A stretch of 63,931 nt of DNA, counting the filler, from Vicugna vicugna (Eukaryota), in assembly GCA_013265495.1 (NCBI GenBank). It is 84 parts of 79 records of this genome, joined end to end, with 100 filler letters (N's around TTAATTAATTAA, not from the genome) between each part and the next. Parts side by side here need not be neighbours in the genome. Positions count along the whole stretch, not along the records: positions 27,225 to 27,794 come from PNXW01000684.1; 83 more parts are not named here. One strand, written 5' to 3'. The notes below the pieces were generated by a model, which worked only from the letters and a program-made list of their open reading frames with translations, did not search any database and had not been told where the DNA came from. Made by a program: the position numbers and the translations under genes. Below, piece after piece: positions 1 through 63,931 of this stretch. Each line of letters begins with the position of its first letter. The first letter of the stretch is position 1.

Positions 1-532
1 AAAAAAAGGGGGTGGGGAGATGAATATATGTGTTTGAAGCCTGTGTCTAATCAATAACAGGACATCAAAACCCAAGAGAAATAGAAATGAATTAAGAAGT
101 AAAAATTAAGACAGTAATTGAAAATAGAACAGGTAAAAACAGATTAAAAAGCAAAACAAAACAAACCAAAAACAAAAAACAAACAAAAAACAAAAAACAA
201 ACCAAAAAAAGGGGGTTGTCGGTGTTCTCCTGGAGTCTGTGTGCTTTTAATGTGAAGTACTTCTGTCTTCGTCCTGTTTTGGAAGCTCAGCTTGTTTTCA
301 TAGGCCCTCAGTTGGCACCCTCTTCTTTGCTGCTCCCAGCACCTGTCGACAAGCAGATCGCTCCTCCTCCTAACACGGGGTAAGATGCAGCTTTCCTCTG
401 CTGCGGGCAGGCGGGTCACTGCCCCTCCGGATGCCGTAGTCAGATGTTGTAGACTGGCCAGGTAGGAGGGCGGGTCGTGCCCTCTCTCAGCACCTCAGTC
501 AGGGGCTGTGTTCCTGCCCGACAGGCGGGGGC
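1..532 (-). mobile_element. Probable LINE-1 5' UTR fragment
   Basis: The minus strand reads as a GC-rich segment followed by a long T-rich tract, as in artiodactyl L1 5' UTRs. Recognised by architecture only. Confidence 0.4.
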
Positions 533-632
533 NNNNNNNNNNNNNNNNNNNNNNNNNNNNNNNNNNNNNNNNNNNNTTAATTAATTAANNNNNNNNNNNN
601 NNNNNNNNNNNNNNNNNNNNNNNNNNNNNNNN
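533..632. other. Artificial scaffold-joining spacer N44-TTAATTAATTAA-N44 (first of about 83 identical spacers)
   Basis: An identical 100-bp block recurs through the window (577-588, 1473-1484, 2380-2391 ... 63676-63687). The palindromic 12-mer has TAA in all six frames, which explains the many ORFs ending 'XXXLIN'. Confidence 0.98.
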
Positions 633-1428
633 GTTTGTATTCCCTGAGTGTTTCCTTAGTCCGGGCAGCAAGGGAAACCGGGGGCTTGGTCTTGGAAGCC
701 AAGTAGCAGCTAGTGTCCCCCGAAGGGCTGATTAAGTACTTAGAGGGCTTCTCCCTATCGGGGAACACCTGTGCATCCTTTCATGGGCATGGACTTTGGC
801 TCCACACAGCCCCACACAAGGCGCGTTTCCAGAATCCTGAGTGTGGGAAATTCCTCCAACTGACAGCAGTGCCTGTGTTTTAATAGAATCCATTAGCTTT
901 CCTTCCCTGATGGTTTGCCTAGACTGGAGTGTGGGGAATAGTGGACTGTGGGCTCCAAATCCAAGTAGTAGCAAGAGCCTCTCCATGGGAAGTGGAGGTG
1001 TTTAACCTAAACCCTCATCCTGGGAATACCTGTATCCCCTAAAATATACGTGGGTTCTGTTTCCCTGCCTTCTTTACACACATGAAGAAATGTTCTGATG
1101 TCCTGATTTTGTTGAGGCTCCTCCAAATGACACCAGGAACAGGGATCTAATTGCATCTCTTAGGTTGATTTCCCTGTGGGTATTCCTAGGTCATGGTGTA
1201 AGCGAATGTTGGGGTTGGGCTCTAAGGCCAAGGCCAAGTAGAGTGCCTCTCTATGGGCAGTGGAGTTATTTAAACTACATACCCAAACTGGGAACACCTG
1301 TGATCTCATAAAAATTCTTGGACATTTTTCCACACCTCCAACACAGAAACTAAGATGTGTTCAGGTATCCTGAGTGTGGGGAATCTCCTCCAAGAGACAG
1401 CAGCGCCTGGGTTCTAATAGAATCCCTT
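633..1428 (-). repeat. Satellite B (diverged ~267-bp monomers)
   Basis: Reverse complement has repeated GGATTCTATTAGAACCCAGG..TTGGAGGA..CCCACACTCAGGA motifs shared with 44493-45442. Confidence 0.88.
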
Positions 1429-2459
1429 NNNNNNNNNNNNNNNNNNNNNNNNNNNNNNNNNNNNNNNNNNNNTTAATTAATTAANNNNNNNNNNNNNNNN
1501 NNNNNNNNNNNNNNNNNNNNNNNNNNNNACAAGCTTAACTCGATGAGACTATTATCGCTGCCCACCATGAAAACACTGAAACGCTGTTAAGTTCTACACT
1601 CTCAGGGGGGAAGAAAATTCAGAACAGACAGGAGGACTCGAATTCAAATCCAGATATTTTCATGGTGGGAATCACTCTTTCCCAGGGGAACTCAGTCCAG
1701 GCTGAGAGGATTATACCCCTGCTCCATGTATAGCCCAGACTCAGTAGTGAGGTCAACACGAGTCCAGTGTACTGAGAATCAAGTGGACCCTCAGGTCTAC
1801 TGGGAGCTCCTCAAACTTTACTGCCAGAGAAGCTAAGATGTGATGGGAGCAATTCTGCTCAGAGCTGGCCCCAAGAAAAGGAACTCCGGTCATCATGCAC
1901 CTATAAACAGCATGTCTGTCTGACACACATTCTCAAAGTTCTGGATTTTCTCCCATGGTGCCCATCCTCCAGGACTTCTGAAACACATTCCCCAGAAAAA
2001 TGTCACCCAGCACAACCAGTAAAGGGTTAAGTCTGGAAAGGAAGGTACAAGCATAGCAGACATCTCAACCCAGAAAATACACTGCAGTCACTTTTTTCTC
2101 TCATAGGATACAGTGAAGTCCAGGGAAGGTAACATTGTGGTGACTGGAACAGTTACAGAATTCTGTTCCATTTCTTCAGACAGAATCCAGCAACCCAGAG
2201 CAGAAAGTACTGCTGACTATCATGAGCTCTGTCCTCATTCTGTCTGGGACAACAACGTTCTAGTAGTGAAGTGCCTAAGGCATCGAAAGAAATTTCAAAG
2301 ACATCTGGGTGCAAACTTCCTGCTTTCCTGCATCCNNNNNNNNNNNNNNNNNNNNNNNNNNNNNNNNNNNNNNNNNNNNTTAATTAATTAANNNNNNNNN
2401 NNNNNNNNNNNNNNNNNNNNNNNNNNNNNNNNNNNAATGAAAAGATGTAGAATAACTTA

Positions 2460-3077
2460 TGTAAACAATTCTCTATCGCTAGATATGATTTCACTTCAGC
2501 TTTTCTTCCCACCATTGTGACCAGTACTGTGTAAATGCTCTGATGAGTACATCTTTTTGAACTGATTCTTTTTCTAAATGAAACGATTCCTAAAAGTGGA
2601 GTTCAGCCTGTGTGTACACACGTTTTTCAGAGTTTACATATCCATTGACATGTCGTCCTCCAAAAAGGTTGCTCACAGTTTTTTCTCCCACAGATGGACA
2701 TTAGCTAGAATATCTTTGAAAAATATTTGGCAATATGATGAGCCAAAGTGCTTTTTCATTGTTTTAGTTTGCATTTGATGACCAGTGAAGTATTGAGCAT
2801 TTTTCACTCATTAGCCGTCTGATTTTCAAAAAGTGAATGATCCCTTTTGTCCTTTGCAAACATTTAAGTGAGGGAGCTACTTGTTGCTTTGTGACAGCTC
2901 TTTGTATGTTATCAACATTAACCCCTTGTCTTCATCAACATGTTTCACAGAGCTTCTTCTTGTCATTTCTTGCCTTTCATTTTGTTCAGTAGGTTTATTT
3001 TTGTTTTGGCCCAGAATAAACTAAAGATAGTAAATGTCTTCTTTTTGGTTTTATCCTTGATATTATTCTTAGAAATA
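2460..3077 (-). mobile_element. Old LINE-1 (L1M-type) 3' region fragment
   Basis: Degenerate L1M antisense motifs, e.g. TTTTCATTGTTTTAGTTTGCATTT..GAAGTATTGAGCATTTTTCA. Confidence 0.55.
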
Positions 3078-3106
3078 NNNNNNNNNNNNNNNNNNNNNNN
3101 NNNNNG

Positions 3107-3225
3107 GTATAAATCTGTAGGCTTTTTTAATCTCTAAGATGGAGATGATAATGGTACTTGTCATACTGAGGAGAAGTTGAATTAATATGAGCAAAGGGTT
3201 GCATTTGCTCTTATTACTACTTTTT
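3107..3225 (+). mobile_element. MIR SINE core fragment
   Basis: ATCTCTAAGATGGAGATGATAATGGTAC resembles the MIR core ATCTGTAAAATGGGGATAATAATAGTAC. Confidence 0.5.
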
Positions 3226-3361
3226 AATATTTACATCAGTATCTGTAATTTTTCTTGTGGTNNNNNNNNNNNNNNNNNNNNNNNNNNNNNNNNNNNNNNN
3301 NNNNNTTAATTAATTAANNNNNNNNNNNNNNNNNNNNNNNNNNNNNNNNNNNNNNNNNNNN

Positions 3362-4257
3362 GGGAATGCTTGGGGGGTTTGCAGGATATCCCAGTGAGAG
3401 AGGCTGTCTACCCAAGGTCAGGGAAAGTTTTTCACGGAATTCCCCGAACAGGGAACACCTGTGACTGAAGAGAGCTGCGTGGAGTTTTCTCTCGAGCTCC
3501 CCCACGCACTGACAATGGTTCCGGAATCCTGAGCGTGGGGAGGTTCCACNNNNNNNNNNNNNNNNNNNNNNNNNNNNNNNNNNNNNNNNNNNNNNNNNNN
3601 NNNNNNNNNNNNNNNNNNNNNNNNNNNNNNNNNNNNNNNNNNNNNNNNNNNNNNNNNNNNNNNNNNNNNNNNNNNNNNNNNNNNNNNNNNNNNNNNNNNN
3701 NNNNNNNNNNNNNNNNNNNNNNNNNNNNNNNNNNNNNNNNNNNNNNNNNNNNNNNNNNNNNNNNNNNNNNNNNNNNNNNNNNNNNNNNNNNNNNNNNNNN
3801 NNNNNNNNNNNNNNNNNNNNNNNNNNNNNNNNNNNNNNNNNNNNNNNNNNNNNNNNNNNNNNNNNNNNNNNNNNNNNNNNNNNNNNNNNNNNNNNNNNNN
3901 NNNNNNNNNNNNNNNNNNNNNNNNNNNNNNNNNNNNNNNNNNNNNNNNNNNNNNNNNNNNNNNNNNNNNNNNNNNNNNNNNNNNNNNNNNNNNNNNNNNN
4001 NNNNNNNNNNNNNNNNNNNNNNNNNNNNNNNNNNNNNNNNNNNNNNNNNNNNNNNNNNNNNNNNNNNNNNNCGCGTGGGTTCAAACAGAAAGCTTTAGCT
4101 CGTCTCCCTTGAGGGTTTTCCTAATGTCTCTGTGTCAGGGAATGCTAGGGGGGTTTGCAGGATATCCCAGTTTCCGAGGCTGCCTCCCGAAGGTCAAGGA
4201 ATGTATTTCTCTGACTTCCCCGAACAGGGAACACCTGTGACACAAGAGAGCTGCGTG
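3362..4257 (-). repeat. Satellite A (267-bp monomer)
   Basis: Diagnostic CTCGAGCTCCCCCACGCACTGACAATGGTTCCGGAATCCTGAGCGTGGGGAGG; internal N gap. Confidence 0.93.
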
Positions 4258-4357
4258 NNNNNNNNNNNNNNNNNNNNNNNNNNNNNNNNNNNNNNNNNNN
4301 NTTAATTAATTAANNNNNNNNNNNNNNNNNNNNNNNNNNNNNNNNNNNNNNNNNNNN

Positions 4358-5097
4358 GAGGAGGTGGAGGAGGAGGTGGAGGAGGAGGTGGAGGAGGAGG
4401 AGTTGGAGAAGGAGGAGGTGGAGGAGGTGGTGGAGGAGGAGGAGGAGGTGGAGGAGGCGGTGGAGGAGGAGGAGGAGGTGGAGGAGGCGGTGGAGGAGGA
4501 GGAGGATTATTAAAATAATCCTCAAGATTGTTTCTAATTTCCAAAATAATATTGAATTAAAACTACTTCATACGCACCTATTAAGAAAGAAAGTAATTGC
4601 TGCCAGTCTTCCAGATAGCTTGCAAGGAGTTCAACAATGAATTATGGAGAATTAGCTGGATAAATCAAGCTGGAAGTAGNNNNNNNNNNNNNNNNNNNNN
4701 NNNNNNNNNNNNNNNNNNNNNNNNNNNNNNNNNNNNNNNNNNNNNNNNNNNNNNNNNNNNNNNNNNNNNNNNNNNNNNNNNNNNNNNNNNNNNNNNNNNN
4801 NNNNNNNNNNNNNNNNNNNNNNNNNNNNNNNNNNNNNNNNNNNNNNNNNNNNNNNNNNNNNNNNNNNNNNNNNNNNNNNNNNNNNNNNNNNNNNNNNNNN
4901 NNNNNNNNNNNNNNNNNNNNNNNNNNNNNNNNNNNNNNNNNNNNNNNNNNNNNNNNNNNNNNNNNNNNNNNNNNNNNNNNNNNNNNNNNNNNNNNNNNNN
5001 NNNNNNNNNNNNNNNNGTGGAGGATGAGGAGGATGTGGCGGAGGAGGAGGTCGAGGAGGAGGAGGTGGAGGAGGTGGTGGAGGAGGAGGTGGAGGAG
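4358..5097 (+). repeat. GGA/GGT-microsatellite-containing macrosatellite unit
   Basis: (GGAGGAGGT)n tract, then an AT-rich spacer (TAATTGCTGCCAGTCTTCCAGATAG...GGATAAATCAAGCTGGAAGTAG), a gap, and another GGA tract. The spacer matches 34241-35087. Confidence 0.85.
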
Positions 5098-5197
5098 NNN
5101 NNNNNNNNNNNNNNNNNNNNNNNNNNNNNNNNNNNNNNNNNTTAATTAATTAANNNNNNNNNNNNNNNNNNNNNNNNNNNNNNNNNNNNNNNNNNNN

Positions 5198-5742
5198 AGA
5201 CATTAGGAAAACACTCAGGGGAGGCGAGCTCAGGCATCCCGTAAAAACCGACGCGCTGCCGACCGTTGGTGGAACCACCACACGCTCAGGATTCCGGAAC
5301 CATTGTCAATGCGTGGGGGTGATCGAGAGACAAGTCCCCGCAGCTCTCTTCAGTCACAGGTGTTCACTGTTCGGGGAAGTCCGAGAAATACCTTCCCTGA
5401 CCTTGGGGAGGCAGCCTCTGTCACTGGGATTTCCTGCAAACTCCCCCTAGCATTCCCTGGCACAGAGACATTAGGAAAACCNNNNNNNNNNNNNNNNNNN
5501 NNNNNNNNNNNNNNNNNNNNNNNNNNNNNNNNNNNNNNNNNNNNNNNNNNNNNNNNNNNNNNNNNNNNNNNNNNNNNNNNNNNNNNNNNNNNNNNNNNNN
5601 NNNNNNNNNNNNNNNNNNNNNNNNNNNNNNNNNNNNNNNNNNNNNNNNNNNNNNNNNNNNNNNNNNNNNNNNNNNNNNNNNNNNNNNNNNAGCAAACCCC
5701 ACCTAGCATTCCCTGTCACAGAGAAATTAGGAAAACCCTCAG
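5198..5742 (+). repeat. Satellite A (267-bp monomer)
   Basis: CCGACCGTTGGTGGAACC..CACGCTCAGGATTCCGGAACCATTGTC motif. Confidence 0.93.
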
Positions 5743-5842
5743 NNNNNNNNNNNNNNNNNNNNNNNNNNNNNNNNNNNNNNNNNNNNTTAATTAATTAANN
5801 NNNNNNNNNNNNNNNNNNNNNNNNNNNNNNNNNNNNNNNNNN

Positions 5843-6281
5843 CAAATTGGGCATGAGGAAACATACCTCAAAACAGTTAAGGTCTTACATGACAAGAACT
5901 CATCTAACATGACACTCACTGATTAAAAGCTTAAAGCATCTCCAATAAGAGCAGGAAGAAGACAAGAGTGCTCACTCTTACCACTTATATTCATTATATT
6001 ATTGGAAATTCTAGCCATAGCTATTCAAAATAAATGTAAATAAAATATAGCTGATTAAGAAAAGGAGTAAAAGTATCTGTTTGCAGATGACATAATTTAA
6101 GCAGAAATCCTACAAAATGGTGCCACAGAACTACTAGGGCTTATCAATGCATTTGGTAAAATTTCCGAATGTAAAATTAACATACAGAAGTGTTGCATTT
6201 CTACATACTAACAAGAAGCTAACTGATACAGAAAGCGAGGGAACTGTCTCATTTACAGTTGCATTACAAAAAAAAAATCAA
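5843..6281 (+). mobile_element. Degraded LINE-1 ORF2 reverse-transcriptase fragment
   Basis: AGACAAGAGTGCTCACTCTTACCAC (RQGCPLSP-like) and TTTGCAGATGAC (FADD); multiple stops and frameshifts. Confidence 0.85.
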
Positions 6282-6443
6282 NNNNNNNNNNNNNNNNNNN
6301 NNNNNNNNNNNNNNNNNNNNNNNNNTTAATTAATTAANNNNNNNNNNNNNNNNNNNNNNNNNNNNNNNNNNNNNNNNNNNNCAGTAGGTCCTTATTGTTT
6401 ATCTATTTTATATATAGTAGTGTGTAGGCAAACAAACAAATTC

Positions 6444-6570
6444 TTTTTTTTTTAAATTGAAGTGGTCAGTTACAATGTGTCAGTTTCTGGTGTACAGCAC
6501 AATGTCCCAGTCATGCATATACATACATATATTCATTTTCGTATTCTTTTTCATTAAAGATTATTATAAG
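6444..6570 (-). mobile_element. 5'-truncated LINE-1 3' terminus with poly(A) and target-site duplication
   Basis: Poly-T at 6444-6453, then L1 3' end antisense (ATTGAAGT..GTTACAATGTGTCAGTTTCTGGTGTACAGCA). Flanked by AACAAACAAATTC (6431-6443) and AACAAACTAATCC (6571-6583). Confidence 0.8.
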
Positions 6571-8312
6571 AACAAACTAATCCTTTAAGAGACACATCCT
6601 CCCCTTATCTTTTGCCCAAATTTATGTTAGCCAGATTCAGTGACTTGAAAGCAAGTGATTCTGTACAGGAGAATCATCCCTAGATGATGCTGTGGGTGAG
6701 AGCTGGATGCCTGCCAACTCTGGGATAGCAAGGGAGGGAGGAGCATGGTGTCATGGTGATGTGTTTTGTCAGGGGCACACCCAGGTTACTGGCTACAGCC
6801 ACAGGAATTTCCTGAAGAGCAGATTGGTAGCTGCCACACAGCTGTGNNNNNNNNNNNNNNNNNNNNNNNNNNNNNNNNNNNNNNNNNNNNTTAATTAATT
6901 AANNNNNNNNNNNNNNNNNNNNNNNNNNNNNNNNNNNNNNNNNNNNTGTGATTCAATTTATTAAATCTATATTTGGAGACATTTTCAGATAATCCTAGTA
7001 AAAGCAATTTTTTCCCAAGAGTTATTCATTCTCACAACCTACTGTCGTGCTGCTGCTGACTGCAAGCACCATCAGCTCTAAATTATCTCAGCTGATGGAA
7101 AGAAGCAATAATACAAATGACTCAAAAATCATCTTTTCATAGCTCTGGAATGTTGATACAAAGATATACAGTTTTATTTTTTTAATTTTGCAGCAGGAGT
7201 NNNNNNNNNNNNNNNNNNNNNNNNNNNNNNNNNNNNNNNNNNNNNNNNNNNNNNNNNNNNNNNNNNNNNNNNNNNNNNNNNNNNNNNNNNNNNNNNNNNN
7301 NNNNNNNNNNNNNNNNNNNNNNNNNNNNNNNNNNNNNNNNNNNNNNNNNNNNNNNNNNNNNNNNNNNNNNNNNNNNNNNNNNNNNNNNNNNNNNNNNNNN
7401 NNNNNNNNNNNNNNNNNNNNNNNNNNNNNNNNNNNNNNNNNNNNNNNNNNNNNNNNNNNNNNNNNNNNNNNNNNNNNNNNNNNNNNNNNNNNNNNNNNNN
7501 NNNNNNNNNNNNNNNNNNNNNNNNNNNNNNNNNNNNNNNNNNNNNNNNNNNNNNNNNNNNNNNNNNNNNNNNNNNNNNNNNNNNNNNNNNNNNNNNNNNN
7601 NNNNNNNNNNNNNNNNNNNNNNNNNNNNNNNNNNNNNNNNNNNNNNNNNNNNNNNNNNNNNNNNNNNNNNNNNNNNNNNNNNNNNNNNNNNNNNNNNNNN
7701 NNNNNNNNNNNNNNNNNNNNNNNNNNNNNNNNNNNNNNNNNNNNNNNNNNNNNNNNNNNNNNNNNNNNNNNNNNNNNNNNNNNNNNNNNNNNNNNNNNNN
7801 NNNNNNNNNNNNNNNNNNNNNNNNNNNNNNNNNNNNNNNNNNNNNNNNNNNNNNNNNNNNNNNNNNNNNNNNNNNNNNNNNNNNNNNNNNNNNNNNNNNN
7901 NNNNNNNNNNNNNNNNNNNNNNNNNNNNNNNNNNNNNNNNNNNNNNNNNNNNNNNNNNNNNNNNNNNNNNNNNNNNNNNNNNNNNNNNNNNNNNNNNNNN
8001 NNNNNNNNNNNNNNNNNNNNNNNNNNNNNNNNNNNNNNNNNNNNNNNNNNNNNNNNNNNNNNNNNNNNNNNNNNNNNNNNNNNNNNNNNNNNNNNNNNNN
8101 NNNNNNNNNNNNNNNNNNNNNNNNNNNNNNNNNNNNNNNNNNNNNNNNNNNNNNNNNNNNNNNNNNNNNNNNNAATTTATTGAACTTTTGGAAACAGACT
8201 AGCTCTCTAGCTCAGGGGAAAGGTATTAACGTGATGGTCAGAGGCAGGTGACTGTGTCTGATGCTAAAGTACCTGCTACCAGCACATTATGCCCACTAAA
8301 AACACAAATATC

Positions 8313-8414
8313 GGGGGGAAGGGTGGGTATAGCTCAGTGGTAGAGCACGTGCTAAGCATGTACAAGGTCCTGGGTTCAAGCCCCATTACCTCCATTAAAA
8401 AAAAGTTAAAAAAA
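8313..8414 (+). mobile_element. tRNA-derived camelid SINE (Vic-1-like)
   Basis: Pol III A box TAGCTCAGTGG (8330-8340), B box GGTTCAAGCCC (8373-8383), A-rich tail, and TSD-like flanks AAAACACAAATA / AAAGCACAAGTA. Confidence 0.85.
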
Positions 8415-8609
8415 GCACAAGTAACTGTCACAATTTTAAAGCACTGCACTGTCCACCCTCCAAGCCTTCTCCTCACATTCCTCTGTCTCTTCTGNNNNNN
8501 NNNNNNNNNNNNNNNNNNNNNNNNNNNNNNNNNNNNNNTTAATTAATTAANNNNNNNNNNNNNNNNNNNNNNNNNNNNNNNNNNNNNNNNNNNNTTCCTC
8601 TGCTAAAAC

Positions 8610-8737
8610 TCTGAGCCCCCAGTGATGGGGAGTCGTGTGTATTTTGTTGAATAATAAAGCCAAAGAGCCTTGGGAACGGGTCTAGTTACTAGATTCCCAT
8701 ATGTAGTAGGAGCTTACACAGATTTGCTGAATGAATG
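8610..8737 (+). mobile_element. L2 3'-end remnant
   Basis: Ends GTAGTAGGAGCTT..ATTTGCTGAATGAATG, resembling the L2 3' terminus. Confidence 0.45.
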
Positions 8738-9206
8738 CAGAGGTCCTGGTCCAATCCGATGGAGCACTTCTGCATCCTGCTCAAAGAATGACTCTCCTTT
8801 CCCCCTGAGAGGGGGTGACCACTTCCTTGGTGATCAAAGGCAAGGTCTATTTTCTTTATGCTGTTAACCTTAGGCGGGGAGACTGGGGGATCTTCATTTA
8901 TATTTTAAAATTTGATTCACTCTGTAGTTTGTCTTCTGTCTATAGTTTGTCTTCTGTCTGTGTATTCTTTTGAGAAACCATTTATGAGTGATCATTCTTC
9001 CATCAGATTGAACAGGATCCAGGGGGAATTACCAAGCCTGTTCCATCGGACATCCTGTATTTCATGTCCTGTGACCCAGTGGATGCTCAGCACATAAGTG
9101 AACCGANNNNNNNNNNNNNNNNNNNNNNNNNNNNNNNNNNNNNNNNNNNNTTAATTAATTAANNNNNNNNNNNNNNNNNNNNNNNNNNNNNNNNNNNNNN
9201 NNNNNN

Positions 9207-9652
9207 GCCTCCAGGACACTACAAAAAGCTGCCCAAACTGCCTTGTCCATGGCACTACTGAAATAGGAAATTACAAATCTGACTTCATATTTGATCTGTA
9301 CCTTTGACTTTAACAAAGCCAAGTTAATATGCTCCAGTCTTTTCATGGGTTTGATGTCAAAGAGGAGATGGACAGGTCAACAAGGAACCACTCTGCCGTG
9401 ATTACAGAGCCGGAGAAATGGATGGGCTGCAAGATGTATGACGCAGCAGCAACTGTGCCCGTGCTTCTAGGCAGGTATCCAAAATCGCCTCGACAAGGTG
9501 TCAAACACTTGTGCCCACGTCCTCATCAACAGACATGTATTAAAGACAAATGGAAACATATAAAAGTCCAATATGCTGTGTACACCGTCCAAAGTAAAAA
9601 TTCTCAGTTTGACAACTGGCCATCTCGGTTCCCTGGGATGCATTCTTGAAGA
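9207..9652 (+). repeat. Unidentified multicopy sequence G, copy 1
   Basis: Colinear and highly similar to the reverse complement of 52051-52454. Confidence 0.85.
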
Positions 9653-9752
9653 NNNNNNNNNNNNNNNNNNNNNNNNNNNNNNNNNNNNNNNNNNNNTTAA
9701 TTAATTAANNNNNNNNNNNNNNNNNNNNNNNNNNNNNNNNNNNNNNNNNNNN

Positions 9753-10236
9753 TTCTTTCTCCTGCCTGACTGCTGTGCCTAGGACTTCCACTAATATTTT
9801 GAATAGAACTAGTGTTTGTGGGCATCCTTGTCTTGTCCCAGATTTTAGTGGGAATCTTTTGAGTTTTCCACCATTAAGTACTATGCTGGCTGTAGGTTTG
9901 TCTTATACAGCTTTTATTATGTTGAGATATGTTCCCTGTATACCCACTTTGGAGAGAGTTTCTATCATAAATGGGTGCTGAATTTTATCAAATGCTTTTT
10001 CTGCATCGATTGAGATGATCATGTTGTTTTTGTCCTTTCTCTTGTTGATGTGATGTATTACATTGAACGATTTGCGTATGTTGAACCAGCCTTACATTGA
10101 ACGATTTGCGTATGTTGAACCAGCCTTGTGTCCCTGGGTATGAACCCCACTTGTTCATGATGTATAATCTTTTTTATGTGTTGTTGGAATTTATTTGCTA
10201 AAATTTTGGTGCGGATTTTGGTGTCTATGTTCATCA
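9753..10236 (-). mobile_element. LINE-1 ORF2 (RT region) fragment, young subfamily, with a 34-bp internal tandem duplication
   Basis: Antisense of [30 protein letters not shown]. 10058-10091 is repeated at 10092-10125. Confidence 0.93.
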
Positions 10237-10336
10237 NNNNNNNNNNNNNNNNNNNNNNNNNNNNNNNNNNNNNNNNNNNNTTAATTAATTAANNNNNNNN
10301 NNNNNNNNNNNNNNNNNNNNNNNNNNNNNNNNNNNN

Positions 10337-11427
10337 ATGGAGAAATTACAACAAACAAAATAGAAATATAGAATATCATACAAAAATATTATGAAAAAGT
10401 ATATGGAACCAAACTAGATAACCTAGAGGAGATGGACAAGTTTCTGGAAACATACTGTCCACCAAAACTGAATCAAGAAGAAACTGAACACTTGAACAAT
10501 CCGATCACTAGAAATGAAATAGAAATAGCAATTAAAAACCTCCCTACAAATATAAGTCCAGGACCGGATGGCTTCCCCGGGGAATTCTACAAAACATACA
10601 AAGAAGAACTCATACCAGTCCTTCTCAAAGTCTTCCAGACGATTGAAAAGGAGGGAATACTCCCAAACTCATTCTATGAAGCCACCATCATCCTGATACC
10701 AAAACCAGGCAAAGACACTACAAAAAAAGAGAATTATAGGCCAATATCACTGATGAAAATAGACGCCAAAATCCTCACCAAAATTTTAGCAAATAGAATC
10801 CAACAACACATAAAAAAGATTATACATCATGACCAAGTGGGGTTCATCCCAGGGACACAAGGCTGGTTCAACATANNNNNNNNNNNNNNNNNNNNNNNNN
10901 NNNNNNNNNNNNNNNNNNNNNNNNNNNNNNNNNNNNNNNNNNNNNNNNNNNNNNNNNNNNNNNNNNNNNNNNNNNNNNNNNNATAGAGGGAACATATCTC
11001 AACATAATAAAAGCTATATATGACAAACCTACAGCCAGCATAGTACTCAACGGTGAAAATCTCAAAAGCTTCCCACTAAAATCTGGACAAGACAAGTATG
11101 TCCACTATCACCACTCCTATTCAAAATAGTCCTGGAAGTCCTAGCCACAACAGTCAGACAAGAGAAAGAAATAAAAGGGATCCAAATTGGAAAAGAAGAG
11201 TTAAAAGTGTCATTATATGCTGATGACATGTTACTATATATAGAAAACCCTAAAAGGTCCACACAAAAGTTTCTAGAGCTGATTGAAGAATTCAGCAAGG
11301 TAGCAGGTTACACAATTAACGTTCAAAAATCAGTTGCATTTCTTTACACTAATGATAAATCAACTGAAAAAGAAAGTAAAGAAACACCCCTTTAAAATAG
11401 CACCCAAAGTAATAAAATATCTGGGAA
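10337..11427 (+). mobile_element. LINE-1 ORF2 fragment (Z domain and RT), young subfamily
   Basis: ORF 10432-10875 includes [43 protein letters not shown] catalytic motif at 11216-11227. Small frameshifts near 11086 and 11388. Confidence 0.96.
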
Positions 11428-11527
11428 NNNNNNNNNNNNNNNNNNNNNNNNNNNNNNNNNNNNNNNNNNNNTTAATTAATTAANNNNNNNNNNNNNNNNN
11501 NNNNNNNNNNNNNNNNNNNNNNNNNNN

Positions 11528-12037
11528 GTGCCATTTCTTCTCGACGTAGTGTATAATATGGCATTCATTCATACTTTTGGGAGACTTGCAAGTCTATATC
11601 ACGGGCTAGGAATCCATTGGATTCCAAATCGGCATTTGAGTTAAGTCACGATATGCTTATATGAATCAGTATTTACGAATATAAATGCACGCCTCTGATT
11701 TCTGAATACAGGTGTGCTGAGTACATTCAAGCCGCGATACTGGGTCGATGCGTACTGAATGATCCTTGACATCACCTTGAGTAATTTCTTTTGAATATTC
11801 ANNNNNNNNNNNNNNNNNNNNNNNNNNNNNNNNNNNNNNNNNNNNNNNNNNNNNNNNNNNNNNNNNNNNNNNNTCAGGCCATGCATCTCTCCGTTTGCTT
11901 CCAACAGAGAGTCATATAAGCTGACTCCCTTAAGATAGTGCTTCCAATCCCCTATGATTTCCTGCTTCCCTCTCCCATCTTTAGGATTTTGTTGTCCTCC
12001 TTGCCTTCTTCTAGTTTCTTCTTTTCCACTCATGCTC
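11528..12037 (+). repeat. Unidentified multicopy unit F, copy 1
   Basis: Overlaps 45543-45785 (same strand) and 54738-54985 (opposite strand). Confidence 0.85.
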
Positions 12038-13140
12038 NNNNNNNNNNNNNNNNNNNNNNNNNNNNNNNNNNNNNNNNNNNNTTAATTAATTAANNNNNNN
12101 NNNNNNNNNNNNNNNNNNNNNNNNNNNNNNNNNNNNNTAAACATTTTACTCTGGGCCAATGTGTGTTCACATGCAGAAACTCTTTATTTGATTAAAATGG
12201 AAGATTTGGTTAGTGCTTCCATATATTGTGTCTTTTAAGGAACATCTCCCTTAAACTACTGTGTTGCAGAAACACAGCCATATAAAAATGTTCTTCTNNN
12301 NNNNNNNNNNNNNNNNNNNNNNNNNNNNNNNNNNNNNNNNNTTAATTAATTAANNNNNNNNNNNNNNNNNNNNNNNNNNNNNNNNNNNNNNNNNNNNCTT
12401 ATCCGTAAAATTCTGGCTGGAGAGGGTGAGTATGGCTGCCCTGACAGGTAGGGGGGGTGCTGGTCCAGCATAAGGAGGATGAGGAGAGACAGGGCAAACC
12501 CACAGCTGCACCATGACAGTCTCGCGGCTGACTGTGACTTGTCAGTGGGCGGTTTCCTTGTGGAACATTTCCCTGCTGGTCACATAATGAGAGGGCACTC
12601 CCTCGGATAAGCATAGCTAAATGCTGTCTGTATCTCATTTGGGGAGCCCAGAACCTGGGCAGGCCTCTGCATCGTCATCACAATCACAGAATGCTTCCCT
12701 CCAACCCGCGTTTAAGCCGAAATCAAGGTTCCTTATGGGGATGGCCAGAGTCCAGCATCTTTGGCCTCATTTTAAAAAGTTAACACACCATAATGCGGTG
12801 CTCATTCCTGCAAGAGCAAGTATGTGAACAGCCTAAAAAGAGAGAATGAATTAAAATCCTGTTAATTATGCTCAAGGCTAAGACATTCCTTCCTAAGTAA
12901 TTATGAGACGGAGAAGTGTCCCCAGCATTTCTTGGTGCTGATAATTGACAGAGAAAGTGGGAAAGGCGTACTGCGCCCATCTTTCAAGCCCTTGTCCTCC
13001 CTGCTTCCCTGATACAGCCAGGGTAGCCTCTGTCCAGTATNNNNNNNNNNNNNNNNNNNNNNNNNNNNNNNNNNNNNNNNNNNNTTAATTAATTAANNNN
13101 NNNNNNNNNNNNNNNNNNNNNNNNNNNNNNNNNNNNNNNN

Positions 13141-13551
13141 GTGTGTGTTGGAAGTGGGGAAACAGAGTCAATGCATCTTTATGGGAGAACAGTTTTTCCC
13201 AGGTAGATGTTGTAGTTTAAAAAATTTCACTGCCCATTGAAAGGCACTGCCTATTCCTTGGCTTTCGGGCCCAACTCACACCTTCGCTCAAAGCCCCTCT
13301 TAGCAGAACACTCAAGGAAGTCAAGCTAAGGAATTCTACTAGATCCCTGGTGCTTCTGTTATTTGGAGGAGCCTCGCCATACTCAGGAAACCAGAACAAT
13401 TCTTCGCACGTGTGCTGGAGGTGTGGAAACAGGAGCATTTTTCATGGGGCACAGGTATTCCTAGGTTGAAGTATCTAGGGTAAACACCTCCACATCCCAT
13501 GGATAAGCACTCGCTAATACTTCCTTTTAGAGCCCAACCTCCAATTTCCCC
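13141..13551 (+). repeat. Satellite B
   Basis: CACTCAAGGAAGTCAAGCTAAGGAATTCTA..TTGGAGGAGCCTC and CTCGCTAATACTT motifs. Confidence 0.88.
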
Positions 13552-13651
13552 NNNNNNNNNNNNNNNNNNNNNNNNNNNNNNNNNNNNNNNNNNNNTTAAT
13601 TAATTAANNNNNNNNNNNNNNNNNNNNNNNNNNNNNNNNNNNNNNNNNNNN

Positions 13652-14514
13652 CAGAACACAGAATTTAGAATATAAATTACAGAATACTGAATATAGTATG
13701 TAGATTATAGAATGTAGAACACAGAATATAGATTATAGAATAGAGAATATAGAATCAGGAATTTAGAACATGGAATGCAGAACACAGAATTTAGAATATA
13801 CAATTCGGGATACTGAATATAGAATTTCGAATATATTATGTAGAACACAGAATGAAGAACATACAATACCGAATGCAGAATATAGAATACAGTATATAGA
13901 ATGTAGAAAACAGAATATAAAATATTGAAAACAGAATACAAAACTCATAATTTAGTATATTGAGTATAGAACACAGAATTTAGAATATACAATTCGGGAT
14001 ACTGAATATAGAATTTCGAATATATTATGTAGAACACAGAATGAAGAACATACAATACCGAATGCAGAATATAGAATACAGTATATAGAATGTAGAAAAC
14101 AGAATATAAAATATTGAAAACAGAATACAAAACTCATAATTTAGTATATTGAGTATAGAACACAGAATTTAGAATATACAATATGGAATACTGAATATAG
14201 AATTTCGAATATATTATGTAGAACACAGAATAAAGAACATACAATACGGAATGCAGAATATAGAATACAGAATATAGAATGTAGAAAACAGAATATAAAA
14301 TATAGAAAACAGAATACAAAACTCATAATTTAGTACATTGAGTATAGAACACAGAATTTAGAATATACAATATGGAATACTGAATATAGAATTTCGAATA
14401 TATTATGTAGAACACATAATAAAGACCATAGAATACGGATTGTAAAATATAGAATACAGAATAGGAATATAGAACACAGAATATAGAATATAGAATAGGG
14501 AATATAGAACCCAG
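13652..14514 (+). repeat. Satellite C: (AGAATAT)-heptamer-based AT-rich satellite with 189-bp higher-order repeat
   Basis: CAATTCGGGA at 13801 and 13990; TTTAGTA at 13951, 14140 and 14329 (period 189). Confidence 0.93.
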
Positions 14515-14614
14515 NNNNNNNNNNNNNNNNNNNNNNNNNNNNNNNNNNNNNNNNNNNNTTAATTAATTAANNNNNNNNNNNNNNNNNNNNNNNNNNNNNN
14601 NNNNNNNNNNNNNN

Positions 14615-15494
14615 GCAGGAGGGGCCCCACCTGGCTCCTCCCGGCCCCAGTGGCCAGGGTCGGTAAACCAGGAGACCCACCCGAGCAGTTTGCGCTGCGG
14701 GCGGGAGGAGGAGGGGCGCGCACGCGCAGACGGAAAGACGCGCGGACGCCGGAACCCGCCCAGAACGCGTGGAAGCTGGTGGCAGCCGGTTGCTCCTGGA
14801 CCAGCTCCTGGAAGAGGAACAAGCCGCTTGCACGCGGCTCGGCTGCCGCTGCCGGGCAGTTAAGGGGGCGCTGGTGGGGGCGCGCTGCTCGGGGAGCCGG
14901 CGGGTGACTCCTGGGCTGTGCAGCTGAGGAGACGCCCAGGGAGGGGTGCGGAGGTGAGATCCCGGCCTCGCGTCCCGTTAGGACACTGAGTCGGGTCCCA
15001 GCCGCTGCTGTGGTTCGTGGTAACCCCGGTATTAGTAGTTCCTGAACCCCGCGTTTTTGCTGCCGCTTCTACCCGGGTTTAGGAGAGCAGGTACAGCCCC
15101 AGGAGGTGGGAGGGCGCCGGACGGCTCCGGAGCATCTCCGACTAGCCCTCAGACGATGCCCTGCCCCTGGCAGGCAGGTGCGGTGCAGTCGCGGGGCCTC
15201 GGATGGAATGGGTGCTGCCCCATGGGAGCCCCTGGGTTTGCTCCCATCTTCCCGGCGGCCTGACCTTGGGGGCGGCCTCTAAAGCACCAGGTTCGTGGGA
15301 CTCAGGTTACAGGTCAGTCTGCTCCTGGGAGGTGGGCTCGGTGCGATCAGTGTGCTGGGATGGCTGCAGCAGCAGCGGGAAATTGTCGCAACCCCGGCGC
15401 TCCCACAAGGCTGCCCCAATCCCGCCATCGCAACCGCTGCCTTTCCCTTACAGTACAGCACCCGCCTTCCAGGAGCAGGCTGACCTGTAACCTG
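14615..15494. promoter_or_regulatory. CpG island, probable promoter/first exon of an unidentified gene
   Basis: High GC and CpG density. NRF1-consensus CGCGCACGCGCA (14717-14728), GC box and CCGGAA; donor-like GAG|GTGAGA at 14953/14954. Confidence 0.65.
15303..15494. repeat. 34-bp inverted repeat (31/34 match) with 124-bp spacer
   Basis: 15303-15336 CAGGTTACAGGTCAGTCTGCTCCTGGGAGGTGGG versus the reverse complement of 15461-15494, CAGGTTACAGGTCAGCCTGCTCCTGGAAGGCGGG. Confidence 0.9.
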
Positions 15495-15594
15495 NNNNNN
15501 NNNNNNNNNNNNNNNNNNNNNNNNNNNNNNNNNNNNNNTTAATTAATTAANNNNNNNNNNNNNNNNNNNNNNNNNNNNNNNNNNNNNNNNNNNN

Positions 15595-16085
15595 AAATAC
15601 TAATAGATAATAAGAGAGAAATCACTGGGAACACAATCATAGTAGGAGACTATAACACCACATTACCATCATTGGACTGGTCTTTCACACAGAAAATTAA
15701 TAAGGGAATAAAGATACTAATAGACATGATTAAATAATTGGAGTTGGTTGATTCATTCAAAGCACCACTTCCACCCAAAACAGAATATACATTCTTTTCC
15801 CGTGCATATGGTACATTTTCTAGGAAAGATTATGAACTCAGGCACTGAAGAAGCCTCAACAAATTTAAGAAGATAAAANNNNNNNNNNNNNNNNNNNNNN
15901 NNNNNNNNNNNNNNNNNNNNNNNNNNNNNNNNNNNNNNNNNNNNNNNNNNNNNNNNNNNNNNNNNNNNNNNNNNNNNNNNNNNNNNNNNNNNNNNNNNNN
16001 GGTAGTCAAGGAAGAAATTATAATATATCTTAAGAAATACGACAAAACACTACACAAAGTCTAAGGAATACAGTTAAAGCAGACT
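15595..16085 (+). mobile_element. LINE-1 ORF2 endonuclease-domain fragment
   Basis: NTIIVGDYNT and TEYTFFS..YGTFSRKDY motifs; similar to 58503-59314. Confidence 0.88.
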
Positions 16086-16279
16086 NNNNNNNNNNNNNNN
16101 NNNNNNNNNNNNNNNNNNNNNNNNNNNNNTTAATTAATTAANNNNNNNNNNNNNNNNNNNNNNNNNNNNNNNNNNNNNNNNNNNNGTTAAGCAGCTACCC
16201 TCTCCCACTGCCCAACTCAACTAACACTTGTCTAATTATCTTAATTATTTCTTGATGCATGTAAATAAATCTTATATTG

Positions 16280-16435
16280 CTATTATTGTTATTTCAACTA
16301 TACAAAGGAAAAATATGAAGTTTTGAGAGGTTGTGTGCCTCATCTAGTGTTACTGAGTTAGTATGTAGTTGAATAAAAACACAAATTAAAGAGTCTAGCT
16401 CAAGATACTGTATGCTTAACATTACACTGTCTTGA
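16280..16435 (-). mobile_element. MIR fragment
   Basis: Antisense MIR-like: GAAAAATATGAAGTTTTGAGAGGTT..GTCTAGCTCAAG..TGCTTAACATTACACTG. Confidence 0.5.
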
Positions 16436-16634
16436 CTCCATATTATCAGGTTAATCAATTTCACCTACATGGGTATAAGATAGGAAATTCAGAGGAGCAA
16501 GCTTATTCATTTTGAATGACCAAGACAAGTAAATGAGTCTACCTGAAAGTGTTAGAGACATAAAATCACATCAACAATTACTAAAAAACAAAACAAAACT
16601 ACTGCACTACTAAATTATAACAAAGAAGAAAAGA

Positions 16635-17088
16635 TGAGGCAGTATAGTACAGTTAAGGTCAACAGTGGCCTTTGGAAGTAGACAGCCTGACCTTTGAATG
16701 CTCTCTCTGCTATTTAAAAAGCTGTGTANNNNNNNNNNNNNNNNNNNNNNNNNNNNNNNNNNNNNNNNNNNNNNNNNNNNNNNNNNNNNNNNNNNNNNNN
16801 NNNNNNNNNNNNNNNNNNNNNNNNNNNNNNNNNNNNNNNNNNNNNNNNNNNNNNNNNNNNNNNNNNNNNNNNNNNNNNNNNNNNNNNNNNNNNNNNNNNN
16901 NNNNNNNNNNNNNNNNNNNNNNNNNNNNNNNNNNNNNNNNNNNNNNNNNAAAAAAAAAAAAAAGCTGTGTAACCACAGCCAAATCACTCAACCTCTCTGT
17001 GCACCAGTTTCTTCATTTTCAAGAGACAGTATCTTACAAAAAAGTTGTAAATAATAAATGTAAATTATGTAGAGCCTCGTGTGTAGCT
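16635..17088 (+). mobile_element. MIR interrupted by a younger poly(A) retroelement hidden in the N gap
   Basis: MIR head GGCAGTATAGTACAGTTAAG and core TCACTCAACCTCTCTGTGCACCAGTTTCTTCAT. AAAAAGCTGTGTA occurs on both sides of the gap. Confidence 0.7.
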
Positions 17089-18131
17089 NNNNNNNNNNNN
17101 NNNNNNNNNNNNNNNNNNNNNNNNNNNNNNNNTTAATTAATTAANNNNNNNNNNNNNNNNNNNNNNNNNNNNNNNNNNNNNNNNNNNNACACCCACCATA
17201 TTTCTCCACTTGTTTCTTGCCTCTCCACTCTTATCATGTTGAGTGGTGGGAGCATCTTTGATCAACTCACCTGTTTTATTTTCTGCCAAATGGGCTGTTC
17301 TCTCTCACTCAAGGAATAGCTGATAAAGATGAGTTTTGAAGATCATTAGTAGAGATCACCAACCAGCATGAATATATCCAAAGCTAAGTCTCAATTTGCT
17401 TTTAAACATCACCAACCCTAAGAAGCATTTGTCTGGTAAACAAGGATAGATATCAATAAATGCCCCTGCTCCTCATCCAACTGAAGGCCAAAGCAAAACT
17501 ATAAAAGCTGTTGAAATTCAATCAAGCAAATTAAGTGCACCTACTAATGATGCTGGCATTCTGTTTATAAGACTGAGAATCTCAACATTTTTTCTTAATT
17601 TGGATTATACTGAGAGGAAATTCAAGCAAAAAATACAAATGAAAAGTTAAAAGAATTAAACAATATTTAAATCCTAGCAGCCTGGATAAATTAACTGGAA
17701 GGAAGAAAGAACATTGAATAAAACATAATATTGGGGGAAACTAATGTGGCTCCTTTAAAATGAATTTAAAGGGATTAAGAGATAAACAAGGACTAGTAAA
17801 AGTAAAAAGCTAGTTCTCAGATAAAGACCTAGAACTGGATCTCAACTAGAATACTTAACAATGGAAGTACAATTGTCAATGGAAGGACACACCAAAAACT
17901 GTAAAAGGGAACCCCTAAACCTCCTGCCTTCACTCACTTTATTTCCATGTGCTGCTGCAGTGCCGAACATACAGAAAGCATTTACATACAGAAAGCATTT
18001 CATATACTCACTGATATGACTGGGGAAACCCNNNNNNNNNNNNNNNNNNNNNNNNNNNNNNNNNNNNNNNNNNNNTTAATTAATTAANNNNNNNNNNNNN
18101 NNNNNNNNNNNNNNNNNNNNNNNNNNNNNNN

Positions 18132-19269
18132 GAATATAGAATATAGAACACGGAATGCAGAATATATTATACAGAAAATAGAATGTAGAACACAAAGTAT
18201 AGAATATGAAAAACAGAATAGAGAACCCAGAATTTAGAACATGGAATGCAGAACACATAATTTAGAATATAGAATACAGAATAATGAATATAGAAATAAG
18301 AATATAGAATGTAGAACACAGAATATAGGATATACTATATAAAATATAGAAACCAGAATTTAGAACGTGGAATGCAAACACAGAATTTAGAATATATAAA
18401 ACAGAATACTGAATATAGAATTTAGAAAATAGAATGCAGAACACAGAATTTAGAATATAGGAAACAGAACACTGAATATAGAGATAAGAATTANNNNNNN
18501 NNNNNNNNNNNNNNNNNNNNNNNNNNNNNNNNNNNNNNNNNNNNNNNNNNNNNNNNNNNNNNNNNNNNNNNNNNNNNNNNNNNNNNNNNNNNNNNNNNNN
18601 NNNNNNNNNNNNNNNNNNNNNNNNNNNNNNNNNNNNNNNNNNNNNNNNNNNNNNNNNNNNNNNNNNNNNNNNNNNNNNNNNNNNNNNNNNNNNNNNNNNN
18701 NNNNNNNNNNNNNNNNNNNNNNNNNNNNNNNNNNNNNNNNNNNNNNNNNNNNNNNNNNNNNNNNNNNNNNNNNNNNNNNNNNNNNNNNNNNNNNNNNNNN
18801 NNNNNNNNNNNNNNNNNNNNNNNNNNNNNNNNNNNNNNNNNNNNNNNNNNNNNNNNNNNNNNNNNNNNNNNNNNNNNNNNNNNNNNNNNNNNNNNNNNNN
18901 NNNNNNNNNNNNNNNNNNNNNNNNNNNNNNNNNNNNNNNNNNNNNNNNNNNNNNNNNNNNNNNNNNNNNNNNNNNNNNNNNNNNNNNNNNNNNNNNNNNN
19001 NNNNNNNNNNNNNNNNNNNNNNNNNNNNNNNNNNNNNNNNNNNNNNNNNNNNNNNNNNNNNNNNNNNNNNNNNNNNNNNNNNNNNNNNNNNNNNNNNNNN
19101 NNNNNNNNNNNNNNNNNNNNNNNNNNNNNNNNNNNNNNNNNNNNNNNNNNNNNNNNNNNNNNNNNNNNNNNNNNNNNNNNNNNNNNNNNNNNNNNNNNNN
19201 NNNNNNNNNNNNNNNNNNATAGAACACTGAATATAGAATATAGAACACGGAATGCAGAATATGGAATAC
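18132..19269 (+). repeat. Satellite C (heptamer-based AT-rich)
   Basis: AGAATAT, AGAACAC, AGAATTT and GGAATGC heptamer variants in tandem. Confidence 0.92.
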
Positions 19270-19369
19270 NNNNNNNNNNNNNNNNNNNNNNNNNNNNNNN
19301 NNNNNNNNNNNNNTTAATTAATTAANNNNNNNNNNNNNNNNNNNNNNNNNNNNNNNNNNNNNNNNNNNN

Positions 19370-19785
19370 GTGTTCCCTGTGCGGGGAAGTCCGAGAAAAA
19401 ACTTCCCTGAACTTTGGGAGGAAGCCTCTGTCACTGGGATTTCCTGCAACCCCCCTAGCATTCCTTGGCACAGAGACACTAGGAAAATCTTCAGGGGAGA
19501 CGAGCTAAGGCATTCCGTTAGAACCCACGCGCTGCCGACAGTTGGTGGAACCTCCCCACGCTCAGGATTCCGGAAACATTGTCAGTGCGTGGGGGATCCC
19601 GAGAGACAACTCCACGCAGCNNNNNNNNNNNNNNNNNNNNNNNNNNNNNNNNNNNNNNNNNNNNNNNNNNNNNNNNNNNNNNNNNNNNNNNNNNNNNAGG
19701 CTGCCTCCTGGGATATCCTGCAAACCCGCCTAGCATTTCTTGGCACAGAGATATTAGGAAAACTCTCAGAGGAGACGAGCTTAGG
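19370..19785 (+). repeat. Satellite A
   Basis: Diagnostic satellite A motifs. Confidence 0.93.
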
Positions 19786-21521
19786 NNNNNNNNNNNNNNN
19801 NNNNNNNNNNNNNNNNNNNNNNNNNNNNNTTAATTAATTAANNNNNNNNNNNNNNNNNNNNNNNNNNNNNNNNNNNNNNNNNNNNCAGTGATAATTTGGC
19901 ATATGTTAAAAAGCCACTAGAAAAGGAAATAATTTTACCTAGTTCTTATCCTCCCCTTTTGCTTAATTGCCTACTCAACTAGTGGTTTTCTCATCTGTGA
20001 CATTCTAAGACCCAAGGCCACCCCTTAACCCCACCTCTCTGGGAACTCTCATTCCCCTTTCTAGTTTATTTCTGATTTAAGCAGGCTTCAGTAAATCCCA
20101 TTTTCTACTGATAAAGAATTTGTGCTTTTCACTTGATGCCAAATGATAAAACTTAATGTTAGCAGCTTTTTAAAATGTTAACTGCTCATTCCTTTTTGTA
20201 GTTTGATATTGTTATTCAACTACTGTAAATAAATGCTAATTAACAAAATGTCAATTGACTTTCCAAGCAGAACGGCTTTTACTTTTCAAAACAGTTTCAT
20301 CTTTATCAGCAACAGATGAGGAACCACCATATCTGACAACACAGTGATCCATTATCATTCCAACATATGCATTTTAAATTAGGCTCAATANNNNNNNNNN
20401 NNNNNNNNNNNNNNNNNNNNNNNNNNNNNNNNNNTTAATTAATTAANNNNNNNNNNNNNNNNNNNNNNNNNNNNNNNNNNNNNNNNNNNNCCAGGTCGCA
20501 CTCAGGGTGACTTTCTGTTGTCACATCTTCAGACAACATCTGAGTTTCCTCCGAACAGCAAATCTGACACTGTCCCAGCCTCTTCCTCATCTCACAACTG
20601 AGACTGATCGTTCCTGTTGTATCTCAGCCTGCTCATGTGTCCACAGGCAGACAGGACTTGCTCCGAGATGAACACCTCCCTGTGAAGATGTTATAAGTGG
20701 TAGACAGTGTTGAGTCCTGGCTCCTCCCATCTTAGCATCTAAGCGTGACCCCAGGATGCTTCTTGTCTAAGAGCTTCATTGTGAGGTCTGAGATCCAAAA
20801 TCAACATGCAGAAGTGAGCGGTAAAATACACACTGGCAATGAACCATCAGAAATTGACAATAAAAAGAAAAAATACCAATAATGACATCAAATTAAGAAA
20901 TACACAAGGATAAATTTGAAAAATAAAAGCCTCCCAATCTTGTACAACAACAGAGCCTCCTTGACCCCCGCAGGGCTCCTCCTGAGTGGGAGGGTGATGA
21001 CCACTGTCACACAGCTGAGCACAGCCCGGATGGGCTGGGACTCCAGTCCCTGGGACGGGAGATGGGCATCTGCCCCCCACTCNNNNNNNNNNNNTCCCTG
21101 CTCCCGCTGTGGCCAACACTAGCTGTGGTTTTGGAATCTGCCATCACTTCAGCTACAAGATCCAGAGTGATGTTCTGGAGTCAGTGTGCTCCTCAATGGG
21201 CTGAAAGTAACCTCCTCTCTTACTGATCTTCCAATGACAAATCACTTGTCACCAGTCTGTAGAGTAGCCCCCATCATTCTGTCTGGGGAGGACAAGGAGA
21301 AATCAAGTCCAGCCCAAGGGAACCAGGGAACCAGTTCCTGCTCTGGCCGGTCCCCAGGTGTCCCATGAGCCTGGCTCAGGCTCTGCTGCTGAGCCCTGGA
21401 CTCTGAGACCTTCACGAAGCANNNNNNNNNNNNNNNNNNNNNNNNNNNNNNNNNNNNNNNNNNNNTTAATTAATTAANNNNNNNNNNNNNNNNNNNNNNN
21501 NNNNNNNNNNNNNNNNNNNNN

Positions 21522-22258
21522 TCGCTAATACTTGGTTTAGAGCCAAATCCTAACTTTCCCCCGCACGCCGGCCTTTTCAATCCATCATGGAATACAAGTT
21601 AAGGTACTGTATTAGAACTCAGGCGCTGCTGTTAGCGGGAAGAACTTCCCCACAATCAAGACAACTGAACCCAATGCCGTGTGTGTGCTGGAGGATGGAA
21701 GCAGAGTCCACGCATCTTTCTGGGGGCACAGGTGTTCCCAGGTTGGGGATGTTTTTAAACACTTCCACTGCTCATAGATAGGCACTCGCTATTACATTGG
21801 TTTACTGTCCAACCACACCTTCGCTCACAGCCCGGCCTATGGAAACACTCAGGGAAGTCAAGCCACGTGATTCTATTAGAACCCAGGTGCTGCTATCAGT
21901 TGGAGGAGCCTCCCCACACTCAGGATACCAGAAAATTTCTTCATGTGTGTCCTGGAGGTGGGGAAACAAAGTCCACGTTTATTTATTGGATCACAGGTGT
22001 TCCCAGGTTGGGGATGTAGGTAAACACTTCCTCTGCTCATAGAGAGGCACTCGCTATTACTTTGGTTTAAACCACTTTAACTCACATCACGGCCAAAGGA
22101 AACAATCAGGTATATCAATCCAAGAGATTCTATTAGATCACAGGGGCTGCCATAAGTTTGAGGAGCTTCCCCACATTTAGGATAGTCGAAAAGATTTTCG
22201 TGTGTGTGCTGGTGTTGGGGAAACAGATCTACACATCTCGCAAGGGGCACAGGTATTC
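21522..22258 (+). repeat. Satellite B
   Basis: About 2.8 diverged monomers; the first matches 45301-45442. Confidence 0.9.
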
Positions 22259-22439
22259 NNNNNNNNNNNNNNNNNNNNNNNNNNNNNNNNNNNNNNNNNN
22301 NNTTAATTAATTAANNNNNNNNNNNNNNNNNNNNNNNNNNNNNNNNNNNNNNNNNNNNGAACTTTTACATGTTCTTAACTATTATCAAGCTAGACACAAT
22401 CTTCCATTTTTCATGGCTCTTTTTAAAATTTCAGCTTTT

Positions 22440-22605
22440 AAAAACTAATTTTATTTACTTGTTTATTATTTTTGTTTGTTTTTGCTTGGGTGGAGGTAAT
22501 TATGTTTATTTGTTTACTTATTTATTTTAGTGGAGGTACTGGGGATTGAACCCAGGGCCTCATGCATGCTAAGCATGCACTCTGTCATTGAGCTAAACAT
22601 CCCCC
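22440..22605 (-). mobile_element. tRNA-derived camelid SINE (Vic-1-like), antisense
   Basis: TGGAGGTACTGGGGATTGAACCCAGG..CATGCTAAGCATGCACTCT..TGAGCTA is the antisense of the 8313 element. T-rich tail; TCAGCTTTT on both flanks. Confidence 0.85.
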
Positions 22606-22616
22606 TACATGTCAGC

Positions 22617-23050
22617 TTTTTTTGAGGTATAATTCACATGTAAAATTGTAAGATATTGAAATACATCTTGGTGATTTGATATATGTTTACAATGTGAAAG
22701 TATTCCCTCATCTAGTTAATTAATATCCATCACTTCTCTTTCTTTCCTTCTTTCACCCTTCCTTCTTTTTCTTTCTCTCCCTTTCTTTCTCTCTCTTTCT
22801 TTCTCTCTCTCTTTCTCTCTCTTTTCCTTTCTTCCTTTCTTCCTGTGAGAATATTTAGGTTTTACCCTCTTATCTGTTTCAATTATACAAAACAAATCAA
22901 CCATAATCACCATGTGTTTCATTAGATCCTCAGACTGTATTCATCTTATATCTCAACATTTTCCCCTCTTACCAACCTCTCCCTATTCCTCCTACCCCAA
23001 AGCTCTGGGAACCAATTTTTTACCCTCTTTCTATATGAGTTTGCTTTTTC
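22617..23050 (-). mobile_element. LINE-1 (L1MA-type) 3' end with internal CT-rich microsatellite
   Basis: TTTTTGAGGTATAATTCACA..CATTAGATCCTCAGA..TTCATCTTATA antisense L1MA 3' motifs; TC-rich tract about 22733-22842. Confidence 0.75.
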
Positions 23051-23392
23051 ATGGATGCATTATCTGAGGCAATTCAAAAAATTTCCCCCAATTACAGTTT
23101 CTTTCTCAGATTCATCACTCCATTTCGTTATTTTTCCATGTCATAGAAAAATACTCCCAACCAGCAACAGATCAGGTTAGCAGGCCGTGACCCAATAGGA
23201 TGTACAGTGTGGCTCCATTTACTTTGGGAATCGACTGTGGGACTAAGCATTCTCACAACTTAGGACAACATAACTTGACATCACACAAAATTNNNNNNNN
23301 NNNNNNNNNNNNNNNNNNNNNNNNNNNNNNNNNNNNTTAATTAATTAANNNNNNNNNNNNNNNNNNNNNNNNNNNNNNNNNNNNNNNNNNNN

Positions 23393-24449
23393 TGGAGGAA
23401 AAGGTGTTCCGTTTAGGGAGAAGTCCACTAAGTACTTACTCAGAGGATCAGGTGGCATTCACTGCTACGTGGCCTCCAAGCCCAACCCCCAGCTTTCCCT
23501 CATGGCCTGGCCTAAAAGAACACTCAGGGAACAGAAGCTAAGGGATACTAATAGAACCCACGTGCTGCTGTCAGTTTGAGGAACCTCCCCACACTCAGAA
23601 CACCAGAACACTTCTTCGCGTGTGTGCTGGGTGTAGGGAAACAGTCAAAGCATCTTTCAGGGGGCACATTTATTCCATGGTTGTGGGTTGTAGGTTAAAA
23701 ACCCACATCCCATGGATAGGCTCTCGCTAATACTTGGTTTAGAGCCCAACCNNNNNNNNNNNNNNNNNNNNNNNNNNNNNNNNNNNNNNNNNNNNNNNNN
23801 NNNNNNNNNNNNNNNNNNNNNNNNNNNNNNNNNNNNNNNNNNNNNNNNNNNNNNNNNNNNNNNNNNNNNNNNNNNNNNNNNNNNNNNNNNNNNNNNNNNN
23901 NNNNNNNNNNNNNNNNNNNNNNNNNNNNNNNNNNNNNNNNNTTGGGGAAGTAGTTTAAAACCCTCCACTACCCACAGAGATGCACTCGCTAATACTTGGC
24001 TTTAGAGCCCATCCCCCACCATCGCTTACTGCTAGGCCTAGGAAAACACTTAGGGAAGTCAAGCTAAGGGATTCTATTAAAACCTTGGTGCTGCTGTCTG
24101 TTGGAGGAACCTCCCCACACTCTGAACCCCTAAACACTTCTTCCTATGTGGGCTGGACGTGTGGAAACATAGCACACGCATTTTTCAGGGGTCACAGTAA
24201 TTCCCAAGTTGTGGGTTGTAGTTTAAACATCTCCACTGCCCATGGAGAGGCACACGCTAATACTTAGTTTTAGATCCCAAATCCCACTTTCAACCACACA
24301 CTGGCCTAGGCAAACCATCAGGGAAGACAAGCAAAGGGATTCTATTAAAAGCAAGACGCTGATGTCAGTTGGAGGAACTACCCCACAATCAGGATACTGC
24401 AACACATCCTTGTGTGGTCGGGAGATTTGAAGCCCCACTCCACGCAGAT
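23393..24449 (+). repeat. Satellite B (about 4 monomer subtypes in order)
   Basis: Colinear with 44493-45250. Confidence 0.9.
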
Positions 24450-24549
24450 NNNNNNNNNNNNNNNNNNNNNNNNNNNNNNNNNNNNNNNNNNNNTTAATTA
24501 ATTAANNNNNNNNNNNNNNNNNNNNNNNNNNNNNNNNNNNNNNNNNNNN

Positions 24550-25001
24550 TTCTTATCACAGATTTTAGTAACCTCAGCATATAATTTTTTCTTTGCTTAT
24601 TAACTGGAGAACTTTCCTCTTTTTATTTAACGGAAGCACTTTACTGCTTCCCTTCAGCAGATCCAAATTGCCAGCATCACTACTCTTGCACTTTGGAGCC
24701 GTTACTAAGTAAAACAAACAAAAAGTTACTTGAACACAAGCCCGGCGATACCAGGGCAGTAGATCTGATAACCAGAGGCTACTAAGCTAAGACGAATGGG
24801 TGAGACACACTGGATAAAGAGATGCTTCATGTCCCAGGGGGATGAACTGGGACAGTGTGAGATTTCATCACACTGCTCAGAATGGCATGCAATGTAAACC
24901 TTATGAATTGTTTATTTCTGGAATTTTCCATTTAATATTTTCAGATTGAACCCGGGTAACTGGAAGTGTGGAAAGAGAAACTGTGGGTAAGGGGACCACA
25001 G
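24550..25001 (+). mobile_element. Tigger2/MER2-group DNA transposon 3' end
   Basis: GTGAGATTTCATCAC..CTTATGAATTGTTTATTTCTGGAATTTTCCATTTAATATTTTC and a degenerate terminal inverted repeat (..GGGTAAGGGGACCACAG) followed by TA. Confidence 0.8.
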
Positions 25002-25713
25002 TATAGAGTAAAAGGTCCTTGCACAAACTCTGCTCCCTCATCTCCCTCATTGTCATGTTTTAAAATATTTCAGGGAGCAGAGTAAGAGAATGACTTTGGA
25101 TTCTGTATAGGAATTCGAGGGTCACATTATAGTGACAACCACTATATGTCTGTGACAGGACAATCTTGGTTTTGATGACATATGGGAGAGTGTCCTCCCA
25201 AGAGATAAAAGCCAACCAGCGGGTTTGCATCATGGAAAGCATTAGAAAAGAGTTTCTTGGAAAGAATAAAATCTGCCATTGAAGATGTTTCAGAGGCATT
25301 TTTAAAATGTGCTTTATTCTCTAAGATTGTNNNNNNNNNNNNNNNNNNNNNNNNNNNNNNNNNNNNNNNNNNNNTTAATTAATTAANNNNNNNNNNNNNN
25401 NNNNNNNNNNNNNNNNNNNNNNNNNNNNNNAATTTTGCACCAGTTTAATCCTTAAACTAGTACAGTGCTCTTAGACGGTTTCAATAATTGTTCCCTATAA
25501 TGAAGAACCTGTCTAATAAGATGTTCCAATAATTGACTTTGGTTTGCTGCTCCCACTTTGTGTAACTTAATTTCCTACTTGGAACATTAGGAAAATGCCA
25601 GAAACACAAGGGATGCTAAAAATAAAAAGAATAATAAATTCACTGTAGATATGTGTGTGTGTGTAATGAGGGACAGAAGTGTACACTCATATTCATGCAA
25701 TTTTATACCCAAA

Positions 25714-25906
25714 TCTATTCACTAGTTCATTTGATATATTTATGGACTACATGATATGTATCATAAAAAATGCGAAAATAAACAAGACAGAGACAGGCCC
25801 TGCCCACATGTAATTTAAACTTCTGGAGAATGGCAGGAAAAGGAAAGAGGAAAATGTATACTATAATAAACACTGATGAAGACAAGAGAGGTTGCCATGG
25901 AAATGC
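25714..25906 (-). mobile_element. L2 3' fragment
   Basis: AATAAACAAGACAGAGACAGGCCCTGCCCACATG resembles antisense L2. Confidence 0.5.
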
Positions 25907-26006
25907 NNNNNNNNNNNNNNNNNNNNNNNNNNNNNNNNNNNNNNNNNNNNTTAATTAATTAANNNNNNNNNNNNNNNNNNNNNNNNNNNNNNNNNNNNNN
26001 NNNNNN

Positions 26007-26602
26007 GGGGTGATTGCAGAATATCCCAGTGTCAGAGGCTGCCTCCCCCAGTTCAGGGAAGGTATTCCTCGGACTTTCCCGAACAGGGAATACCTGTGAA
26101 TGAAGAGAGCTGCGTGGAGTTGTCTCTCGAGCTCCCCCACGCACTGACAATGGTTCCGGAATCCTGAGCGTGGGGAGGTTCCACCAACGGTCGGCAGCGC
26201 GTGGGTTCTAACGGAAAGCCTAAGNNNNNNNNNNNNNNNNNNNNNNNNNNNNNNNNNNNNNNNNNNNNNNNNNNNNNNNNNNNNNNNNNNNNNNNNNNNN
26301 NNNNNNNNNNNNNNNNNNNNNNNNNNNNNNNNNNNNNNNNNNNNNNNNNNNNNNNNNNNNNNNNNNNNNNNNNNNNNNNNNNNNNNNNNNNNNNNNNNNN
26401 NNNNNNNNNNNNNNNNNNNNNNNNNNNNNNNNNNNNNNNNNNNNNNNNNNNNNNNNNNNNNNNNNNNNNNNNNNNNNNNNNNNNNNNNNNNNNNNNNNNN
26501 NNNNNTGTACAGGGATGTGATTGAAGAGAGCTCCTTGGAGTTGTCTCTCGGGCTCCGCCACGCACTGACCATGTTTCCGGAATCCTGAGCGTGGGGAGGT
26601 TC
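26007..26602 (-). repeat. Satellite A
   Basis: Diagnostic satellite A motifs. Confidence 0.93.
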
Positions 26603-26702
26603 NNNNNNNNNNNNNNNNNNNNNNNNNNNNNNNNNNNNNNNNNNNNTTAATTAATTAANNNNNNNNNNNNNNNNNNNNNNNNNNNNNNNNNNNNNNNNNN
26701 NN

Positions 26703-27124
26703 AGAATATACAATACAGAATACTTAATATAAATTTACAGTATTGACAGTTGAACACAGTGTATAGAATATAGAATACGGAATACTGAATATAGAATTTA
26801 GAATATAGAATTTAGAACACTGAATAGAGAATATAGAATACGGAATGCAGAATATAGAATTTAGAATGTAGAACACAGAATAGAGAACATAGAATAGAGT
26901 ATATGGAACACAAAATATAGAACATGAAATGCAGAACACAGAATTTACAATATAGAATACAGAATACTGAATAAAGAATTTAGTATATAGAATGAAGAAC
27001 ACTGAATAGAGAATACGGCATGCAGAATATACAATAAAGAAAATAGAATGCAGAACAGAGAATTTAGAATATAGAATGGAGAATACTGTATATAGAATTT
27101 AGAATATAGAATGAATAACACAGA
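26703..27124 (+). repeat. Satellite C
   Basis: AGAATAT heptamer variants. Confidence 0.92.
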
Positions 27125-27224
27125 NNNNNNNNNNNNNNNNNNNNNNNNNNNNNNNNNNNNNNNNNNNNTTAATTAATTAANNNNNNNNNNNNNNNNNNNN
27201 NNNNNNNNNNNNNNNNNNNNNNNN

Positions 27225-27794
27225 CCACCACGGCGCTCATCAATTGCCTCAAACTGATCTACTGGATAGTTTCAGGTCCATTGCCTGGGCAGCCCCTCCT
27301 CTGTCCCCCAGCTTCTTTGTGCCTTGTGCGCCCCCTGGTGGCTGGGTGGGCCAGCCAAGGATGCTCCTGTTGCTCCAGCCCACCCCTGCTTCGCAGGGAG
27401 TTGAGAACCCTCCACATCTGGGAACAGACCCAAGCGGCACCACAGCAGGGCCGAGTCCAGGAGGCGGTCTCGCACCCGTGCACGCGGCACTCACGCCCTC
27501 TGCCCACGGAGGGCCCTGCCCGCAAGCACCACAGCCTGCACCCTGGCGCGGCAGCACCCCCCCAGCCTGTCCCCCGCAGTGGTCCTCCACAGACCGGGCA
27601 GCATCCGGCTCAGCCATGTAGCCCCCACGCGGCAGTTCTGCAGCCTGAACAGGCCGAGACACACCTGTGGCAGCAGCAGGCCCCATCGGATCAACTCACG
27701 ACTCCTCCGCTCCACCGGCATCCACAGCCTTGAGGCGCCAGAGGCTCAAGGAGCCTCTTAGACGAACTCTTGTCAGACCCCAGCGTTCTGGAAA
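27225..27794 (+). pseudogene. DUXC: DUXC/DUX4-like C-terminal region, disrupted copy (homeoboxes not in this scaffold)
   Basis: Pro/Gln/Ala-rich frames (LLLQPTPASQG; GAAAPPQPVP) end in SLLDELLSDPSVLE (27752-27793), resembling DUX4 LLLDELLASPEFLQ. In-frame TGA at 27731 and apparent frame changes. Recognised from memory of the family, not by a search. Confidence 0.6.
27327..27342 (-). promoter_or_regulatory. CTCF consensus site
   Basis: The minus strand reads GCCACCAGGGGGCGCA, matching the CTCF core consensus. Confidence 0.6.
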
Positions 27795-27894
27795 NNNNNN
27801 NNNNNNNNNNNNNNNNNNNNNNNNNNNNNNNNNNNNNNTTAATTAATTAANNNNNNNNNNNNNNNNNNNNNNNNNNNNNNNNNNNNNNNNNNNN

Positions 27895-28310
27895 TCCGGC
27901 TCCTTCTGGCCTGTGGAGAGCTGGCCGCGTCTGTTGGGATCCCCGCCCGGCGGCTGCGCCTGTGGCGCTGACGTGGCTCCCGGAAGTGGCGCTGTCGCGA
28001 GGCCGCCATGTTGCAGCAGGTGAGGAGCTGTGGGCGCCGGGAGAGGGCGGCGGCGGCGGCGGCGGCGGCGGCTGGGCCCGAGGAGGAGCGGGGTGGGCGG
28101 CGGGCGGGACGGCCGGCGCTGGTGTCCGGGGAGTGCGGCCTAGGCTGCGCTGAGGAGGGCCAGCGCGGGTGTGAGGTCCGCGGGGTCGCTCTGTGTGTCC
28201 CCACCGCTCGTGAGCCGGCGAGGGGCAGGCAGTCGCCGCCCTGGACGTGGGTTACGGGACCCGCCGGGCCTGGCGTCCAGGTTTATGCCGTCAAAGCAGG
28301 TGGTTAAGGG
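27895..28310 (+). promoter_or_regulatory. TVP23B: CpG-island promoter / 5' UTR and start of intron 1
   Basis: CRE half-site TGACGT (27969), ETS CCGGAAGTG (27980), YY1-type CCGCCATGTT over the ATG, and (GGC)9 at 28046-28072. Confidence 0.75.
28008..28019 (+). CDS. TVP23B: First coding exon (MLQQ) of Golgi membrane protein TVP23 homolog B (FAM18B)
   Basis: GCCGCC-ATG TTG CAG CAG followed by the donor GTGAGG. As I recall, mammalian TVP23B begins MLQQDSNDD, with a very similar 5' UTR (GCTGACGTGGCTCCCGGAAGT..GGCCGCCATG). Confidence 0.72.
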
Positions 28311-29097
28311 TCGGTCCCTTCCCATGCTCACATCTGTTCCTCAGAGTTAATTACAGCCCTCACGTCTACGACCCCAGACTAGTGAGAAGAAGAATCTCTT
28401 CCTATTTAAAAAAGCACTGTTTATCGTGCACTTTAACTTGGGTTATCATAGCTGTTTTTTCTGAGGGATTTCTGTGGCCCAGCCGCTGGCCCAGGCCCTG
28501 CGGAAGGGCTGTGTAAACAATGCAGTTTCCTGCCCGGGTTTGGAGTGTTAATGCTTGTCCAGGGATTGAGTGGGGAGATGAAATAAGTTACAGAGATAAA
28601 GATATTTCAGATAACAACAGCATAGACGGTGATGTGATAGCAAGTATCTGAGAATGGAACAGCCTAGCGATTTGCGGTCAGGAAGGACCACTCTGAGGAG
28701 GTGACGTGAGTGGAGAAAATACAGTGATGGTCTGAACCTGCAGGAGGCTGGAGAAAAACACAGCCATACTGACCGTTCCTTCTTAAGTTTGTGACCACGC
28801 ACCTCAAGGGAGCCCGGGGGNNNNNNNNNNNNNNNNNNNNNNNNNNNNNNNNNNNNNNNNNNNNTTAATTAATTAANNNNNNNNNNNNNNNNNNNNNNNN
28901 NNNNNNNNNNNNNNNNNNNNAAGTCTGTTTTCAGTCAAAGTGCTGTGGGTTTTAAGTGGGAGAATGATAATGATCTAATGGGAAAATGTCACCCTGGTTA
29001 CTGGATGGCAAGGCCTCAGCATGTTCTTCTGTGGCATCACGTGGTGCATCTCAGTCTTGGCTGCACGTGAGCATTATCTGGGGAGCTGAGTCAGGGT

Positions 29098-29195
29098 CAT
29101 GAAAAAGTTCTCAAACTGATGGTGTGATGGTTGCACAATTCTGTGACTATACCAAAAATCATTGAATTATACACTTTAAATAAGTGAGTTGAATG
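29098..29195 (+). mobile_element. Old LINE-1 (L1MB/MC-type) 3' fragment
   Basis: GTGATGGTTGCACAATTCTGTGACTATACCAAAAATCATTGAATTATACACTTTAAA. Confidence 0.7.
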
Positions 29196-29633
29196 CACCT
29201 GCTCTTTGGGAAAGACTTGAATATCCAGAAAAGCGGAAATAGAGGGAAAAGTGACAGAACAAGCCTCTGAGGAGGTGGGTAAAGAGGGGATTCCAAGCAC
29301 CAGTAGCTGGCTTAGCCTTGGATAAAAGGACACAGATTTGTGAGCAGGGGTCGGAAAAAGGATGCAGTTAGATGATTTTGTGAAAGAACCCAGAGCCTTT
29401 GAATTTATCCCGACAGCCTCAGCTTTCTCTGCCCTGGGAGAGCGCTACTGAGAGTGGTGGGGTGAGTTTGTAGAGCATCAGCCGCTGATGATGGTTCCTA
29501 CACGAACTGGCAACATCTTGTGAGGGATGGAGGNNNNNNNNNNNNNNNNNNNNNNNNNNNNNNNNNNNNNNNNNNNNTTAATTAATTAANNNNNNNNNNN
29601 NNNNNNNNNNNNNNNNNNNNNNNNNNNNNNNNN

Positions 29634-31080
29634 AGCGCGTGGGTTGTAACGGAATGCCTAAGCTCGTCTCCCCTGATAGTTTTTCTAATGACTCTGTGCC
29701 AGGGAATGCAAGGGATGATTGTAGGATATCCCAGTGTCAGAGGCTGCCTCACCAAGGTCATGGAAGTTTTTTCTCGGACTTCCCCGAACAGGGAACACCT
29801 GTGACTGAAGAGAGCTTCGTGGAGTTGTCTCTCGAGCTCCCCCACGCACTGACAATGGTTCCGGAATCCTGNNNNNNNNNNNNNNNNNNNNNNNNNNNNN
29901 NNNNNNNNNNNNNNNNNNNNNNNNNNNNNNNNNNNNNNNNNNNNNNNNNNNNNNNNNNNNNNNNNNNNNNNNNNNNNNNNNNNNNNNNNNNNNNNNNNNN
30001 NNNNNNNNNNNNNNNNNNNNNNNNNNNNNNNNNNNNNNNNNNNNNNNNNNNNNNNNNNNNNNNNNNNNNNNNNNNNNNNNNNNNNNNNNNNNNNNNNNNN
30101 NNNNNNNNNNNNNNNNNNNNNNNNNNNNNNNNNNNNNNNNNNNNNNNNNNNACCAACGGTCTGCAGCGCGTGGGTTCAAACGGAATGCCTAAGCTCGTGT
30201 CCCCTGAGGATTTTCCTAATGTCTCCTTGCCAGGGAATGCTAGGGGTGATTGCAGGAATTCCCAGTGTCAGAGGCTGCCTCCCCAAAGTCAAGGAAGTTA
30301 TTCCTTGGACTTCCCCGAAAAGGGAACACCTGTGACTGAATAGATTTGCGTGGAGTTGTCTCTCGAGCTCCCCCACGCACTGACAATGGTTCCGGAATCC
30401 TGAGCGTGGGGAGGTTCCACCAACGGTCGGCAGCGCGTGGGTTCTAACGGAAAGCCTAAGCTCGTCTCCNNNNNNNNNNNNNNNNNNNNNNNNNNNNNNN
30501 NNNNNNNNNNNNNNNNNNNNNNNNNNNNNNNNNNNNNNNNNNNNNNNNNNNNNNNNNNNNNNNNNNNNNNNNNNNNNNNNNNNNNNNNNNNNNNNNNNNN
30601 NNNNNNNNNNNNNNNNNNNNNNNNNNNNNNNNNNNNNNNNNNNNNNNNNNNNNNNNNNNNNNNNNNNNNNNNNNNNNNNNNNNNNNNNNNNNNNNNNNNN
30701 NNNNNNNNNNNNNNNNNNNNNNNNNNNNNNNNNNNNNNNNNNNNNNNNNNNNNNNNNNNNNNNNNNNNNNNNNNNNNNNNNNNNNNNNNNNNNNNNNNNN
30801 NNNNNNNNNNNNNNNNNNNNNNNNNNNNNNNNNNNNNNNNNNNNNNNNNNNNNNNNNNNNNNNNNNNNNNNNNNNNNNNNNNNNNNNNNCACTGACAATG
30901 TTTCCGGAATACTGAGCGTGGGGAGGTTCCACCAACGGTCGGCAGCGCGTGGGTTCTAACGGAAAGCCTTAGCTCGTCTCCCCTGAGATTTTTCCTATTG
31001 TCTCTGCCCCAGGGAATGCTAGGGGTGATTTCAGAATATCCCAGTGTCATAGGCTGCCTCCCCAAGTTCAGGGAAGGTTT
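29634..31080 (-). repeat. Satellite A
   Basis: Three contigs of monomers; a full monomer lies within 30152-30469. Confidence 0.95.
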
Positions 31081-31180
31081 NNNNNNNNNNNNNNNNNNNN
31101 NNNNNNNNNNNNNNNNNNNNNNNNTTAATTAATTAANNNNNNNNNNNNNNNNNNNNNNNNNNNNNNNNNNNNNNNNNNNN

Positions 31181-31963
31181 CCAATTTAAAAGAGCCTATA
31201 TGATCAAATAATCAGACATAACTTGCAAACAAATTCACTTTGATTTGACTATATTTGATAAAAATGAGGGAACTTTAGAGAGAAAAAGGATATATTTTAG
31301 TGGATATTAAATTCTAGTTCTGTTAATTGAGGTCTATATTTACTAAGACACTTCCCAGATCATTCCTTGCTGTTATGTCACATTTCTGTACAGTTTAACT
31401 GAATTATGAAAAGGATACACTAGCTTTGTTTCTGAAGCTGAGTAATCTATCCTTGGGTAAAGTTTCAATGCAGCATGACCTGCAGCCAGGGGATTATACC
31501 TACTGGAACAAGCATGACTAAAAGAACTGTCTCCAACCTGAATGGAAGGACTCTTTATCAGGTACTCTTAACTAGACCATACACAGCAAAGCTGAAGGAA
31601 ACGTAGTTTCTGATTCATTTCCTATCAGAAACAGCCCCTGCAGTCACTGGCCTATAGAGCACTGCTCACCTTAAAACAATGCCCAAATGGAGAAAAAACT
31701 ACCAGGCCAGGATAAGAAGGAGACGATATCAGAGGTAGACAGCTGACCCAAGACACCGGACCAGGCCTCTATATCAATTACTTTTACAATCTCTCCTACC
31801 TTTGATTATGAACTTCTCCAATTGTTAAGTTTATGGTAATTTACCTATGTCTAGTACTTCTGTGTTACCTTGGTGGGTTTCCCTACTCCAAGGCTCTAAC
31901 TAGATAAAGAAAATTTACTCTAAAAAGAAATTATAGTTCTGTTTAGGCCACAGTTGATATTAC
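31181..31963 (+). mobile_element. Degenerate ERV1-class internal sequence including the integrase C-terminus
   Basis: From 31480 it reads LQPGDYTYWNKHD*KNCLQPEWKD, then after a frameshift YQVLLTRPYTAKLKE. This matches the gammaretrovirus-like LQPGD..PRWKGPYQVLLT motif. Confidence 0.8.
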
Positions 31964-32063
31964 NNNNNNNNNNNNNNNNNNNNNNNNNNNNNNNNNNNNN
32001 NNNNNNNTTAATTAATTAANNNNNNNNNNNNNNNNNNNNNNNNNNNNNNNNNNNNNNNNNNNN

Positions 32064-32955
32064 CGCACTGACAATGGTTCCGGAATCCTGAGCGTGGGGA
32101 GGTTAAACTCACGGTCGGCAGCGCGTGCGTTCTTACGGAATGCCTAAGCTTATCTCCCCTGAGGTTTTTCCTAATGTCTCTATGCCAGGGAATGCTAGAG
32201 GTTATTGCAGGATATCCCAGTGTCAGAGGCTGCCTCTCCAAGTTCAGGGAAGTTATTTCTCGAACTTCCCCGAACATGGAACACCTGTGATTGTATTGAG
32301 CTGCGTGGAGTTGTCTCTCGAGCTCCCCCATGAACTGACAATGGTTCCGGAATCCTGAGCGTGGGGAGGTTCCACCAACGGTCGGCAGCGNNNNNNNNNN
32401 NNNNNNNNGGAACACCTGTGATTGTATTGAGCTGCGTGGAGTTGTCTCTCGAGCTCCCCCATGAACTGACAATGGTTCCGGAATCCTGAGCGTGGGGAGG
32501 TTCCACCAACGGTCGGCAGCGTGTGGGATCTAACGGAATGACTAAGCTCGTCTCCCCTGTGCTTTTTCCTAATATCTCAGTGCCAGGGAATGCTGGGGTT
32601 GATTTCAGGATATCCTAGTGTCAGAGGCTGCCTCCCCATGGTCAGGGAAGGTATTTCTCGGACTTCCCCGAACAGGGAACTCCTGTGACTGAATAGACCT
32701 GCGTGGAGTTGTCTCTCGAGCTCCCCCACGCACTGACAATGGTTCCGGAATCCTGAGCGTGGGGAGGTTCCACCAACGGTCGGCAGCGCGTGGGTTCTAA
32801 CGGAATGCCTAAGCTCGTCTCCCCTGAGGATTTTCCTAATGTCTCTGTGCCAGGGAATGCTAGGGGTGATTGCAGGATATCCCAGTGTCAGAGTCTGCCT
32901 CCCGAAGATAAGGGAAGTTCTTTCTCGGACTTCCCCGAACAGGGAACTCCTGTGA
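32064..32955 (-). repeat. Satellite A; period measured as 267 bp
   Basis: ACTGACAATGG at 32067 and 32334, and at 32465 and 32732 (267 apart in both pairs). Confidence 0.96.
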
Positions 32956-33055
32956 NNNNNNNNNNNNNNNNNNNNNNNNNNNNNNNNNNNNNNNNNNNNT
33001 TAATTAATTAANNNNNNNNNNNNNNNNNNNNNNNNNNNNNNNNNNNNNNNNNNNN

Positions 33056-33548
33056 TTTCTGGGAAGGTATTGCTCAGACTTCCCCGAACAGGGAACCCAC
33101 ATGTGACTGAAGATAGCTGCGTGGAGTTGTCCCTCGAGGTCCCCCACGCACGGAGAATTCTTCCGGAACCCTGAGCGTGGGGAGGTTCCACCAACGGTCG
33201 GCAGCGCGNNNNNNNNNNNNNNNNNNNNNNNNNNNNNNNNNNNNNNNNNNNNNNNNNNNNNNNNNNNNNNNNNNNNNNNNNNNNNNNNNNNNNNNNNNNN
33301 NNNNNNNNNNNNNNNNNNNNNNNNNNNNNNNNNNNNNNNNNNNNNNNNNNNNNNNNNNNNNNNNNNNNNNNNNNNNNNNNNNNNNNNNNNNNNNNNNNNN
33401 NNNNNNNNNNNNNNNNNNNNNNNNNNNNNNNNNNNNNNNNNNNNNNNNNNNNNNNNNNNNNNNNNNNNNNNNNNNNNNNNNNNNNNNNNNNNNNNNTTCC
33501 CCGGAGGGTTTTCCTAATGTCTCTCTGCCAGGGAATGCAAGGGGGGAT
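33056..33548 (-). repeat. Satellite A
   Basis: Variant monomers (CACGGAGAATTCT variant shared with 38194). Confidence 0.92.
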
Positions 33549-34240
33549 NNNNNNNNNNNNNNNNNNNNNNNNNNNNNNNNNNNNNNNNNNNNTTAATTAA
33601 TTAANNNNNNNNNNNNNNNNNNNNNNNNNNNNNNNNNNNNNNNNNNNNAGGCTGTTGGGTATCTGAGCTCATGAGACGTGGGTGCCATGCTTCGATTCTC
33701 ACCAAAAGCTCTACTTTTGAAGGTTCTGGTCGGAGAGCCACAAATACTCCCTCGTCCATAAACAAAGAACAGTCTCTTTCACTCTGGGAAGGTCACACAG
33801 AAGGAGGACGGATCATCCCGAGAGCAGGAGAGGCCAGATCAGTCCTACCATCAGGGATCTGACAGACAAGCCAGCTCAGTTCCTCTTACTAGTTGTTTAC
33901 TTGGAGGATCTGGGGTATTTGNNNNNNNNNNNNNNNNNNNNNNNNNNNNNNNNNNNNNNNNNNNNTTAATTAATTAANNNNNNNNNNNNNNNNNNNNNNN
34001 NNNNNNNNNNNNNNNNNNNNNGTGTCTTCTTTTAATCTCAGAGCATGGCAGAGACTCAGGTACAATGGTGGAGGGAACAGTGGTTATTCTGGAAATTCTC
34101 TAGAGTTGGGGCCTAGCGGTAACAGTCTGGTTGGAAGAAGNNNNNNNNNNNNNNNNNNNNNNNNNNNNNNNNNNNNNNNNNNNNTTAATTAATTAANNNN
34201 NNNNNNNNNNNNNNNNNNNNNNNNNNNNNNNNNNNNNNNN

Positions 34241-35087
34241 AATATTTAATTAAAGCTACTTCATACACAACTGTTAACAAAGAAAATAATTGCTGCCACT
34301 CTTCCAGATAGTCTGCAATGAATTCAAGAGTTGAATTATGGAGAATTAACTGGATAAATCAAGCTGGAAGTAGATTTACCAGTGGTGCAGCATTTAGCCT
34401 CTAATGAAAAGAGCCAGAAGCAGTCTTTCGGTGGAATCTCCAAGTACGCTCAGTTCTTTCCTGGTTTCTAGGACCAGGAAGAGCAGTACTACCTTTCTCT
34501 ACCTTAAAAGGAATGTGGAGGAGGAGGAGGAGTTGGAGGAGGAGTAGGTGGATGAGGAGGAGGTGGAGGAGGAGGAAGATGTGGAGGAGGAGAATGTGTT
34601 GGAGGAGGAGGAGGATGTGGAGGAGGAGGAGGATGTGNNNNNNNNNNNNNNNNNNNNNNNNNNNNNNNNNNNNNNNNNNNNNNNNNNNNNNNNNNNNNNN
34701 NNNNNNNNNNNNNNNNNNNNNNNNNNNNNNNNNNNNNNNNNNNNNNNNNNNNNNNNNNNNNNNNNNNNNNNNNNNNNNNNNNNNNNNNNNNNNNNNNNNN
34801 NNNNNNNNNNNNNNNNNNNNNNNNNNNNNNNNNNNNNNNNNNNNNNNNAATAATCCTCTCTGTCTAATTTCCAATTTATATTTAATTAAAGCTATTTCAT
34901 ACGCAACTGTTAACAAAGAAAGTAATTGCTGCCAGCCTTACAGATAGGCTGCAATGAATTCAAGAGTTGAATTATGGAGAATTAACTGGATAAATCAAGC
35001 TGCAAGTAGATTTACCAGTAGTGCCCAATTTAGCCTCTAATGAAAGAGCCAGAAGCAATCTTTCGATGGAATCTCAAAGTACGCTCA
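34241..35087 (+). repeat. GGA-containing macrosatellite, two tandem units
   Basis: The spacer at 34241-34450 recurs at 34878-35087, with a GGA tract and gap between them. Confidence 0.88.
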
Positions 35088-35187
35088 NNNNNNNNNNNNN
35101 NNNNNNNNNNNNNNNNNNNNNNNNNNNNNNNTTAATTAATTAANNNNNNNNNNNNNNNNNNNNNNNNNNNNNNNNNNNNNNNNNNNN

Positions 35188-35315
35188 GTAATAACATATA
35201 ATGGAAAAGAATATAAAAAGAAAAAAATATATCTATGTGTACGTACATGTATAACTGAATCGCTTTGCTGTACTCCTGAAACTAACATTGTAAATCATCT
35301 ACACTTCAATAAAAA
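35188..35315 (+). mobile_element. LINE-1 3' terminus (artiodactyl type)
   Basis: GTATAACTGAATCGCTTTGCTGTACTCCTGAAACTAACATTGTAAATC..CTTCAATAAAA. Confidence 0.85.
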
Positions 35316-35844
35316 TTTTTTTTTGTTAAACCCTGCTGTTAGTGGTACCACCTCTGTGTCATAGTTCCTACAGAATCACAGAATCGGGGAGAGCCCCTCC
35401 ACCACAGGAGCCTTCCTCAGATGATGTTATATACCTGGTTCTGGAGGGTACACACCACACCCTGAGAATAGTGAAGTGGGGCCCCCTCTGAAATCTGGCT
35501 CTCAGACACACAGGAAATGGGATGTTCTCTGGGTTCCACAAGAAGCCACCTCATAATGTTACTAGAGACCTTTCTTCGCGTCTTCCCTGGTCTGATACAA
35601 TGGTAAGAAGGAATTAGTTAATTCTAAATTCTAATCCTGCTGCTTAATTGACAACCAAGGCAAATTTCTTTGACTTCTCAGTTCAAAACAATTTTCTCAT
35701 NNNNNNNNNNNNNNNNNNNNNNNNNNNNNNNNNNNNNNNNNNNNNNNNNNNNNNNNNNNNNNNNNNNNNNNNNNNNNNNNNNNNNNNNNNNNNNNNNNNN
35801 NNNNNNNNNNNNNNNNNNTTCCTTTTTCTGACCCAGACACTGGC

Positions 35845-36060
35845 TTCCAGAATAATCTTCCAAACCTGTAGCTTTGAACACATGTCTTCCTTGCTTAGAA
35901 ACTTTCAACAGCACCTGGTGACTCAGCAGAAAAGAACAAAACCCTTAAAACATGGCATCAAACCAGCTCCGACTTGCCCTTCCAGACTGTCCTCCCACTC
36001 TTTATACTTCTGATCTCACCCTCCACTTCTATTGAAGTGGAATCTTTGTTTGTCCAAAAC
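35845..36060 (+). mobile_element. L2 fragment
   Basis: CCAGAATAATCTTCCAAA..CATGTCTTCCTTGCTTAGAAACTTTCAA is L2-like. Confidence 0.45.
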
Positions 36061-36234
36061 CACTCTGAGTTCTTTTNNNNNNNNNNNNNNNNNNNNNNNN
36101 NNNNNNNNNNNNNNNNNNNNTTAATTAATTAANNNNNNNNNNNNNNNNNNNNNNNNNNNNNNNNNNNNNNNNNNNNCTATTTATCACTCATCTATCAATA
36201 GATAGCTATAGATAGATGTACGCAGATATTTGTT

Positions 36235-36950
36235 ATCTTTAGGATCCACTTATAGATTATATTATATATTTTTGTATTTGTCTAAGTAACTTCACTAAGA
36301 ACAATATTTACTAGGTCCATTCATGATGCTGAAATAGCAATGTGTTATACTTTTTCATGGCTGAGAAATATTCCATTGCATAATTATAGAAACATCATAT
36401 CTTCGTAAGTCCATAGTCTACTGTGGACTCTTGGAATGCTTCCCTGTCTTGCATATTATAAACAGTGCTGTTGTGAACATTGGTTCTTCTCAATTTAGGG
36501 TTTTTTCCCCAGATTTTTCCTAGGAGAGTTATTACTGCTTCATTTGGTNNNNNNNNNNNNNNNNNNNAACAAATCTGAATACTCTTTTCCATAGAAGTTG
36601 TACCAATTTACATTCCTACCAAGAGTATACAAGAGATTTGTTTCCTCAACATCATCTCCAATACTTTCTATTTGTAGAACTTTTGATAATAGCCATGTGG
36701 CCAGTGTGAAGTGATACCTCATTGTGGTTTTGAACTGAAATTAACTAAAAATTAGTAATGATCATTTTTATCACTTGCATGTTACTCATCTGCATATTTC
36801 CATTGGAAAAATATTAACTCAGATACTCTGCTCATTTTTTGATTGGGTTTTTGTTTTTCATGTTGAGTTGTGTAACCTAAATCCATTTTACATCTATTAA
36901 TCTAAATCTATTAACCCCTGGTCACTTGCATTGTTTGCAAATATGTTTTT
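36235..36950 (-). mobile_element. Diverged LINE-1 ORF2 C-terminus / 3' UTR
   Basis: TTGTACCAATTTACATTCCTACCAA..GTGTGAAGTGATACCTCATTGTGGTTTTGA (antisense MRYHFT). Confidence 0.88.
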
Positions 36951-37254
36951 NNNNNNNNNNNNNNNNNNNNNNNNNNNNNNNNNNNNNNNNNNNNTTAATT
37001 AATTAANNNNNNNNNNNNNNNNNNNNNNNNNNNNNNNNNNNNNNNNNNNNAGAGCTTCCATTAGGGCCAGTACAGTGGAGCACCGTTACTCAACAATCCT
37101 AGCACATCTCTTGGCTCCCAGATTATAGCCAGATTATTCTCAGCAGGGCTCCAATAAAACCAAGGTGCTGGGGATATCAGGCAGGCAATCAATCTCTCTC
37201 TCTTGCTCACGCCCTCCATCCATACCTCCCTCAATTGCGTGTCTCCTTCTGCCT

Positions 37255-37261
37255 CTCTCTT

Positions 37262-37293
<32 letters not shown>
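37255..37293. repeat. (CT)n microsatellite
   Basis: Directly visible, running into a gap. Confidence 0.9.
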
Positions 37294-38193
37294 NNNNNNN
37301 NNNNNNNNNNNNNNNNNNNNNACGGCCCATTATTGGGGTTTCCATGTTTCAAGGGTCTAGGGCCTAGGCTCAGCTCAAATGTCAGATGGGTTTGTATGTT
37401 GCAGCCAAATATTCCTTCCTAGCACAGCTCTGCCACCATTCTATTCTCTANNNNNNNNNNNNNNNNNNNNNNNNNNNNNNNNNNNNNNNNNNNNTTAATT
37501 AATTAANNNNNNNNNNNNNNNNNNNNNNNNNNNNNNNNNNNNNNNNNNNNGGTAAGTAGACATCAGCACCTGGGCTCTCCTGCTGGCTCATCTGAAATGC
37601 TTTCCTGCCCTCTCAGGGGTGTGGACGAGGGGAGAAATGGCCCCCTGAGACTGCAGGGAAGGCTTTGGCTGGGCTGTGTTTAAGGAAGCCATTGGGCCAA
37701 ATGATTGTTGGTGGCTTGGGTAGTTTTGTTTTTCCTTTCATTGATCTATTTGGCCCCGTTGAAATGGACAAGGGAGCGGTAGCCCTGTGGCCCACCCACA
37801 GCTCCTCTCTCAGAATTCCTGACGTGCAGCAGAACAGAAAGCTGCATCCGTTGTCCAATGCTTCCGACTGCAAGCAGCGCATTTCTAGTGGACCATGTTT
37901 GGACATTTGAGTTGGTGTCGTTGGTTCTTTCTCATGGTGGTTTAGCAGCTCTCTCTTGGCTTGAGTTCCATGGGAAAGGGTCCGTTTCTCTGCTGTCCCA
38001 GGAAATAGTCCACATGCAGAATTCCCAAGAAGCTCGACAGTAGCATATGTTCCCTTGCCACCAAACTCAACACTAGGGCTCGGGAGGCAATGANNNNNNN
38101 NNNNNNNNNNNNNNNNNNNNNNNNNNNNNNNNNNNNNTTAATTAATTAANNNNNNNNNNNNNNNNNNNNNNNNNNNNNNNNNNNNNNNNNNNN

Positions 38194-38682
38194 CCTGTGA
38201 CTGAAGAGAGCTGCGTGGATTTGTCTCTCGAGCACCCCAACGCACGGAGAATTCTCCCGGAAGCCTGAGCGTGGGGAGGTTCCACCAATGGTCGGCAGCT
38301 ACTGGGTTATAACGGAATGCATAAGCTCGCCTCCCCTGAGGGTTNNNNNNNNNNNNNNNNNNNNNNNNNNNNNNNNNNNNNNNNNNNNNNNNNNNNNNNN
38401 NNNNNNNNNNNNNNNNNNNNNNNNNNNNNNNNNNNNNNNNNNNNNNNNNNNNNNNNNNNNNNNNNNNNNAGAGAGTTGCGTGGAGTTGTCTCTCGAGCTC
38501 CCCCACGCACTGAGAATGCTTCCGGAAACCTGAGCGTGGGGAGGTTCCACCAACGGTCGGCAGCGCGTGTGTTCTAACGTAATGCCTCATCTCGCCTCCC
38601 CTGAGGGTTTTCCTAATCTCTCTCTGCCATTGAATGATAGGGGGTTTGCAGGCAATCCCAGTGACAGAGGCTGCCTCCCCAA
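38194..38682 (-). repeat. Satellite A
   Basis: Diagnostic motifs. Confidence 0.92.
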
Positions 38683-38782
38683 NNNNNNNNNNNNNNNNNN
38701 NNNNNNNNNNNNNNNNNNNNNNNNNNTTAATTAATTAANNNNNNNNNNNNNNNNNNNNNNNNNNNNNNNNNNNNNNNNNNNN

Positions 38783-39346
38783 GTCCGATTTTAGAACCTG
38801 GTGATAGAAAAATCTTTGAAGTCAGAGAAAATGTTTCTAACTGTATATACGCCTTGTTTGGTGGAATAAAGGTCAGTAATCCACATGCTCACATGTCAGA
38901 AATGCATGATTGCCGAAACCGTCATACATGTATCTTGAACGGAACCCGGAATGCCATGTTGTTGGAATACATGTAAATTATATATCTCTTAGGTGGAAAT
39001 CTCTCCATAATTATTTTTCTGTGAAAAATGCACAAGTTCGAACCTGGTGTTAGGGAAAGCTTGTGAAAATGTGTACACGTGTCTAGATGAAAATATTACT
39101 TTTATAGAGGAGGAAAGATTAGTAATCNNNNNNNNNNNNNNNNNNNNNNNNNNNNNNNNNNNNNNNNNNNNNNNNNNNNNNNNNNNNNNNNNNNNNNNNN
39201 NNNNNNNNNNNNNNNNNNNNNNNNNNNNNNNNNNNNNNNNNNNNNNNNNNNNNNNNNNATCAAAGTGTGATTCTTGAAACTGGTGATAGGCAGAAGCTTC
39301 GGATTCAAAATAAATATTTCATAGTGCATAGGTAACTTGTTTGGTG
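38783..39346 (-). repeat. Satellite D (~246-bp subunits)
   Basis: Reverse complement matches 53610-54059 and 63066-63631. Confidence 0.88.
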
Positions 39347-39446
39347 NNNNNNNNNNNNNNNNNNNNNNNNNNNNNNNNNNNNNNNNNNNNTTAATTAATT
39401 AANNNNNNNNNNNNNNNNNNNNNNNNNNNNNNNNNNNNNNNNNNNN

Positions 39447-39947
39447 TAACCAACAACCCACAACAATGGAATACCTGTGCCCCCTGAATTAAGCGTGGAC
39501 TCTGCTTCTCCACCAACAGCACACACACGAAATTTTCTGGAATCCTGAGCATGGGGAGGCTACTCCAAATCACAGCAGAACCTAGGTTCTATTAGACTCC
39601 CTTAGCTTGTGTTCCCTGAGTGTTTCCTTAGGCCGGGCCATGAGGGAAATCTGGGGGTTGGGCTTGGAGGCCAATTAGCAGCGAGTACCCTCCGATGGAC
39701 TGAGGAAGTTCTTAGAGGAATTCTCCCTAAAGGGAAACACCTGAGCACATAAGTGGATTGGGGCTCCACACCTCCCCACCACACAAGGTTGGATTCCAGA
39801 ATCCTGAGGGTGTGGTAGTTCCTCCAAGTGACATCAGCGTCTTGGTTTTAATTGAACCCCTTTGCTTGTCTTCCCTGATGGTTTTCCTAGGCCAGAGTTT
39901 TTCTGAAAGTGGGATTGGGCTCTAAATCCTAGTATCAGCATGTGCCT
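39447..39947 (-). repeat. Satellite B
   Basis: Reverse complement matches 24245-24449 followed by 23400-23690. Confidence 0.88.
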
Positions 39948-40047
39948 NNNNNNNNNNNNNNNNNNNNNNNNNNNNNNNNNNNNNNNNNNNNTTAATTAAT
40001 TAANNNNNNNNNNNNNNNNNNNNNNNNNNNNNNNNNNNNNNNNNNNN

Positions 40048-40546
40048 GTCTCTGTGCCAGGGAATGCTAGGGGTGATTGCAGGAAATCCCACGGACCGAG
40101 GCTGCATCCCCAAGGTCAGGGAAGGTTTTTCCCTGACTTCCCCGAACAGGGAACACCTGTGACTGAAGAGAGCTGCGTGGAGTTGTCTCTCGAGCTCCCC
40201 CACGCACTGACAATGGTTCCGGAATCCTGAGCGTGGGGAGGTTCCACAANNNNNNNNNNNNNNNNNNNNNNNNNNNNNNNNNNNNNNNNNNNNNNNNNNN
40301 NNNNNNNNNNNNNNNNNTAGGGGTGATTGCAGGATATCCCAGTGACCGAGGCTGCCTCCACAAGGTCAGGGAAGGTATTTCCCGGGCTTCCCCGAACAGG
40401 GAACACCTGTGACTTAAGAGAGCCTCGTGGAGTTGTCTCCCGAGCTCCCCCACGCACTGACAATAGTTCCGGAATCCTGAGCGTGGGGAGGTTCTACAAA
40501 TTGTCGGCAGCGCGTCGGTTCTAACGGAATGCCTAAGCTCGTCTCC
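40048..40546 (-). repeat. Satellite A
   Basis: Diagnostic motifs. Confidence 0.93.
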
Positions 40547-43500
40547 NNNNNNNNNNNNNNNNNNNNNNNNNNNNNNNNNNNNNNNNNNNNTTAATTAATT
40601 AANNNNNNNNNNNNNNNNNNNNNNNNNNNNNNNNNNNNNNNNNNNNACGGGATCTGTTCCAAGAGGGGAGGTAGGGCAGGGTGCCAGATGCTTGGTTGGG
40701 TGCGGTCTTACAGGAGAGCCACGTTGAAAGGGTGCAGAGCAGCCCCTGTGTTGGCGGGGCTAGGAATTTGGGGTATAGGGTGGGGATGATGTGTGCCATT
40801 CCCTGTGGTCTCCCAAAGAACTCTCACCCCCAAGCAAAGGACCCTGCTCCCTCCACCCTTCACTGCATCCCCTGCCTTCCCCAGCACCACCNNNNNNNNN
40901 NNNNNNNNNNNNNNNNNNNNNNNNNNNNNNNNNNNTTAATTAATTAANNNNNNNNNNNNNNNNNNNNNNNNNNNNNNNNNNNNNNNNNNNNAAACTGGCT
41001 TCTCAGAAGCCTGTGGTCTCCACTGCAGGTCTGTCTCCAAACCCAGGGCCAGCATGGTGACTCTGCTCCCCCTGTCTATTCTGGAAGATCTAGGTGTCCT
41101 CCATGGCCCTTCCACCATTGTTTTTTTTGGAAAATTCCGCAGATGGAATGGGCCTGAGAACAGGAGAGCTGGATGCCAGAAGCCACAGCCCAGTGTGTGG
41201 CTCCTGGGAGGGGCATCTCCTCTCTGTGGGCTCTGATCTATCCTCCCTACTCCCCCAACCCCACCCCTCTCCTCCTGCATTTCCTGATTGATCCCTGGAT
41301 AANNNNNNNNNNNNNNNNNNNNNNNNNNNNNNNNNNNNNNNNNNNNTTAATTAATTAANNNNNNNNNNNNNNNNNNNNNNNNNNNNNNNNNNNNNNNNNN
41401 NNTCAAAACCATATAAGATATTATTTCTCATGTATTGGAAAAAATAAAACGATGAAGTAAAGTAAATCTAATAGTGTTAAAATATTCAAAGCCTTTCTAA
41501 TGATAAAAACTTTAAATATAATATATTCTACTTCAAAATGCGTTCAGAGATGTTATAAATGGTGAGAAGATTATATATCATATATAGTTTTCTGTTTATG
41601 AATTTGATTATAGCAATGAAAGAGCGTAATATTAAATTTTAAAAAATGCATATCAATTGAAGATATAAATTAACCTCAAATTTGGGTTGTAAATAATTTT
41701 ATATTTAGCTTTCAGTTTTCTTTATGTGTTTTTATATAATTTCAGGAAAATAATTATCATATACAAATGTACAGATCTGAGTATTTATCTAATATGTCTC
41801 AATCTCAAGTGTTCTAAAACCAATCCATTTCCTTCTTTCCTTCCTTCCTTCCTCTTTCCTTCTTTCCTTTCTTGGTATAAAAGTTAATTGTTGGCAATAT
41901 TTTATCAGAACTTATAATGTGAATGAAGGATGAAAGATATATACATATATACACACACACATATAGTGATGATCCAACTTGGAATAAATATTTCAACTTG
42001 GAATAAATATTTCCATATATCTATGAAAAATTATGAATGAATTTAACTATAGTATGTAATTCCTTAACATTTTTAATAATATACAGTATATGTACTTACA
42101 ACTTTATACTGTAAACTTAATTGTTTAATATCTACCATCATGCATGGAAGAGTTTTTTTGTTATTATAAAGTATACTTTAATAAGTGTGATAAAGGAGAA
42201 TTANNNNNNNNNNNNNNNNNNNNNNNNNNNNNNNNNNNNNNNNNNNNTTAATTAATTAANNNNNNNNNNNNNNNNNNNNNNNNNNNNNNNNNNNNNNNNN
42301 NNNTTTACTATTGCTCCTTTATGAGCTATATTTCCTTTGGGGGGTTTAAAACGTCTCAGAGCTAATTTTCTCAGATTGAAAAAAAGAAAACATTACCTGA
42401 TTCGCCATANNNNNNNNNNNNNNNNNNNNNNNNNNNNNNNNNNNNNNNNNNNNNNNNNNNNNNNNNNNNNNNNNNNNNNNNNNNNNNNNNNNNNNNNNNN
42501 NNNNNNNNNNNNNNNNNNNNNNNNNNNNNNNNNNNNNNNNNNNNNNNNNNNNNNNNNNNNNNNNNNNNNNNNNNNNNNNNNNNNNNNNNNNNNNNNNNNN
42601 NNNNNNNNNNNNNNNNNNNNNNNNNNNNNNNNNNNNNNNNNNNNNNNNNNNNNNNNNNNNNNNNNNNNNNNNNNNNNNNNNNNNNNNNNNNNNNNNNNNN
42701 NNNNNNNNNNNNNNNNNNNNNNNNNNNNNNNNNNNNNNNNNNNNNNNNNNNNNNNNNNNNNNNNNNNNNNNNNNNNNNNNNNNNNNNNNNNNNNNNNNNN
42801 NNNNNNNNNNNNNNNNNNNNNNNNNNNNNNNNNNNNNNNNNNNNNNNNNNNNNNNNNNNNNNNNNNNNNNNNNNNNNNNNNNNNNNNNNNNNNNNNNNNN
42901 NNNNGAACCCACTGTCAAACTTCAGAGCAAGAGGATGGGTTGTCGTGGCAGGAGGCCACCGCACCTGAAGCTAACAAAGCTAATGGTGCCCAATTCCAAG
43001 AGCCCCTGTCACCACCCTTGTTCTAATCTTCTATTTGTAATTGTTTCTTTATTTAATAGAAACTCCCAATTGCATAGCCTTCAACTGACCAGATATCATG
43101 ATGGCAGTCCTTCAATACCTGACAACACANNNNNNNNNNNNNNNNNNNNNNNNNNNNNNNNNNNNNNNNNNNNTTAATTAATTAANNNNNNNNNNNNNNN
43201 NNNNNNNNNNNNNNNNNNNNNNNNNNNNNTTCCCAAGAATTTAATTTCTTGTTTTCGTGATAAATTTCTTTTTATTGCTGCCTCCCTATCCCCAAATACT
43301 GTGAAAACTAGTCCTGACCACGTACCTTGGGTTTACCAAAATTGTAACGACTACTACTACTTTATCTCCTACCTCCTTTTCAGGTGGGCATTTTAGCTTT
43401 TAGAAGATATNNNNNNNNNNNNNNNNNNNNNNNNNNNNNNNNNNNNNNNNNNNNNNNNNNNNNNNNNNNNNNNNNNNNNNNNNNNNNNNNNNNNNNNNNN

Positions 43501-44492
43501 NNNNNNNNNNNNNNNNNNNNNNNNNNNNNNNNNNNNNNNNNNNNNNNNNNNNNNNNNNNNNNNNNNNNNNNNNNNNNNNNNNNNNNNNNNNNNNNNNNNN
43601 NNNNNNNNNNNNNNNNNNNNNNNNNNNNNNNNNNNNNNNNNNNNNNNNNNNNNNNNNNNNNNNNNNNNNNNNNNNNNNNNNNNNNNNNNNNNNNNNNNNN
43701 NNNNNNNNNNNNNNNNNNNNNNNNNNNNNNNNNNNNNNNNNNNNNNNNNNNNNNNNNNNNNNNNNNNNNNNNNNNNNNNNNNNNNNNNNNNNNNNNNNNN
43801 NNNNNNNNNNNNNNNNNNNNNNNNNNNNNNNNNNNNNNNNNNNNNNNNNNNNNNNNNNNNNNNNNNNNNNNNNNNNNNNNNNNNNNNNNNNNNNNNNNNN
43901 NNNNNNNNNNNNNNNNNNNNNNNNNNNNNNNNNNNNNNNNNNNNNNNNNNNNNNNNNNNNNNNNNNNNNNNNNNNNNNNNNNNNNNNNNNNNNNNNNNNN
44001 NNNNNNNNNNNNNNNNNNNNNNNNNNNNNNNNNNNNNNNNNNNNNNNNNNNNNNNNNNNNNNNNNNNNNNNNNNNNNNNNNNNNNNNNNNNNNNNNNNNN
44101 NNNNNNNNNNNNNNNNNNNNNNNNNNNNNNNNNNNNNNNNNNNNNNNNNNNNNNNNNNNNNNNNTGGAGTTCAGCAGAAGAGACAGAGCAACAACAGACA
44201 ACTTAGCGTCTGGCTGAGCTTCGGCTGACTGCACTGCACGTTTGGATGGATTTCAAATTTGGACAGTGAGGCGGCTTCACACGAAAGGCAGGTGTATACA
44301 TCATGCATGCCCACACGTCTGTATGCACTCACACGGACACACACAGTGTACATGATGTGACTTGTAAAGAGCTGTCCCTGCTAGGTTTCCCANNNNNNNN
44401 NNNNNNNNNNNNNNNNNNNNNNNNNNNNNNNNNNNNTTAATTAATTAANNNNNNNNNNNNNNNNNNNNNNNNNNNNNNNNNNNNNNNNNNNN

Positions 44493-45442
44493 ATCAGGGG
44501 GCACTCACTGCTACGTGGCCTCCAAGCCCAACCCCCGCTTTCCCTCATGGCTTGGCCTAAAGAACACTCAGGGAACAGAAGCTAAGGGATACTAATAGAA
44601 TCCAGGTGCTGCTGTCAGTTTGAGGAACTTCCCCACACTCAGAATACCAGAACACATCTTCGTGCGTGTGCTGGATGTAGGGAAACAGTCAAAGCATCTT
44701 GCAGGGGGCAAATTTATTCCATAGTTTTGGGTTGTAAGTTAAAACCCCAAATCCCATGGATAGGCTCTCGCTAATACTTGGTTTAGAGACCAACCCCCTC
44801 ATTCCCACTCTCTCCAGCCTAGGCATGCCATCAGGGAAGACAAGCTAAGGGATTCTATTAGAACCCAGGCGCTGCTGTCATTTGGAGGAGCGTCCCCACA
44901 ATGAGGATACCTGAGCAAGTCTCCGTGTGTGTGCTGGAGGTGGGGAAACAGATTCCACGCATCTTTATGGGGCACAGGTATGTTCCAAGTTTGGGGAAGT
45001 ATTTTAAAACCCTCCACTGCCCACAGAGATGCACTCGCTAATACTTGGCTTTAGAGCCCATCCCCCACCATCGCTTACTGCTAGGCCTAGGAAAACACTT
45101 AGGGAAGTCAAGATAAGGGATTCTATTAAAAGTTGGGTGCTGCTGTCTGTTGGAGGAACCTCCCCACACTCAGAACCCCAGAACACTTCTTCCTGTGTGT
45201 GCTTTGGGTGGGGAAAAATAGCACACGCATTTTTCAGGGGGCACAGTTATTCCATGGTTGTGGATTGTAGGTCAAACACCCACATCCCATGGATAGGCTC
45301 TCGCTAATACTTGGTTTAGAGCCAAATCCCAACTTTTCCCCGCACACCGGCCTTTTCAATCCATCATGGAAAGCAAGTTAAGGTATTGTATTAGAATCCA
45401 GGCACTGCTGTTAGTGGGAAGAACCTCCCCACACTCAAGACA
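44493..45442 (+). repeat. Satellite B; period measured as 266-267 bp
   Basis: TCGCTAATAC at 44768, 45035 and 45301. Confidence 0.93.
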
Positions 45443-45542
45443 NNNNNNNNNNNNNNNNNNNNNNNNNNNNNNNNNNNNNNNNNNNNTTAATTAATTAANN
45501 NNNNNNNNNNNNNNNNNNNNNNNNNNNNNNNNNNNNNNNNNN

Positions 45543-46897
45543 CTTGGGTATTTTCTTTTGAATATTCATGGTTCCCTTGGTAAATTTTAGCCATCCGTAC
45601 ACTTTGGTGCTTGTTGGTTGGTTTGATTTTTGTTGGTCTGCTTCTCGCTAGTTTTGCAAACACGTCTGGCTATGCATCTTTCCTTTCGCTTTAAACAGAG
45701 AGTCAAATAAGCTGATTCACTTAAGAGAGTGCTTCCAATCACCTATGATTTCCTGCTTCCCTCTCCCATCTTTAGGGTTTTGATGNNNNNNNNNNNNNNN
45801 NNNNNNNNNNNNNNNNNNNNNNNNNNNNNNNNNNNNNNNNNNNNNNNNNNNNNNNNNNNNNNNNNNNNNNNNNNNNNNNNNNNNNNNNNNNNNNNNNNNN
45901 NNNNNNNNNNNNNNNNNNNNNNNNNNNNNNNNNNNNNNNNNNNNNNNNNNNNNNNNNNNNNNNNNNNNNNNNNNNNNNNNNNNNNNNNNNNNNNNNNNNN
46001 NNNNNNNNNNNNNNNNNNNNNNNNNNNNNNNNNNNNNNNNNNNNNNNNNNNNNNNNNNNNNNNNNNNNNNNNNNNNNNNNNNNNNNNNNNNNNNNNNNNN
46101 NNNNNNNNNNNNNNNNNNNNNNNNNNNNNNNNNNNNNNNNNNNNNNNNNNNNNNNNNNNNNNNNNNNNNNNNNNNNNNNNNNNNNNNNNNNNNNNNNNNN
46201 NNNNNNNNNNNNNNNNNNNNNNNNNNNNNNNNNNNNNNNNNNNNNNNNNNNNNNNNNNNNNNNNNNNNNNNNNNNNNNNNNNNNNNNNNNNNNNNNNNNN
46301 NNNNNNNNNNNNNNNNNNNNNNNNNNNNNNNNNNNNNNNNNNNNNNNNNNNNNNNNNNNNNNNNNNNNNNNNNNNNNNNNNNNNNNNNNNNNNNNNNNNN
46401 NNNNNNNNNNNNNNNNNNNNNNNNNNNNNNNNNNNNNNNNNNNNNNNNNNNNNNNNNNNNNNNNNNNNNNNNNNNNNNNNNNNNNNNNNNNNNNNNNNNN
46501 NNNNNNNNNNAGTCATTCACGCGTCCCTCTGCATTATCTAGTCTGCTAAGTACTGAATTTTAGCCCTGATATTATCACATCCATTGAGTTTTCTGATCTG
46601 TTTTGGCTCGTCTTTAGACTTTCTCTTCCCCTTTTCTGGTATTCTGCCTTGTGTGATTCTGAGACACTGTTGTTCTTCAGTGTTTTCCTGACCTCCATTT
46701 TCAACACTTGGTCTGGATAGCGTTTTGCAGTCTAGTTGTTTGAAAGCTTATCTTTGGGCTTTCAATACCTTTGGAACTGAAAATGGTACTTCCTGTTTCT
46801 TGTACTTTACTTCTTCAACTCTACTGGTCAGGTAATATCAGATATCTAGTGGAGACTTCTAGGGCTTTGTTAAGTGAATATTTTAGACTCTTGTCTC
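45543..46897 (+). repeat. Unidentified multicopy unit F, copy 2
   Basis: The left contig matches 11776-11990; the right contig is the reverse-complement homolog of 47740-47988. Confidence 0.85.
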
Positions 46898-46997
46898 NNN
46901 NNNNNNNNNNNNNNNNNNNNNNNNNNNNNNNNNNNNNNNNNTTAATTAATTAANNNNNNNNNNNNNNNNNNNNNNNNNNNNNNNNNNNNNNNNNNNN

Positions 46998-47988
46998 TGG
47001 GGCTGAATCAGAGATACCGTGCATCTGGTCTGAGGGATCCAGTGGGCCTTAGATTTGATATCAGAATGAAAAGCCTTAGGATCTTCTACATTCATAACCT
47101 GGGCTGGGATTATGGTTTGGTTTGAGGCACAGAATGCGCAACAACTCTGTGGTTGCCTTCGTGCACCCGTGCCACAAGGATGAGAGGACAAGGAAGAGTG
47201 GTCCAAGACCACAGTGTGAGAAGATTAAGCTTTTCCTTCAGCACTATCTCCCGAATGCGGATGCTACATTTTGGATGGCACCGGCACTGTACGGCACCGA
47301 GGACACCAAGGTAGGGCTGCGAGATCATTCCAGCAGGCCCTGATGTGTGACATCCATGGATGTGCTTCCACTGGTGTTTCTGTAGAGAGAGAGCTCTGGG
47401 AAGAACTGCTTTCATTGGGACATTCCCGTGGCACTTCAAAGCACAAGCGCACTCTCAGTTTACTGTTTTGGAAACACTCCAAAATGACATAGAGCAGAAT
47501 GCAGAGCTGAGAACCTTTAGAAGCCTCATTTCCACAAGAGGAAGTGTCCTGTGCACTTTCAGAATTGTGAGATAAGTATAATCAAAATGAAGTTATGCTA
47601 ATCAAAATAGTATGGGTTGTTCATCATAAATAATTCAACACCAGCAATTGGAGATATACCAGACAACACACACAGGAACATGACATGGCATCAATGTCTA
47701 AGTGAAATTGTCTTTACAGGAATCCCATGGAACTGTGTAGAGACGAGGGTCTAAAATTTTCCCTTTACAAAGCCCTAGAAGTCTACATTAGATTCCTGAT
47801 TTTATCTGAACAGTAGAGGTGAAGAAGTACTGTAAAAGAAACATGAAGTTCCATTTTTAGTTCCAAAGAGATTGAAGGCCCAAAAGACAAGCTTTCAAAC
47901 ATCTAGACTGCAAAACACTACCTGATCATGTATTGAAAATGGTGGTGAGGCAATCACTAAGTGCAACAATGTCTCAGAATCACAAAAG
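46998..47988 (-). repeat. Unidentified multicopy unit F, copy 3
   Basis: 47740-47988 aligns to the reverse complement of 46648-46897 (e.g. ACAAAGCCCTAGAAGTCT, AAGCTTTCAAACA, TGTCTCAGAATCACA). Confidence 0.8.
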
Positions 47989-48088
47989 NNNNNNNNNNNN
48001 NNNNNNNNNNNNNNNNNNNNNNNNNNNNNNNNTTAATTAATTAANNNNNNNNNNNNNNNNNNNNNNNNNNNNNNNNNNNNNNNNNNNN

Positions 48089-48931
48089 TCAGAACTGAGC
48101 ATGTGGAGAGACGTTCTTTCATCCAGCACAACACGAACGGATTGAAAGAGAAACACTCTGGTTTCTCTGTCTGTTTCCTAGTGCCGGTTTCAAGTTCCTG
48201 CCGTTTTCACTGTAAAACCGAGTTGGAGCTTGTACTTCCCCATATATATGTATGGAGGGGAGTTGGCAACTGAAAAGAAACTTTGTGTTCCGTTCAAGCT
48301 AGGTGAAGGACGGCTTTCACACACACTAATTTCTCAGAACTGAGCATGTGGAGAGACGTTCGTTCATCCAGCACAAAGGGAACGGGTTGCAGGGGAAACA
48401 ATTACTCTGGTTTCTCAGTCTGTTTCCTAGTGCCGGTTTGAAGTGCCTGCCGTTTTCACTGCAAAACCGAGTTGGAGCTTATATCTACTCATATATATGT
48501 AAGGAGGGTAGTTGGCAACTGCAAAGAAACTTTGTGTTCCCTTCAAGCAAGGTGAAGGACGGCTTTCACACACACTAATTTCTCAGAACTGAGCATGTGG
48601 AGAGACATTCGTTCATCCAGCACAAAGGGAACGGGTTGCAGGGGAAACACTTCCTCTGGTTTCTCAGTTTGTTTCCTAATGCTGGTTTGACGTGCCTGTC
48701 GTTTTCAGTGTAAAATGACTTGTACCTCATAAATGTATGGAGTGGAGTTGGCAACTGAAAAGGAACTTTGTGTTCCCATCAAGCTAGGTGAAGGATGGCT
48801 TTCACACACACTTATCGCACAGAACTGACCATGTGAAGTGAAGTTCATTCATCCAGCAAAAAAGGGAACGGGTTGCAGGGAAAAATCTTACTCAGGTTTC
48901 TCAGTCTGTTTCCTAGTGCCTGTTTGAAGTG
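48089..48931 (+). repeat. Satellite E (~249-bp monomer)
   Basis: TCAGAACTGAGCATGTGGAGAGAC at 48089, 48334 and 48583, with a variant at 48819. Confidence 0.93.
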
Positions 48932-49031
48932 NNNNNNNNNNNNNNNNNNNNNNNNNNNNNNNNNNNNNNNNNNNNTTAATTAATTAANNNNNNNNNNNNN
49001 NNNNNNNNNNNNNNNNNNNNNNNNNNNNNNN

Positions 49032-49498
49032 CTGGGTCTCCACAACTACCCCACACACAAGGCTGCGATCCGGAATTCTGAATGTGTGGAAGTTCCTCCA
49101 AATGACAGCAGCGCCTGCGTTCCAATAGAATAACTCAGCTTGTATTCCATGAGTGTTTCCCTAGGCCGGGCTGTGAGCGAAAGCTGGGGGTTGGGCTTGG
49201 AGGCCAAGTAGCAGCTTGTGCCACAGATTGACTGAGGATGTTCTTAGAGACTCCCCTCCCGCGGAACACTTGTGTCACCATTCATCTGCGTAGATTGGAG
49301 CTGCACAACTCCCCCCCACACAAGAGTTTCTCCGGAGTCCTAAGTGTTGGGAAGTTCCTCCAAGTGACAGCAGCAACCGGGTTTTATACAATACCTTAGA
49401 TTGTATTTCCTGATGGCTTGTCCTGCCAGGAGTGCGGAGGAAATTGATTTGGTCTCTAAAACGAAGTATTAACGAGTGCACATCCGTGGAGTTGTTTA
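49032..49498 (-). repeat. Satellite B
   Basis: GGAAGTTCCTCCAA..GACAGCAGC repeated about 260 bp apart. Confidence 0.85.
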
Positions 49499-49598
49499 NN
49501 NNNNNNNNNNNNNNNNNNNNNNNNNNNNNNNNNNNNNNNNNNTTAATTAATTAANNNNNNNNNNNNNNNNNNNNNNNNNNNNNNNNNNNNNNNNNNNN

Positions 49599-50456
49599 CC
49601 TCAAACATGCATTTCTGAGTTGTGAACATGCGCGTGACTGATGATTCAACCATCAAATAAGTTACGAATGCACTCTGAAATATTTACTTTGTCTTCGTAG
49701 CTTCTTCATATCACCAGTTTCAAGAATCACACTTTGATCCCACAAAAACCCTCTTGGAGCGAATTCTTCCCTAGAGATATGTAATTTGAATCGATTCCAT
49801 CTACATGATATTCCGTGTTCGGTACATGCTACATACATGNNNNNNNNNNNNNNNNNNNNNNNNNNNNNNNNNNNNNNNNNNNNNNNNNNNNNNNNNNNNN
49901 NNNNNNNNNNNNNNNNNNNNNNNNNNNNNNNNNNNNNNNNNNNNNNNNNNNNNNNNNNNNNNNNNNNNNNNNNNNNNNNNNNNNNNNNNNNNNNNNNNNN
50001 NNNNNNNNNNNNNNNNNNNNNNNNNNNNNNNNNNNNNNNNNNNNNNNNNNNNNNNNNNNNNNNNNNNNNNNNNNNNNNNNNNNNNNNNNNNNNNNNNNNN
50101 NNNNNNNNNNNNNNNNNNNNNNNNNNNNNNNNNNNNNNNNNNNNNNNNNNNNNNNNNNNNNNNNNNNNNNNNNNNNNNNNNNNNNNNNNNNNNNNNNNNN
50201 NNNNNNNNNNNNNNNNNNNNNNNNNNNNNNNNNNAGAAAACACTCTTTGAGCGAATTCTCACCAATACACATGTAATTTACATTGTTTACATAACCATGG
50301 CATTCCGTATTACGAATATGTTTCATGCATCACAGATTCCTCAAACTTGAATTTGTTAATTCTGAACATGCGCATGGCTGATGTTTCAAACACCAAACAA
50401 GTTACCAATGAACTATGAAATATTTATTTTCACTTCGTAGCTTCTGCCTATCACCA
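49599..50456 (+). repeat. Satellite D
   Basis: The same subunit subtype recurs at 49600 and 50340 (740 bp, across a sized gap). Confidence 0.88.
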
Positions 50457-50556
50457 NNNNNNNNNNNNNNNNNNNNNNNNNNNNNNNNNNNNNNNNNNNN
50501 TTAATTAATTAANNNNNNNNNNNNNNNNNNNNNNNNNNNNNNNNNNNNNNNNNNNN

Positions 50557-51391
50557 TCCATTTCTATGCATCATCTTCAAATTTGTTTATCAGTGTCCTT
50601 TCGATTTTATTATCTTTGTTTTTTTCCTAGGTTTTTCATGTTTTGATCTGATTTCATATGGATTTTTTAAAATTATGGAATATTTCATTGTTAGTGTAAA
50701 GAAATGCGACAGTTTTTGTTTTTAAATCTGAATCATGGTACTTTGCTAAAACTTTGTTAAATGCCTTTATTAGTTTTAGTTGTTCTGGTGTGGAGAATAT
50801 TTAGCGTTCTCTATATAGATTATTATCTCAATCTAAATTAATAACAGATTTACTTCATTCAATCCAACTTGAATAAATTTTTTTCTATTCCGATTGCTGT
50901 TGCTAGGACATCCCATACTGTGTTTAATAGAAATGGTGAGAGTGGGTATCCTTGTCGTATTCCTTAATTTGGCTTTCAGTTTTTAACTTTTGCATATTAT
51001 GTTGTATATATTTCTGTAATAAATGACTTTAGATATTTTGAGATATATTTCCAGAATCTTTCTTTGGTAAGAGGTTTCTATTGTTGTTGTTGCTGTTGTT
51101 GTTGTTGTGTTGTTGTTGTTGCTGTTCTAATGAATAAATGTTGAATTATGTGAAATGCTTTTTATGGGTTTATTGGGATAACCACGTAGTTTTCTCTTTT
51201 ACATTTGTTAATGTGGTGTATCAAACTGATTGATTTGTGTATGTTGAACCTCTCTTGTGACCCTGCAATGAATCCAAGTTGATCATGATGCATGATTCAT
51301 TTTTGGTTTTGCTGGGTTTAGTTTGCTAATAATATTTTGTAGATTATTGCATCTAAATCAATCAAATATATTTGCTAGAAGTTGTCTTTGC
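50557..51391 (-). mobile_element. Diverged LINE-1 ORF2 RT fragment with (TTG)n insertion
   Basis: GGTGAGAGTGGGTATCCTTGTC (antisense RQGYPLSP) and TATGTTGAACC; TTG repeat at about 51081-51126. Confidence 0.88.
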
Positions 51392-51594
51392 NNNNNNNNN
51401 NNNNNNNNNNNNNNNNNNNNNNNNNNNNNNNNNNNTTAATTAATTAANNNNNNNNNNNNNNNNNNNNNNNNNNNNNNNNNNNNNNNNNNNNAAGCCTGTG
51501 GATTTCCACCCAGTGTACCCCTCGGCATGCTTTGTGTGTGCTCTGCTGCCTCAGGGTTCCAATTGTCATCCCTCTAGTTCGGTCGAGTCCTAGG

Positions 51595-51608
51595 AGGCAT
51601 CCTCCATT

Positions 51609-51639
<31 letters not shown>

Positions 51640-51950
51640 TAGACACACAGACAGACTAGCCTCCTCCTCCACTTAGAAACAGCCATATGTCCTAACCTGC
51701 TGCTCCTCATCAATTAGATAGGTAGTCAGATATATACATAGTTAGACACACATAAACACACACACACTCAACACACCCTCTAACCTCTTCCTACTCCTCA
51801 ATATTGTAAGGTCTTATACACACTAATCTCCTCCTCCATTAGAATATACTTAGGCAAACTTAATACACTCTCTTCCTCCATTATATAGATAGTCAATAAG
51901 ATTGTTGGATACACACACTAGCCTCTTCCTTCTCCTGTTATAGAGACACA
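51595..51950. repeat. Degenerate low-complexity repeat with (AGAC)n
   Basis: Recurrent CTCCTCCATTAGA-like motif plus (AGAC)7 and CA-rich runs. Confidence 0.6.
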
Positions 51951-52050
51951 NNNNNNNNNNNNNNNNNNNNNNNNNNNNNNNNNNNNNNNNNNNNTTAATT
52001 AATTAANNNNNNNNNNNNNNNNNNNNNNNNNNNNNNNNNNNNNNNNNNNN

Positions 52051-52570
52051 TGCACTTTGGACGGTGTACTCAGCAAGGGTATTGGCCTTTTATATATTTC
52101 CATTTCTCTTTAATACATGAGTGTTGATGAGGACGTGGGCCCAAGTGTTTGACACCTTGTCGAGGCGACTTTGGATACCTGCCTAGAAGTATGGGCACAG
52201 TTGCGGCTGCATCATACATTTTGCAGCCCATCCCTTTCCCCGGCTCCGTGATCACGGCAGAGTGATTCCTTGTTGACCTGTCCGTTTCCTCTGTGACATC
52301 ATAACCCATGAAAAGACCAGAGTATATTAACTTGTCTTTGTTAAAATCAAAGGAACAGATCAAATATGGAGACAGATTTGTTCTTTCCTAGTTCAGTAGT
52401 GCCAATGCCATGGAGAAGGCAGTTTGGGCAGCTTTTTGTAGTGTCCTGGAGGCTTTCTCTCTCAGCTTCTGGGCGCCTCTGTTGAAAACCCTTCATTGTT
52501 GTGTGGCCTGCTGGTAAAGCACTCCGCCTGTTTTGCCCTGAAGATGTGTTCTGTTTATAAACTTATCTCT
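52051..52570 (-). repeat. Unidentified multicopy sequence G, copy 2
   Basis: Reverse complement aligns to 9207-9596. Confidence 0.85.
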
Positions 52571-53609
52571 NNNNNNNNNNNNNNNNNNNNNNNNNNNNNN
52601 NNNNNNNNNNNNNNTTAATTAATTAANNNNNNNNNNNNNNNNNNNNNNNNNNNNNNNNNNNNNNNNNNNNATTCTTAAATTTAGATGCTAATATTATACC
52701 CTAAATTTCAAAAAACGCTTTTGATTTGACATTCTCATACAGACCTTGTCATCTACACAGATGAAAATGCTTGAGCAAGCATTTGTTACTTAAAGTTATG
52801 ATTCTATGTTATGAATATTTTAGTCACAAAAAAGTGTATAAACTAAATATGCCAAATTAAGTAAAGCTTTATATATACAAGAATTATTTTTTAAAGAGTT
52901 GTCAGTACAATTTAAACTGATAATCTACTCTATTCTCTTTCATCTTCTCAGATATTTTTTAGCAAAAACAAAGGCCCAAGTGTGCTAAGTTGAACCTGAT
53001 CAAATTGCCATTTTGTAGGTCCTGAGTGGTCAGATTCTGACAGTTTTGTGTAGTTGAAGCAAACAGAAGTACTACTGCACTGACAGACTTTATATTGAGA
53101 TACACAAAGGCATGCTCCAGGCCATTTCCTCACAAAACTGTTCTGCCCTCCAGAATAAGAAGATATTAAGTAAAATCCCAAATTGGTTGGCATTAAAGTT
53201 CATCATGGTTTAATCCCTCAGAATGACCTGTTCCTGAATATAGANNNNNNNNNNNNNNNNNNNNNNNNNNNNNNNNNNNNNNNNNNNNNNNNNNNNNNNN
53301 NNNNNNNNNNNNNNNNNNNNNNNNNNNNNNNNNNNNNNNNNNNNNNNNNNNNNNNNNNNNNNNNNNNNNNNNNNNNNNNNNNNNNNNNNNNNNNNNNNNN
53401 NNNNNNNNNATTAATCTTGAAAGGGGATGGGGAAGCAAACAGAGGGCATACTATTGTGTATGAAGAATGTTTCAGTGAGAATCATTAAAGATTGCTGAGT
53501 GTATCATTGNNNNNNNNNNNNNNNNNNNNNNNNNNNNNNNNNNNNNNNNNNNNTTAATTAATTAANNNNNNNNNNNNNNNNNNNNNNNNNNNNNNNNNNN
53601 NNNNNNNNN

Positions 53610-54059
53610 CGACAAATATACATTCCTGAGTTGAGGTTATCTGGATTAGTAATCATTCCTCCTCTATAAAAGTAATATTATCATCTGGACATGTGTACAC
53701 ATTTTCACAAGCTTTCCCTAACACCAGGTTCGAATTCGTGCATTTTTCACAGAAAAATAGTTCTGGAGCGATTTCCACCTAACAGATATGTAATTTACAT
53801 GTATTCCAACAACATGNNNNNNNNNNNNNNNNNNNNNNNNNNNNNNNNNNNNNNNNNNNNNNNNNNNNNNNNNNNNNNNNNNNNNNNNNNNNNNNNNNNN
53901 NNNNNNNNNNNNNNNNNNNNNNNNNNNNNNNNNNNNNNNNNNNNNACATTTAGAATACCCTAACTTCATAATTTTTCTATCACCAGGTTGTAAAATCGGA
54001 CATCTGGCTCCAGTAAACACTCTTTGAGAGAATTCTCACAAATACACATGTAATTTACA
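53610..54059 (+). repeat. Satellite D
   Basis: Matches 60663-60883 and 54177-54610. Confidence 0.88.
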
Positions 54060-54159
54060 NNNNNNNNNNNNNNNNNNNNNNNNNNNNNNNNNNNNNNNNN
54101 NNNTTAATTAATTAANNNNNNNNNNNNNNNNNNNNNNNNNNNNNNNNNNNNNNNNNNNN

Positions 54160-54637
54160 CTACATGCATAACGGATTCGACAAACATGCATTCCTGAGAT
54201 GAGAACATGTGTATTACTGATCTTTCATCCTCTAAAAAAGGAATGTTTTCATCTAGACACGTGTACTCATTTTCACAAGCTTTCCCTAACAACAGTTTCG
54301 GATTCTTGCTTTTTTCACATAAAAATATTTCTGGACCGATTTCAACCTAACAAATATGTAATTAACATGAATTTCATCAACATGGCATTCCGGGTTCCGT
54401 ACATGCTACATGCATGACGGATTCGGCAAACATGCGTTTCTGCGTTGTGAGCATGTGGATTACTGAGCTTTCATACACCAAACAAGGCAAGACTTAGTAG
54501 TATTTACTCTGACTTCATAGATTTTTTCAATCACTAGTTCCTAAAATAGGACATAAGGCACTAGAAAAATCTCTTTGAGCGAATTCTCAACTATAGACAT
54601 GTTATTTACATTGTTTACATAACCATGGCATTCCGTA
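54160..54637 (+). repeat. Satellite D; subunit period 246 bp
   Basis: TACATGCAT.ACGGATTCG at 54161 and 54407. Confidence 0.9.
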
Positions 54638-54737
54638 NNNNNNNNNNNNNNNNNNNNNNNNNNNNNNNNNNNNNNNNNNNNTTAATTAATTAANNNNNNN
54701 NNNNNNNNNNNNNNNNNNNNNNNNNNNNNNNNNNNNN

Positions 54738-55233
54738 AGAAAATACCCAAGGTGATGTCAAGGATCATTCAGCACCCATCGAATTAGTATCGCGGCTTGC
54801 ATGTACTCAGGGCACTTGTATTCGGAAATCAGAGGCGTGCATTCATATTCGTAAATATTGATTCATAAGAGCATATCGTGACCTAACCCAAATGCCGATT
54901 TGGAATCAAATGGATTCCTAGTCCGTGATGTAAAATTGTATGTCTTATATGTCTTCTAACAGGATGAAGAATGCCATATTCTACGCTACGTAGGAAAGAA
55001 ATCAAAGAAGCCTATAACAAAGGCAAGTAGCTCTGCCAAAGTGTACTAAGGGGAACAATAATTGTTAATTTTATAGTTTCAATCTCTTTGGTAATGTATT
55101 CCTTATCATCATTTCATTTATTCCTGAACTCACTAAACAACTTTCTTAGTATTGTTTATTTGTATTGAGATCCTCTATGACACCTATATGGATTCTCTAT
55201 TAAAAAAGTTATATGGCAATATACCATGACTAT
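54738..55233 (-). repeat. Unidentified multicopy unit F, copy 4
   Basis: 54738-54985 is the reverse-complement homolog of 11535-11790. Confidence 0.85.
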
Positions 55234-55333
55234 NNNNNNNNNNNNNNNNNNNNNNNNNNNNNNNNNNNNNNNNNNNNTTAATTAATTAANNNNNNNNNNN
55301 NNNNNNNNNNNNNNNNNNNNNNNNNNNNNNNNN

Positions 55334-55587
55334 TTCCTGCAAACCCCCGCTAGCATTCCCTGGCACTGAAACATTAGGGAAACCCTCAGGGGCTACGAGC
55401 TCAGGCTTCCCGTTAGAACCCACGCGCTGCCGACCGTTGGTGGAACCTCCCCACGCTCAGGATTCCGGAAACATTGTTAGTGCGTGGGGGAGCTCGAGAG
55501 ACAACTCCACGTAGCTCTCTTCAGTCACAGGTGTACCCTGTTCGGGGAAGTCCGAGAAATACCTTCCCTGAATTTGGGGAGGCAGCC
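55334..55587 (+). repeat. Satellite A
   Basis: Diagnostic motifs. Confidence 0.93.
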
Positions 55588-55687
55588 NNNNNNNNNNNNN
55601 NNNNNNNNNNNNNNNNNNNNNNNNNNNNNNNTTAATTAATTAANNNNNNNNNNNNNNNNNNNNNNNNNNNNNNNNNNNNNNNNNNNN

Positions 55688-55824
55688 TTGGGGAGGCAGC
55701 CTCTGTCACTGGGATTTCCTGCAAACCACCCCTAGCTTTCCCTGGCACAGAGACATTAGAAAAATCCTCAGGGGACACTAGCTCAGACATCCCGTTAGAA
55801 CCCACGCGCTGCCGACCGTTGGTG
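55688..55824 (+). repeat. Satellite A
   Basis: Partial monomer. Confidence 0.9.
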
Positions 55825-55924
55825 NNNNNNNNNNNNNNNNNNNNNNNNNNNNNNNNNNNNNNNNNNNNTTAATTAATTAANNNNNNNNNNNNNNNNNNNN
55901 NNNNNNNNNNNNNNNNNNNNNNNN

Positions 55925-56408
55925 GCCAATAGTTCCCATATATATGTAAGTAGTGGAGTTTCCATCTTAGTAGAGACTATGTGGTCCAAATAAGCTTTTG
56001 AATGACAGCTTTCACACACACTTATCTCTCAGAACTGAGCATGTGGAGAGACATAAGTTCACCTAGCACAAATGGAAAGGGTTGCATGAGAAGCACTTAT
56101 TGTGGTTTCTCAGTCTATTTCCTAGTGCCTGCTTGAAGTTCCTGCAGTTTTCACTGTAAAACCGTGTTGGATCCAGTACTTCCCCATATACATATATGTA
56201 TTAGAGTTTCCAACAGAAAAGAAACTTTGAGTTCCCAAGAAGCTAGGTGAAGGACGGCTTTCAAACACACTTATCTATCAGAACCGAGTGTGTGGTGAGA
56301 ATTTCGCTCATCTAGCACAAAATAAATGGGTTACAGGAGAAATAATTACTCTGGTATCTCAATCTGTTTCCACTGCCAGTTTGAAGTTCCTGCAGTTATC
56401 ACTGTAAA
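55925..56408 (+). repeat. Satellite E
   Basis: CAGAACTGAGCATGTGGAGAGAC and AGCTAGGTGAAGGACGGCTTTCA motifs. Confidence 0.9.
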
Positions 56409-56508
56409 NNNNNNNNNNNNNNNNNNNNNNNNNNNNNNNNNNNNNNNNNNNNTTAATTAATTAANNNNNNNNNNNNNNNNNNNNNNNNNNNNNNNNNNNN
56501 NNNNNNNN

Positions 56509-57037
56509 ACTGACAATGGTTCCGGAATCCTGAGCATGGTGAGGTTACACCAAAGGTCGACAGCGCGTGGGTGCTAACGGAGAGCCAAAGCTCGTCTCCC
56601 CTGAGGATTTTCCTAATATCTCTGTGCCAGGGAATGCTAGGGGNNNNNNNNNNNNNNNNNNNNNNNNNNNNNNNNNNNNNNNNNNNNNNNNNNNNNNNNN
56701 NNNNNNNNNNNNNNNNNNNNNNNNNNNNNNNNNNNNNNNNNNNNNNNNNNNNNNNNNNNNNNNNNNNNNNNNNNNNNNNNNNNNNNNNNNNNNNNNNNNN
56801 NNNNNNNNNNNNNNNNNNNNNNNNNNNNNNNNNNNNNNNNNNNNNNNNNNNNNNNNNNNNNNNNNNNNNNNNNNNNNNNNNNNNNNNNNNNNNNNNNNNN
56901 NNNNNNNNNNNNNNNNNNNNNNNNNNNNNNNNNNNNNNNNNNNNNNNNNGGACAGGGAATTCTCGGACTTCTCCGCACAGGGAACACTTGTCACTGATGA
57001 GAGCTGCGTGGAGTTGACTCTCGAGCTCCCCCACGCA
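56509..57037 (-). repeat. Satellite A
   Basis: Diagnostic motifs. Confidence 0.92.
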
Positions 57038-57191
57038 NNNNNNNNNNNNNNNNNNNNNNNNNNNNNNNNNNNNNNNNNNNNTTAATTAATTAANNNNNNN
57101 NNNNNNNNNNNNNNNNNNNNNNNNNNNNNNNNNNNNNCTGCATTTCTTTTGATTATTCCTATTCAATTCACACTGAATATACGTTAAAAGA

Positions 57192-57603
57192 TTTTTTTTA
57201 TTGAAGCACAGTTGATTTACAGTATTGTATTAGTTTCAGGTGTACAGCAAAGTGATTCATTTACATTTTTTTCTGGATTATTTTCCGTTATAGGTTAAAA
57301 GGATGTTAAATAAAGGTTCCTATGTTATACAGTAAATTCTTGTTGCTTATCTATTTTATGTATAATGGTTTTAATCTGTCATTCCCATACTAGTAAATTA
57401 TTCCTCCTCCCTCTTTCCCCTTTGGTAATCATAAGTTTATATGTGAGTCTATTTCTGTTTTGTATATTGATTCATTTGCATTTTCTGGATTCCACATATA
57501 AAGTATGAAATCAAATATTTGCCTTATTGTTTGACACACTAACTGTAATACTGTATAGGTCCTTCCATATTACTGCAAATAACAATATGTCTTTTTTGTG
57601 GCT
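57192..57603 (-). mobile_element. LINE-1 3' end (artiodactyl type)
   Basis: TTTTTTTTATTGAAGCACAGTTGATTTACA..AGTTTCAGGTGTACAGCAAAGTGATTCA..TTCCCCTTTGGTAATCATAAGTTT. Confidence 0.88.
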
Positions 57604-57616
57604 AAAAAAAAAAAGG

Positions 57617-57732
57617 TCTGGAACGATTACCACCTAACAGATATTTAATTTACATGTATTCCAACAACTTGGCATTCCGGTCTCCGTGAATGCTACATGT
57701 ATGACGGATTTGGCAATCATGCGTTTCTGACT
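57617..57732 (+). repeat. Satellite D, abutting the L1
   Basis: TCTGGAACGATTACCACCTAACAGATAT..GGCATTCCGG..ATGACGGATT. Confidence 0.85.
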
Positions 57733-58349
57733 NNNNNNNNNNNNNNNNNNNNNNNNNNNNNNNNNNNNNNNNNNNNTTAATTAATTAANNNNNNNNNNNN
57801 NNNNNNNNNNNNNNNNNNNNNNNNNNNNNNNNATTTTCTTGGGTTGCAGTTTAGGACGGATTTGCATGAGAAATATTACTCAGACTTTTCCTGAATGAAG
57901 GATTGAATTCTCCACAGGAAATATTATGAAAGAGAGTGACAAGGCACAAGGGTTTCCCATAAAGGAATAGTAGATGTAATAAACTCTCACTATGGTGAAT
58001 ATTTTTAATAAAAGCCAGTTGAAAATTTTATCACTAGGTCAAATGGCACAAATCCGTCTGAAGAAAAAAGATTCAAATTTATAGAAGAAGTGGTTTGAAT
58101 CAAGTAGAAATTATGATTTCTACATTATTTGTTGTAAGAAATTATACTCAGTCTTATCAACCGGTGGTAGGAAGTGGATCATTAATTAATTATTAAACAA
58201 AAATCCACAAGGTGCTATTTGCCCCATTCTTGATGCGGCAGTACTGTGGTTAGTTAAGTTGGGACATTTAGGAAACTTAGCTAGGTTTTCCAGATATTGA
58301 TTTCAGCCACTTTATCTTTACTACAATCTCTTGTTTGTGTCGGCATATG

Positions 58350-58402
58350 GCCCATACATATATGGGGAGGAACAACCTCCAACTCGGTTTTAGAGTGCAA
58401 AC
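58350..58402 (-). repeat. Satellite E edge
   Basis: CCATACATATATGGGGAGGAACAACCTCCAACTCGGTTTTA matches 62512-62560. Confidence 0.7.
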
Positions 58403-58502
58403 NNNNNNNNNNNNNNNNNNNNNNNNNNNNNNNNNNNNNNNNNNNNTTAATTAATTAANNNNNNNNNNNNNNNNNNNNNNNNNNNNNNNNNNNNNNNNNN
58501 NN

Positions 58503-59314
58503 GAACAAAAAGGAAATACTGAATCAACTGGAAAATGACATTCAAAACGGAAATAGCACCAGTCAATCAATAATTATCACAAAAGATAATGGACTTAGTG
58601 CTTCAATCAAAAGATATATATTGTCAGATGGGATAATATAACAAGCCCCTACATTATGAAGCATAAAAGAGACTCACTTTAGTAAGAGGAACACACATTA
58701 TTTGAAAGTCAGAAGATGGAATAGCATATTCCATGCTAATGAACATGACAAGAAAGCAGGAATAGCAGTCCTGACTTCACACAAAATAGACTTTACATGA
58801 AAGGCCTAAAGATAAACAAGGACATGATATAATGCTTAAAGGAGCAATAAAAATTGAGCGTATTAAACTCATTAAGATATATGCACTCAATATAGGAGCA
58901 CCTAAATACATAAAGCAAATACTAAAAGATAAAAAGGGAGAAATGGATGGGAACACAATCATAGTAGGAGACTATAACCCCCCATTACCATCACTAGAAT
59001 TGTCTTTCAGACAGAAATTTAAAAGGGAACAATGATAAAAAAGATACAATAAAATAATTGGAGTTGGTTGATATTTCCAAAACAGTTTTCCTCCTCAAAC
59101 AGAATATACATTCTTTTCCAAGGAATATTTTAAAGATTATGTATTCAGGCACAGAAGAAGCCTGAACAAATTTAAGAAGATAAAAATTATTTCAAGCATC
59201 TTTTGTGAGTATAATACCATGAAACTAGAAATCCTTCAAGGAAAAACAGGGAGAAAAATGACTGCATGAAAATTAAACACCATGGTACTAAGACAAGTGG
59301 GGCAGGTAAAGAAT
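58503..59314 (+). mobile_element. LINE-1 ORF2 endonuclease domain (degraded)
   Basis: NGLSASIKR, ETHF, IFHAN, KKAGIAVL, IYALNIGAPKYIKQIL and NTIIVGDYN motifs, with stops. Confidence 0.93.
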
Positions 59315-59414
59315 NNNNNNNNNNNNNNNNNNNNNNNNNNNNNNNNNNNNNNNNNNNNTTAATTAATTAANNNNNNNNNNNNNNNNNNNNNNNNNNNNNN
59401 NNNNNNNNNNNNNN

Positions 59415-60303
59415 AATGCAGAACACAGAATTCAGAATATAGAATACAGAAAAATGAATATAGGATTTAGAAAATGGAATGCAGAACACACAATTTAGAC
59501 TATAGAATACAGAATACTGAATATAGATTTTATAATTTAGAATGCAGAACACAGAATATTGAATATAGAATAGAGAATATAGAATCCAGAAATATATTGA
59601 ATATAGAATAGAGAATATAGAATCCAGAAATTAGAGCATGGAATGCATAACACAGAATTTGAATATAGAATAGATAATAATGAATATAGAATTTAGAACA
59701 TTGAATGCGGAAACAGAAAATAGACAATAGAATACAGTATACTGAATATAGAAATAAAAACATAGAATGCAGAACACAGAATTTACAATATATAATATGA
59801 AGAGTGAATATAGAATATAGAATGTAGAACACAGAATATACAATAGAGTATACGGAATGCAGAATATAGAATACAGAAAATAGAATGTAGAACAGAGAAT
59901 ATAGAATATGGAAAACATAATACAGAAACAAGAATAGAGAACATGGAATGCAGAACACACAATTTAGAATATAGAAAACAGAATAATGAATAAAGAATTT
60001 AGAACATAGAGTGCAGAACACAGAATTGAGAATGTAGAATAAAGAATACTGAATATACAATTTAGAATATGGAACACAGAATATAGAATATAGAATCCAT
60101 AATTTTGAATAAAGGATTTAGAATTTGGAATGCAGAACACAGAATTTAGAATATAGAATACAGAATACTGAATATATAATATACAAAATTTAATGCAGAA
60201 CACAGAATTAAGAATATACAATACACAATACTGAAATTAGAATTTTGACTATAGAATATAGAACACAGAATTCTGGATATAGAATACATAATACTCAATA
60301 TAG
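59415..60303 (+). repeat. Satellite C
   Basis: Heptamer variants; local 35-bp duplication near 59556-59630. Confidence 0.92.
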
Positions 60304-60403
60304 NNNNNNNNNNNNNNNNNNNNNNNNNNNNNNNNNNNNNNNNNNNNTTAATTAATTAANNNNNNNNNNNNNNNNNNNNNNNNNNNNNNNNNNNNNNNNN
60401 NNN

Positions 60404-60883
60404 CATCACGGATTCTTCAAACATGCATTTCTGAGTTGAGAACATGCGAATGACTCATATTTCAAACACCAAACCAGTTTCATATGCACTCTGAAATATT
60501 AACTTTGACTTCGTAGCTTCTTCGTATCATCAGTTTCAAGAATCACACTTTGATCCCACAAAAACCCTCTTGGAGCTAATTCTACCCTAGAGATATGTAA
60601 TTTATTAGATATCATCTACATGATATTCCGTGTTTCGTGCATGCTACATAAATGACGGATTCGACAAACATACATTCCTGAGTTGAGGTCATCTGGATTT
60701 CCAATCTTTCATCCTCTATAAAAGGAATATTTTCATCTAGACACGTGTACACATTTTAACAAGTTTTCCCTAACACCTGGTTCGAATTCGTGCATTTTTC
60801 ACAGAAAAATTATTCTGGAGAGATTTCTAAGATTTCTGCCTAATTGTTATGTAATTTACATGAATTCCATCAACATGGCATTC
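60404..60883 (+). repeat. Satellite D
   Basis: ACGGATTC..CAAACAT recurs 247 bp apart. Confidence 0.9.
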
Positions 60884-60983
60884 NNNNNNNNNNNNNNNNN
60901 NNNNNNNNNNNNNNNNNNNNNNNNNNNTTAATTAATTAANNNNNNNNNNNNNNNNNNNNNNNNNNNNNNNNNNNNNNNNNNNN

Positions 60984-61328
60984 AATACCTTCTCTGATCT
61001 TGGGGAGGCAGTCTCTGACACAGGGATAAACTGCAATCACCCCTAGCATTCCCTGGCACAAGACATTCAGAAAACCCTCAGGGGAGACGAGATTCGGCAT
61101 TCCGTTAGAACCCAGGCGCTACCGACCGTTGGTGGAACCTCCTCACGCTCAGGATTTCGGAAACATTGTCAGTGCGTGGAGTATATCGAGAGACAACTCC
61201 ACGCAGCTCTCTTCAGTCACAGGTGTTCCCTGTTCGGGGAAGTCCTGGAAATAAATTCCCTGACCTTGGGGAGGCAGCCTCGGTCACTGGGATATCCTGC
61301 AATCACCCCTAGCATTCCCTGGCACAGA
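60984..61328 (+). repeat. Satellite A
   Basis: More than one monomer. Confidence 0.93.
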
Positions 61329-61428
61329 NNNNNNNNNNNNNNNNNNNNNNNNNNNNNNNNNNNNNNNNNNNNTTAATTAATTAANNNNNNNNNNNNNNNN
61401 NNNNNNNNNNNNNNNNNNNNNNNNNNNN

Positions 61429-62345
61429 TTTCCTAATGTCTCTTTGCCAGGGAATGCTAGGGGTGTTTGTAGGTTATCCCAGTGACATCCGCTGCCTCCC
61501 CAAGGTCAGGGAATATATTTCTCGGACTTCCCCGAACAGGGAACACCTGTGACTGAAGAGAGCTGCGTGGAGTTGTCTCTCGAGCTCCCCCACGCACTGA
61601 CAATGGTTCCGGAATCCTGAGCGTGGGGAGGTTCCACCANNNNNNNNNNNNNNNNNNNNNNNNNNNNNNNNNNNNNNNNNNNNNNNNNNNNNNNNNNNNN
61701 NNNNNNNNNNNNNNNNNNNNNNNNNNNNNNNNNNNNNNNNNNNNNNNNNNNNNNNNNNNNNNNNNNNNNNNNNNNNNNNNNNNNNNNNNNNNNNNNNNNN
61801 NNNATGAAGAGAGCTGCGTGGAGTTGTCTCTCGAGCTCCCCCACGCACTGACAATGTTTCCGGAATCCTGAGCGTGGGGAGGTTCCACCAACGGTCGGCA
61901 GCGCGTGGGTTCTAACCGAATGCCTAACCTCGTCTCCAGTGAGGTTTTCCTAATGTCTCTGTGCCAGGGAATGGTATGGGGGTTGCAAGATATCCCAGTG
62001 ACATACGCTGCCTCCACAAAGTCAGGGAAGGTTTTTCCCGGACTTCCCCGATCAGGGAAATTCTGTGAATGAAGAGAGCTACGTGGAGTTGTCTCTAAAG
62101 CTCCCCCACGCACTGACAATGGTTCCGGAATCCTGAGCGTGGGGAGGTTCCACCAAACGTCGACAGAGCGTGGGTTCTAACGAAATGCCTAAGCTCGTCT
62201 CCCCTGAGTGTTTTCCTAATTTCTCTGTGCCAGGGAATGCTAGGGGTGTTTGCAGGATATCCCAGTGACATACGCTGCATCCCCAAGTTCAGGGAAGGCA
62301 TTTCCCAGACTTCCCCGGACAGGGAACTCCTGTGACTGAAGAGAG
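61429..62345 (-). repeat. Satellite A
   Basis: About 3 monomers with an internal gap. Confidence 0.95.
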
Positions 62346-62445
62346 NNNNNNNNNNNNNNNNNNNNNNNNNNNNNNNNNNNNNNNNNNNNTTAATTAATTA
62401 ANNNNNNNNNNNNNNNNNNNNNNNNNNNNNNNNNNNNNNNNNNNN

Positions 62446-62965
62446 TGTGAAAGCCGTCCTTCACCTAGCTTGTTGGGAACACGAAGTTTCCCTTCAGTTG
62501 CAAACACCACTCCATACATATACAGGGGGAGGTACAAGCTCCAACTCGGGTTTACAGTGAAAACTGCAGGAACTTCAAACCGGCACTAGGAAACAGACTG
62601 AGAAACCAGAGTAAGTGTTTCTCCTGCAACCTGTTCCCTTTGTGCTAGATGAACGAACGTCTCTCCACATGCTCNNNNNNNNNNNNNNNNNNNNNNNNNN
62701 NNNNNNNNNNNNNNNNNNNNNNNNNNNNNNNNNNNNNNNNNNNNNNNNNNNNNNNNNNNNNNNNNNNNNNNNNNNNNNNNNNNNNNNNNNNNNNNNNNNN
62801 NNNNNNNNNNNNNNNNNNNNNNACCGGCACTAGGAAACAGACTGAGAAACCAGAGTAAGTGTTTCTCCTGCAACCTGATCCCTTTGTGCTAGATGAACGA
62901 ACGTCTCTCCTCATGTTAGATTTTGAGAGTTAAGCGTGTGTAAAAGCCGTCCTTCATCTAGCTTG
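62446..62965 (-). repeat. Satellite E
   Basis: Reverse complement of the 48089-48931 motifs. Confidence 0.9.
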
Positions 62966-63065
62966 NNNNNNNNNNNNNNNNNNNNNNNNNNNNNNNNNNN
63001 NNNNNNNNNTTAATTAATTAANNNNNNNNNNNNNNNNNNNNNNNNNNNNNNNNNNNNNNNNNNNN

Positions 63066-63631
63066 AGTTTGACTTCGTAGCTTCTTCCTATCACCAGTTT
63101 GAAAAATCACCCTTTGATCATAAAAAAAATCCTCTTGGAATGAATTCTACCCTAGAGATATTCAATTTGAATAGATTCCATCAACATGATATTCCGTGTT
63201 CCGTACATGCTTCATGCATGACGGACTTGACAAACATGCATTCCTGATTTGAGAGCATGTGGATTACGGATCTTCCATCTTCTATAAATGGCATATTTTC
63301 TTCTAAACTCGTGTACTCATTTTCACAAGCTCTCCCAAAAAGCAGTTTCAAATTCGTACATTTTTCACAGAAAAATACTTCTGGAGCGATTTACACCTTA
63401 CAGTTATGTAATTTACATGATATTCATCATCATGGCATTCCGGGTTCCATATATGCTACATGCATGACTGATTCGACAATCATGAGCTTCTGAGTTGTGA
63501 GCATGTGGTTTAGTTAACTTTCGTCCAACAGAACAAGGCATATATACACTTAGAAATATTTATTGTGACTTCATATGTTTTTTTCTTTCACCAGATTCTA
63601 AAATCGGACATTTGGCACCAGAAAAAAATCT
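63066..63631 (+). repeat. Satellite D (three subtypes in order)
   Basis: ATGCATGAC at 63214 and 63460 (246 bp). Confidence 0.9.
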
Positions 63632-63731
63632 NNNNNNNNNNNNNNNNNNNNNNNNNNNNNNNNNNNNNNNNNNNNTTAATTAATTAANNNNNNNNNNNNN
63701 NNNNNNNNNNNNNNNNNNNNNNNNNNNNNNN

Positions 63732-63931
63732 CCTAAGCTCTCTCCTCTGGGGGATTTCCTATTGTCTCTGTGCCAGGGATTGCTAGGGGTGTTTGCAAGA
63801 CATCCCAGTGTCAGAGTCTGCATCCCCAATGTAAGGGAAGTTATTTCTCGGACTTCCCCGAACAGGGAACACCTGTGACTGAAGAGAGCTGCGTGGAGTT
63901 GTCTCTCGAGCTCCCCCACGCACTGACAATG
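63732..63931 (-). repeat. Satellite A
   Basis: Diagnostic motifs; runs off the window end. Confidence 0.93.

What the first reader, a model, noticed from the sequence alone, without database searches (positions are those of the whole stretch)
27225..27794. Orphan DUXC/DUX4-like C-terminal fragment, invisible to the ORF track
Seen: a GC-rich scaffold with Pro/Gln/Ala-rich frames. After the TGA at 27731 the same frame continues GARGSRSLLDELLSDPSVLE to the scaffold edge. Known: DUX4/DUXC zygotic-genome-activation factors carry a conserved LLDELL-type motif before the acidic activation domain, and laurasiatherian DUXC sits in tandem macrosatellite arrays that collapse in short-read assemblies. 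Inference: this is one unit of a camelid DUXC array, either pseudogenised or mis-assembled (frame change, possibly at the C7 run near 27556-27562, plus the stop).
Basis: partly seen in the sequence, partly recalled or inferred. Interest (0 to 1): 0.75.

Follow-up and report, generated by a model that had tools for sequence, protein, structure and literature searches.

The report
Broken copy of camelid DUXC gene
This is a piece of a broken copy of DUXC, a known early-embryo switch gene; the piece is ordinary, but related animals seem to carry many unbroken, still unannotated copies of the same stretch.

Summary
Confirmed in substance. The 570-bp piece encodes residues 195-382 of camelid DUXC: 154 of 188 identical to dromedary DUXC, 130 of 142 to a South American camelid-type copy, ending just past the first LLDELL motif. 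In four other animals' DNA the dominant, very deep contigs are about 5% different and have neither lesion, so this is not a standard array unit. A low-depth paralog in three of four runs departs from the array at the same five 3' sites, the stop site included, so the stop is probably real and old. Differences cluster at both ends: a mosaic, from gene conversion (favoured) or an assembly join. Upstream homeoboxes and expression could not be tested. DUXC arrays, dromedary included, are published. The by-product is more interesting: depth ratios suggest roughly 15 to 150 copies, while no full-length alpaca DUXC was among the 120 listed protein hits. New member of a known kind; interest 0.3.

The parts
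27225..27794 (+). Whole unplaced piece: internal part of the last coding exon of a DUXC copy, cut at both ends by the assembly
   Evidence: Spacers on both sides; collinear with dromedary DUXC 195-382 with no intron-sized gap; exon assignment inferred from the published five-exon structure
27226..27522 (+). DUXC Pro/Ala/Gly-rich linker, residues 195-293 (dromedary numbering), open
27522..27528 (+). 4-nt insertion (near-duplication GCA-A-GCA; placement slides within this span) that shifts the frame
   Evidence: absent from the high-depth contigs of 4 of 4 runs
27523..27621 (+). 32 off-frame codons ending at TAG 27619-27621: where a ribosome reading the DUXC frame would stop
27527..27730 (+). 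DUXC residues 294-361 in the shifted frame, incl. the conserved AETHLWQQQ stretch
27557..27563 (+).
   Evidence: no indel or table 4
27731..27733 (+). Premature TGA at the place of Ser362
   Evidence: high-depth contigs of 4 of 4 runs read the Ser codon; one low-depth contig in each of 3 of 4 runs does not
27755..27772 (+). LLDELL, first (L)LxxL(L) motif of the DUXC/DUX4 activation domain; the second motif would start about 24 codons beyond the edge
   Evidence: motif definition PMC10195082
27125..27224 (.). Synthetic spacer (N44, six-frame stop linker, N44): the left neighbour is not a true neighbour
27795..27894 (.). Synthetic spacer: the right neighbour is not a true neighbour

Best explanation
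The piece is part of the last coding exon of a real but disabled DUXC copy of a South American-type camelid (shown: DUXC identity, two lesions, closest relatives). It is a diverged copy at an array edge or dispersed outside it, not a standard unit (inferred). Its ends keep the letters of an older decayed paralog, the stop included, while its middle is close to the dominant array unit, as expected after partial gene conversion or unequal crossing-over with the array, followed by private changes such as the 4-nt insertion (inferred). It makes no working activator: translation in the DUXC frame ends at 27619, before both LxxLL-type motifs that DUX4 needs to activate targets (motif need from PMC10195082). 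The working gene is the many-copy unit that is open across this stretch and, by family knowledge, acts briefly in cleavage-stage embryos.
For: 154/188 identity to dromedary DUXC with exactly one insertion and one stop. 14 of 17 diagnostic residues follow the alpaca-type unit, 2 the camel type, 1 neither; tree groups it with alpaca-type copies at 85% (147 columns). High-depth contigs lack the 4 nt (X1 4178/8711 at 27522 and all 4178 of the depth at 27525; X6 9924/10390; X14 556/581; X18 74.5/125) and read the Ser codon (X1 4670/4700, X6 6938/6938, X14 577/581, X18 265/281). One low-depth contig in each of X1, X14, X18 departs from the array letter at all of 27701, 27717, 27721, 27724, 27732 (by subtraction); chance about 1e-4 to 1e-5 for five sites (probably one orthologous paralog, so one test). 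Differences from the array cluster at the ends: 14 in 123 nt against 13 in 405 nt, Fisher p 0.0015 with borders chosen after looking, permutation p 0.006 for two clusters. The middle still has letters seen in no laid contig of any run (27359, 27370, 27465, 27619). The window keeps the camel residue at 250 and 365 where all four alpaca-type proteins differ. Other frameshifted alpaca copies (P0005, P0124), a dolphin pseudogene inside an array and diverged, silent end units in cattle show that such copies are usual.
Against: No listed contig spans the window's own haplotype, and the insertion was seen in none of X1, X14, X18 (X6 leaves 124 of 10049 depth unexplained) (72 rows and 294 pieces not shown). 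The low-depth contigs that share the 3' sites differ from the window at 26/264, 48/348 and 50/393 letters, so they are not this copy. That they carry the window's letter, rather than a third letter, is deduced by subtraction. The assembly is fragmentary and repeat-rich (84 pieces of 119-1548 nt), where false joins are common. pN/pS between window and array is 0.44 (p 0.046 against neutral), not the 1 of a long-dead copy, although it mixes both lineages. The word-share test did not separate the models.
Confidence: 0.65

Rival explanations
1. Assembly chimera: reads of the array (middle) and of one or two old DUXC pseudogenes (ends) were joined through identical stretches, with some local errors. 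The stop is real in a paralog, but this 570-bp haplotype does not exist.
For: End-clustered differences; the 3' sites match a separate low-depth contig that runs on unbroken into unlike sequence (X1 record 7); identical stretches of 50-70 nt between window and array lie in the middle (positions); no contig holds the insertion for certain.
Against: Several mid-piece letters occur in no laid contig, so the middle is not a plain array copy; the insertion is 4 nt and outside a homopolymer; contigs are stated to drop rare variants, so a single near-array copy could be missing from them.
Confidence: 0.24
2. A truncated, DUX4c-like product: if the upstream exons are whole, the copy encodes two homeodomains, the linker and a 32-residue new tail (about 325 aa) without the activation domain, and competes with DUXC for its sites.
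For: The frame is open up to the insertion; the early stop lies in the last coding exon, so decay of the mRNA may be avoided (inference); human DUX4c has this anatomy and antagonises DUX4 (PMC9490378; PMC10514451); predicted length 325 aa.
Against: No more constraint before the insertion than after it (pN/pS 0.60 against 0.33, Fisher p 0.70, few changes); the insertion is not seen in other animals; upstream exons and promoter unknown; in cattle the diverged end unit is not expressed.
Confidence: 0.06
3. An intact array unit corrupted by sequencing errors alone.
For: 14 of the 27 listed differences are transversions, more than usual for mammalian decay (own knowledge), and they bunch near the ends.
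Against: 27 substitutions plus a 4-nt insertion in 530 nt; the same sites vary in low-depth contigs of three runs; four differences (27419, 27616, 27617, 27635) are array variants in X1; camel-type residues kept at two sites.
Confidence: 0.04

Closest known systems
Dromedary DUXC (RefSeq 'double homeobox protein 4-like protein 4', XP_064352192.1; the DUXC_dromedary_chr17 of PMC13558733)
   Same: Collinear over residues 195-382, 154/188 identical, same LLDELL context
   Different: Window copy has an insertion and a stop, follows the alpaca type at 14 of 17 diagnostic sites; dromedary has 3 units of 8,878 bp plus one copy in its long-read assembly
Alpaca 'uncharacterized' DUXC C-terminal models XP_072796991.1 (open, P0128), XP_072796960.1 and XP_072796936.1 (frameshifted, P0005, P0124) and the unnamed open unit P0129
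   Same: 123, 120, 121 and 130 of 142 residues identical; P0129 agrees with the high-depth letters at the 10 listed amino-acid-changing sites from residue 243 on
   Different: Their lesions, where present, are other ones; none is annotated with homeodomains or named DUX
Diverged or defective units of DUXC arrays in cattle, dolphin and megabat
   Same: Disabled or altered copies beside homogeneous intact units
   Different: Position relative to the array is unknown here
Human DUX4c (DUX4L9)
   Same: Single diverged copy whose C-terminus is cut off by a lesion after the homeodomains
   Different: DUX4c is intronless, has intact homeodomains and is expressed; none of that is shown here, and the lesion is independent

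Membership tests
DUXC/DUX4 clade | Conserved C-terminal domain, first motif LLDELL | tested here: met
   27755-27772, aligned to camel and whale DUXC; definition in PMC10195082
DUXC/DUX4 clade | Second (L)LxxL motif at the C-terminus | not testable with these tools
   Lies about 24 codons beyond the edge; present in the closest relatives P0128, P0129, P0002; no hit elsewhere in the window
DUXC/DUX4 clade | Two upstream homeoboxes | not testable with these tools
   Piece starts about 35 codons after homeodomain 2; no homeobox hit in the window; no genome held; the best full-length relatives carry PF00046
DUXC/DUX4 clade | Sequence descent from camelid DUXC rather than DUXA/DUXB or a low-complexity look-alike | tested here: met
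   5 of 5 hits are camelid DUXC-type; the open relative P0129 finds 21 representatives, led by camelid and whale DUXC-type proteins (12 of the 21 unnamed); DUXA and DUXB lack this domain
DUXC (intron-containing) versus retroposed DUX4/Dux type | Five exons with introns inside the homeoboxes | not testable with these tools
   Only last-exon sequence is present
DUXC macrosatellite | Many near-identical copies | tested here: met
   For the family in 4 of 4 runs: deep contigs 13-175 times deeper than diverged paralog contigs of the same run; a rough ratio, not a measured copy number
DUXC macrosatellite | Head-to-tail tandem units of about 8-12 kb | not testable with these tools
   No contig spans even the 570 nt
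DUXC macrosatellite internal unit | Near identity to the other units | tested here: not met
   About 5% from the dominant unit against 0.08-0.52 within published DUXC arrays
Functional DUXC gene | Open frame through the activation domain | tested here: not met
   Insertion leads to TAG 27619; TGA 27731
Functional DUXC gene | Expression in cleavage-stage embryos | not tested
DUX4c-like antagonist | Constraint on the part before the lesion; intact homeodomains; expression | tested here: inconclusive
   Only constraint tested: no difference before and after the insertion, few changes

The most novel reading that the evidence does not exclude
South American camelids expanded DUXC into an array of tens to over a hundred units, and this copy is an independently evolved DUX4c-like brake beside it: two intact homeodomains, no activation domain, expressed in early embryos and competing with DUXC. 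The expansion alone, without the brake, is much likelier (about 0.6) and would deserve about 0.45.
Probability: 0.06. Interest if true: 0.65.

Novelty: new member of a known kind. Interest (0 to 1): 0.3.

Why it matters
The fragment itself matters little: broken copies beside DUXC arrays are known. It does mark a gap. Deep contigs in four animals hold an unbroken version of this stretch in what look like many copies, with a several-fold spread between animals, while the protein collections gave only unnamed alpaca C-terminal pieces and the published camelid count is 3+1 units in dromedary. If confirmed, alpaca and its relatives have a large, variable, unannotated DUXC locus, a candidate to test in embryo development and a comparison case for D4Z4-type array evolution. 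The diagnostic letters listed here also allow reads to be assigned to working or broken copies.

Tried and rejected
Own-genome search: no genome held. Pfam: 0 families for 4 of 4 translations; PDB: 0 hits for the 20-residue motif stretch; neither library covers this linker well, so no weight. No RNA holder listed. C7 run as the frameshift: rejected. Homeobox or the rest of the unit in another piece of the window: none; neighbours are artificial. CpG-decay signature as proof of a real pseudogene: 5 of 27 changes fit, but 3 of the 5 are array variants in X1, so dropped; AT-ward bias 17:3 not significant (p 0.064). Share of 31-mers held as a test for an exact 3' match in X1: expected 0.34 without and 0.42 with, observed 0.33 on 61 words: inconclusive, leaning against. 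Loss of DUXC in alpaca, suggested by the missing full-length hit: rejected once deep open contigs and open C-terminal proteins P0128, P0129 appeared. Alpaca satellite VpaSat05-8550 (8,550 bp, 63.5% GC; PMC13751797) as the DUXC unit: only its first 400 letters were readable, 0 of 4 motifs found there: untested. One site is unresolved: window Arg368 against Gly in all relatives has no matching row. Earlier scan notes: none on this sequence; one unrelated note.

Full report
Setting. The window is a string of 84 small unplaced pieces (119-1548 nt) joined by 83 synthetic spacers, many of them satellite DNA. The finding is one whole piece, 27225-27794, 65% GC. Its neighbours say nothing about its locus, and no genome is held.

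Observation. TGA stands at 27731 and the frame runs on as GARGSRSLLDELLSDPSVLE to the edge; the frame from 27226 is open for 131 codons to TAG 27619. LL[DE][DE]LL occurs once in the six frames of the window.

Identity. The 131-residue frame, searched among proteins of 231-2000 residues, gave 5 hits among 1232 candidates: four dromedary 'double homeobox protein 4-like' proteins (E 2e-39 to 3e-36) and one alpaca 'uncharacterized' protein. A frameshift-aware alignment to dromedary P0002 covers residues 195-382 with 154 of 188 identical, one 4-nt insertion and one stop at Ser362. The insertion can be placed from 27522-27525 to 27525-27528; the C7 run (27557-27563) is not involved. By eye, P0121, a cluster mate of P0002, matches the DUXC_dromedary_chr17 sequence in the supplement of PMC13558733 over the part shown. 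A search of shorter proteins and their clusters added a wild-camel copy, an open alpaca C-terminal model (P0128) and an unnamed open unit (P0129). Over residues 240-382 the window is 130/142 identical to P0129, 120-123/142 to three alpaca models and 114-119/142 to the camel-type copies. At 17 sites where P0129 and dromedary differ, it follows P0129 at 14, dromedary at 2, neither at 1; a tree of 11 sequences groups it with the alpaca-type copies at 85%. So it is DUXC of South American camelid type (inference from sequence).

Other animals. 20 runs of 5 coded organisms hold part of the stretch, at most 0.33 of its words. I laid 4 of these 20 (X1, X6, X14, X18; organisms A, B, D, E) at 80% likeness (40 rows shown, 72 not; 32 pieces shown, 294 not). 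In all four, very deep contigs dominate. They lack the 4 nt and read the Ser codon at 27731. The longest, 350 nt at depth 556 in X14, differs from the window by 17 letters and the gap. The 27 listed majority differences change 14 codons, 10 of them to the dromedary residue, and agree with P0129 where it overlaps. Beside them lie contigs 10-17% diverged at far lower depth. The ratio of deep to low contigs is 134-156 in X1, 113-175 in X6, 27-149 in X14 and 13-25 in X18. The tool warns that summed depth is no copy number; I used single-contig depths within a run and assumed the low class is single-copy, so these are rough. That the runs are South American camelids is inferred: the deep letters match alpaca residues, and one loose end in X14 reads QQPLLGTPGF as in alpaca P0005. 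Whether the deep unit has homeoboxes was not seen.

Are the lesions real? By subtraction, one low-depth contig in each of X1 (29.8), X14 (4.4) and X18 (15.8) departs from the array letter at all of 27701, 27717, 27721, 27724 and 27732, the sites where the window departs too; none covers this part in X6. Chance is about 1e-4 to 1e-5, counted once since they are probably one orthologous paralog. The simplest reading is that they carry the window's letters, TGA included; a third letter cannot be excluded. These contigs are not the window's copy (26/264, 48/348, 50/393 differences). The insertion is in no contig of X1, X14 or X18; X6 leaves 124 of 10049 depth open. Differences from the array bunch at the two ends (14 in 123 nt, 13 in the middle 405 nt; Fisher p 0.0015 with borders set after looking; permutation p 0.006 for two clusters, 0.22 for one; 8 of 33 against 5 of 110 residues versus P0129). 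The piece is therefore a mosaic. A real recombinant is favoured because the middle still holds letters found in no laid contig and because contigs drop rare variants close to a deep repeat; an assembly join stays possible. Against a long-dead copy, pN/pS is 0.44 (p 0.046), mixing both lineages; it does not differ before and after the insertion.

How it works. Shown: in the DUXC frame translation ends at 27619, 32 codons after the insertion, before LLDELL. From PMC10195082 (passages): DUX4 carries LLDELL and LLEEL, conserved in DUXC/DUX4, and mutants of either fail to activate ZSCAN4. So this copy cannot encode an activator. Inferred: it is a diverged edge or dispersed copy that exchanged sequence with the array. 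By family knowledge the open units act in cleavage-stage embryos (bovine DUXC cDNA and expression of internal, not distal, units: bioRxiv 10.64898/2026.03.05.709741, parts 1-3 of 7 read; its supplements not seen). A DUX4c-like role (PMC9490378 and PMC10514451, passages) needs intact upstream exons and expression, neither tested.

What is known. PMC13558733 (abstract, introduction, first part of section 7, passages, supplement 1 whole, passages of supplements 6, 9, 11; supplement 2 is a scan and was not searched) reports DUXC in dromedary as 3 units on chromosome 17 plus one copy, 72 units in hippopotamus, and names no alpaca or llama. PMC3004920 (passages) reports pseudogenes inside DUXC arrays of dolphin and megabat. 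Searches for DUXC with alpaca and with Vicugna gave 0 papers, with camel 1; searches listed none on South American camelid DUXC. The library lacks most subscription papers, among them a 2012 DUX macrosatellite survey that I recall and could not check. An alpaca satellite survey (PMC13751797; passages, parts 2-3 of 8, one cut supplement row) never uses the word DUX but lists an 8,550-bp GC-rich unit and a repeat block on chromosome 17; a link to DUXC is an untested lead. With P0002 as query, 120 of 283 hits were listed (8000 candidates scored, 243-776 residues) and no full-length Vicugna protein was among them; one about 88% identical should have ranked near the top.

Verdict. The DUXC reading is right; the frameshift site is corrected; the piece is a disabled mosaic copy (0.65 real, 0.24 chimera). 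New member of a known kind, interest 0.3, most of it owed to the sign of a large unannotated DUXC array in South American camelids.

Noticed in passing
runs X1, X6, X14, X18 on window 27225-27794: An unbroken DUXC-type unit at roughly 13-175 times the depth of diverged paralogs, varying several-fold between animals; X1 carries array variants (27419, 27616, 27617, 27635) rare or absent in the deep contigs of the others
   Followed up: partly
proteins P0005, P0124, P0128: Three alpaca RefSeq models named 'uncharacterized protein' on one 55.6-Mb contig are DUXC last-exon pieces: two frameshifted, one open through the whole activation domain
   Followed up: partly
X14 record 11 and X18 record 20: A further DUXC paralog about 17% diverged from the window, with its own gaps at 27452 and 27525, present in at least two organisms
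   Followed up: no
PMC13751797 Table 2: VpaSat05-8550 (8,550 bp, 63.5% GC, amplified only in South American camelids) is close in size to the 8,878-bp dromedary DUXC unit; only 400 letters readable, no match there
   Followed up: partly
window 27895-28820: CpG island with a CCGGAAGT element, a good-context ATG at 28008 (MLQQ) followed by a GT donor-like site: looks like the first exon of a housekeeping gene; not a true neighbour
   Followed up: no
window 10372-11392: LINE-1 ORF2-like open stretches of 168 and 112 codons (family name recalled)
   Followed up: no
window, e.g. 26007-26602, 29634-33548, 61429-62345: About 265-267-bp satellite family in many pieces, both strands, 60-94% alike
   Followed up: no
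window 13652-14514, 18132-19269, 26703-27124, 59415-60303: AT-rich 7/14/21-bp-period simple satellite (GAATATA-like)
   Followed up: no
window 14615-15494: Second CpG-island piece (68% GC), not identified
   Followed up: no
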